NCBI GenBank assembly: GCA_964016885.1 | Contig: OZ024745.1 | Location: 56,482,001 to 56,546,000 of the forward strand | DNA from: Eledone cirrhosa | Lineage: Eukaryota | Length of the DNA: 64,000 nucleotides | Direction of reading: 5' to 3' | In this document: positions 1 through 64,000 of the stretch, in pieces | How positions within the stretch are numbered: position 1 is the stretch's first letter | Layout: each line of letters begins with the position of its first letter | Made by a program: the position numbers and the translations under genes | Notes under the pieces: model-generated | What the model was told of the DNA's origin: nothing | The model's database searches: none | Seen by the model: the letters and a program-made list of their open reading frames with translations, nothing else

Positions 1-174
1 AGTTAGTGTTGATAAATATTTAGATTTGCGCACGAGTTTAACGTGTATTTTTGTCGGAAACGTGTGTGTTATAGAGCGAATATTTGAAAGTAGGTTATTT
101 GGTCAGGTGGGATTTTTGGAGGCCACATATTGTTTAAATGGATTGTTCAACATTGTTCAACACACGCCCCCACC

Positions 175-381
<207 letters not shown>

Positions 382-424
382 CGATATTAAATAAATGGAA
401 ACTATATTTATAAAACCATATTTA

Positions 425-485
425 TTTCAATATATATATTTCAGGGATATCATATTAACAATATGCTATGCCTTCCTCAGACAAA
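425..485 (-). ncRNA. Type I hammerhead ribozyme (PLE pLTR relic, stem I decayed)
   Basis: Minus strand reads tttgt-CTGAGGA-AGGCATAGCATATT-gtt-AATATGATATCCCT-GAAA-TATATATA-TT, then AATAAA and (TA)n. Stem II resembles the copy at 42672. Confidence 0.65.
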
Positions 486-594
486 ATACAATATAGACAG
501 TTTTATAGATAAATAGATTTGACATATATATATATTATTTCGTTTCTGAATTTGTTTAGCAAGATTCTTTATCTGAAAACGTGTGATGAAACCG

Positions 595-1013
595 ATATTG
601 TTATGCTTTGGGAGGGTCATGTTGCCAATAAGAAACAGGGGCACCAGTTGCTTTCGCTGCAATTTATTATAAATTAAATTTATAATTTTAAGAATTTATA
701 AATTTCCGGTTGGTTGGTTCCATAACCGGACGGTTGTTCATATATTGTCAGAGTTCTGTCGTCAAACATTCTGTGACATCTTCAGTGACTGGGGATTCTT
801 TTCTTTGTTTTTGTGTCTCTCAGTCACTGAAGAGGTCATAGAATGTGTGACGAAATATCTTTGACACTATATGTACAGCCGTCCGCTTATGGAACCAACC
901 AACCAATCGGAAATTTATAAATTCTTAAATTTATAAATTTAATTTATAATAAATTGCAGTGAAAGCAACTGGTGCCCCTGTTTCTTATTGGCAACATGAC
1001 CCTCCCAAAGCAT

Positions 1014-1021
<8 letters not shown>
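595..1021. mobile_element. Non-coding fold-back PLE derivative (inverted pLTR pair, ~200-bp arms)
   Basis: 595-793 is the reverse complement of 818-1021 with scattered mismatches. A hammerhead sits at the inner end of each arm and the right end abuts (TA)n. Confidence 0.85.
823..865 (+). ncRNA. Type I hammerhead ribozyme
   Basis: GTCA-CTGAAGA-G-GTCATA-gaatg-TGTGAC-GAAA-tatc-TT-TGAC: stem I GTCA/TGAC, canonical core, 6-bp stem II. The mirror copy at about 747-789 (-) has GACA in place of GAAA. Confidence 0.85.
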
Positions 1022-1076
<55 letters not shown>

Positions 1077-1282
1077 AATATATAGGAAAAACAAATACTC
1101 GACGTGAAGTATAGAAAAATGAAGAATTTAATCAAATGTTCGTTTTTAACATATGTTTCAATACAATATAAGTCTACGTAATGCTGGTTGCATAATACTG
1201 TTATTATTATGCACACTCATTAGCAATACATTAAATATTGAATTTCTTCAGAAAGATTTCAAAAAGATTTCAAAGTATCGAC

Positions 1283-2675
1283 GGTCTCGGGGGTTTCAGG
1301 TTTTCGTCGGTTTTGGGGATTTCGCCTGTTTAGGGAGTTTATGCTTTTTCTGGGGGTTAGGAGGTTCCAGGTCTTTTGGAGGTTTAGGGGCTTTCGAAGG
1401 TATAGGCGGTATAGGTTTCGGGCGATTAGGCGATTTCCTGGGTCTATAGGTTTTCTGGGGATTAGGCGGTTTCGGGGGTCTCTGGGTGTAACGGTGATTT
1501 AGTTGGTTTCGAGTGTTTTGGCGGTTTCAGTTGTTTTATGTGTTTAGTCGCTTTCGGGGATTTAGTCGGTTTCAGGGATTTAGGTGGGTTAAGGCGTTTC
1601 AAAGGTTAGGTGGCTTGGGGTTTTCGAGTTTTATGGTTTTCATGGCTTCAGGAGGTTTAGGGTTTTTCGTAGGTTTCAGCAGTTTCGACGGTTTCGGCGA
1701 TTTCCGGGCTTCCGAGGTCTTTGGCGGTTTCGGGGTATTCGGGGGTTTAGGTGGTTTCAGGTACTTAGGGATTTTGGGGGGTTTAGGTAGTATCGGGGGT
1801 TTGCGAGATTTGTGTTTTTGGGGTTTATAAGTGGTTTAGGGGGCTTCCAGATCGGTGGTTTAGGCGGTTTCGGGGGTTTATGAGATTTAAGGGGCCTAAG
1901 GGATTGCGGGAGCTTTAAGGTGTTCTGGGTTTTAGTTGGTTTCAGGTGTTCAGGAGGTTTAGAGGTTTTTGCGGGTATGGGCGGTTTTGGGTTTTCGGTG
2001 GTTTAAGGGGTTTAGGCAGTTTCAGTGGCTTAGTGTTTTACGGGTGTTTAGTCGGTTTCGGGGGTTTCGGTGGTTTCGGGGGTTTCGGTGGTTTCGGGGG
2101 TTTAGGTGGTTTCGGGGGTTTAGGCGGTTATGGCGGTTTCGGGGGTTTAGGCAGTTTCAGGGTTTGAGTAGATTTCGGGGGGCTTAGGGTTTTTCTGGGG
2201 TCTAGGCGGATTCGGTGGTTTCGGATGTTTCGGGGGTTTCAGGGGCTAGGGGATTTCTGAGGTTAGGCAGTTTTCGGAGTTTCGGTGGTTTAGGCGATTT
2301 CGGAGGATTCGGGAGTTTAGGGGTTTTCATGGATTTAGTCGGTTTCCAGTGTTTTGGGTTTAGGGGTTTTCATGGGTTTTGGCGGTTTCTTGTGTTTAGG
2401 TGGTTTTGGAGATTTAGGGGTATTCGGGAGTTTAGGGTTTCCGGGTGTTAGGCGGTTTTGGCGGTCTGAGGGGCTTACGGGTTTTCCGGGTTTTAGGCGG
2501 TTTCAGGGATTCAGTAGGTTTAGAGGTTTTCGCGGGTATAGGTGGTTTAGGTAGTTTCGTGGATAAGGCCGTTTCGGGGGTTTGGGCGGTTTCATGGTTT
2601 AAGCAGTTTCGGGTGTTTAGGCAGTTTGGTGGTTTCGGGGGTTGGGCGGTTTCGGGGGGCTCAAGGGTATCGGTG
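1283..2675. repeat. Degenerate G/T-rich 9-bp minisatellite (GGTTTCGGG / GGTTTAGGN)
   Basis: Clean 9-nt period at 2054-2160, decaying outward; strong strand asymmetry; no long open frame. Confidence 0.85.
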
Positions 2676-2739
2676 GGATAGTTAGTCTCATGTGGTTTGG
2701 CCGTTTCTGTTGTTTTATAACTTGATAGATTTTATACTT

Positions 2740-2928
2740 AAAGAATTACATCAGAAATTCCGTAAAACTAATATATCTACTATTAAGGATATCAATATAG
2801 AAGGATTAGCAATAGTTAATAAACTAGATTTAGCTGACCGAACGGAGCCGTTTGAACCTCGACAACCAACCTTTAATCTAAAAGACCATAAAAGTAACTT
2901 TGAATCCAACCCTTGTATTAGATTATAA
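2740..2928 (+). pseudogene. PLE reverse transcriptase N-terminal fragment
   Basis: NKLDLADRTEPFEPRQPTFNLKDHKSNFESNPCIRL matches the LKDHKxNFxxNPxxRL finger motif of YRDD-type PLE RTs. Confidence 0.7.
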
Positions 2929-4128
2929 ACATTATTCTTCCTGCTATCATGGTTATAGTCCTCACTGCCACTCCCTTCACAGGAAGGGTAGCCTCTGTAA
3001 CAAGTGCTCGGTCAACGCAATTTGCATCCTATTTAAAAAGGCCCATTCATCAAGAAACAAATGAGAATTAGTTACGAAATGTAAACACTGGATCCAGGAA
3101 TTGTACATTTGCTTCAATCTTACATACGACTCCCGAGGATACAAAATAGAACACTTTCAACATCAAAAGCCGATGTACCGGTACCTTAGCTTGCCCGAAA
3201 GTAAATAAAGGAACTTGCATACCACCCATCTTAGTACTCATATGTCCGCCATCCCACCCTCCGTAGAGCCCCTGGTTTAGAACTTTTGACTCCTCTCCAT
3301 AAATAGTTTCATACTTGAGTCATCGTTTGCTCCTACCTCTCACCGATATTGTACATATTTATCCTATCTTAGATTTAAGCTTATTTTATTGTACTTAATT
3401 GTTTTTATTCCACTTGGATTTCAATTTAATTTAATTTAATTTATACATTTATTTCCTTATTTATTGGTTCTAATTTTCATTTTTCTTAGATTTTAATTTT
3501 TAAATTCTAAATATGGTTTGTGCATAGACATGACGTTCAAGCGAATACTCTTAGTTGCCAACTATCTTATCTTCTTTCCTCCCACATTTGTTGTCAACCC
3601 TTAAGCATTATCTGAAGTTTTGCCACGAGACCAGACTCCATCACCCTATTTTACACATCCACCCAACATTGATTTTTCTTTCTCTTCTTCCTTTCCATCT
3701 ACCCCACTTCCTCTTTCAACCTTTTCTATCTTCCTTTTCATACTTCCTCTCTATCTTCTATCTTTCCGCGCGCGCGCGTGTGTGAGTGTGAAAGAGAGGG
3801 CAATATATGTATGTATATATGGTGGTGGTGGTGGTGGTGGTGGTGGGGTAACCACAATTCCCTGCTACCTATTATCCCATCGCTATAAAGTGATAGCCTT
3901 TCATTGAACTTCTACCCATGCCAGCATTAGATCCTATTACCCTATTCTAAACCCCCACACTCGATATTGCCTTTTGTCATATCTTTTTTTAAAATTTACT
4001 TTTCTTCTTATCGTCTCTTCTTCCTTCTCCACTTTCTTCTCCATTTATATACCATTCTTTCTTCCTATCCATATGAGGTGTAGTAAATAAATATATACAT
4101 ATATACATTAGGTCTGAACATAATGGAA

Positions 4129-4600
4129 TCAAATTCCCATTGTCACTGCTTCCGACTCTATGGAGAGGATAGAGAAAGCGTTTGACCAGAGTATGGTGAG
4201 CGAGACGCGTTGGAAGAGCCATTCCAGATCTCGAGAGTCACACATGTGGGTAGCTAACTCCATGCCGATAGTAGTGTGTACGGAGGTGTTCCTAGGAGCA
4301 AGGACACCAGAAGTCTCCACTACTACGAGGTCGACCGCAAACTTGTCGGAGAGTGACCAATATTTGGAGAGTTTACCCATCTCAGCCCAAAATGAAGCAG
4401 AGTTTAGGTTAGTCACAGACTTCACCAGGTTGCCGCTGGAGAAGGTGTCGCTGCATCTGGCATTTCAGATGAGGGGTTTACCACCGCAGGACGACAACAT
4501 GGTCATGTCGTCTGGTCTTTTTCCGTCCCCTCGGTCCAGCCGCGATGGCTGGATCTGGGAGGAGAGGCCTGCAGTATCCAAGCCATGGTTTATGATCCCC
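4129..4600 (-). pseudogene. CRE-clade non-LTR retrotransposon, restriction-like endonuclease C-terminus
   Basis: Joined minus ORFs give [54 protein letters not shown], the RPD/AExxKxxKY/ETxG/QRxS pattern of CRE-type RLE domains; one stop codon. Confidence 0.8.
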
Positions 4601-4778
4601 TTCAATTTTTGCTTCAATTCCCTCCTCTTATTTCCCTTAAATTTGACACGTTTTCTAGACAAAGGCTAGAAGACGTAAATAGCCGAGTTTGCGGTCAATC
4701 CTCTCCTTTTATTAATATACCAATCGGCATTATACCTTGTACCGAGTACTTCTCTGATTTATGGTCCCAGTACCGCAG

Positions 4779-4842
<64 letters not shown>

Positions 4843-4845
4843 TAT

Positions 4846-4934
<89 letters not shown>

Positions 4935-4940
4935 AATTTA

Positions 4941-4976
<36 letters not shown>

Positions 4977-5577
4977 TTATGTGTACACGTTTGAAAGGCA
5001 TAAATTACACTTCCACATACAGCAGTGTAAGTGCGTGAAGATTTCTATAAAACACTGATACATATATGCACGCCGAAAGCAAATTAACAATTGATAAATG
5101 TTATATATCTAGAACAGAGGCAATACATAATACACACCTCACCTCCCACACAGCCAACAACAGAAACACACACATAATTACGTAGACACTGAAACACTCA
5201 TACCAAATCACAGACGTGTACAAAGCCAAATAAAGTTTGCTGCAATGCAGACGAACATACACCCATTGTGGAAGAAAATATTGTTGTTAGCAAACATATC
5301 CAGGGCATTTCATTCATGTTCATTACAATAGCCAGTCAATAACTGACCGGATAATGTGAACGCAAATATCGAACATTCTATTTCGATTTGACGTTACTCT
5401 TCTGTCGCATTGCTTTCGATAAAGCTTACATACATAATACATATATACATGCACATAACTAATGCATGTATACATAAATACATGCGTATATACATATATT
5501 CTTATATACACATATCCATATATGTATTTGAATATATATACACGGGCGCCTCTCACTTTATATATGTATGTACACAA

Positions 5578-5608
<31 letters not shown>

Positions 5609-5615
5609 CACACAG

Positions 5616-5664
<49 letters not shown>

Positions 5665-5666
5665 TA

Positions 5667-5762
5667 AAGGGTGTTTCAAAAGCTGTATACACACTTCAAC
5701 AGCACTCTAATAAATATTGCCTGTACAGGTAATCAAAGTGTGTTTACAATTTTTGGGACACC

Positions 5763-5765
<3 letters not shown>
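5667..5765. mobile_element. Tc1/mariner-type MITE (99 bp)
   Basis: ~30-bp TIRs aagggtgtttcaaaagctgtatacacactt / aagtgtgtttacaatttttgggacaccctg, flanked by TA. Confidence 0.8.
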
Positions 5766-5806
<41 letters not shown>

Positions 5807-6185
5807 ATATATATATATATAAGTATATAAGTATATATATATATATGTATGTATTGTGCATACATGTATACATTTATATACGAACGCACACAAACGCACA
5901 CGTATATATATTTATTAAATGTAACAAATTGAGAGACAGGAGCGATATAAAGGTTTATTACGGAAGTTAAGGAAATAATATCTTACGCCGATTTAGTTAT
6001 TCTAGTACTTACTTGTGTAATTGTGTTCTTAGAAAGGTATGCTGGTTATTCAATATATAAATATATATTTCTCTACTTACTCTCCTCTATCTTTCTCATC
6101 CTGCTTTTATTTCATTTTCTTTATGCTGCTGAAGGATTATCGTGTGAATCGTTAAAACTCTTATCCTTCTCTATCAAGCTTCAAA

Positions 6186-6371
6186 ATAATTGTTTCTACT
6201 TTTGGCACAAGGCCAGCAATTATTCCAGTGCATTACTGGCACTTTATTTTATCAACCCGTAAGGATGAAAGTTAACCTCGGCGGGATTTGAACTCAGAAT
6301 AGCAAGGGCCGTAACTCTATGCGTCAAAGCATGGCGTCCGACCCCCTACCGATACTGCTAATCCACCACCC
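6186..6371 (-). mobile_element. tRNA-derived SINE (Meta/MESC-like domain)
   Basis: Minus strand has A-box-like GGTGGATTAGCAG, B-box GAGTTCAAATCC and a CTTTCATCCTTACGGG..GATAAAA..GTGCCAG core; imperfect target duplication cttcaaa(a/c)taat. Confidence 0.85.
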
Positions 6372-6673
6372 TTCAAACTAATGTTTTCTTGTGTTGTATT
6401 CCGTTTAACTTTCGCATATATATATATATATGTACGTGTGTACATGCATACATACATACATACACATATTATAAACCGACCAACATATGATCACGAAGCG
6501 TTAGACATTTATATGCCTTATATATTCATTCTGTCATTACTATAACAGAGGTCCGACGAGCATTTGATTCCAGAGTCGGCCCAGATTGCTATAGATCGAA
6601 CTTTGAGCTGATCAATAGCGAAACGCGTGTTACCAATCAATAAACGTAATGTAGGCTAACTTAAATCGTCCTT

Positions 6674-6723
<50 letters not shown>

Positions 6724-6931
6724 GGCGACCTACGTAGTAAATCGTATCATCGTGAGCTCCGCAAAGGTTTGTTATTTCCGTTTGTTAAAAATTGTCATTT
6801 ATGGAAAATTTTATTGTTAACTGTTTATAAGCGCACATACATTGTTTTCCGAAAAGGACACCCAAAAAGATTGGGGCCTTGTGCCCAAAATTTAAACTTT
6901 TATTATTATCAAAAAAATTTCTTTGAAAAAA

Positions 6932-8914
6932 ATGGCTAATTCACCTCTGCACGAAGCAGCTGAAAGCCTTCCTCACAAATTAACACCTCACACCGACACC
7001 ACCATTGTAAATGTTACTACGTTTGCCAACACAAAAAAAAATATAAGCACTAGCAATATTTTAAATTTGTCTCAGGCAGACATTCATTTCCCGCCATTAC
7101 CAACGACTGCAGGTGTTAAAGCCTCCACCACCACCACCACCGCGACAACCACCACCACCACCACCACCGCGACAACAGAAACAAAAGAAGAAAAAATAAA
7201 TTAACTCGTGATGTCGAAATGAAATCAAGCAAAATGGACTCTTCCCCTCCAAAGACGACTGACGTCACCACCACCACAACTGAAACTAAAATTAATATTA
7301 ACGATAGTAACAACAACAACAATGACATTATAAAACCCCTCCTCAGTTTCGCCAGAGTAGCAAAACAGTTCGAAGCATTTACGGTAACTCAGGAGGATTT
7401 AGAAAATGCCAAACAAATGGTAAAGAAAGATGGGTACAGGGTCAGCCTCACCCCCCACCTAATAAAATGGAGCATCGGCGCCTATGCACCGTGTCGTATA
7501 GAACAATAAATGTAAAATCGCGCCGAGTGGAACGGGCATCCGAGTCCCAAATCCAAAAAGCTTTGGGACATGTGTGGGCAAGAAAAACCCACATCAGACG
7601 TGGGCAAAAGTATGGAACCGTGGACGTGTTCTTTGAAACACCAGAGGAGGCTAGAGAACACTCCATGGCCCCATTAAGAAGTGACGACTTCACACTCGTC
7701 CCAAGCTATTGTGGCCAGAGACTCGCAAAGATCAGGGTGACCCACGTTCCACCGGCCATCGAAATTCCCTGGCTAATAGCGGTTGTCCTCGCCGGCATCG
7801 AAGCCAACACGAAAATAATAGCAATAGCAAAAGAAAAGCAGGAGAACTGGTCCGGATCTGGGATGGAGCTCCTGATCCAAGCGGACCAAAAAAGCATTGA
7901 GGAGATCCCAGAGGTAATAGACCTCACTGACGGCAGCCACCTCACGGTAATTGTCGAGGGCAGAAGACCTAGGTGTGTCGTTTGTGGTGAAGGAACCCAC
8001 CTAAGGGCTTTCTGCCCTCAGGCTAAAAGGTTGAGGCCACCTCTCCTACCCACCCCAGTGACACAACCATCAACACCACCAGTAGCAGAGATGGCAGCAA
8101 CAACTGTAGCAGCAACAACAGAAGCAACTATAACAGCAACAACCCCAGCAACAGTAGCAAAACCAACACCACCACCACCACCAGCAAAACCAACACCACC
8201 ACCATCCAACGCTTCAGAACTAGCACCAGCGCCTACACCATCCACCACGCCACAACCAAAACTAACGGCTGTGGAGGATTTTCCACTCCCCGGCCTATCA
8301 CAACTGGAGACAGATTGTGACGACGAGGAGTGGGAAACGATATCCGGAAAAAAAAAAGAAACCAAAAAAGAAAAAATTCTCTTCCTTCCCCCTCCAAAAA
8401 CAAAATACAGAGGGAAACAAATAACTTAAGAAACAAAAAAGTTAGGACAGATATGCCACCATCCACACCAGCATCACCAACCCCATCAACCCAAACACCA
8501 ACACCATCACCATCATTAACCCCAACACCACCATCACCTACACCACAAAAGTCACCAAAATGCGAAACAGAAACAAACCCACAACAAACGCAAACAAAAC
8601 AAAACAACTAAAACGATACACACTACACAGCATTAAATTTGAACAACAAGCAATTATTACACTACATCCAACACAACACCAGCATCACAGAAAAAGACTA
8701 CACAATAACCCCAAAATTCACACCACCTCCACACATACAAATCACTCGCATCACACAGAAAAAGTACATGACACTAAAACAAAAATTCCCCAAAGACATC
8801 GGAGACTTCCGACAAGCACTCTCCAGGAGGATTTATAAGGACATCCTTCCTGAGGAGGCCACAAGCAGTGAAAAGGATGGAAAAACCGTCCTTCCCCTAC
8901 AAGAAGTGAGGTAA
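6932..8914 (+). pseudogene. Tx1 ORF1 (RRM-like region, zinc knuckle, Pro/Thr-rich linkers), frameshifted
   Basis: Five consecutive ORF pieces (6923-7204, 7219-7509, 7467-8429, 8330-8611, 8639-8914) broken at or near A-runs; GRRPRCVVCGEGTHLRAFCP knuckle. Confidence 0.8.
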
Positions 8915-8948
8915 GTGGTCTTTCCCATCTTTTCCACTCCTTTTCAAC

Positions 8949-11900
8949 ATGACCTCACTCAGAATAGGCAGCATAAATGCGCGTGGCTTGGGGTCGTCAT
9001 GGAAGCAGGGCCACCTGCTCAACGACCTCAGGTCACTAAACATAGATGTAGTGGCCATCAGCGAGACCAGAATCTCCGAAGCACAGGCTTTCGCACCGAT
9101 CTTCGGCGGCTACGATGTGTACGCATCTCCCAGCCGTCCGGGATCGGGGGGAGAAGTTGCTGTGCTTTTTCGGAGAGGTTTGGATCTTGCCATACGGGCC
9201 ATCTTCCTGGACCCAGAAGGTAAGTTGTTGGTACTGGACGTGACCAGCGGAGACGGCCAAGCTTTCAGGTTAGTGGCCCTCTATGCCCCGACAGGAGCAG
9301 GGCAGCCTGATTTCTTCCGGCGTCTGGAGACCTTTCTTGGAACGTCCCGCTCTTTAGTGTTAGTGGGCGACTGGAACGGGATCTTAGATGCACGCTGGGA
9401 TTGTGTGGGATTAGTGGATAGGGAAGGAGGGTGCAAGAGTCTCACCAACCTGCTCAGACGTTTTGAACTGTCTGACAGGTATCGAATGGATTTCCCGAAT
9501 ATACCAATGTGGACTTGGACAAATCGCATAGGGTCATCCAGATCATATCTAGATAGAGTATTTTGTAGGGAAATAGATAGGTCTAGCATAGGCTGTCCAC
9601 AATTCAAGATAGTCAGCTACACGGACCACAAATTCGTGATCTGTGTGCTTGACTTAGATAGGCTTCATAGACGAGGACCCGGCTACTGGAAGCTAAACGC
9701 GTCCTTACCAGCGCGCAAGGCCTACAGAGACCGGATTAGCGAACTAGTTAAGCGGGCGTTGACGGGGGCCTTCGTCAACAACAAGTGGTGGTTTGCTCTG
9801 AAAAGAGCAATTAGAATAGAGTCCATTAGGTTTAGTAAGACTTTAGCAATAAAGAAAAATAGAGCAGAGGGAAAATTAGTTAGAAAATTAGATGAGGCAC
9901 TTAGCAAAGGCATCGCGACCGACGTATTTGCGGCGAAATTGGCCCTTGACCAATTCTTCAATGCAAAGCAGAGGCTGCGTTGTCAGAGCTAGGGTGCGTG
10001 CTCTCAGATACGAGGGGACGAAAGCCGTTCAATGGGCCCGAGTGGCGGAGGCGCGTCGTGGCAACAAAGCCACGATCCGGTCTTTGGTGGACCACGACGG
10101 GCGCATGCTACTCGATCCCGGGAAAATGTGTGAAGCTTTTCAGCGACACTTCGCTCAACTGTTCGGGGGCAGTGGTGGGCCGGATCGAGGGATGGACTTT
10201 AGTGTCTAGCTCGACGGACTGCCGCGGCTTTCGGCCACTGAGGCCGAGTGTTGCGAAAAGCCGATAACAACCACTGAAGTACGGGATGCAATGACTAGTT
10301 GCACAAGGGGTAAATCGCCTGGTTTAGATGGTCTGCCCTATGAACTTTACGTACAAATTCCAAACTTGTTCGGAGGCCTCTTGGCGGACGTCTACTGCAA
10401 CTGGCAACAGAACGGGAGAATTCCCAGCTCTGTGAGCCGAGGAGCGGTGGCGCTGCTGAGAAAGGATCCGAACAAGGGGGATAACATAGATAATTTTAGG
10501 CCCATAACTCTGCTAAACACAGAGTTCAAGATTTTGGCCAAGGTGCTAGCAAAGAGGTTGGCGCTTGTCGTTGGTGGTCTGGTGGGAGAGGCACAGACAT
10601 GCGCCATTCCCGACAGATCCATTCACGATAACCTCCACCTCATGCGATACATCGTAGAGAGGGTAGCTAGGGAACCTGGCACGGGTGGGTCTTTGATCAA
10701 TTTAGATCAGTCGAAAGCCTTCGATAGGGTCGACCATCGTTACCTAGCGGCAGTCCTGAGGGCGGCTGGCTTTGGGCCCGTCTTCAGAGGCTGGATCGCT
10801 GCCATGCACAGCGACATCTGCTCTGTAGTGAGAGTGAACGGTCACCTTTCGGAACCGTTCAACATCATGCGCTCGGTCCGCCAAGGATGTCCCCTCTCGT
10901 CCCTATTGTACGTATTGACTCTCGAGCCATTACTGCACAAACTGGAGACGTTGAGCGGGTCCCGCGCGAACTAGGATGCGGAAGATCCGTGTCAGCATAT
11001 GCCGACGATGTCACCGTAGTTTTGTCGAACGCCAAACACATCGAGGCGATCGGCACTACACTAAGAGAATACGAAGCGGTGACAGGAGCAATGATCAACC
11101 AGGAAAAGTCAGTGGGCCTGCAGCTCGGCACCTGGAGAGGCAGGTCCATGCCGTCCAACAGCGTCGTCGGGCGCTGGACGGACGGACGGGTTAAATTGCT
11201 AGGGGTCTGGTTCGGTCCAGACCTCCAGACGGACAAAAACTGGGACGAGGTGACGAGCAGGGTGGCTTCTCTAACCCAGAAATGGGCCGAGAGGAAGCTA
11301 TCCCTGAAAGGTCGAGCAGAGGTGGCTAACGCGTACATCGCGTCCGTCATCTACTACCGCCTGACCGTCGTACCTTGTCCTAAGCCCCGCCTGACTGCGC
11401 TGGAGCGTCTGCTCTTTCGCTTCTTGTGGAAGGGACGCGCTCCGATGGTCAGGCGGTCCATCTGCTGTCAACACCCGCTACGTGGAGGGTTGGGCATGCC
11501 GTGGCTGATGATGCGCAGACACGCGCTCAAGCTACGACATCTCCACCTCTTCCTCGACGGTGATCAGGTGGGGTCGCCGTTTGCTAGAAACGTTATTCCC
11601 CAGCTCGTCTCCTTGACGGAGCTGCAGTCCTGGGTCAAGCGAAGACCGAGAGGGAGCGCTTGGAGACTGGAATGTCTTCAGGCGCTCACAGCCCTCGACC
11701 AATCGGGCAATGTGATCGGTGGAAACTCCACCTTGGCGTTCTATAGGGGATTAGTGGAGGGGAAGAGCGACGACGTACTTGGAGAAACTCTAGGCGTCGA
11801 CGAAAATCAACTAGCCAATCTCTTCGGAAGGACTTTCGGGCCGGGGCCTATGGACAACTTCCAGATATCCCTGGCCTGGCAGTGCTACCGGGGTGCTTTG

Positions 11901-12365
11901 CCAGTTCGGGATAAACTTTACAGGCATGGAGGTGCCGTCAGCCGGGCATGTCCGAGATGCGCACAGGGCGACAAAACCGTCCTGCACGCACTCGTCCAGT
12001 GTCCGAGCATTGCTGACTTGTGGGTTTATGTCGAACACCTGCTGTCACGTGTAGGACGGATCCAGCTATCAGCTGAGTCCATCGTGAGGATTGCCCCGCC
12101 CTCTTCCTTTAGCCGGGAAGGGCAGGCAGTTTTTATCTGTCTGGTGGCCATGGCGAAAGAGATAGTATGGTGGACACGTTTGAAAGGGCTGAAGACGAGC
12201 ACTTACCTCTTCGGTGATGCCCTGATTAACTTTTTCAAATTTCATCTGAAAAGGAAAATCACGGTAGAGAGGGACGTGCTCTCTTCCCAGCATTTTGTTG
12301 AAAGATGGGTGAGAGAAGCAAGTATGGCCCGAATGAATGGGCCTTCTCTGAGTATGTGTCTGTAA
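8949..12365 (+). pseudogene. Tx1 ORF2 (APE endonuclease, RT, C-terminal Zn finger); 2 frameshifts and 1 stop
   Basis: SINARGL, SET, YAP, GDWN, YLDR, TDH (APE); KSPGLDG, FRPITLLN, DQSKAFDRVDH, RQGCPLS, YADD (RT); CPRC..HAL..C. Breaks near 9970 and 10955; TAG at 10207-10209. Confidence 0.93.
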
Positions 12366-12944
12366 ATTAAAGGTAGAAAACTGGGAGAGGGCACTTGCCC
12401 TGGTGGTCAGGGCCACTGTGGTCTTTTAATGGGCTTTCTCCACAAATGTCCCTCGGAAGTCTCCCCCCTATTGGGGAATTTTTCTTTGTTATTTTATTTC
12501 ATCCTCTGTTTTTTTTACACGCAGAAATGCCCATTTGTACCGTCCTGTATTGTCCTGTACTGTCCTTAATGTCTACTTTATGTAAACCCTTGTGGTTAAT
12601 AAAGAAAACATTATTATTATTATTATTATTATTATTTTTATTTTATTATCATATATATATATATGTGTGTGTGGTGTGTGTGTGTGTGTGTGTGTGTGCG
12701 TATGTGTGTGTGTGCGTGCGTACTGCCTGTGATGTCAATGTGGCTAAGCAAAAGTTTGATATTCTTGTTGGCAGTAGATAAATCGAATAGAAATCTGCTT
12801 GTATTTTCAACTATTACTTTACGTACAAAACCTTGCTGCACATGCTATTGTTGGAACATTTCCCTGAGGGTGGGGAATTAGGTTTGAATACAATACCCGA
12901 CATGTATGTTCAAATAGAGAACAGAGGAACAATAGACATCTACG

Positions 12945-13600
12945 TTGAATTTATATTATTCGCTGGATTGTGTACGCTTATGATATAGCACAGTACTGTT
13001 GCACAATGGATAAAGCCAATAAATTGCTAAATATCATGGAAGAGATTTGGGTTCACAACATCGTTAAAGTATTCGAAAACTAAAGTGTTCAGCAACAGCG
13101 AACTAGAGAAGGATGAATCACTTTTTAACATTGATGAAGATGTGAAAGCGATAGAAGATGTGAAAAAATCATTTATTTGAAAAAGATGATTTCCAGAGAT
13201 CCAAAAGCAATTTAAGTAGAGCTACAAATATCAAAAGCAACCGCTAAATTTAATGAACTGAAAATAGTTATAACAGACAAGACAATTAACGTGAATACGA
13301 AAAGAAGGTTAGTTGAATCAGGTGTGAGATCTCTATTGATATTTGGAGTACAATCTTGGCAATGAATATAATTTGAAATACGAAAAATTGAAGCGTACTG
13401 GATACAATCTCAAAGAAATATCGTTAAAGAGGGCTGGAGCAGAGTCAATTTTGATGATGGAAAATAGAAAGTTCTATACACTAACATACAAATGCATACT
13501 ATTTTCAAGACTCCTCTTAACGAAGCTTCATCTATGCACAACATCTCAAGTATATGGGACATGGATGTCGAGCAGACAAAACAATATACAAAAAGTGAAT
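12945..13600 (+). pseudogene. Old LINE RT/thumb fragment (RTE-like)
   Basis: Manual translation gives KTKVF, ATAKFNELKIVITDKTINVNTKRRLVESGVRSLLIFGVQSW, matching the post-RT TKxRL..LLYGxExW pattern. Confidence 0.55.
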
Positions 13601-16600
13601 ATGGATTCCAAACCAACTATAAGTTATTACCGGGATTCCTGGTTGAATTATATAGAAATTCTAAACCTAACTGTTGATGAGGCAAATGCATTAAGATAAT
13701 CATGATTTGAGTTCGCCAAGCTAGTCACTGAAATAAACCTGTCTCAAGGATTTCTATAAAGCTGAAGGAGCATCTTTCAGAAAGGACCTGAACAGGCAAT
13801 ATTACATATAATTAGATATTTTCATATATTATGATACGCGGTGTTTTATGTGTGCAATTTTCATACGTATAAGGCATGATCTATTTTCTGCGTGTTAGAG
13901 TTTACAGATGATGTTTACAGATTATCTGTGTAAGATTGCTTATTGTCAGGTTTGGCAGCAAGTAATTTGTTGATGTGCAAAGTGTGGGGTTATAATTGTA
14001 GTTTACGGATATAGGAGCTGTTAGACCTTTGCTCTGAAAGAATGTGATCTGCACACTTTTCATTGCTGCGCTCAGACATGCAGCTTCCGTACAACGAAAT
14101 AAGAATTAAATGGAATGTTCCTAACTTAATGCGTTGTAACAGTGCCTTCAACGGTGTCATATATTTCAGCAGTAGTAAAGATGAAGTAGCAAATGTAAAC
14201 ACAGAGTTCAATACGATCTATTTTACCAATTTATTTCCACAAGGAAACAATAACGACTTACAACTGCTACTCTATTATAGAATGTACATATATTCGAAAT
14301 GAAATCCAGTATCTCATATAGAGAACAATACCGTGAAGTTGTTTAGTTATCTCGGAAGATATTAAAGTTAAGATGTACTTTAAATACTTAAAATTACTTT
14401 ACAGCTGCAGCAACTACTGTCGATAAAGTGGTCTTTTACATGTAACTTTAAATACAGGCCTTTGTAAACATTATTGTGAAGTCAATGAGAAATTTGTGGA
14501 TATCTACAGCATTCAAACCGACTTCTTGCCATCTATAAGGATCTTGTTACACATATAATTGATAGAATTTCAAAAGATACTTTACAGGAAAGCTAGCTTA
14601 AAAAACATTATACCTCAATACACAAGAAAACGCAATCTTTAATCAAGAGGAATTACCCCCCTCCCAAAATAAAATAGAGCCATAATGCTGGGACTCGAGT
14701 CCTCAAGTGCAAGAAACATTTTCGCTGTGTTAAACATTTCACTAAATCGCCACCGACAAATTTCTCCGATATATTAACCCTTATTAACGAGGCAGTACAT
14801 ATGCAATCAAACACATTTTAGAACCGTTGAAATTGCATATTACGGGTGGGGTTTGAGTCGTACGGGCGGCGATGTACATATATTTTTTCGTCTTCATAGT
14901 TTCTATGCCCAAATTATTAGTCTATTTTTCATAGTCAAAACGTTGCGGATTCTAACTTACAAATCCAAAATCTATCACTCAATGCCTCTAAAAGTAGATT
15001 GTTTTCATAACTACCACAAGGCTTCATATAGCGGAAAAAATGTCGGTGGCAATTTAGTGTTATGGTTTGCACGGCGAAACAGAATAATGGCATAATGCAG
15101 GGAGTGTTCGAATCAAACATGCAGTGTTTCCAGGGTTTATATGCCCAACTATTTTTCATAGTCAAAGACACTTGATGCTTCTAAGTTACACATTGATAAC
15201 TACCTATCGCTCAACGGTTCTAAAAATAGATTGGTTACACACACATACACATAAATACACACGCACACACACACACACAGACACACACACACACACACAC
15301 ATATATATATCCTCGTAATACACGGGTATTCATTTTCTCGTGTTATTGCATAGGTTAGTATGAATTATTCCTTCTACATGAACACATTATTCTAATACAA
15401 TTGTTTCTGTACTTAGATCAGTGAACTGTAATTTGCGTTTTATAATATCTGAGATTCCAATGACAATCAAAGGGATAACGTAATAGGCGGAGACTTTGAT
15501 ATTTGTTAATGACCTTATATTTGGGTATATGTGATTGAAAATAATCGCGTTTAATTCAAAATGAAACATCATAAACCTACTATATATACAACCATAAACA
15601 GTCGTAGTAAAACCAACGTAGTAAAACCACTCCTTAATAACAGAGTGAAAATATGCGTCTTTCTGGAAAAACACATACTTTTGTTTTAGCCGCAGGAAAT
15701 AAAAAATAAGATATTCTTGTTTGTACATCAGCATACATTAGAAATCAAAGATTCCGGCGCAATTATATTTTGTTTAAAACCATTTTAATTATACTGCTAA
15801 TAAGATAGTTTCCGTATGAAACAGTGAAATTGCATCAATGGAGTCACTTAAAATGTTATAATTAGTAGCCACGTTTCTCCCATATCGCCCTTAGTCTCAT
15901 ATAAATGTATGCGGAAATATTGAATATGTTAGCTCTAGATTCATTCCATTACAAACAAACAGGCCTTTCATTATATGAGAGCTGATGAAGTATTAAACGA
16001 CAAATAATACCGCCTGCATTCGTTTTCCTTCTTCGGATTTGATGTAAATAATTACTACCTGCTTTTAATAATTATTTACTTTGTATGAGAAACATATTCA
16101 CAGTTTCATAGCTTTATATAAACACATCTTAACTAACTTTGTAGAATGAATAGCAGCATGACAGCTTTGAATTGCCGAGTAGAATTGAAACAAGATGATT
16201 TTGTAAAATGTATTAATTTATTTGTATCGTAATGTGAATATTTATTGAGAGACACACATTGAAAGAGATCCACGTGTGTCTATCCTCTTATCTTAAACAA
16301 AAACAAAACATTTTCTAGATATGTTTAGAAATACACAAATCAATTCTTGTTTAGATAAATTTGTGGAAATTTCACGCTATCTCTAGCAAGGCGAGCAATA
16401 GCATAACATCACCGTCATATTTCTGGCCGTTGTTTTAATATAAAGCAAAATGTATTTATTCTCAGCAGAAAATGTCTAATACATTGACAGATTGAAGTTG
16501 CTGACTGTCACTGATTTTCTATTCGGTTTAAGAAATGTTCACTGAATTGTTTTTATAATCCGTATAGAGATCTAAATAAAAATACACCACATTATATATG

Positions 16601-16679
16601 AACAATAAAGATGGACCTACTAACCGAAATATATCAGGAAAACACTTATTACAAAGATAATATGTATTTATTCATTCTC

Positions 16680-16810
16680 TTAATGTTCAGATTTCAAATT
16701 CTGCCGAAGTTAAATTCACCTTTCACCCTTCCCTGTTTGACAAAATAAAGGACCTGTCAAATAAACGGGTCGATCCACAAATGTCTGGTCTCGGGTCTAT
16801 ATTAGGAATG
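16680..16810 (+). mobile_element. Degenerate SINE copy
   Basis: ttcaaattctgccgaagttaaattcacctttcacccttcc..gacaaaataaaggacc aligns to the SINE core. Confidence 0.6.
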
Positions 16811-17749
16811 ATTAAACTTTCCTCACCGGATAAGTGTTTGATTGGATATGGGAGCTGATTTAACTAGTGTATAATTATATCCTTTGTGCAGGATGAATAT
16901 ATTTAAAACTGCCTTTTGGGCCGTCCTTCGTATGACAATCACATTCTTCTAGCAGGAATTACGTGGAATTACATTGATGAATAATATTATTAATTCTATT
17001 ATTGTGGTTTAGCTTATAATAATTATTTATCATATGCTATCATAGGATTAAATAAAGTCAATCCTAAACCATCTCAACATTGTAGCATATGCTATATTAT
17101 CTAAGACTGTGGCAAGATGCCAAATTATGCAGTGAATTTTTTCCCGTATCGATTACTAGCATTGTATATCATGCCTGTTATGCTATTGTTATTTACCAGC
17201 ATCAACTTTACAAGGCTAACCAAAATATAGCGAGATTACTCTAAACAGTATCAATGGACACACTTTTTACCTCGTTGCCAAACATGTCGCTTGGGTCTAT
17301 GATTATATTGGGCATTATCGCAATGCTTAGAAAATATTTACTAAGTTAGTAAATTTCTGGTTGGGAGGGAATAAAGAGAGTGTCGATTGTTACACACATT
17401 TATATTTGAAATATAAGAATTTATTAAATTAGGTAGAGCGTTTGTGTGTGTGAGCGAGTGTTTGGGTGTGAATAATTGGGAGAGAGACAGTGTGTGTATG
17501 TGTGTGAGAGAGAGAGGGTGTACACATGAAAATATATATATATATATATATAGACAAAACTAAAATTACCCATTTAAATAGATACACCAAACACGCAGTG
17601 GCAGGCTGACCGACTGATAAGGTAAACATGTGTCGAATATACATAGATAAAGCATTAAACATCTGGTAAAGATAAACTATACACATACATATAATAGCTG
17701 ATATCTCATATCTTGTCGTTGATACCAAAACGCATTATGCATAGTTTAT

Positions 17750-17812
17750 AGGTATGTATGTATGTATGTATGTATGTATGTATGTATGTATGTATGTATG
17801 TATGTATGTATG
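17750..17812. repeat. (TATG)n microsatellite
   Basis: Direct tetranucleotide run; a longer degenerate run lies at 18618-18826. Confidence 0.97.
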
Positions 17813-17818
17813 TGACAT

Positions 17819-18617
17819 GTCAGGTCACCAGTTGGTGCTACTGGTAACATGTATCCCAGTACAACCTGTCTCATGGTAGGGTCTTTGGCGACTAAACTGG
17901 CAACCCCACCAAGGTTTCTTGGTGAGGAGGGTGACTTTGGACATCCTGCACGACTAAAAACAAAACCTGTCAAAGGGCAAAGGAGCTCTTAAGAGTCAAT
18001 GGCCATCCAAAATCCCCGGGAGAGATGACTCCTTAGCCTTTGTCAAGGCAGAATTCTAGGAGAAGGAAAACTCTGATATAACATCTGCAACTCTGATGGT
18101 ATCCAATGATGTTGACTTGTTCTTCTTTTTGGTAAATATTATCTTGGTTAAGAGAGTGGGACTGGCTTTGTGCAGTACCTTTGCTCACTATAAAAGCTTC
18201 ACGGCACAGGCATTGCTTTATATCTGGAGATCTCTCTGCACTTGTCGTCACATGGTACAATGGGCCCAGCACTATGTGTCAATAAGTGTCACAAGTTTAG
18301 TGTTTGTACCAGAGTTTTCAAGTCGCTGGCTGGACTAAAAAGTCACACTTGTTCAGCGCATCGGTAGGGTCCTCCTACATGGATATAAGGTAGTGGCTGT
18401 ACTCGAAAACGAGTTGGCAGCCACCATGTATGTATGTATGCATGTATGTTATGTCAGGTCACCAGTTGGTGTCAATGATTGTCACAGGTGTAGTGTTTGT
18501 ACCAGAGTTTTCAAGTCGCTGGCTGGACTAAAAAGTCACTCGTTCAGCGCATCGGTAGGGGTTCTCCTACATGGATATAAAGTAGTGGCCGTACTCGAAA
18601 ACGAGTTGGCAGCCACC
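17819..18617 (+). mobile_element. Tandem pair of internally deleted RTE-type LINE derivatives with (ATGT)n tails
   Basis: Both units (17819-18425, 18453-18617) start gtcaggtcaccagttggtg and share a ~140-bp 3' end encoding CSVCTRVFKSLAGLKSH (C2H2-like), ending gcagccacc(ATGT)n. The first unit has an RTE-like 5'UTR (ctaggagaaggaaaactctg). Confidence 0.65.
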
Positions 18618-18926
18618 ATGTATGTATGTATGTATGTATGTATGTATGTATGTATGTATGTATGTATGTATGTATGTATGTATGCGTATATGTATGCATG
18701 TATGCATGTATGTATGCATGTATGTATGCATGTATGTATGTATGTATGTATGCATGTATGTACGTACGTATGCATGTATGTATGTATGTATGTATGTATG
18801 TATGTATGTATGTATGTATGTATGTTTGTATATATATATGTATGTATATATGTTCCTTTGCATATATTTATATATATATATATATATTTATATTTGTATA
18901 TATATACACATATATATATATATATA

Positions 18927-19090
18927 ACGAAGGAAATGTGGTAAGGAACCAGATGGACCATAACGCACCAGAGTACTCAATACTTAGGGTAGTTGAGTGG
19001 GTAAGAGGAAAAGTATGACCCCGGGGGCAGAGCTCAAGCCGTTTCGACGACTATTTCTGGACTAGCTGTCGAAACGGCTTGAGCTCTGCC
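18927..19090. mobile_element. Short asymmetric fold-back repeat (probable PLE 3'-end family)
   Basis: ~36-bp hairpin gtatgacccc..gtttcgac / gtcgaaac..ggggtcatac; homologous to 26121-26303 and 25414-25476; flanked by (TA)n. Confidence 0.6.
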
Positions 19091-19128
19091 GTTGGGGTCA
19101 TACATATCCCTATATATATATAGATATG

Positions 19129-19488
19129 AAAAATAATAAATAATTTAAAAAAAAGCACCTGATAGTTTTTGATTTCGTGCGCATGGCGCGTGTATAGTAC
19201 ACAACGAAAAAAGATTACATCAAACTGAATAGTTTTGGTACATTTTTACTTGATCAGTTTCACTTGAAACAGCTTTTGAAAAGTTCCATTTTATGTTTAA
19301 TTTATTAGTAGTGCAAACATGGAAATACTTTTCAAAAGGTGTTTTAGGCGAAACCGGTCAAGTAAAAAAAAGTACAAAAGGTATTCTTTTTGATGTAAAA
19401 AATTGTTTCTTCCATTGTGTACTATAAACGTAACATGTTTATAAAATAAATAGCACATTAGGTGCTTTTTTCAAATTTTCATCATTTT
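19129..19488. mobile_element. Old non-coding fold-back element with hammerhead-like scaffold
   Basis: Paired blocks aaaaaagcacct/aggtgctttttt, tatagtacacaa/ttgtgtactata, ttacatcaaa/tttgatgtaa, cttttgaaaagt/acttttcaaaag; TA runs on both sides. Confidence 0.75.
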
Positions 19489-19594
19489 ATATATATATAT
19501 ATATAATAGGATTTGTATAGAAATCGTTTATCTTCCAACATTTTGATACTCTCTTTTGTTCTCTCACCCACACTCTCTCTCTTTCTCTCTCGAT

Positions 19595-19596
<2 letters not shown>

Positions 19597-19686
<90 letters not shown>
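19597..19686. repeat. (TCTA)n microsatellite
   Basis: Direct tetranucleotide run. Confidence 0.98.
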
Positions 19687-19714
19687 ATCTCTCTCTCTCT
19701 ATATATATATATAT

Positions 19715-20075
19715 GCTGAACGATGACCAGAAGGGTGGACGCATGCAAGTGTGCCAGGACATCTTCGAGCGTCTTGAAACCGAACCAGACTTGCTAGGGA
19801 CAGTCATCATCGGTGATGACTCATGGATCATCGAGTACGGGCCGGAGGGGACCCGTTTTGAAGACGTGGACGACATCAAAAAGGCCGTGACGACGGAACT
19901 TCGGAGGATCCCGGAAGAATCCTTCCAGGAGTGCATGCAAGCGTAGCAGAACAGGATGGAAAAGTGCATTAGACCCCAGGGGGATTACCTGGAAGGAAAA
20001 AACTCTTAGTGTGAAGTTTGGGTTTGAAATAAATCTTTTGTGACATCAGTCCTGGAACTTTTCTGACCCACCTCG
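19715..20075 (+). mobile_element. Internally deleted mariner transposon with right TIR
   Basis: LNDDQK..VIIGDDSWIIEYGPE (TGDEtW motif) fused to GTRFEDVDDIKKAV..MEKCI..GDYLEG; TIR ..gaacttttctgacccacctcg followed by TA. Confidence 0.88.
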
Positions 20076-20094
20076 TATATATATATATATATAT

Positions 20095-20185
<91 letters not shown>

Positions 20186-20250
20186 GTATGTATATATACA
20201 TCACCTTGATCACCTTGACCGACCAGTCTGTCGGGCGCCAATCGGTGTTC

Positions 20251-20541
20251 ATGAACTGGAAAAGCAGAAATCTAATTTACTGCATTAAATGCCCGAATTG
20301 TGAAGAACTATATGTCGGTCAAACTCGAAATGCACTATCGGAACGTGCCCGGGTACACCGACAGTAAATGAGAGACACAAATGTCCGTCAGATACCCCTA
20401 AGTAACCATCTAGCAACATGTGGTCAGCGAATATTTATAATATTCCCATTCTACAAATTACACAGCCCAAGTGAAATCAAGAGAAAAATCAAAGAAAAGA
20501 ATTTTATTGATAAATTCAAACCCAAGCTAAATGAACAATAA
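20251..20541 (+). pseudogene. PLE GIY-YIG endonuclease C-terminus (Neptune-like CxxC insert)
   Basis: Manual translation [62 protein letters not shown]. The 3'UTR/pLTR runs to about 21060 with TATATAA at 20837. Confidence 0.85.
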
Positions 20542-20905
20542 TAATGGGATATATTAATCCTACTATGACTATGACTACGACCACTAACAACAACAATAAT
20601 AATAATAATAATAAAAGTGATGTTGATGGTGATGATTACTAGAAAATGCTATTTTCATCATTTCTAAAAATAGCAAAACAATTGATGCTTTGGATAGGGT
20701 CAATTAGTAGTCGTTAGACATGCTCAACCAACCGTGACGCCTAAACGAATCAGCTTTAGTAATCCGGTGAAACTACACACCGATTGGTCGAAATACAGTT
20801 TGCAAGATTTAGCATTCTGGAGCCACTTTTCACTATATATAAGGCACAGAATTTACCCATCTCATCACAGTTGAAAATTGCAAACTTGACTGTCACCACA
20901 AAATA

Positions 20906-20944
20906 TGAACCTGAAGATTGCGAAAGCATGAAAGTACTTGTTCA
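20906..20944 (+). ncRNA. Minimal type I hammerhead ribozyme
   Basis: TGAAC-CTGAAGA-T-TGC-gaaa-GCA-T-GAAA-gtac-TT-GTTCA: perfect 5-bp stem I; palindromic AAGTACTT stem III. Confidence 0.85.
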
Positions 20945-21197
20945 ATTAACACTTAACATTTAATATTCTACCATACTATTTCATTCTAATACCATTATAA
21001 ATGTTAAAGGATTGTAAATAAAACGAGTAAATCAGACAAAGTTGGAATTCCTTTTGTTAATATAATATTCTATACACAATCATACACACCCGTGTATATT
21101 TATCTATCTATGTATCTCTCTCTCTCTCTCTCTAATTATATATATATATATAGAGAGTGAGATTACAGTAATCAAAGTTCAGTTTAAGTCATTTATT

Positions 21198-21244
21198 TGC
21201 TTACAATTGTTTCCTCCAAACCGAGGTTTGGATTCTTCGGAGTA
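21198..21244 (-). ncRNA. Hammerhead ribozyme variant (CCGAAGA core)
   Basis: Mirror of 24964-25010. Confidence 0.7.
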
Positions 21245-21915
21245 GCTATTTATAACATACTTGACCTCCTTTTCAACCCAAGAGACACATAAAACATATG
21301 CGCATATTGATCAACAGTGGGGTGACATTCATCAAATGAAATAGCATGGCAATTTACATATAAAGTGTTACATGATAAAAATAAAATAAAATAAAAGCAA
21401 GAGTGAAAATAAAGATAAACATGAAGCGTTGGCAGTCTATGAAGATAAAGCAAGAGGAAAGCTTAGAGTAGTCAGTGCATGAAGCAATCTCCCGTGTAGC
21501 ATGCACGCTTGTCTTATCTATACATGATTAGAGTGCGTCAGAATGATATTTGCAGGGTCAGGCAGTTGAAGCAGGCAATCGATCTTATAATATAGGCTGA
21601 ATTATTAAGTCATTTATTCTCATACATCTGAATGATATACAGTCTCGGATGCGGGGAAACACCAAAATATCAAAAACCTTCAACATACTATAAACCTTAT
21701 TGTATCTTCGGCAAGGTCGTACCACTGTCCTTGCTCACACCACCACTCACATAATCCATGAGACGCAATATATACATAGAGAACACGCGTCTATCGTATA
21801 ATTCGCAGTGGTTCAGCATATAGTCAAGCTATAAACGGTATCCAGTCGTCACTGATTTGGTTGGCCTATACTTACTTAACTAATCCACAGGGAACTTCCG
21901 TACCTCAGCGGTGGT

Positions 21916-23343
21916 TTGTATCGCGATGATGCACTTCTACTTATAGACTATAAAACATTCAATATAGAAAGGACTAGAAAACTATTGCACAAAACATTCA
22001 ACAACTTTAACCTTAGTATTACCATGGACAAAAACACCAAAAACGTCAACTTCCTAGACGCCACACTCTACTTAGACTCAATGATATATGCACCTTTCCA
22101 CAAACCTAATGACAAACTCATCTACGTAGATACCAAGTCTAACCACCCTAAATCTATATTGAACTCTATCTCTAAGGGAGTATCTAATAGAATCTCTAAT
22201 CTATCCTATGACATAAACACATTTAACAATAACTCGCAGTATTATAATCAGGCATTAGCTAGATCAGGCCATAATACAGGGATAGAGTTCCTACCTACAA
22301 AAACACATAGCTACAACATCATTTCACACAACATGTCCATGGGAAAATTTAATAATAAGAATAGCAACTGCACACACACTAATAGGGATTGTAACAACAA
22401 GAGTAACCCGCACCACAGAAATGACCATAGGAACATTAAAGGAAACAAATCACCAGACATAAAAAACAGAAATAGAAGAAGAAATAATACATTTTTCAAC
22501 CCTCCTTTCAATTTAAACGTCTCTACCAACCTTCCTAGGGCTTTCTTCTCACTACTAGATAAACACTTCCCATCCGGCCACAGGTACCACAGCCTTTTAA
22601 ACAAAAACACTATTAAGATCTCATACTCTACTACGCCTAACTTAGCATACCACATAGCTAGTACAAATAAAAGAAAAATTAATTCTTACTTCCAACAAAC
22701 TAAATCACAACGGTCGATAAACCTTCAAAATAACATTCAAAATGACAGTCAAAGTAACATTATAACAAATAACCGTAATATCAATGGAAATAGTAGTAAT
22801 AGCACTAGTGTAAACATTAACGCTGCGTACCACAACCCGCATAACCATAACCCTATAGCTAACCTCCAAACTTCTACACAGCATAGTAACAGGCAGACTA
22901 GCACCCAGAGTAATTGTAACTGTAGATCAAGTAGAACCTGCCCTTTAGATAAAAAATGCTTAACCAAGGATATCATATACTCATGTACAGTCACAACTAA
23001 CAGCTCTTCTGAAACCTACATAGGCTCCACTTCTAACTGCTTCAAAACTAGATACAATTCGCACCTCCACTCTTTCAAAAAACACAGTCTAGCCAACTCC
23101 ACTTCACTATCTAGCTACATACACTATCTAAAAACTAAAAATAAAATATATACACTTAAATGGGAAGTGGTAGGTAGTGCAACATCGTACAAACCACCTG
23201 ATAAATTTTGTAACCTCTGTCTACTAGAGACCCATACTATCATCTTCTCTGAACATAATCTCCTTAATAAAAAATCAGAAGTGTTCGCAAATTGCCAACA
23301 CCGCTTCCGACACTCGTTCCAAAACTTTAAACCCTATATATAA
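21916..23343 (+). CDS. PLE polyprotein C-half: RT (GGLYRDD), thumb, CxC linker, GIY-YIG (probably Hydra clade)
   Basis: YRDD, NFLDATL, SNHP, FFNPPF, HFP, KISYS, CNCRSSRTCPL, IIY..YIGST..FKTRYNSH, CNLC, CQH. Homology begins at 21848 (VTDLVGLYLL) before a frameshift; 5'-truncated, so no true start. Confidence 0.9.
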   Translation: MYRDDALLLIDYKTFNIERTRKLLHKTFNNFNLSITMDKNTKNVNFLDATLYLDSMIYAPFHKPNDKLIYVDTKSNHPKSILNSISKGVSNRISNLSYDINTFNNNSQYYNQALARSGHNTGIEFLPTKTHSYNIISHNMSMGKFNNKNSNCTHTNRDCNNKSNPHHRNDHRNIKGNKSPDIKNRNRRRNNTFFNPPFNLNVSTNLPRAFFSLLDKHFPSGHRYHSLLNKNTIKISYSTTPNLAYHIASTNKRKINSYFQQTKSQRSINLQNNIQNDSQSNIITNNRNINGNSSNSTSVNINAAYHNPHNHNPIANLQTSTQHSNRQTSTQSNCNCRSSRTCPLDKKCLTKDIIYSCTVTTNSSSETYIGSTSNCFKTRYNSHLHSFKKHSLANSTSLSSYIHYLKTKNKIYTLKWEVVGSATSYKPPDKFCNLCLLETHTIIFSEHNLLNKKSEVFANCQHRFRHSFQNFKPYI

Positions 23344-24963
23344 TAATGTCAGACTGGAACCGGCACCACCCCTAGCAATTAACATCAGTAGCACACCTTA
23401 CACCTCACATCCACACCCATCTCTATACTCTAAAGATAATACTGACAGCATTTGAGTGCCACCTACCCTGGGAATACCCCCTTGTACCTCTAATACTGAT
23501 ATCCCGACCGTGGACTACTTATTCTGCATTGCACAAATATAAGATTAGTATAAACTGGGGACACGGTACTGGTTGTGATAGCATAGTCCTGTGCATGGAT
23601 TACCACCAAGAGATAGATTGATGATTAGATAGATAATCGTACTGTTAAGTGAGTATATACTGTAAGCGATCAGTTCATTGAATTATGCACGTAATCATCT
23701 TGATGTGGACTCCCTTAATACCTATTGATAGACTCCACTCTAGCTTGCAGATGTGATACATAATTGATTTATATTTGAGACGGGGGTTGTCTATTACCTG
23801 ATGGCCAGACTAGTGCGTTTATATGAGAGATCGGATCTCCGGACCATACCGAAGATTTACTGGAGATGCAGGCAAGCAATGACCCGGAGCCAACCGGGTG
23901 GCATATATAATAGTGGGACCATACCAGGTCCTACTGTTGTATTACATTTGCATGGAGCAGTGACTTGAGAGTCCGACTCCTCTTATAGAACGTTCAGATA
24001 TGACACCCCTTAATTATTGGTTGGCAATCATCCTAGTATATACACCCTTGTACTTCTTAATGAACAACTCTCTAACTTATAAATGGGTACCATACTCTAG
24101 ATATTAGTTATAACTTCACATGATAGGCACGTATTTGAATCACCATTAATGTAGTTTAGCATAGTAATGTAACTAAAATAACTAGCTAGTTACCTCCCCT
24201 TACGCATTAATTCCCCTTAATCATTCAGGCACTTCCGGAATTTGGACAGCATGATATATTAATTAAGAACCGACTGGATACCGTTTATAGCTTGACTATA
24301 TGCTGAACCACTGCGAATTATACGATAGACGCGTGTTCTCTATGTATATATTGCGTCTCATGGATTATGTGAGTGGTGGTGTGAGCAAGGACAGTGGTAC
24401 GACCTTGCCGAAGATACAATAAGGTTTATAGTATGTTGAAGGTTTTTGATATTTTGGTGTTTCCCCGCATCCGAGACTGTATATCATACAGATGTATGAG
24501 AATAAATGACTTAATAATTCAGCCTATATTATAAGATCGATTTTGGTGTTTCCCCGCATCCGAGACTGTATATCATACAGATGTATGAGAATAAATGACT
24601 TAATAATTCAGCCTATATTATAAGATCGATTGCCTGCTTCAACTGCCTGACCCTGCAAATATCATTCTGACGCACTCTAATCATGTATAGATAAGACAAG
24701 CGTGCATGCTACACGGGAGATTGCTTCATGCACTGACTACTCTAAGCTTTCCTCTTGCTTTATCTTCATAGACTGCCAACGCTTCATGTTTATCTTTATT
24801 TTCACTCTTGCTTTTATTTTATTTTATTTTTATCATGTAACACTTTATATGTAAATTGCCATGCTATTTCATTTGATGAATGTCACCCCACTGTTGATCA
24901 ATATGCGTATATGTTTTATGTGTCTCTTGGGTTGAAAAGGAGGTCAAGTATGTTATAAATAGC

Positions 24964-25010
24964 TGCTCGGAAGAATCCAAACCTCGGTTTGGAGGAAACA
25001 ATTGTAAGCA
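24964..25010 (+). ncRNA. Hammerhead ribozyme variant (CGGAAGA core)
   Basis: TGCT-CGGAAGA-A-TCCAAAC-ctcg-GTTTGGA-G-GAAAC-aatt-GTA-AGCA then AATAAA; palindromic ACAATTGT stem III. Confidence 0.75.
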
Positions 25011-25216
25011 AATAAATGACTTAAACTGAACTTTGATTACTGTAATCTCTATATAACTGCTCTGTATAACAACTGATGTTATTACATTGAGCTATTTAAC
25101 TTACTGGTAATAGGATAGTAATTAGAGACTATCTCTCACTATTTAGGGTTTGTGTATATATAATATATTACCATCAAAGGTTTTATTGCATACATAACCA
25201 TAAATAGTACCCTTAA

Positions 25217-26182
<966 letters not shown>

Positions 26183-26300
26183 GGGTAGTAGAGTGGGAAA
26201 TAGGGAAAAATATTACCTCGACGGCAGAGCTCAAGCCATTTCTGGACTCAGAAATAGCCGTCAAAACGGCTTGAGCTCTGCCGTCGGGGTCATACTTTTT

Positions 26301-26376
<76 letters not shown>

Positions 26377-26433
26377 TATATAAAATAAATTAAAATAAAT
26401 AAGTCAAACATTTAAAATGTGGCTTCGTTTATT

Positions 26434-26490
26434 ACTGCTATATATATATTTCGGTGACAGCCATCTTTGGCTGTGACCTCTTCAGGCAGT
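26434..26490 (-). ncRNA. Type I hammerhead ribozyme, apparently intact
   Basis: ACTGC-CTGAAGA-GGTCACAGCC-aaagat-GGCTGTCACC-GAAA-TATATATA-TA-GCAGT, then AATAAA. Confidence 0.9.
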
Positions 26491-26730
26491 CCGAATTAGT
26501 TTGGTAGAGACGAGTACACATGTTGTTGAGGTGTTTAACTTTGTCAATACTCTGATATGCCCAGTTCCTGGTTGGGTTGTTGTTTCTATGAGGAACTGGA
26601 ATCATATGAACTGGAATCATATGATTCCAGTTCCTCATAGAAACAACAACCCAACTAGGAACTGGGCATATCAGAGTATTGACAAAGTTAAACACCTCAA
26701 TGTGTCCTCGTCTCTACCACACTCATTCGG

Positions 26731-26785
26731 ACTGCCTGAAGAGGTCACAGCCAAAGATGGCTGTCACTGAAATATATATAGCACT
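26731..26785 (+). ncRNA. Type I hammerhead ribozyme (mirror copy)
   Basis: ACTGC-CTGAAGA-GGTCACAGCC-aaagat-GGCTGTCACT-GAAA-TATATA-TA-GCACT, then AATAAA. Confidence 0.85.
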
Positions 26786-26930
26786 AATAAACGAAGCCAC
26801 ATTTTAAATATTTGACTTATTTATTTTAATTTATTTTACATTACTCCGGAGTAACCAAACCAACCTGCGCACTTCGTCGAGTGCTCCAATCTGCATAATG
26901 AGGTGTCGGTAAACAACCAACATATACTCA

Positions 26931-26961
<31 letters not shown>

Positions 26962-27340
26962 TAAATAAAGAAATAAAGAAATAAAGAAATAAATAAAGAA
27001 ATAACGAAATAAGTAAATAAACTATGTGGGACGGAATAGGCAAGGACCCTTTTAAGAGGTATAAGTACGTAAATCATACGGTGACGGGTCAACAAATGGG
27101 GCCAAAATACTAAAGAAACTACCACAAAATAAATAATAAAGGTTTCTATCCCGGGCACCAGGCCAGGAACCACCCAGTGCAGCAAAGTAAACTAGTACTA
27201 GATAATAATTCTGAGTTCCGAAAAAAAAAAAATACTAATGCTAACTCTAAAGGTACCGCCGCGCTACAAAAGATCTTATACAAGCTACATGAAAGTTCGT
27301 ACGAAGTAAAGGTAGAATACGGAAAAATAAATTCAGAATC

Positions 27341-27390
<50 letters not shown>

Positions 27391-28864
27391 TATCAATTTA
27401 CGTATGTATGTATAGCTATCTTTTTATGTATAGTTTACAGTGTATCTCTCTCAGGGCAAGAACATCAATAACAGAAACACCAAGCTACAAATTGCAATTG
27501 AAATATATTTCTATTTCATTTAGAAATTAAAACCTGATAGTTACTAAGTCTAATTTTAGAACGAATCTTTCTTTTTCAAAGCAAACTTTAAAGAGATTTA
27601 TATAGACTCAGACGGTAAATACACTGGAAACCATCTCTTTACAACATTTTTTTTTACGGCTCTCTGTATAATTCCGGCCAAAATATTTTCTAAATGAATA
27701 ATAAAATCAGGTTTTTTAAATCGGATGCTTTGTTTAAACGAGACCTGTTTTTGTTTCTTGCCATCCCAGGTCAAAATCACATCCAATTTGAATTCAATAT
27801 TCCTAGGCCATTGAAAGAAAATATGAAAATATGATTGCCAACATTATTATGGTAATGTGCTTGTTTGTGCTCATATTTCTCGCCACTGAATGTCTGGTAA
27901 TGCTAATTTTAATGCAAACACGCTAAATCATATAAGAGCTAAATACTGCGGAAAATGATTAGTCACATGAATTACACTATTTTGCCAAGCTATTATTCCA
28001 TAATTCTCATTATTATGCATGTTTACATACTGGTGTTTCATCTCTATTCATGTGTAGAAGGAAGATGGTAGCAACATTGAGACATATTAAGTCTCCTCTT
28101 GATCTACGATTATGTACATATATTAATGTATCATAAATATTCCTTAAATGTTGTATTATATTTGTCTCCATACGTCTTCCATTTCTTCAATTAAAGTTTA
28201 TCAGAAACAATCTTCTGAAAATGTTGAAAGAAATTCGATGACAATTAATAATTCCCACAGTATATTCGAACAGGCTTTCGCCACAATTCAACAGCAACGC
28301 ATTTTTATTATTCCCTTTCATTATATATTCTTATGAGCCGGGGAATTGTTATATCGTCGCAGCAAATTCCTTATGACATTTTGTTGCGGTCTATTACAAT
28401 TTAAGTTTATATTCCACCGAGGCCAACAATATCGAAAGCCCATAAAGTACTAGCCACTAACATACCTCGATGAAATTGATTGTACACACCTCAAAATTTC
28501 TGGAATTTGTAATAGATTTGAATATATCTCATATCCCAATCATCTAAGTAATTGTTGTATTGGAATAAAAGAGGACACTACAGTCCTCATGTGTCTCTAC
28601 GAAGGTAGGTTAATCACAGCATTGAAATTCTATTCAGTCAGGAGCAGGAAACGTTCAGGTAAGCAGAGAAGTTATTGCTTCTTTTAGACATTCACTTATA
28701 AAATGCTTCAGTTTCAAAACTGTATTTTATTGTATATGTTTAATCTCTTTCATTGCTTTAGGTTGTCAGGTTCTCCGTGGTTAGCTTATGTGGTTTCTTC
28801 TATTCTCTAGAGAACCAACTCTCAATCTTATTAAATTTTCGGTAACATTATTTAAATTGTTGTT

Positions 28865-29032
28865 TCTTCATAATAAAAAATTGTTTTAGCATTTTCTTCT
28901 TCATAATAGAATATTGTTTTAGTATTTACTTCTTCATAATAGAATATTGTTTTAGTATTTACTTCTTCATAATAGAATATTGTTTTAGTATTTACTTCTT
29001 CATAATAGAATATTGTTTTAGTATTTACTTCT
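28865..29032. repeat. 33-bp minisatellite, ~5 copies
   Basis: Unit tcttcataatagaatattgttttagtatttact repeated in tandem. Confidence 0.95.
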
Positions 29033-29136
29033 ACTTGTTTTGCATTAACCACTTCAGATTCTAGCAGCAACAGCATTGCTAAGCTTGGATAGTCTATGTA
29101 TGGAAGTCATTTAATTAGCAAATTAGCAAATCATAT

Positions 29137-29990
29137 TCGATGACGCGCGTTTCACCCATCGGATTCTCGACTCGCGTAAAGCTGTGCTGAAAACGGAAGT
29201 GTATATGAGCTGACTGGTTTCGACGCATGGACAACTCGAGGGAGACAACTCAAGTTAGACTGTTAGTTGGAGACGATTGAGTTAGTTCATTCCGGATAAA
29301 ATTTATCCTGGGTCCGTATAGTTACATAACACGCATTTCCCAGCGTGGGGGCAGCGATTAAAAATATCACATTTTGTATTGAGACAAGTACTCTTGAGTA
29401 ACTTCTGATATTTATTCATTCATCGATTTCAGCCCACAAGACGAATCCCCATTTCTGTATGGCCTATATTTGGTCAGAACATTCCATTGAATGGAGTAAT
29501 CGAGGTCTGCATCTTTGAGGGGCCATATGGGGCTTGCTAGCTTCGTGGATAACCGTTTATCTAAGTGTCTTAAGGGCGTCTCATGGTTAAGTAAGCGTTC
29601 TTCAAACGCCTTCCGCCAAACCCATATATATTTTGTCCTCCTGTTGTTGAATTGGTAGAGAAGATATAACTTCAGCCGCATAGACTATTCAACACAGTTG
29701 TTGAATATGGCATGTTTCTGACCTACTGCATGAACATCCGCCTGGGGTGAGCTCTTTGTGTTGAGGACGATGTCGGCTGCCACATTTTAAGCACAGGAAT
29801 AACTGAGCTTCACCCTGTGTCTATTGAAGATAGGTCTGTATGTATGTTCTGTGGGGAATTGTTTATCTAGGAGTGCTGAGAATGTCCTACCTACATTATT
29901 TCTAACACGGAGCCGGATGGTGGGAAAAGTAGCTAGGGAATTCTTAGCACGCCTGTTTATATATACTGGTATCTACTCAGACGGTGAGAT
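29137..29990 (-). pseudogene. Decayed PLE (same type as 21916/57096): linker, GIY-YIG and pLTR relic
   Basis: Minus translation VRNNVGRTFSALLDKQFPTEHTYRPIFNRHRVKLSYSC and STKLASPIWPLK..YSIQW..PYRNG..CGL. Downstream CCGATGG-GT-GAAAC-gcgc-GTC is a hammerhead remnant lacking stem II. Confidence 0.8.
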
Positions 29991-30131
29991 GGAGGTATGT
30001 TATCGAAAGTAATAATATGGAGTTACATAACTACTGTCAGTTATTCAATATATCGATTTATCAACCCTCTGAAACGATAGTAAAAGAATGTACTTATTAA
30101 ACACAATACCTAACGTTTTATTTACATTTTC

Positions 30132-30133
<2 letters not shown>

Positions 30134-30209
<76 letters not shown>

Positions 30210-30257
30210 GCTAGATATGTTTATATAGATATATATATATATATATATAGATATAGA

Positions 30258-30294
<37 letters not shown>

Positions 30295-30304
30295 TGTGTG
30301 TGTG

Positions 30305-30345
<41 letters not shown>
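30134..30345. repeat. Compound (CA)n/(TA)n/(TAA)n microsatellite
   Basis: Direct inspection. Confidence 0.97.
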
Positions 30346-30347
<2 letters not shown>

Positions 30348-33211
30348 TTGCTACGGCATTACCTGCGATAAAAACAATTCTGTATATTTGAAATTTTTCA
30401 TTTCATTGGGAGATTTACAGATCAGAACCATTTTCAATCGTCTTACTGCGGGCTCAGTTTTTAACGTGTGTATATCCATATAATGGACCGTTTTTGTTAT
30501 ATCGGCGAGGACTTTTTTTTTTTTTGTGTTCTTGTTTAGCCACAAACGACGACCTTGTTCGGGAGTTGTAAAAGGTTACATGTTACCACCTGCAGTCATG
30601 CGTGACCGAAATCTAAACGTAATGTCATGCTATTGGTATAAATTATTAACTTCTGTGACCTTAACTAATGGAAAAGAAAGCAATGTCAAGTTAGTCCATT
30701 AACAGTATTGATTTATACGAATCCGTATGAATTAAAACTTGTTCGATACAAATTTACTATTGTATGTTTACATTTGCTTGAGCTCACACATAGTCTGTGA
30801 TCTTTAAAACAACATTTTCCCATTTTATTATATGTTGAACAATATATTATTGCTTTTATATGGCGTTTTAATTTGATTCTTTGTCTCTTTTACCTACTAC
30901 TAGACATGGAAATATTCTAAGCCATTTTAAATGCTGCTACTTATCCAGTAATATCACTTTTGATAACCATAGAATCTGATAAGTATTGTGTATCTGTAAA
31001 TTGAAATATTAAAGTTGGAGAGCAAATAACAATGCAAAGAAATTAGAAACAATAAAAAGTAAACACAGAAGGTGAAAATAATGAAGTAATCATATTAATT
31101 ACTATTTAATGTGAATTCTTCTTTGCCGTTATAATTCACATCAGTTTAGAAATTCGATTAGATGACAACAATGAAGAGTGATGTGTTGTGCATGCGCATC
31201 AACTTGCCTTCGTGGTTATTGATTCTTAATTAAGAATGTATCAGGCCAGATAATTGATGCGTACTGAATAATTTTAGAGCATACATTAATCATTGGCTAA
31301 AAAGTAATAGCATTATAAAAAGTAAACAAAATGCAACACTTGAAACCAGTTTCTGTCTTAACTGCCTTATCATCAAAAAGTTCAACCAGTACAAATGCAG
31401 TAGTGTAGGAGGCTGTATACTTATGAATTATATTCCTGTAAAAAGCTCAATGGCTCCACATAATAAAATTCGATCATTGTCACTTCTTAACGGGGAAACT
31501 GTGTCGTTAATTGTAGGGAGAACTTAGTGCATTTGATAACATCTCACAATATAACTTGTATTTTATTGTATATAGTGTAAAGCTTTTACCATTGTGAAGT
31601 AATGACATTATGTATATTTCTCTATAATTATAATTTGAACAATGTTTAAATTTAGGGAGCTATAATTTTAGTCTAAATAGTTACATAGTTAGCTGTCTCT
31701 AAATACAGAAATACAATCAATACTCCAAACTTACAAACTTTTAAAGACAATTAAAGAAAATCTTTTGAAATCTGAAGTAGAAATTTATTAAAGAAATAAT
31801 TTAGACATGAATATGGTTTCTTCTCAGGTGCAATGTTAATGCGTTCTCGAAAACGCTAGAAAGTTATTATAAATTCAATAGCAATTATTACATTAATATT
31901 TTATCTCTGACAGAGACATAAGATTCTGTATCTACATCATAAGTATATAATGGATATGGGAACAAAAATACTCAATAAATGATTGATCATGCAATTATGT
32001 CTATGTTTGTATATAAAATAACCATGAGGTTATTTCTGATTTGTTACGTCTGTACACAAAATTATTTGGCAAGAACGAGTTACTTATCAACTATAGAAAA
32101 ACAATTATAATTTTCGTTATATAAGGATAATTGTACTGAATATTAAGGTGCTAGAATTAAGATTTGAACGTAAACTCGCATTAATTTGTAGGCTGGGGTT
32201 ATTTCGCTTAAATTAAGATGAGAATGCAATTTACAAATATGTAAACAACAGAACCTATATACCTTAACATTAAATACTCATCGGAATAACCTGTAAACTA
32301 ATAAATTATAGTTTAATTTAATAATTCTGCTACCATTCATTTCACCCTTAAATATTACACTCTACCAAGTGGTTTTCCTGAATTTCCTATCTATTTATCA
32401 TTTCGTCTAAACGAATATATGGCATTTAAATATACGTAAATAAGAAAACTTTTCACAAATCATATCTTTATGGCACTTGAATGGGTAATTAGCAATATAT
32501 CCGTAGGGAATTATATCACGGATTGTGTTACAATTACATAACATTCATCAGCATGGAAGTTAGCTCCTCTTGTGTCTTCTAGCCATGTAACAATATAAAA
32601 TATGTCCGTTATAAAAATGTCTTCTTTTCGTCATTGGATGAAATCCCGTAAGATTTATCATTATACAATTGAGGTAATGTATGTGCAATTTCATCTTAAA
32701 TAAAATTGCCACACGATATCTATTAACATAGTAGAGTCAAACATGGTAATTATGGTTCACGATGCCGTAAGGTTGTATGTGTAATGAGTTTGTTATGATT
32801 GTGTCTTTCAAATGACTTCTGGTGGAATATTTGGAGACCTTAAGCTGAAAAAGTATAGAATTAATTTCTGAGAAATTACAGACAAAGGAACATTGCTTAC
32901 ATTGCAGTGTTTTTAATGTATGTACTGCATATAAATATGATTACTATCAAATAAATATAATACATGCTCACTCTTTCAGGTTCTTTCCATGAAGATAAAC
33001 GGTAAAGGAGACTGAAATAACCAAGAGACAGTGAGATATAATTTTTAGTAGCAGCTTCCCATGCTAGAAATAGCAGTCAATCTCAGGCACATTAGAAAAT
33101 ATAGTTCTACATATATCTAAAAGAAGAGGGGACAGCTGACTTCTCGAATATTGCTTTTGATTTCTTATTTTATCGTTTGCATAACAGTCCACTATTATTA
33201 CTTTTGCGTAA

Positions 33212-33430
33212 AAGGGTGGTGAATTGGCAGTATCGGTAGAAAGTCGGGCACCATGCTTTGCAGCATAGAGTTACAGTCCTTTACGGTATGAGTTCAAATC
33301 CCGCCGAGGTTAACTTTGCCTTTCATCCTTACGTGATCGATAAAATAAAGCACCAGTAACGTACAGGGGTCAATTTAATCGACTTTCTCCTCCACTCAAA
33401 TTACTGGACTTATGCCTGCACTATAAATCA
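33212..33430 (+). mobile_element. tRNA-derived SINE (Meta/MESC-like domain)
   Basis: ggtggtgaattggcag..gagttcaaatcccgccgaggttaactttgcctttcatccttacgtgatcgataaaataaagcaccag. Confidence 0.88.
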
Positions 33431-35399
33431 TTATTAACTTTGCGTACGTTTTTGTACGGGACTTGTAAAATAATCGATTAAATGAAATACCGAATTCATG
33501 CGAGAAGAAAAACAGTTTTAAATGAAAAATTAATAAGGTTTCAATTAAACCACGATCTCTAACTAATTGTTTGCTCAGGCCAAAATAAGAGGAAAAAAAC
33601 GAGATGTATAGATTGACCAAACAATGATACATATACATGTAAAATGCAAATTGAATATCGATACACCACCAGATGATACACCACCAGATGATACAGGCAA
33701 GCTTAGAATATGTTTAATAATGGATGTTCAGCACAATACATCATATTAATTATTACAATTGGGTTAACAGTTTGATAACATCTATATTATTCGAACTTCT
33801 TTTATTCTATGAAAATGATAAATGAATGTATAATTAAGCCTTTAGCTACAGTATGCAATTTTAATTATGAAATTATGAATAAGTCAATTTATAAAAAGTG
33901 TTTATTGTTCAATGTCATAGCGTCTTTATATCACATGCGAATAAAAATAAAAATAAAAATAAAAATAAAAATAAAAATAAAAATAAAAATAAAAATAAAA
34001 ATATTTAAAATAGTGGGGACCATCTAAAAATATGAAGCACATACAATATTTGAATTTTATTAATACTGAATAATAAATAGGTAAGGGAGTGGTAGAAAAA
34101 TTGGAAAGTCGAAAAAAGGCATGACTATATGGAGTTACATTTCTTTAGTTTTAAGTCAAATCATAAAAGGATATATTTGAGTTTCGGGTCGATATAATTG
34201 AAGCTCCAATACAGTTGAACTATTGTGCGTTGTTTGAAATGCATATTGAATGAACGTTATTATTTAAGGCTGTATAAGAATTAATGTTGTATATATGTCC
34301 TTAAACTGACTAACTGTTTGGATCGAAGGGGTTTCATTATTAGGCTTGTATTTGCAAATTCATTGCAGTTATTTGTATATTTTCTGCTTCAGTATACTAG
34401 CGGTAATTGTGCATATTTAGCCCCCACCCCCCGCTTAGTAATTGTAAAGGCAATAAAAATGTGGTTTTTATATTCCATATTCTTCTGAAACAAAAATACC
34501 TGGAATTCATAAACAAATAAAGTCAAATATTGCTATGCAATTCATGGGATTGTTTGTACCCACAAAGGCTTCGACGTATCTCGTGGAAAATAAATATAAA
34601 CCATGGTAATTCCACCTAAACTTCATGCTACCATCCACATTCCTTGTTGCAAAGATTGCTGTTTTTGCTGGTTGTATTTGGTAAGCTACAGTTGGGAAGC
34701 GTTAGTAAAAATCAGATTGTAATCATAAAAATTAATCGGATGTTCTTCCGTTATCAGCCGTTGTAATTCACAGAAATGAATAGTGAATGTTATCTCATTC
34801 ATGGTAATGAACTATCCTCTACCTTCAGCCCAAATATATAGAGAACCTATTTGGAATCCAGTGAAGCATGGCACTCTGTTTTGAAAGGAAGGGATAATAC
34901 ACAAACCGCTCTAATATTTGAAGTAATGGACACATATTTATCAATATATTTATTTTATGTAATATTTATGATATCAACGTGCGATCCTAACCTCCAGTGG
35001 CTATGTGATAAATTTGACATTGCAAGAAGAAAAGATGCATTTCCCTGAATAGTTAACTGTTGCGTGATTTAATTTTAAAATTGTATTGCTATAAATTGAT
35101 TTTATTTCTATTCAGTGAATAGTTATGCTGGGCCGTTAGATAAATAATTCAAAAATTCATTTAGTAAAGGGTTCGAACTTACGATCTGTCCTGGGAAGCG
35201 TGAAATGGAAGCACAAATAGTTCGTATCTCAAGACATGAGGGAGTGTTCGCAAGGGAAAAAGCTTGACAACTGCTAAATGGAAAGCTTAATTCCTTACAG
35301 TTAATGAGTAGGATCTACTCATTAACTGCTACCGGTTAGCTATAGTACTGTGTCTCTGATACTGTAGATTTGGGTGGGAATTCCACAATTCAGGTGTGG

Positions 35400-35900
35400 T
35401 GCTAGCAAACACGCCACAGGCACGAGAGTGAGCAAGTACCCGGCTATTAGAATGTGTTATGAAATGCATTCGATTGGAAGGGAATATTTGCTTCTTGAAG
35501 CTTAACTTGAAAGAAATGTGTATTTGGGCGGTTCAATCTATCCCCTAAACAGAGAGCCGGAACACACATCCTTCTTTGATTAAGTCACTGCACCATTAGA
35601 TGTAGTTACGACTGAGTCATATATCCTAATGGGAGTCTTCAATGTATATGTTGGCACTGGCTACTTGTCATAGAAAAGAATGATTGAAAGGACGGCGATC
35701 CTCATCTAAATATAAATGGAGTGACATTATTAGAATTCTGTTCGAGTGATGGGTTCGCTATTATGAGGACCTTCTTCCAATACATGGAATCGGAGATAGT
35801 GATCAATAATTGATTTTGTTATTGTCTCGGTCCTGGATATTCGTGTTATGTGAACGGCCGAGCTTTCAACTGATCACAATCTAGTTATCTAGAACCTGGG
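35400..35900 (+). pseudogene. RTE-clade LINE APE endonuclease relic
   Basis: ILMGVFNVYVG, LNINGVTLLEFC..MRTFF, SIIDFVIVS, AELSTDHNLV. Confidence 0.75.
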
Positions 35901-35983
35901 TATACCTAAAGCCGAGAGGGCCCCCAACATTTGCAGGTTCGATTCGACCAACAAGATAAAGCTACAAGCGGTGGCAGATAATA

Positions 35984-36262
35984 ATAATTCTTTCTACTTT
36001 TGGCACAAGACCAGTAATTACACAGTACATTACTGGTACTTTATTTTATCGACCTCGTAAGGATGAAAAGCAAAGTTAACCTCGACGGAATTTGAACTCA
36101 AACCGTAAAGGGACGTAACTATGCTAGAAAGCATGGCGTCCAACCCTCTACTGATACTGCCAATTCAAATGATGATTGTTTCTACTTTAGGCACACGGCC
36201 AGCAAATTTGAAGGGGGAGAGTCGATTAAATCGTCCGAGTGCATTACTGGTGCTTTATTTTA
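35984..36262 (-). mobile_element. SINE copy plus adjacent partial SINE 3' end
   Basis: 35984-36166 and 36176-36262 align to the other SINE copies. Confidence 0.85.
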
Positions 36263-37498
36263 GTCAGCTTTAATTCAGTCGGCTGCTATTTCTAACAGGC
36301 AAGGCTATAATGTTGCGGCTGACACGTTGGCCTGTTTATGATGGTATCGGGTATAGATTCCATTGACGAGATTTCCCTGACAAGTTTTGGCCAAGCCGGA
36401 TTTCGCGTATGTAGAAAGAAAATTGCCGGAGCTGCGCGGAAGTGGAATAAAACCTGTAACACACTTTAATATGAAAACAGCACCTTAACCACCAGATCGT
36501 ATGCGTCTTCTCTCTTATAGCGTCCTGCATGATGCGAAACATCATATATATATATTCATATTTTACTACAATGTCTGTGTTCTATCAGCAAGCCTCTTGG
36601 CGATAATCAGATGAATAACTGTTTTCGAAAATTTTAAAGTTCTTGTCATCACTGAGCTCAAATCCCTTAGGTCATCGAGAGGTTGTATGTTGTTGATTAT
36701 ATCCACAAAAACGATCCACCACAAATCACAAAACAAAATCTTGAGTAACGAAATTGTTCTCTGAATCTAGAAAACAAAGTAGGCAAAATCATCTAAACAA
36801 GGATATTTAACTGAGCCTGCTCAGTCACGCCAGATACATGGGTTTATAATAACAGCAACAAAATTAAGAACTAAATCAACAAAATATTATCGATTCACTT
36901 ATAGTTCTAAACCATCATTAAAAGCAATCCATTAGGTTAAACAGTCTCCACGCTAGAGCAAGTCAAATTCGATTACAAACTAAATTTGATTTAATGCCTG
37001 GATTAATTACGCAGACTATTGACAACGAAATGCATAACCAACTGTATTTATTTATCTATTTATATCAGGCATATGAGAGAATAATTCATACGTTTCAGTA
37101 CGTACATAAAAAGATGAACAATTATCGTGTGTGAACTTATGTGATCTCAACTTGATCTCAACTTGATGCATTTATCTCTATATATATTTGCTTTTATTTT
37201 AGGTACTTTATTCTGAAATATGTTAGACTCAGGAAAATAATATCCATAGAAGCGGATACAGAAACACTCAATTATATATGTACATATAGTGTCATATATA
37301 TCTAAATATATAAAGCAATTACGTTTCATAAATTGAAGTTCATGAGGACATAATCTATATAATGTCTCTATATACTACAACGTTTCTCAAATATGGGCTT
37401 TTAAAGAATGAACAACGAGAAATAGATATAACATGAAAATTATATGGTGTGTGTGTTTCTTTCTATTAGAAATATTGGCAACTTAAACATCCCCAAAT

Positions 37499-37576
<78 letters not shown>

Positions 37577-37756
37577 ATACTTGGGGAGGGTCATATTTGT
37601 GTAATAATATTGCCAGAATTAATAACAGAACACACTCACTGTTTGGTTTTCGCTTCTGTGTCTTTTATATCGGTTAATTTAATTTATTCGGTCCTCAATG
37701 TTACCAACGGTCAAAAATACAGATACAATATAGACACAAACACATATATATAGTCT

Positions 37757-37798
37757 AACAAAGTTCTTTCGTTGCACATCTGCAACATCGTCAGTGGT
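37757..37798 (-). ncRNA. Type I hammerhead ribozyme
   Basis: acCA-CTGACGA-T-GTTGCA-gatg-TGCAAC-GAAA-gaac-TT-TGtt; short stem I. Confidence 0.78.
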
Positions 37799-38050
37799 GC
37801 TATTATGTTTCCTCTCGTTGTATTGTATGCTTAAGCCATCTTTATTTAGTCTGTTTATTTATTTATTTATTTGTTTATTGTTTTGTCTTCTATGCACATG
37901 CGTTTGCGTGTGTGTATAGTGATTTGTTTGATGTGTGTTCGTGTTTGGGTGACTATGTATTGGTTATTGTATTCTATCTTAGATTACTAGTGTGTGTTTA
38001 TATGTGTTTGTTGTTATTGTGCTTGTGTATGTATTTATTTATTTATTTAT

Positions 38051-40080
38051 TTATACTTCTCTTAGGTCAGTGTTGTTTGTTTGGGTGTTGTTGTTATTCC
38101 ATTCATTTTTTCTGTTTTTCCTTGGCCTTCTAAGTTCTATTTTGCTGGCCTCTCTGATTTGCTTATCTGCTGGGTCATTTCAATGTTTAGATATATATTC
38201 TAATTTCTATGTTGTCTATGTTACCGTCGTGTTGATGTCTGGCATGTTCGTATAGTACTGAACCGTTTTTTTAGTTCCCCTCAGTTTTGGTCTATCCATT
38301 TACCTATGCTACGAGCTGTCTCGCCTATGTATGTTGTTGTAATGTTTCTGCAAGTACCCTCTGTGCATCTTATGCTATAGACTACTTTTCTAGTTTTACA
38401 GTTTATCCGGGGTTTACTTTACATATGATACATTTCCTATTAGTTCAGTGGGTTTTCTTAAAAGGGTAGGGTTTGCTGATCAGGGATTTTATGGTGGTTC
38501 CTGGCTTTTCTACCACCTTAATCTTTAAGTGGGTCTTTCTCAGGACCTTTCTACACTGGTTAGCTAATTTCCCTACAGGGGTAGCGTCCACAAACATGAC
38601 ACTCTGGTATCTCTGGTTGTCGTACCATGAGGTGGCTTTCCCTATCTTATGTCTAGTCCTATCTAAGCTATTCCATGATTTGCTCCTTTATACTGGGAAA
38701 GTCCCTTTCATGTCCAGTTCTATGAGGGTCTTATACTTCTCCGTGGCTCCTTCGTATACTCTGATTCTGTCCCTTTGGTTGTAGCCAGCGGTTGATGAAG
38801 TGTTGGATGTGTCTTTCCATTTCTGTTGGGTCGCACATGCGGGACACGTTCTTCATCACTCGTTCTAAGTCTGCATATCAGAATATTAAACTTAGCACTA
38901 CTGGACATTGCTGAGTTTTTGAGTATCAGGTATTTGGAGGCTATGGGTTTAGCATAGTGTGAGTGGAGAATTTGGTCTCTCTCGTCTATAGTGTTAATCC
39001 AGAGTTCCGTGTCTAATACAGGTAGTCTATTTTTAGGGTGTTTGGAAGGGTAGTCGATAGTTACAGTTATACTCTGGTGTATGGAATTAGCTATCTTCTG
39101 GATGCTTTCCATTGTGCTACGTTCTAAATCAAACGTGTTAGTGCTCTCTTGTGGGGATGTCCTTATTACTATATTGATGTCGTCTACGTAATGAAAGTAC
39201 ATGGTGAGGTCTATGGAGCTCTCATCAAGGAAATCTTTGAGTCTCCTTTCCCACCATACCATAAAAAAGGTTGGCAACGTCACCAGCTATGCCGACGCCA
39301 ATGGCTGCTCCCTCATTTTGGGTGTAGATCTTCTCGTTGAATTTGAATTATGTGGCCCTTTAGGGTAATTTTGATACTAGCCCCTATTGTATGTGCGACC
39401 ATTTTTCTTACCTGATCATTGTTTTGGGGTGTCCGTATAGCTTTGGTCCACCCAATCCACCTTCCCATGGGTGTATTTCTTGCCATTGGGGTTATGGTGG
39501 GGGGTCTAACTCGTATGGGTCTACTGGGGCAGAAACCTCTAAGGTCATGGCTGTCTAGGTAGTCAGTGTCGTAGGTAAGTCTAAGTAGGAGGCCCAGTTC
39601 GTCTGTGTCGCCGTCGCAGAACTCCACCTCACTCTCAATGATCATCTCCACACATTTTTCCACAGCAAAATCAATGTTAATGGATGGGTACTGTGATACC
39701 ACATCCATACTGCCTATTATGCAGTTGGATAGGTTCCTGTTTTTGATGCACTCACTGATTCTGCTGAGGAGATCCTCTGTACTGTCACATACATCTGGGG
39801 ACATTTTGATTATGGGGCGTATAACCATTGAGAGGAAGTAGGAGATCCTGTAATTGCGAGCTATATTTGCTCCGCATTCCTGTCTTGTTGGTGGTCCTGT
39901 TGTGGGGTTGGCGACTGTCTTGTGGTCTTTGCGGAGCTCATACAAGGGTGGTATGTCATTGTTAGACGCCTGGAAGTTGTTGGCAGTGCGTCTGCTTGGC
40001 TTTAGGATGTCGGTCCACATCATCATATGAGCGTTGAGGATTTTCTCTCTCCCATCATGTATTTGCCGTTGGTCAGTCAA
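38051..40080 (-). pseudogene. PLE RT + C-terminal GIY-YIG (Neptune-like), several frameshifts
   Basis: PPLYELRKDHK, SMDVVSQYPSI, YTQNEGAAIG, HYVDD, LPVLD, MFVDATP, KVVEKPG, CIIC, CKTRKVVYSIRCTEGTC..YIGETARS, QIREA..NRKNEW. Confidence 0.88.
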
Positions 40081-40452
40081 TGGTAACAGTGAGGACCGAA
40101 TAAATTAAATTAACCGATATAAAAGACACAGAAGCGAAAACCAACCAAACATTGAGTATGTTCTGTTATTAATTCTGGCAATATTATTACACAAATATGA
40201 CCCTCGCCAAGTATAACAATATTTGATTCGACACACGATTTCATATCAAAAACCTCGCAAAACTAATATATATACATATATATATATGGAGGAAGTTATA
40301 GTTCACTTGAAGCATTGTGTAATGAGGTGTAAACGTTTGTATTTGTAAAGCCAAAACAATGCAGGTATGGACATAGAATATAAATGCAAACGATATTGTT
40401 GACAATTAGTCTTTTACCTTAAATTTATTTAAATGTCCTTAATTTCGAGATA

Positions 40453-40638
40453 ATTGTTTCTACTTTAGGCACAAGGCCAGTAATTACCCAGTGCATTACT
40501 GGTACTTTATTTTATCGACCCCGTAAGGATGAAAGGCAAAGTCAACCTCGGCGGGATTTGAACTCAGATCGTAAAGGGACGTAACTATGCTTGAAAGCAT
40601 GGCGTCCGACCCTCTACCGATACTGCCAATCCACCGCG
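40453..40638 (-). mobile_element. SINE inserted in the PLE left arm
   Basis: Full SINE present in the left arm and absent from the mirror arm. Confidence 0.92.
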
Positions 40639-41049
40639 GAGGGAAGTAAAGCGGTTAAACCAGTGTTCTAAATAGCTTGCCAAGTCATGCTGACAGGAAA
40701 TGGTATATAGTATCTGTTCTATCTCTAATGTCAAAGAGTTAAGGTTAGGTGGATAAAAGGTAGTCTCCCTTTAAAAGGGGTTTTGTACATGTATATTAAG
40801 TGTGTGGGAGAATACGTGAAGGTGTAGGTATGTGTGTGTGTGTGTGTGAGATATGTCTATACGTAAATGTGGGGGATAGATGCTCTCTCGTGTCAGAACT
40901 GGTCTTTGTGTGTGTATGTGTGTGTGTGAGAGAGAATAAGTGGAGATGTAGGCGCGTGTGTGTGTGTGTGTGTGTGCGTGTATGTGTGCGTGTGCGTGTG
41001 TGTGTGGGATGGGGGGGGGTCTAAGTATGGAGCTAGATGCTCTATCAAG

Positions 41050-41565
41050 TTATAAATTGATTGGTGGTTGTGTTTTATCTATAATTAGTGCTTCCTTAAT
41101 TCTAAGATTGCCGAGGTTTCTTTCCTTAGTTTCTATCCTAACTGTTATGCTTTTGTCGGTGTTTTTGCATTTCACTAGGTGTTTCTTAAATGAGGAAGCG
41201 TTAGTATTAAGGTGTTCTTTTATTCTTATGTGAAGTGGTCTGGTGGTACTACCTACGTAGAAGTTGCTACATTTGTCGCACACAAGTCTGTGTACGACGT
41301 ACGCCTGGTAGCATAGGTCTGTGTCGTTGATGGGACAGTTGGCTAGCCTGCAGTGGCTGTCATGTCTGGTGGAGTGTCTTTTGGTTAGCTGTCCGCGTAG
41401 AGAAGGTCCTGAGTGGGCTAGTTGGATATCTAGTCCATCTCGTCTGATAGTTCTGCGGATGGCTGTTGTTGTTTCGTCACTGAAGTGTGGGAGCTTCAGG
41501 AAGCAATTGTTAGTTCCTCGAGTGTGGTGTCCTCTGTTCTTTCTGGCATGGTTCGTGGTGGATAT
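41050..41565 (-). pseudogene. PLE linker + GIY-YIG endonuclease, 5'-truncated
   Basis: FLKLPHFSD..CRLANCPI..C..VVHRLVCDKCSNFYVGSTTRPLHIRIKEH..KH..LRIKEALII..PPIN. Confidence 0.88.
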
Positions 41566-41609
41566 TCGACATCTAGCCCCATACTTAGACCCCCCACCCC
41601 CACACACGC

Positions 41610-41665
<56 letters not shown>

Positions 41666-41770
41666 CTACGCCTCCACTTGTTCTCTCTCACACACACATA
41701 CACACACAAAGACCAGTTCTAACATGAGAGACCATATATCCCCCACATTTACGTATAGACATATCTCACA

Positions 41771-41835
<65 letters not shown>

Positions 41836-42021
41836 TTACACTTTCACGTATTCTCCCACACACTTAAACATACATGTACAAAACCCCTTTTAAAGGGAGA
41901 CTATTCTTTATCCACCTAACCTTAACTCTTTGACATTAGAGATAGAACAGATACTCTATACCATTTCCTGTCAGCATGACTTGGCAAGCTATTTAGAACG
42001 CTGGTTTAACCGCTTTACTTC

Positions 42022-42056
42022 CCTCCGAAGAAGAGATATTATCTCGAAAATTAAGG
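42022..42056 (+). ncRNA. Minimal hammerhead variant (CCGAAGA core)
   Basis: CCT-CCGAAGA-A-GAGAT-att-ATCTC-GAAA-AT-TA-AGG, AATAAA 8 nt later. Confidence 0.65.
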
Positions 42057-42671
42057 ACATTTAAATAAATTTAAGGTAAAAGACTAATTGTCAACAATAT
42101 CTTTTGCATTTGCATTTATATTCTATGTCCATACCTGCATTGTTTTGGCTTTACAAATACAAACGTTTATATATATATATATATATTTATAAAATTACCA
42201 CCCCACCTTAATTCTTCAATTTGTATGTGTGGATGTGTGTGCGTGTGTCTGTGGAGATGGGTGTGAGTGTACGTGAAAGCCAACCTACATAAGTCTTTTT
42301 ATTTGTAAATGTTATACTCTAACCATCATTTTCAGTAGCCCCACTCCACATAAATTCCTCGATTTAAGAATGACCTGTAGTATCTATTTCATACTATTAA
42401 CCTTAATTGAATATATATCTGACCAGGAATGCTTTTTGTGAAAATCAGTCATATGTAACTATTGTCATCTTGCCTGACGGTTTGAACTTTACAACACCAC
42501 CTGCCTCTTTGAGGTCAAATACCGACCCTACTAGCACCTACAAACTGACCAATGAGAATTAAGACTATTCCCGCTGACAACATTAAATTATTCCTTACAA
42601 GCTCATATGTCCCAAGGCTCTGATACCATCAACACTATAAACACAGAGCTGGCATATCTAAGAACTGACTA

Positions 42672-42727
42672 ACTGCCTGATGAGGGCATAGCCATTCAAT
42701 GGATATCATCGAAATATATATAACAGT
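42672..42727 (+). ncRNA. Type I hammerhead in a solo pLTR (about 42300-42780)
   Basis: ACTGc-CTGATGA-GGGCATAGCCA-ttcaa-TGGATATCATC-GAAA-TATATA-TA-aCAGT then AATAAA. CCAAT (42549) and TATAAA (42635) lie upstream; stem II is partly decayed. Confidence 0.75.
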
Positions 42728-45700
42728 AAATAAAGTATTATGAGTTCATGCAATTGACTTATGTTTCGTCACTATATTTATATATATATATACCCATATT
42801 TAAATGTATAGGTAATAATTTTCGCAAGGTGCACACAATTCAATGCGTGCTTAATTTAGATGGATTTAAATTAACAATCTTGGTTTAAATTACACACACA
42901 CACACATACACACACTCTCTCTCACACACACTTACATACACACACACACACATGTATATATATAGATACTTTTTTGTAATAATTAAATCTGCCGACTATG
43001 TGTCTGATTCACATTCATTAAGAGTTGAGCTTATTTATACTGTTTTCCTATATAGAATGATGGAGAGAGGCAGTTATTGAAAGATTTGATAGAAACTACT
43101 TTTTATTCCACATATCAGTAACATTTTTGATATGCAATGTATCTTTTAAAATTTATATTGATGTTCACAACAAGTTAGCTTTTCGTAAAATAAAAACGAG
43201 ATGTAGAGAAAGCATCAAACTGGCATATTAGCTCCAGAAAAAGCTAAAAACAAAAAAAAAAAATACCACCACGATATAATGTGATAATTTGAATCATGAA
43301 ACGAACATATGTCGGCAGCTAACTTTGATTTCCCGAAAGGTTGGTAAATGATGTTATGCAATTCAATAGATCGTGATGAATTAGATTGTAAAGACATACG
43401 AGGTTACGGAAATGCATTTAGCAAAACTTCATTTATTATCGCTACTGAAATGGGTAAATTATACCTTGTAGGAAATTAGATCTATCCATTAATATATACA
43501 GAAACTGAATGTGTTCCAAAATTATAGCGAATCTGATTAGCTGGTGATAAGAAATAGAAGTCATCTTCCTTATCAAGGGACATGGTACCGCGTATATTAG
43601 TAAAATGTCGACATGCGTTTCTACCTAATGTCGCAGTATTTATGATATACCTACCTTGATATTCTATCACAATAGCGTATCATGAATAGAACAAGCATTT
43701 ATTTTAAGCAAGTTTGTTTTACATATGTAGAAGATAACAAATGCGGCTATTTAATCGACCAAAAAATATACCTGGTATGGTTTATATACTCTAAAAAAAT
43801 CAAAAGTAAATAATTGTTTTACATAACCGTAATTTTCTTACGTAACAGCACAAGAATTTGTTTTTACCTCTCTGAATTCATTTACCGAAAGTAAGACAAA
43901 TCAGACCAGTTCGTATTTTTATATATTTATTAGATGTGAATTCCAGAGTTCTCTTCGTTGTCTTATTTGCACTTAATTATCATTAACTCTAATGAGTTTC
44001 ATCTTAGTACTGCGGTAATTTTAATTATAAATATTTTTTAATCAATAGGCTAATTATCTTAGCTCGTATGTATCCATAGACTCTTCATCCAGACGGCATT
44101 TGTGATGAATTTTCTAGTGTCATTATTTTAGTTTCCAAATTCATAAAAACTATATCCCGCCTATACAATATTTTGTTGTAAACTTCTTAGATCTGTTAAA
44201 TGGGAATTAGACATCATAGGGAAACAATAAGTCAAAAATATGTAAACATTTATCGATCTACTTACTAATTATCACACTCCCTCTTCACTGCATGCTTCCG
44301 TTAATTATTTTTAAAATCAATATATGCGTTGTACATTATCCACTTGCTATATGTAAAATAATTCCAAATAATTCTAATATGATTTATTATCATTGCCGAT
44401 GTAATTACGATGCTTTTATCACATTTGTTGGCTCGATATATTTAGTATATTGGAAATCACAATATGCTCTTCATGCATAAATCACGTTTGGGAAGTGTTC
44501 TGAAGGCTTTACCGCTGTTTAGCTTTATTATAATTTTATTAACGCAAAATACGCATGTAACATAATGTTACAGCATAAAGCGATGTTAAAACTTATTGAC
44601 TCATGTTACGAATATGGTTTCATATCCTATTCGAAGTAAATTCAGCTTTATTTCCACAACTACGTAACTTCCTTTTTAAAGGCAAGTTACAGCAGTAATA
44701 CGAAATCAGATACTGTATGCAAATAATACTAACGTGATATCAAGCTATTCCATTTGAATTGAATAATCAAAGTAGTTTAACATTTTCACCAGTAACGCCT
44801 ATCATAGGTAAATGTGACCCAATACATTCGTCACACTCAATTCCTAACCAGAAAGATGTGATACAGCGCTTCATCATTATTTGATAACCTGAACTGCATC
44901 GTAAATATTCTCAATACGTCATTGATGTAAATATACATAATTACTTGGAGAATGCAATTGAAATGACGAGTGTCATGATAATAGCTAAAGAAGAAACACC
45001 TACTATCTATCCTTCTATACATTATAAATCCAACGTCAAATTCCGTGTGGTGTTAAACACTTGTTAAAAATGAAAAATAAAACTCGTATCCTAGTTAGAA
45101 GTAGCTTCCACCATTCAATAGCATTCTGTGAATGCTGGATATATCTATTCCTTACACAGCAATCTAAACTAACAGAAACACGGCAATGAATGTGTCCTCT
45201 AATTTGTTTTAGTGGGTACAATCTTTTACTAAATGCTTCCAAAAATTAATAGAATAATTCATAATGCCGGTTACTGTATGATTGACAAAAAGGACGGCCT
45301 TGCACGACTGGGGTACCTTTGATTAAAATCCTCATCAGACTGAATCATATAATAAATAAGTTACAAAAACATAACATATACGGTAATTAAGTTCCGTAAC
45401 CCAATGTTTATACCATACACTCTCACTCTAATCCAGTGTTTATTTTATTTTTGTTATATTTCAACTTCTTTGATCCTTGCAACGATACATCAGCTATGTG
45501 ATGCACATTGAAATATATAGTATATTTAGTTTTAAAATCTATAAATTACAATGAAGAGGAATTGAACATCAAAATATAAAACACCTACTTCCAATTCAAA
45601 TTGCACGCCGCTTTGTTCCCAAATTATTCAACTTGCACTTAATGATAATTCACGACTTAGTTGAGGGAAATACATACAAACTCGTTTATGGGTTTCCCTT

Positions 45701-46599
45701 TAATGTCACTGGGGACCGTATATATTCCACTACATATACACTAGTAATAATATTTGTATGTCAAACAAAAGCATATTTTATGTTGAAAATTATAGCTGGT
45801 GTTGTTTAAACACTATGTAAACACGATTTACACATAGATTTCAGACCTCAATGGATATGAAATAAAATTTAACATTTTTCGTAGAGTAATGTAAAATCAA
45901 AAGCTATAAATAACGAAATAAAATTATTCGGCTTTAAACTGGTGCAACGTCACATCGAGATTATACGTTTTTTATCAAGATTACTAGCACTTGATATAGC
46001 TACTCGTTCTAATAGGAGATTTATAGTCGACTATATTTAATCATTGTGCAAGAGCGAACGAGATATTGACGCATTTGAGATTCAGGCTGGTACATGCAAC
46101 AAAATACACTCGACCTATACTCTACTCAATCTTCTGTTTGCCCTTGCAAGGCATCTATGCTTACACATGTCTTTTAATTGCTGATAATATTTGCTGGTCG
46201 TAACTACAAAAAAGAGTGATGCAATTCTATAAAATATGGCATCGTCCCCATATCCATCAAAAGCAATTATTGCAATTGCTGCTATGATAGAAAGTGAAGT
46301 ATATGATTCATGTAATTGAATGGATAAATGTCGGCATATTTATGTCATTTTCAGATAGAACCTTTGCACAGACCACTGACGACGTATTTGAAATTAGCAT
46401 TAATGAGGAGATTTCCTATGCACAGTATAGAAAATTGAAGATTTCTGTTAAAAGATAATCAGAGACATATACAGTTAAATATATTCTCAGTTATATTTCA
46501 TAATGTTTTTTTTTTGTTATAGTCATTTATATTGGGAGGACTATATGTCAAATGTCATACACACACACATACCCCCCCCCCATATATATATATGATAAG

Positions 46600-47383
46600 A
46601 GGTCATCCTCCACACTTGCTATCAGGAACGCGTTCAGTGTTCACCTCTCTCCAGAGAGGTGCATTCTCGTGAGGTGGAGAGTATACTTTGCAGATCTCCT
46701 AAATACGATCACAACAGCATTTTCTGATGAGTCTGGGAGCGGTGAGCAATCTTTCGAGACTGAGATCACAAGTGCACTTGAAGAGCTCACATGTAGCCCC
46801 TGGGGAATATGAAATCCGGCCCGAGATATTAAAGGCCCTAAATGGAGAGGGTATTGCCTGGTGGACTCATGTGTGCCAGATGGCCTCGATCTCTGGAAAG
46901 GCACCTAAATAATGGCATTCGGGTGTGATAGTCCGAATTTTCAAAAAAGGACACATGAGTGACTGTTCCAATTACAGAGGGATCTCCTTGTTAAGCCACC
47001 CTATGATAAGTGTCGGGCAATAGGTTGTAGGGAAATTGTCGATCATAAGCTAGCTGATGAACAGTGCGCATTTCGTAACATACGCAGCGCAGTTGACCTA
47101 TTTACACTGAGGCAGCTCTTTGAGAAATTGTGGAAGTGTTGCCAAGAGGAGTACAGTTGTTCTGTAGACCTTGAAAAGGCATATGACCGCGTTCCTCGGG
47201 ACCTGCTGTGGAATGTTCTGCAGGAGTATGGGATCGATGTTCAGCATCTTGTTGCCCTGATGTCTCTATACGGTTCTCTTAATATTTGTGTTCTGATAAA
47301 TGGTGCTAAATCAAAACCTGTAATGTGGGAGTAGGGTTCCGCCAGGGTGCGTACTGTCACCTCTCCTGTTCATTATTTACATC
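46600..47383 (+). pseudogene. RTE-clade LINE RT fragment
   Basis: RWRVYFADLLN, APGEYEIRPEILK, IFKKG..CSNYRGISLLS, DLEKAYDRVPR, RQGCVLSPLLF. Confidence 0.9.
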
Positions 47384-47384
47384 A

Positions 47385-47573
47385 GGGGCGGTGGATTGGC
47401 AGTGTCGCTAGTGCGTCGGACGCTATGCTTTGACGCATAGAGTTACGGCCCTTGCCATTGTGAGTTTAAATCTCTTCCGAGATTAACTTTGCCTTTCATC
47501 CCTACGGGGTCGATAAAATAAATTACCAGTAATGCACTGGGTAATTGCTGGCCTTGTACCAAATGTAGAAACA
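47385..47573 (+). mobile_element. SINE with 13-bp target-site duplication
   Basis: attatttacatca at 47372-47384 and 47574-47586. Confidence 0.92.
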
Positions 47574-47859
47574 ATTATTTACATCAACGAGATTGAAATG
47601 CTTAGGTGGGTTGGAAGTGCTATCATGCCTGGCGGGTGTAAAAATTGGACTCGGAAAAGCACAATTTTGTCATCAGACACTAGATGGCGATGATATAGAC
47701 GATGGTACTGGTGGGGATAGGTTGTTATTCCATTCATATTTTCCGTTGTGTAGAGGTTTTGCTTCCGTTAATGGCTGATTTGTTTGACCTGACACCTGGA
47801 TATGTTCACTGCGCTGCCATGATCTAATTTAGCATATTTATTGACAACTGATGAACGCT

Positions 47860-48130
47860 TCTTATTTCAACTCTCCCCAATGCATTCTGGACTTTTCCAT
47901 GACACTATGAATCTTTTCCCATATGTATGTTTTGGTAGCATTCCTACATTGTCCCTCTTTGCATCTCATACTCGATACAATATTTCTAGTTCTACAATTT
48001 AGATTTGAGCTTACGTTTAAGACTACGGAATCATTATCAATTAGGCTTTCTTTCTTAAAATGGTAAGTTATTTGGATTAGGGATTTAATTGGGATATAGA
48101 TTTTCTTTACCATACATCTAAGATTCAATT
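47860..48130 (-). pseudogene. PLE GIY-YIG relic
   Basis: LNCRTRNIVSSMRCKEGQCRNATKTYIWE parallels INCKTRKVVYSIRCTEGTCRNITTTYIGE at about 38300-38400. Confidence 0.6.
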
Positions 48131-49399
48131 TTTCAAACTCTCTTTGTTAGTGTGCATTTAAAATAATTAAATTCCGTTTGCTTGTTTTCATCATATCTGC
48201 TCGAAATATGTGACGCGTATTTTATCAATTCCTGGAATAGTATAGATAAGAAAGAAATAGAATGTTATATTTAGACGCATCAGTCAAACTACTTCCTTTT
48301 TTGTTGATATTAACCTGCAAGTAAGTATCCTCTTTGTCTAGTGAGAAACTGCATATTGCTCCGATATTAAACATGTTTTTAAAAATGTGGATAAACCAAT
48401 TTGAATATATAATTCATTTTTTGTAGCTAATTCAATATTTGACTGGTGAGTTAATAGAATTTTGTTCAATGATATACTATACTAGATAAAATATCTATTG
48501 ATTTTTAGTCAGCACTGTATTTATTCACAGGTGTAGACGCTTTGTCTGAATATATAATATCTTTCAGGTTAGGAAAAAGTTATATATATAGATAATGTAC
48601 TAACCTGTGTCTCAACATACAATTCCAAGTCAATTGAAATGGTAATCATTATTATTTTAGTAGACATATTTGTTTTACTTTGATTTACTGTACAGTAGAG
48701 CACAGTGCAGTAAAACTAATTTCTAATTTCGGAGCAATGGATGTTTCTTCATGCTATCTTGATTTAATATTTTGCATGCACTTGTGCAAAGCCTAGTCAT
48801 GAGATTCTAGGTATGGTGTGTATTCAGTTCTAAATCTAGTATGTTTTTTGTCAAATTGACAGAATAATATGAGTATTCAGACGTGTGTTCCTGCTCTGGG
48901 TGTCCTGAGTTGAAATGTTGCTGGGGGGGGGGGGGGGGGGGGGGCACACACGCATTTTCTTGCGGTATTTAAGTGTCAATAACGGTCGTATTAGATTCAC
49001 ACAGGGAATTGTTAAAATCGTTTGAGTTGCTACTATGATATTTGTACCGAATGTTGCGTTTTGCATTCAAATGTAACTCCTAAAAATTGCCAAAGCGGGA
49101 CATGAAGCAGTATTTCGTGGCACATTTCTAAATGATTGACCGCTAGTATCAGATGTCAGCACAGGTTTCTTTTCAACATTTCGTTCGTATCAATGAAAAA
49201 TCATGAGACCTTTATCAATGAAAAATTTGAGAGCTTTATCTAACTCAGATCAACACAAGACACACAAACAATCAATGCACTTGTAGCACTCCAGCCTCAT
49301 CAAGAAGGCGCTCGTGTAGATTTCCAAAATGAAGGTGTGTAGAGCGCTTGTCACAACCTCCTTCACCTCCCACACATCCTCACATCAGATAACCTGGAC

Positions 49400-49800
49400 A
49401 TTTTTGCCTGGTCTTCTTGGGTCTCGGAATGTTTTTATGGGTATCTGCGCTTGTTCTCTGGATCATAACAGCAGACCCAGGTTTCGTCATAGGTTACCAG
49501 GACACAAGGACACTTAGATTTGAAGTGATCCACTCGACCATCTGCCTGCTGTCAGCAACGTGCCTCTGACTTTGAGCTTCATTGAGCATCCTGGGAACAT
49601 ATTTGGCACAAAAGTTGCGCACATTTAAATCGTCAGTCATGTATGACTGTTCATAGTGCCCCTAGCTACTTCAAATTGTTTAGCAATCTTCAGAGGAGAG
49701 GCACGAGAGTGTTCGTCCAGATATTTCCGAATTGTATCGACCAAATTTAGCGTCTTCATGTCAGTCTCCCTGCCACATGTCTCATCATCCCTCACCTCTT
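49400..49800 (-). pseudogene. mariner transposase relic
   Basis: Minus translation DLNVRNFCAKYVPRMLNEAQ and LVTYDETWVCCYDPENKR (WVPxxL and TGDEtW..YDP motifs). Confidence 0.82.
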
Positions 49801-52800
49801 GTGCCAGCGCAAAACAGCCGCCCGGCTCATAAACCTTAGTACGTAAGCAGTTATGACTATTTCATAGGTTTCTGCAGCGTGTTTGTCGCGCTCGACACAA
49901 AACTATACTGCATAACGAGCTTCGACGTATAGTGTTTACAGTGTTGTACCGGCCCAAACAGTCAACTTGAAAAAGAAAGATTTGACATGTGAGCGCCTTA
50001 TAAACATATCAAGGATACATTAGAGTAGGAATTACGTCACTCAATTAAAATAGCCTGAAACGAAAAAGTCTCAAAACCTCTTGAGTGTATCTCGTATATG
50101 CAAGAATACCTAGTATATAATAGAAACTTCATCGAGCGATATGATCATATATTTCTTTCAGAAATCTAACGGCCGTCTTTATAATTCTTATATGTTATGT
50201 TATTAACAGACTTGGTCATATTCTTTTATGTACCAATTGAAGATAATATATATATTGAATATAGGCTAATACCAGCATTCATAGTCGAAACCAATAAGAA
50301 AATGCCTTTCAATATTTCGTTCATTATCCTATCAATTAAATGCCTAACTGCGTATAACAATTTATTGCACTAACCGTATCGAAGTCCAATAGCTGTATGC
50401 TTGATATTGTCTTAGAACCATTCTTATGAAATCACCCTTAAGATAAAATATATGATTATAGGAACACGAATACAGCCACATAAATGCACACCACCTGACC
50501 CTCGGCAGAGTCGTTAGATTTGCTATAAAATTACGGCAAAATCTCCAGCAATAATAGCGTAGAATAATAGAGGAAGGAAGCTTTATTGAGATCCAGTATG
50601 CGGATGTTAATCATTGGAACGCGTTGGATCATAGTTCCTCAAGAGGAAAGCTGGTACGGAGCTAAAAGAGTCATGCGTGTGCATATATCTATACACACTC
50701 GAGCATATACAATGATCAGGCTTTATCCGAAATATATAAAACAATTTTTTAAATGAATGCCTATTGTTTTACAATTATCCTCTTGTGCATTGGTAGCCGC
50801 TTAAAAATTACAGCAATGCTGCTGTTCTAGTTATACAACAAAACAGAAACATTCAATTACTGAGACATATTTGCGAACACCATTCATTACATCACCTCTT
50901 AACTCATTTAAATTATACATCATTAAATGGGGAAAATTATCTAATGTTTCCAATGTAGGAATGGTTTCCCAAAACAATCAACTGAAATATTATTGCATAT
51001 TGGGTGATTCAAACAGCCAATTATATGATAATATTAGTTTGACGCTAAACTCCGCTAGTTGCAGACTAATCATCAACATGAGATATTTTTCTCCACAAAG
51101 TTCGATCACCAATAGAATATGTACTTTCAATCAAATGTAAATTGGTCTTCGAAGCTCACCGGTGTCATGTTTTTTTATGGTCAAGTCCGCCCGAAAATTT
51201 TCAAAACTCAATACTATTTAAATTGTATTCATTTGCCAATTGCAGTCAAATTCAGAAGCAATGGAAAATATACGATATACATAATAGCCGCACGAAGGAT
51301 TTGAGAATTCTTAGAGTACTTAGCAAGTAACGGACGAGGTCGCTAGAAGAAAGGCCTGGTATCAGGTTTATGTTGCAAGATTGGAAGCAAAAGTAAGAGG
51401 TTGCCGATGTTCTCTATTGGGACCCTCCTGTTTATTATTGTCCCAAGGCCATAGCAAGGCTGGATATGCTTTCATGATCATTTATGCTAGTAAACGCATT
51501 ATTGAAATTAAATTGTAAACGAGTTTGAGCAGAAGTTTCAGTCTTGTAAACTAAATCTGAAATCAAAATGTCTTCAATAGAACATAGCAAAACTAAAATG
51601 TTTGTACGTAGGAATGAGGGTAGGAATCAAATAGCATCAAATAAATAGTTATCTTCAACATGCCAAAGACAACTGGGTAGACGCTCCATATGATGTACTC
51701 AGTGTATACATTGGAGGCAAACGTGATATACTGAAATTGCAAGGAGGCAAAGAAGATAGATGTCAGATGTGTCTGGTGCACTGGAGTGTTCAACTATAAG
51801 TATTTTCGGGAAATGTACTGCAGCAAGTGCTCGGATGGGTCAGTAGAAGCAGTGGATAATAATTCCTATGTAGCGGTGGCGGTTGATGTATTGAAATTGT
51901 TATAACTAGGGTGGAAGAAATTCAGGGAATTGTTATATTTGCTGGTAACAAAAGTATTCTTTCCTCAGAGAGAATGGCAGATTATATGATGATGCTCGAA
52001 CGGTATATGTGTAAAACAGAAATAAAGCATACATTTTAGTGTATCTGATTGTCAGTGAATGTGTGAAGGGAAAGAATAACTGATATATGAGTAATAAAAA
52101 CCAACATGTAAGGGTTTACGGTTGTGATGAAATTATCATGTCATTAATAAGGTGGGGAGCATTGCATTAAAATGTGACAAGCGATGAAATTGGCGGGATT
52201 TACGAAAGTGGGAAACAAAGGAGGGCGTGGGAAGATGTGAAGTATGGTATGAAGAAAATGAACTTCATGAAGGAGATGTGAAGAGGACCGAGCTCTTACA
52301 AATAAAAATGCGTGTCCAGCATTTCGCGTTATATTAGAATGGCAAACATACACAGAATATTACATAAGTGTATTAAAATTTGCTGAATAAATAATAAATT
52401 TTAAATTAAATAATGGTGTAATGAAATAAGCTTTAACGTATGTATAAAGGTGAAAATTCCACACTGACAGCGGGGAATATTTATTTGTAAGCAAAACATG
52501 CGATCTCCTCAGTCATTGAAGACAACACCAATTTATTATGGGTACACACGTTTCTATAGAGGCGTTTCTGCTAAATAAATATAATTTATTGGTAATCTAT
52601 CTACGAGATAAATGATATCTCTTTTATGTTATTGAAAATTTAGAAAAATTACCATATGTTCAATAAATTACAAATATAAACTTAGGAATTAAGAATTAAA
52701 AGAGAGAAAATTTAACAATATATAGCAATAAATAATAGAATAAAAATGTATTGGTTATTAATAAACGAAATTAGCGATCGTTTAAGAATATAAAATAATC

Positions 52801-53219
52801 ATTACAAAATCACATTTAGGGGTTCAGAATATGATAAAAATAATATCAAAATCAAAACTAAAAATAAAATTAAATTAACAGATATAATTGATCCATAGAA
52901 CTAAACGTACTTATACACAGGAATGCAAATGAAAATAAAAATAAACGATTTGGTGTATATAGAAAGTGTCATGAGTGATCAGGTAATTCAGAAGAGAAAC
53001 ATAACCTTCAATATATTATTAGATTAAATTAATAGGATAAAGGAGGCAATTGTTCATAAAAATCATTATAAGTTAAATTTCAAACTCCATTGGGGAATGA
53101 AAACGCGATATTTCCAAGATGTGCTCATTTTCTAGAGCACAAAAACAACACTGACCGTATGTAAGACCACAGAACGTTCTAGAGAAGGACAAAGGGAATG
53201 TATACATGTGGGAAAGACT

Positions 53220-53418
53220 GTTTTCTCATTTAGTCAAAAGGCCAACAATTTTGGGGGTGGGGAAAGTGCGTTACTGTTACTTTATTTCATCGAGCCCGTA
53301 AAGATAAATGGCAACGCTATTCTCGGCATGATTTAAACTCAGAACATAAAGACACGCAACTCTATGCCATAAAATACCTTGTCCGACGCACTACCAATAC
53401 TGCCAATCCATCTACCTT
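53220..53418 (-). mobile_element. Degenerate SINE copy
   Basis: tttatttcatcgagcccgtaaaagataaatggcaac..tttaaactcag..gtccgacgcactaccaatactgccaatcca. Confidence 0.78.
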
Positions 53419-53759
53419 ATTCTTCAGATTCAAATGTCTAGAATTGAACACAGTTATTTCTAGGACCTCAGTTAAGCGTCCATAATATTGAGACCCAACA
53501 TAGACAACACTGAATAGTAAAAAATACGTAAATCTCAAATAAAATCTGCAAGAGAAACAATGTTATTTTTTAAATTTTCATTCTTAAAGGAATGTAAGTT
53601 AAATAATACCGCACCTTAAAAGCGATAGGATTAGCATTTATATAATAGTTTCTATACTTTCAGTGATGGCAGTGCATTTATATGCTACATTTCCATTAAG
53701 CCAATGAATTTTAAGGGGAGAATTAACAGTGATTCTGCAATTACAAGATAAATTAGCTA

Positions 53760-54200
53760 TGTCAAACCACTCCATTAAGATTGTGAACAGGAGAGGGGAC
53801 AGTACGTAACCTCGAAGGAATCCGACATCCACATTGAATGGTTTCGACTTAACACCATTTATCTGTACACAAGTACTAAGGTATACATACAGAGATACCC
53901 AATCAATATGAAGCTGTCCATCGATCCCTGAAGGACTCTCCGCAACAGGGCCCGCGTAACGTGGTCATATGCTATGTTGAGGTCTACGAAACAAGTATAC
54001 ACGCCCTTTCAATATTCCCGCGATTTGCCAAAGTCCTACCGCATTATGAAGATTTGGCCTGCTGCATCCGGGGTCAAATAATACTGCTCGCCAACTAACA
54101 TGGCCTCAAGAATATTCCTACATCCGTTTGCCAGACAGAGGATAGATATTACACAGGAGGCTTAACAAGGATATTCCTTCATAATTTGAACTATCCTCCC
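53760..54200 (-). pseudogene. RTE-clade LINE RT fragment
   Basis: VDLNIAYDHV, CVQINGVKSKPFNVDVGFLRGYVLSPLLF; same family as 46600-47383. Confidence 0.8.
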
Positions 54201-55408
54201 GTCTCCCATATGGAATATTGGCATTATAACTCGCGATTTCCACTGCTTACTTATTTTTCCAGATATCCAAGCCTCCCGGCACACGATTCAGCCGGAGAAT
54301 ATATTCTCTATTTAGAGCTTTTAACATATCGTGCAGATTTCATCTTCCCTACAGGCTTTGTAATATTTGAGCTGTTTATTTGCTCTTGTGACCTTGGCCT
54401 CCAAGAAATTAGTCGTCGCTCCCAGATGTATCTCCTGTACATCAGGAGCTGCTGTTGTAACTGGGTTTTGGTGATCAGGAAATTATTTTCTCTGCCTCGC
54501 AAGGTTGGACCTCTCTGAAGAGAAGAGAACCACAGATGTGACATTGATAGAAGGCGTGAAAGAGGACTTGCTAATACGAAGTGGGTGGATAGTCTGCCAG
54601 CATAATTTATTTGCTAATCTGAAGTTGGATTCCAGCTTCACCCCTACGATCTCATTACTTTGGACATCTTTATTGTTCCTGCTGCGTCTTTTCGCACCTA
54701 CTTGTAACTCAAGTACAAGGAGGACTTATTTACAATCTGAGCAATTTCTGATATATCCATATTTTGATACTAAAACAAAACACTACTGATAATTATGAGG
54801 AAGTATTCAGTGTCTCATTTAAATTACGTTTGTATTTTGTAACTTTCGAACGTATTACACAACACATTGTGAAAGTCATCTCTTTTATACGTTGATATAT
54901 AAACTAAACTCTCTGTTACGTAATGTTGCAAGGCATACAGCTCTTCACTTTTTCATGCCATTTTTGACGTATATTAAACTACTCCATCAATTACATATTC
55001 ATGTTTTCCATTTTCATGTAGTCTGATAAGAAAATAAAGACTGTTCTTGATTGGCACCAATACGTCTAGAAATATAAAGAGATTTGAAATATTATGAAAA
55101 AAATATTAGACTGATTGGCATGATGCAAGTACATTGTAAACAAACAAGAAGAAATCTTTCAATACACGAGGAATAAATTAGGTGTAGAACAGAAGCTATA
55201 TATGCAATCGAAGCAACACACAGGTAAACACGCACTAACAGAACTCGAGAGGAAGCAACGTTAAACGAAAAAGATTATCGTTGTAAGATTTTCTTCTGCA
55301 GAAAAAAAATTTGTCCGTTTTGCAAAATCAAACGTACAAACACTAAATCGCACGACACACACATACGCACACAAAAGCACACGTAAACCCAGATACACAC
55401 TCGTAAAT

Positions 55409-55477
<69 letters not shown>

Positions 55478-56476
55478 CGTCTTTCATATATATATATATA
55501 TACTTAGGGTAAACATTGATGAAATTCAATTCAAGCACTCAACGTACTTATTCCACAAGTGACAGAGTAAATATCGAATAAGGAAAACCGAAGTCGTTTC
55601 AGATGTTCAAGTATTTTAATAGTAATGCTGTGATATATATCTCAATGACGACAGTGGCCACACTGTCCTGTACACCAATGTCGCGACATCGTCAGACAGC
55701 TTGTTACATAATAAGGTTATGTTTCCGAGGCAATCCAAATTGAATCGACATGCGAACGGACGAAGTGTGTGCTTTTGGGTTCTTCATCCGTTCCCCTGTG
55801 AGTACCAATTCAACCCCACCGGTCTGCGCAGGCGCATGTCCGAAGGAAGTTAACCATTAGCTACCGCAGATTTCAATGAAATTCGCTTATTCAGTTCCCC
55901 CTCTCATCCAAACAATGACCCATTCAGACCTGTACCATAGTTTACTGCTACCCATCCCGTCTGTGGCAGTCAGCCGAAAGCCAGAGGGGATGGGAGAGTG
56001 TTAGTATTTACAGGTCCCAATAATACCTCTCACCAAGCATGGACAGTACAACTGACCATCAACCCTAAGAGAAAATATACTTAATTCTAGGTATCATGAT
56101 TTCACATTGGAAGTTATGAGTGAGAGTTGGAAATACAAATTAAAATGTAAAATGGAAAATCCTAAATCAAATATTAGAAATTATGAATAAAAAAATTAAA
56201 AAATTAAAAAAGATCCGCAGAAGGTGAAACATTTGTTCCCGGTATGGTAAACTAACTATTGTGGAACTACTTCTACAAAAAGTGCTCTACTACTACGGAT
56301 ATAACCCTACATATTAAATATAAATATTTCAGAAAACGGTCGCATTCTTCATTTAAACACAAAATCTCCGCCGTGATTACATCACAATCTGGGTACTATA
56401 CTACATTGAGTGCTACAAGATGCATTCACTCGCACAACTGATAACGTCAATCGCTGCTGGACGGACACCAATGGGC

Positions 56477-56566
<90 letters not shown>

Positions 56567-56609
56567 AATTAAAAGAACAGAAAGATGCAGTAAAAGAGAT
56601 TTATTCGGT

Positions 56610-56724
56610 TCTTACGTACGTTTCAATAGACATCAATTTGCCTAGATCTCGCTGCATCTATAATATTATATAGTTAGTAGAGCATTCGACATCCAATGCA
56701 CAATCGATCCCATATCATCAGAGA
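56610..56724 (-). ncRNA. Hammerhead with 90-nt stem II domain
   Basis: Mirror of 59177-59291 with a better-paired basal stem II (ATGGGATCGATT/AATTGATGTCTAT). Confidence 0.78.
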
Positions 56725-57095
56725 TTATGTTTACCGCACCAGAATGTTCAGGTTTTTATAGGAATTCATGTGAAGTTGAAGTAGAGAAGAAGGAGGATGT
56801 GACAAAGACGAGAGAGATAGGGGGGTTTTTCATAGTTGTTGAGGTAAAACAGAGGGGAGGATAAAATATGATAATGAAGTCTAGATATGGACTAGTCCAA
56901 CTGTGTGTGTGTGCTAGAGAGATGGTAGACGTTGATAGGTTTACGATCTATGATAGATGGAGGCAGGGGAGATTAGGTTGAGTGACTTGTAAAGTATGTA
57001 GGAGGAGATGTTGAATAGGGGAGATGTGGTTAATAGAAGGCATAGCAATAATCCATGGGGATAGATAGAGGAGGTAGAAGGAAGAAGTCGCAGGA

Positions 57096-58666
57096 TCAAA
57101 TCAAGTCAGGTTTGTATTTCGAGAACGTAGCCTTGAGTCTGTGATTGCAATATAGAGTCCTTTCCGTTCTGTTGTTGAGAAGAGTATAATTGGATTTTAG
57201 TATGTAAAATAGCTCCATATTGCATAATCGGCAGTAAGGCTGGCCTGCACGATATGCGGAAGCACTAGAGAGTTTTGTCCATTTCAAAGTGTATTGCAGG
57301 TTACTTTCGCGCAACTGCCAAATTGTATTGGCTAAGGTAGTTACGGAACGGTATTTGATGTTCTTCATCGAACTACGGTGTTGGTACCAACGAGATTTAA
57401 AAGTGGTAGAGGTACAGCCGATATAGTGCCATCTTCGGTTATCCGATTCAACGGTGCATTGATACACCATATTGGATTCCATGCATTTGTTATTCAGAGG
57501 GCAACGATCAGGTAGGTTGCAGTTGCACTTATCAGCTCCTGTAGTATTATTATCTTGTACAGATTGCGTTAGGTTTATATGTGTGTCTGCTGCAGGAGGG
57601 TTTACATTCAGTGGTTGAGAGTTTGAGGAAGTGTTAATGTAGTTTGGGGTTCTTCGTGTGGATGTGCTGACTAATCGTTTGGAGTTAAGTTTTTTAATAA
57701 TTAGATCGAGATTGGGTGCTGTAGAATATGAAAGCTTAATAGACCTTAGATTTAGTATCTTAGCGTATCGATGTGTAGGAGGAAAATGTGTTTTGATTAA
57801 ATTGAAGAAAAGTGAGGAAATTTTAGGAGATGTTGAGGCATTGTATATTGGGTTGTACCAAAGGTAGTTACGATTCCGCTTTCTAGCTTGGTTGGATTGT
57901 GTGCTTCTAATTCGACTATGCCTATGCGGAAAGTGTATGTTGTGTATCGTACCTATATTATTATTTATGCTAATGCGTTGTGAGCCCTTATTTCTATATT
58001 GGTGTGCTGGATCTATGTACTCTATTTTGTCTTGGTACCCAGCCGCCTTAAGTGCGTTGTTATAGTAGTAAGCGTGCTCACTAAAGACCTGGGGGGTAGA
58101 TGACAGGCGTGATATTCTAAGGGAGATGGCTCGAGGGATAGACCGTATAACCGATGGATGATTAGATTTATGGTCAACATACATAATATTTTCATTAGAT
58201 TTATGGAATGGGCGGATTTCCCCCGTCTCTAGATTAAATGTTACATCCAAGAAATTTGTTTCAGTCAGGTTGTACTCAAAAGTAATGCTAAAACCTAGAC
58301 TGTTTAAAAATTCGCTAACTTGCTTACTTAATCTTTCTATTTTCTGGTTGCTTAGGTGTTTAGCTAAAAGGAGCGCATCGTCGCGGTAGATACCCCCTTG
58401 TAGATTGCGGAATTTTTTCTCTAGTGCTTGAGCGATGAAGATGCCTACTACGTCTGTAACTTCGGCAGAATCGTTTGAGCCCATCGTGATATCAAAGAAA
58501 GATGGTCTATCTTTGCGCACCCAGTAGCTATCATCGAACTTAATTATGGTTTTTCTGGCCTCAAGGATGATGCCTATTTCCGCGTCGGTTAGGTCAGAAT
58601 TCTCTCCGGCAAACAGTAGGGTCTTATGTAGGGTATCGGGTGATATGGAGGAGTAGTAGTCGTTTA
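57096..58666 (-). CDS. PLE polyprotein C-half: RT (GGIYRDD), CxC linker, GIY-YIG (probably Hydra clade)
   Basis: Open from the junction (INDYYSSISP, motif A) through FDITMGS, YRDD, FLDV, SNHP, WYNP, HFP, CNC..CPL, MVY..YIGCT..FKSRWYQH, CRLC, CNH; no true start codon. Confidence 0.92.
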
Positions 58667-59176
58667 TTATGGAGCTATTTTACATACTAAAATCCAATTA
58701 TACTCTTCTCAACAACAGAACGGAAAAAACTCTATATTGCAATCACAGACTCAAGGCTACGTTCTCGAAATACAAACCTGGCTTGATTTGATCCTGCGAC
58801 TTCTGCTTTCTTCTATCTTCCTTCTACCTCCTCTATCTATCCCCATGGATTATTGCTATGCCTTCTATTAACCACATCTCCCCTATTCGACATCTCCTCC
58901 TACATACTTTACAAGTCACTCGACCTAATCTCCCCTGCCTCCATCTATCATAGATCGTAAACCTATCAACGTCTAGCATCTCTCTAGCACACACACACAG
59001 TTGGACTAGTCCATATCTAGACTTCATTATCATATTTTATCCTCCCCTCTGTTTTACCTCAACAACTATGAAAAACCCCCCTATCTCTCTCGTCTTTGTC
59101 ACATCCTCCTTCTTCTCTACTTCAACTTCACATGAATTCCTATAAAAACCTGAACATTCTGGTGCGGTAAACATAA

Positions 59177-59291
59177 TCTCTGATGATATGGGATCGATTG
59201 TGCATTGGATGTCGAATGCTCTACTAACTATATAATATTATAGATGCAGCGAGATCTAGGCAAACTGATTTCTATTGAAACGTACGTAAGA
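59177..59291 (+). ncRNA. Hammerhead with 90-nt stem II domain
   Basis: TCT-CTGATGA-[59187-59276]-GAAAC-gtac-GTA-AGA, AATAAA 5 nt later; palindromic ACGTACGT stem III. Confidence 0.78.
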
Positions 59292-59497
59292 ACCGAATAA
59301 ATCTCTTTTACTGCATCTTTCTGTTCTTTTTAATTTTTTATACACGCCCCGGAATATAGCTAAACTGGGATATACACCTATTTTCTGCATTACGTTGAGC
59401 ACCACTCTGTTGTAAGCTGACATTCCCCTACACGGTACATAACACTGTGTCCTGGAAAACATTAATGCACTCGTGCATAACCAATTATATATATACA

Positions 59498-59763
59498 ATA
59501 ATTGTTTCTACTTTTGGCACCAGGCCAGCAATTATCCCAGTGCTTTACTGGTACTTTATTTATATATATACAATAATTGTTTCTACTTTTGGCACAAGGC
59601 CAGCAATTACCCAGTGCATTACTGGTATTTTATTTTATCGACCCCGTAAGGATGAAAGGCAAAGTTAACCTCGGCGGGATTTGAACTCCGAATGGCAAGG
59701 GCCGTAACTCTATGCGTCAAAGCATGGCGTCCGACCCTCTACCGATACTGCCAATCCACCTCC
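59498..59763 (-). mobile_element. SINE with duplicated 3' end and target duplication
   Basis: Full copy 59573-59763 flanked by ttatatatatacaataat on both sides; extra 3' piece at 59498-59560. Confidence 0.9.
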
Positions 59764-60066
59764 TTTATATATATACAATAATGAGAGGTACACATATATT
59801 GGTGACTGCTTTCAAGCTAATACTATATACACTCCAGTCTTCCTTACCACCCGTTCTGTAGCCTCTGCATTGTATTAATATCCCCTCAGCCTTCCGTGAT
59901 ACTTTTCGTTGCTACAAGGGATTTAGCTCCATTTCTTGACCTCTGTATCACGTGATAGGGTCTCCCTACACCCTCTCGAGATTCTTTCGCGCGATGCAGA
60001 CCTGTTTTGAAATTTGTACATCAGGTATTCTCTTGATAAGTCAGCAAACCTCACAAAAATGCTCCA

Positions 60067-60117
60067 TCTCTATGATATAGGCTTTTTGCATAGTAGCCAC
60101 GAAACTGTACAGTCGGG
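60067..60117 (+). ncRNA. Decayed hammerhead (G5 missing) next to (TA)n
   Basis: TCT-CTATGA-T-ATAGGCT..AGCCAC-GAAAC-TGTACA-GTC-GGG; palindromic ACTGTACAGT, GUC site. Confidence 0.5.
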
Positions 60118-60126
60118 AATTTGAAG

Positions 60127-60181
<55 letters not shown>

Positions 60182-62799
60182 GAGAGAGAGTCTAAATAGT
60201 CTCAGTACTTAAGATGCAGAATTACATGATGTATTCCATGCTAAATTTAATCTAAATTTTCCAGTGATAAAATTTCCCCAATGACTATCTTTTACTCTTA
60301 GTGGAGAATGAGCTGTGATCTTATAAACACATCTATTTCTGTTGATGGACTATGTAAAACGAACTCTGTAACAACACTTTGAATATTTCGAGGTCATATC
60401 TTATTGGAAACGATTGAAAGAGAATAATACGGTTTTCTGATGGAATAAGATTACATTTATGTTATAACCTTTATATATTTCTGCCGTATTGAACAGTCTT
60501 TCTGAGTCTCATCAGTCATTTATTACAGTTACATTAATACAATATCACTTTATCTTGGGACATTTCCGGTGTTACTACAATCATAATCTTCTCTTTATTC
60601 ACCAAATAAGTTATGATAAAAACAAATAAACTTTAAAACGTTAACTTTAGTTATTAAGCTTGCTGTAGTAGAAGGATTCTCCTCTTGGGCAAATAAATCA
60701 TAATACAAATGTAGCAGCCTATGGCTTTAGTAAATATCTCCTCAATCATGACACTAAAGGTGCGTTTCTTTATGCTTTCATCGTTCTCTAGCAAGTGACT
60801 TGATTTTATAATCCGTTTCCTATTTTTTCCATGTTAGCCAAACATATTCTATGGCTAATTATAAAGTTGTTATTTGCTCCCTCGACAAATAATGATATAG
60901 CAGCATGATGCCCCATAGATTATATACTAGCTACGTATAATCTATGACCACAAATAGAAAACAAATTAAGCCGTAATTTCAAGGAAGGAAACATCAGGTC
61001 AGACTAAATAACAAGCAGGAACTTTAAAATTAATTAGTTAAGATTTGTTTTATAATTATGTAATAAAGATAATCAGCATAGTCATATGAATGAATTGATT
61101 TAGATTATTTTCTACAAAGAAAAACGTTTACAACAGGTCCTATATTAATGTGTATATGACAAATATTTTAAACAAAACACACAGCAAAACGTTAAGACTT
61201 GAAATCTTCAATTCATAACTTTGAATGGCGATTTAATGCCAACGCTCAATTATCAAAAATATAATCACGACGCCATCGAAGCGTAAATCTATTCTCAAGA
61301 GACCGATGGCAGTAGTAAAGTTGGCAAAATATTAAATAAACTAAAAAAAGCAACAACACAATATTAACTGGTGCAAGTATATCACAGAAAAAGGAAACGT
61401 GAATAATATGATTGGAAGAGGCGAGATTTAGTGTTTCATAAAAAGAGAATGAATGATGTTTACTAGACCTAACCAAGTGAATTGTCACTAAAATTGAAAT
61501 TCCTTACAATGTCTATTCATATCACTATAAAAGGTAATCAATGAAAAATATAAAAAGCTACCTTACAAGCAAAATCTTTGATATAGCCAAACTATTACTA
61601 TGTTATTGTGCTATCATTGTTTGCTTTTTCGATTCTGGCATGCATCTAATCAAAATGTTGATGGAACATAATTATGGAAAACAAGTACACCCTAGAGATT
61701 AATGTTCGCAGTATAATGATATTTATTACTCTATCCGAATATTTGTTTCTTTTATGGTGTTTATAATATAAACACTCAAAATTGAAATTATCGTTGTATT
61801 CACCGTTGTATTCACTTAAAGTATATTTAATGATTCATGTGTTGTTCTACCTGGGCCAAGATTGCTGTATTGCATCTTTGATTATTGTTTTATGTTACAT
61901 TTGTTTGTTTTGTTTTCTTTTTTGAGATATTTCATAGTGTCCTGGAAATTGGATTCTGAAGGCACAATGCAAAATAATGGAAGAATTGAATCGCTTTGCT
62001 CTAATGGATATTCTAATTAAATGGATCAGTTGCAGCGTACTTATGACACAATAGTTTGAAAGATATAATATAAATAGATAAGAGTGTCATTAATTATAAC
62101 TTGACATCTAATTAATGAGTAAAATTTTCATTTAATGTTTAAGAAAGAGAAATAAGTTTAACGGATCAATTCATGTTTTAATACTTGGGAAAGAAACGTT
62201 TTGCGTCTACCCAGTCGAAAGAAGCCTATTGTTACTGTGATATTGTTAATGACACATCAACATTCTAATGGCGATAATTAAATGTATTGTAAAATTTGAT
62301 AAAATATTGATTTCAATGTGACGTTATATTTTAGCGTGTATGGAATTAGGAATATTAATATCTCAAGTATACTTAAACAAGAGAGTGAAAAAAATCCAAC
62401 CAGAGGGATTAAGCCTTGTTGCACAACATACCATCACAATATCCATTAAATTACAAAGACCCTTCTATGAAGAAAATGAAGAAGATATTGATGATGTAAT
62501 ATAATTATTTTAATAATTTAGTCTGAAGGAAAATATTACATTATAACGTATGACTTCAGAGATCAAAATGTTGTACGGGGTTTGTATTCACTTGGAGATT
62601 TTCAGGTTGATGATCGATTTAAGTTAGGTAGAAGCAAACACATTCTACCAGGCCAACATCCTCGAGTAGTAGAGCCTGCTGTGTTGGTTAATGAAAACGT
62701 TTCCAGACAGGAAAATATAAGTGAGTTGTGCGAGTCTGGCTAGATTTAATACAAGGGGAACAAGCTTCGAGAGTGATGGCCACAGGAGAAATGTTCGGA

Positions 62800-64000
62800 A
62801 TGGCAAAGAAATTTGATAATAAGCTTATTCCAGTTTGGAGTTTATTGCTCACTGACTACATATCAGTAAGTTGAGTGGATTTCCATTGTAGACAAACAGT
62901 TAGCGAAGCTGCATAATCATCTTAAATGCTGGAACAAATACATTGTTTTCAGAACCTGAAAACCTCCTGCCAGCATAGCAAGTGGTCTTACTTACTACCA
63001 AAGAATAATGAAACCAAAGTTAAAAACTATCGACCCGTAAACTGTTTATTATATACTTTTCACATCTTTCAAGGCTTTGATATATATTCTGATGGAGAAG
63101 ACATATGCATTTATGGTAGATAACAACAATAATTTATTGGCAACATGACCCTCTCAAAGTATAACAACAATAATTTCACTACTGGTCAAAAAGGCTGCCG
63201 ATGATGTACATATCGATGTAAAGATCATCTCAGAATTAATCGTTTGATCATTGAGATCTGTTATAACAAATTCAGAAACTTTCGCGTGGATTGATTACAA
63301 AGAGTCTTTTGAGAGTATGCCACATTCAGGGATTCTGAAATCACTGGGCATCTTCAAAATTTCTCTTGTAAATTCAAACTTTCTGAAATATAACATGTCA
63401 TTCTGGAAACGGAATCCTAAATTACATCGTTCCGATTGAGTAATAAATTCACAAAATTAACATCGACTATGGAATTTTTTAAGGTGACTCATCTTCACTT
63501 CCTATATTTTGTATCCCTCACAATAGAATTTAGAATGTAATAATTTTCGGATGTAAAATAAAAAAAAGGTTAATTAAACATATGGATGAAGGCCTTTTAC
63601 CGACTGTGAAAGCATTCAGTGATGACATTGGGATGGCGATTGGGCTTGATAAGTGTGCCAAAGCCACTTTCAAGAAAGGGAAATGGACAAACTTAAATTC
63701 AGCCGAACTACATATTGAAAGTTAGTTATAAAATAATTTGAGCAGTAACAAATCTGTAAATACCTATGTATACTTTAAGGTCCTGGCATTCAACATGCAA
63801 GCATGAAAGTGAAAATGAGGAGTGAATGTAATCGGAGAGTAAGAAAAGTTCTGAAATCTGAGCACATAACAAGATAATAACCTTAGCAGTTTCAGTTGTT
63901 AATTATAGCTTCAATATTTTGAACTGGGATATCAGTGAAATAAGTAGAATTGACACAAAACATTGTACGTTGCTGACATGTAATAAGGCAGATATGGATC
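62800..64000 (+). pseudogene. R4/Dong-clade non-LTR RT relic (runs off the window)
   Basis: YLLPK..KNYRPVNCL, QKGC, AWIDYKESFESMPH, GIF*GDS, FSDDIGMAIGLDKCA, RRVRKVLKSE, YSFNILNW..IDTK. Confidence 0.82.
63136..63160 (+). mobile_element. 25-nt PLE 3'-tip micro-insertion with 16-bp target duplication
   Basis: attggcaacatgaccctctcaaagt matches 987-1011; flanked by ataacaacaataattt at 63120-63135 and 63161-63176. Confidence 0.75.

Follow-up and report, generated by a model that had tools for sequence, protein, structure and literature searches.

A hammerhead-type core with a long, conserved helix II arm in the pseudo-LTR of a Penelope-like retroelement from Eledone cirrhosa

Hammerheads in the pseudo-LTRs (pLTRs) of Penelope-like elements (PLEs) are already known, and the closest described relatives of the motif studied here are those of the Hydra clade. 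These type I hammerheads lie near the 3' end of a (TA)n-inserting element and combine a CUGANGA/GAAAC core with a frequent U.U at 10.1-11.1 and a short self-complementary helix III (Craig et al. 2021, PMC8557442, File S2). In all 26 rows listed there, including Hydra-1_oBim, helix II comprises 3-7 bp with a loop of 3-10 nt. Minimal PLE hammerheads are likewise located in the pLTR, with a weak palindromic helix III suited to dimers and a short helix I; the helix II termed 'larger than usual' in that account comprises 6-8 bp, and its description includes no accessory domain (Cervera and de la Pena 2014, PMC4209133). Among the PLE hammerheads in the literature covered, the longest spacers are found in the spike-moss PLE-X1, where the core halves lie ~52-54 nt apart, beyond the descriptors, and in eight 'HHR_half_core' Naiads with 35-50 nt, two of them from cephalopods (PMC8557442). 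Both resemble the form described below, but they belong to other PLE clades and have shorter spacers, and the passages on them report no conserved spacer structure or motif. In the Anolis Poseidon element PAc, the element has two fixed ends with a tail between them, both a short way downstream of the ribozyme, and the uncleaved RNA is the insertion template (Frangieh et al. 2024, PMC11167929). Its helix II is compact and overlaps the ORF start, unlike the arrangement in E. cirrhosa.

The long-arm form shares the location, core and weak helix III of these ribozymes. It differs from the Hydra-clade hammerheads in a spacer of 60-127 nt and, in families with 78-97-nt inserts, in two conserved internal loops. 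It is a real variant, found lineage-wide, that carries a conserved accessory RNA domain in helix II. No description of a 60-127-nt helix II or of twin loops was found in the parts of the literature covered, which included bioRxiv 10.64898/2026.07.22.740005, PMC6962438, PMC7761336 and PMC7229834; an earlier mention is possible in Lunse et al., in Arkhipova et al. 2017 (Terminons), in supplements or in Repbase/Dfam annotations. A long insertion also splits the core of the mammalian Clec2 discontinuous hammerhead, located in a 3' UTR, but that ribozyme is of type III and carries 150-1500 nt in helix I of a host gene (PMC6155905). A Clec2-type hammerhead was rejected for 59177-59291, which has type I order and a structured, conserved extension in helix II.

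The window is the whole 64,000-nt stretch of E. cirrhosa DNA that was analysed, from a genome of ~3.0 Gb. Positions within the core follow the usual hammerhead numbering. The initial annotation had described a split hammerhead with perfect core halves, a UCU/AGA helix I, helix III, a 90-nt spacer and a following AATAAA, present in both arms of an inverted repeat. All of these parts are present in both arms, in the type I order CUGANGA ... GAAA ... UH (Table 1). The left arm is the sense pLTR and the arm with 59177-59291 the inverted one; the arms span 527 nt and are 98% complementary. The plus-strand copy is antisense to the ORF and carries two private substitutions.

Table 1. Coordinates of the long-arm hammerhead, its host element and two further long-arm copies in the window
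Feature	Position	Strand	Details
Helix I 5' strand UCU	59177-59179	+	Inverted-arm copy; read from sequence
Predicted distal helix I strand CGGU	59165-59168	+	Partner 59292-59295 across 8-nt bulge; constrained fold of left-arm copy, without covariation
Core 5' half CUGAUGA	59180-59186	+	
90-nt helix II extension	59187-59276	+	U.U at 10.1-11.1, a basal helix with covariation, two internal loops that are conserved, an apical hairpin that varies
UGC helix strand with the 5' strand of loop 1 (AUU)	59201-59206	+	Partners UAG 59257-59259 and GCA 59260-59262; flanks C-G/U-A and G-C/A-U, paired 13/13
UCG helix strand and loop 2 5' strand (AAU)	59212-59217	+	Partners CAG 59247-59249 and CGA 59250-59252; C-G/U-A switch, paired 13/13
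3' sides of loop 2, loop 1 and the helices beside them	59247-59262	+	
GAAAC	59277-59281	+	Core 3' half, then GUAC loop
Core 3' half GAAAC, palindromic helix III ACGUACGU and cut-site triplet GUA	59277-59288	+	Self-duplex -9.8 kcal/mol
Cut-site triplet GUA	59286-59288	+	Predicted cut after 59288
Helix I 3' strand AGA	59289-59291	+	
AATAAA	59296-59301	+	Equivalent position in long-arm and compact families seen; most search patterns demanded AATAAA
Sense-orientation long-arm hammerhead, downstream of ORF	56610-56724	-	Predicted cut between 56613 and 56612; 90 bits with covariance model
Inverted 5' arm: ORF end, 3' UTR, hammerhead, tail	58668-59486	+	
3' UTR and pLTR, terminal (TA)n tract	56559-57095	-	
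5'-truncated ORF, 527 residues	57096-58679	-	RT C-terminal half, CxCX5C linker, GIY-YIG-type endonuclease with CxxC and CxH
~147-nt tail between two fixed element ends	59343-59486	+	5' UTR; stops ~47 nt before ATG in full-length copy
Long-arm hammerhead of an unrelated-looking family, 85-nt helix II with both loops	1135-1259	-	46.1 bits, rough E 2e-6; absent from model building
60-nt helix II type, single AGU/GAG loop, core CCGACGA	6545-6644 (6553)	+	

Judged from its sequence, the core belongs to the pLTR of a young PLE with Hydra-clade motifs. The motif set of this clade comprises RWK, DKT, CxCX5C and, at the C-terminal end, a GIY-YIG domain with CxxC and CxH (PMC8557442, section 11). Full-length frames of families A and B (the family letters are labels coined in this analysis, and A is the family of 59177-59291) carry RWS (A) or RWK (B), followed in both by DKT, YRDD, CxCX5C, YIG, CxxC and CxH. 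The truncated ORF is 95.6% identical to residues 275-798 of the full-length frame, and an intact 780-residue ORF exists elsewhere in the genome. The element protein was aligned by eye with the published Hydra-1_Obim protein over the first ~400 residues of the latter; its best relatives outside this genome are 27-42% identical, and Pfam and PDB sequence searches with it returned nothing significant. Insertion into (TA)n, the pLTR and the inverted 5'-truncated arm are also as in the Hydra clade, and the unit length of ~3.08 kb (family A) or ~3.18 kb (family B) lies slightly above its norm of generally <3 kb.

The element has two fixed ends, 53 and ~200 nt downstream of the cut site. Of 63 distinct (TA)n ends, the first site accounts for 31 and the second for 27, to which the 59177-59291 copy adds one more. 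The sites are ~147 nt apart, and the tail between them falls in the 5' UTR, as compared with a PLE tail given as 30-40 nt (PMC11167929). The arrangement parallels the Anolis PLE, with its tail and its pair of sites at which RT starts (PMC11167929). (TA)n junctions are also present in contigs from three runs of one sample of unrecorded kind, which carry no information on expression. In tandems, the long arm forms both the 3' UTR and the 5' leader. A non-LTR retrozyme, that is, a non-coding short tandem repeat, was considered and rejected, as a PLE endonuclease lies upstream in families A, B, C, D, H, J, K and M; none was found in the flanks examined for families E, I and N.

Genome-wide searches showed that the core is not a chance match, with 530 exact matches to its pattern and 0 for the reversed control. 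A metagenome scan with the core pattern gave six matches, all lacking stem I and the helix II base and attributed to chance. Broader exact patterns, which combined both core halves with a helix III loop of four bases and AATAAA, yielded 2,505 matches for a GUA or GUU site with a 70-100-nt spacer (reversed control 0), 1,740 for a GUC site with 85-114 nt (control 4) and 3,019 for a GUC site with 55-84 nt (control 3); the three sets may overlap slightly. When the GUA site was combined with other spacer lengths, there were 11 matches with 10-39 nt, 26 with 40-69 nt and 28 with 101-130 nt, most of which derive from deletion or duplication. Dominance of the long form is not claimed because these patterns omit compact hammerheads with other helix III shapes. 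A DNA search returned 423 candidates, of which the 40 scored were all 96-100% identical.

Families were sorted among the matches listed (100 per pattern). In that set the insert measures 90 nt in families A and H, 85 in B, 86-96 in D, 78 in C, 79-83 in J, K, L and M, 97 in O (one copy), 59-63 in E and I, and 65 in N; singletons with 108-127-nt spacers also occur. Where compared, endonucleases are 37-72% identical between families, the exception being B and D, which form a close pair (84-88%). In the endonuclease tree, a branch with support 100/99 separates the long-arm families from the compact-hammerhead element of the window together with twelve external homologues; only this split was used because two tree rows without endonuclease misplace the root. 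Family copies also dispose of a copy-specific foreign insertion, as the 90-nt insert is present in 31/31 aligned copies and the domain is kept across families. Since pattern searches select for the core, loci picked by protein similarity alone were checked as well, and an intact core follows the endonuclease in 10/10 of them (three families).

Old single copies with 108-127-nt spacers (L117, L120, L121, L122, L130, L131 and L140) have a 3-5-bp helix I and a paired helix II base, and no endonuclease was detected in the flanks of these singletons. At L158:1500-2000, two family A deletion copies lie 437 nt apart. In these copies the arm was lost through a microhomology and helix II is a compact 23 nt, which makes them a natural arm-less control.

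Standard models miss the long-arm form, as the initial annotation had anticipated. Rfam was blank at both 59177-59291 and 56610-56724 (E<=1), and the Rfam models Hammerhead_1 and HH9 gave no match at E<=0.05 on long-arm copies of further loci; compact hammerheads in those loci were found by Rfam at 33.9 and 38.6 bits, just below gathering. A descriptor demanding a 10.1-11.1 pair also overlooks the 59177-59291 core. In family A this position is a U.U that closes helix II, a known natural hammerhead variant (PMC3088659, PMC8557442).

The fold of the insert was examined on single sequences and on alignments. The initial annotation had proposed an accessory RNA domain with a multibranched form. 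The domain itself stands, being a structured insert within a pLTR hammerhead core that is family- and lineage-wide; the multibranch does not. The minimum free energy (MFE) structure is one irregular rod, with z scores of -2.5 and -3.0 for the two inserts. The proposed sub-hairpins have pair probabilities of 0.0 (GCAUU/AAUGC) and ~0.1 (CUAUA/UAUAG), and forcing the two-hairpin fold costs 8.4 and 8.7 kcal/mol relative to the MFE. The alignment rejects it as well, with the outer GCAUU/AAUGC pair broken in 9/12 sequences and the middle pair in 5/12. The two pairs of that model that are invariant arise because both loops share a quasi-palindromic A-N-U strand, and there is a small chance that an alternative hairpin forms between the two A-N-U strands. 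In contrast, the UGC/GCA helix, listed only as possible, has a pair probability of 0.86-1.0 and shows compensatory changes. A shifted register of loop 1, with the UUGGAU/AUCUAG pairing of the MFE, is disfavoured because family H pairs in the unshifted register only.

Covariation across family copies, which had been suggested as a check, was found for the rod pairs. On a plain MAFFT alignment of 21 representatives, RNAalifold recovered the basal helix unaided, with compensatory changes in 6/6 pairs, as expected of a hammerhead helix II adjoining the core; it predicted nothing beyond this helix, in a region where B, D, L and O were misaligned. For the rod model, on a MAFFT alignment not fitted to structure (12 well-aligned representatives), 86.8% of cells are paired and 20 double changes occur, as compared with 28-46% of cells paired in slid-register controls. 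In shuffles that ignore kinship, 0/500 reached the observed score on three of five measures, and 24 and 161 of 500 did so on the other two. G-U pairs outnumber A-C pairs by 8 to 2, which favours the sense RNA strand. These long-range compensatory changes, the G-U bias and the fixed loop spacing across families argue against neutral growth or a DNA-level element, such as pLTR promoter motifs that merely resemble RNA structure. We regard that explanation as highly improbable, even though the pLTR carries the promoter in other PLEs (PMC6765202) and the folding of a single insert exceeds that of its shuffles only to a moderate degree (z -1.4 to -2.9; 0.1 in the 60-nt type).

What is new in the rod is a pair of 3x3 internal loops, each with A-N-U opposite Y-A-G, which lie about one helical turn apart and are kept in at least nine families. 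Their forms are 5'-A[U/A]U/UAG and 5'-G A[G/A/U]U/YAG C, spaced by 10-12 nt on one strand and 9-10 nt on the other. A parse by sequence only found both loops, each unique, in 13/13 representatives. At three flanking positions every one of the 13 has a canonical pair, which switches between C-G and U-A or between G-C and A-U (p 0.0007, 0.013 and 0.0007 by permutation, uncorrected for kinship). One of these switches separates subfamilies B2 and B3, whose endonucleases are 94-95% identical. Mapped by eye on the endonuclease tree, independent compensatory events number ~2-3 per position, which is a small number. An earlier loop parse failed in 4/21 chosen copies, each of which has a substitution in a loop or its closing G.

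Both loops are present in 155/179 distinct inserts of 70-100 nt, a set dominated by three families, as compared with 0.1% of shuffles; the flanks pair in 153, 142 and 152 of these 155. Among longer inserts, 6/20 have both loops, and among inserts of 55-69 nt, 0/45. Loop-less deletion forms occur at single loci only. When families B, D, L and O were left out of model building, the resulting model recovered them together with the new window copy at 1135-1259, and it gave no scores on five metagenome chance loci. The SECIS consensus is a UGAN/NGAN quartet with an in-frame UGA. A SECIS element was rejected here, since the loops are ANU/YAG with no UGA/GA-type quartet and full-length frames have no in-frame stop.

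The unpaired loop bases remain constant while the endonucleases diverge to 37-72% identity between families. Their constancy at one-turn spacing points to a surface for recognition, in the simplest case by the element's own protein. In the reading we favour, which on sequence evidence we would place slightly short of an even chance, this is a type I hammerhead in a PLE pLTR whose helix II has become an irregular hairpin of 78-97 nt, which is conserved and has two matching loops as likely binding sites of the element's RT-endonuclease. Tandem read-through RNA would be the setting in which the protein meets the arm. The protein, possibly dimeric, would grip both loops on one helical face beside the internal RT start sites, and its binding might hold or chaperone a weak junction with a 3-bp helix I, a 2-bp palindromic helix III and a U.U closing pair. 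On this view the RNA would cleave slowly and in dependence on a dimer or on the protein, and an individual insertion could do without the cut.

A more specific version is a possibility that we hold only tentatively. Helix II would have turned into a protein-recognition domain in which an RT dimer reads the two identical loops, and a protein-gated ribozyme would mark the RNA for reverse transcription and cut only inside the RNP. In Anolis, the PLE hammerhead cleaves only with the element's protein, for which a dimer is predicted, and RT has two start sites, both a short way downstream of the ribozyme (PMC11167929). RNA of that element truncated to +20, with most of helix II lost, still supports insertion (PMC11167929), and therefore helix II is not the RT-binding site in that clade. 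Three further points count against protein binding in general: the distance between loops and core varies from 15 to 26 nt, families with 60-65-nt inserts thrive although they have at most one loop, and most published Hydra-clade elements have compact ribozymes (PMC8557442).

The variable distance also bears on the idea that the long helix II serves the ribozyme itself, with loops docking on helix I or on a dimer partner in place of the usual loop 1-loop 2 contact. Helix I-helix II contacts make natural hammerheads fast (PMC3088659), a helix I extension beyond a bulge is predicted in families A, B, C, J, K and M, and helix III, which in family A has 2 bp and a palindromic loop, forms a perfect palindrome in families A, C, H, J, K and L (predicted self-duplex -6.4 to -9.8 kcal/mol). 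Docking nevertheless seems unlikely to us, as 15-26 nt is long as well as variable for a fixed contact, the loops are fully kept in family H despite its broken helix I, and no conserved partner sequence was seen in helix I.

Loops that stay constant while the endonuclease diverges to <45% identity are also what a slowly evolving host partner would produce. The arm would then be a cis-regulatory, RT-independent element beside AATAAA, bound by a host protein for export, stability, 3'-end processing or translation control. The AATAAA that begins 4-9 nt past the predicted cut site, and the position of the arm as 3' UTR and 5' leader in tandems, fit such a role. No Rfam family matches the arm, the SECIS-type quartet and in-frame stop are absent as noted above, and no host factor can be named as a candidate; we consider a host partner rather improbable, and binding by the element's own protein remains our preferred interpretation.

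With regard to catalysis the evidence is mixed, and we think it somewhat more likely than not that family A would cleave in some context. Its helix I is only 3 bp; it closes the junction and covaries across families, and U2.1-A1.1 is invariant in 21/21 aligned representatives. The core bases C3, G5, A6, G8, A9, GAAAC and GUH are retained in 10/10 protein-selected loci, and position 17 is A, C or U in 53 family A copies and in other families (search patterns excluded G). This persistence, the covariation of helix I and the slow cleavage as dimers of published PLE hammerheads with similarly weak stems (PMC4209133) make it very doubtful that the core is a catalytically dead or nearly dead relic, with the junction kept only as a structural RNP scaffold. 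Several observations do fit such a relic. The hammerhead-competent monomer fold lies 3-16 kcal/mol above the MFE. Most young family A copies have a GUU site (GTAC followed by T in 36 and by A in 15, n=53); the variable base is position 17. Most of the 1,740 matches, judged among the matches listed, belong to family H, which is the largest young family observed; it has a GUC site and a helix I broken at the second pair, and core position 4 is often C in families M and I. The break in H and the C in M and I suggest that catalysis may be decaying. L203 and family H have a single direct helix I pair, yet both helix II loops are intact.

Truncation ends were examined in 69 family B/D rows without an upstream core. 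They fall exactly at the scissile bond in 1/29 distinct scripted copies and, by eye, in 6/39 of the remaining rows, of which one is a likely duplicate and two form a mirrored pair. Neighbouring positions have similar counts, so that the cut site does not stand out as a clear peak. In L304 and two further truncated family B copies, the helix I 3' side is joined to sense-strand sequence immediately upstream of the core, as would result from an RT template switch across helix I.

The role of hammerheads in PLEs, and the way in which a telomerase-related RT recognises its own RNA, are open questions. The twin-loop domain, of which a single genome holds compact, one-loop, two-loop and deletion forms as natural variants, offers exact mutations for the existing in vitro PLE system. 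Moreover, ~7,000 hammerhead-type motifs in one animal genome can evade Rfam models and short-loop descriptors, and PLEs reported with 'no canonical hammerhead' or a 'half core' may therefore merit re-examination.

Other families in the window had been described as carrying compact hammerheads. This holds for those at 480-, 21240-, 24968+, 26485-, 26736+ and 42677+, but two further long ones are present, at 1135-1259 and 6553. The 60-nt family I (6553+; L230-L254, L273 and L274) is abundant, and its copies often start a mere 15-30 nt before the core; a short non-autonomous element with little beyond ribozyme and tail is a possible explanation. A second PLE of like protein type spans 21159-25049, with an ORF at 21880-23343, an endonuclease 35-36% identical and inverted arms; its compact hammerhead has the core CCGAAGA in one arm and CGGAAGA in the other. 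At 26420-26840, a fold-back pair of short pLTRs carries a compact hammerhead in each (26-nt helix II, (UA)n helix III). An Rfam match to MIR807 in this region was rejected as spurious, being produced by the central palindrome. At 480 (-), 42025 (+) and 42677 (+), compact hammerhead-like cores precede AATAAA and a short tail; that at 42025 is doubtful.

Directly upstream of the 1135-1259 hammerhead, the minus strand of positions 1285-2700 carries degenerate C/A-rich repeats with a 9-nt unit over ~1.4 kb, and a PLE RT fragment lies in reverse orientation at 2731-2922. A 545-residue frame at 10728-12365 (+), with weak RVT_1 and zf-RVT matches, is probably a LINE-type element. Past the right end of the family A element, 59497-59766 belongs to a dispersed repeat family with a 75-nt local duplication, which is also found at 6185, 35983, 40449 and 53265.
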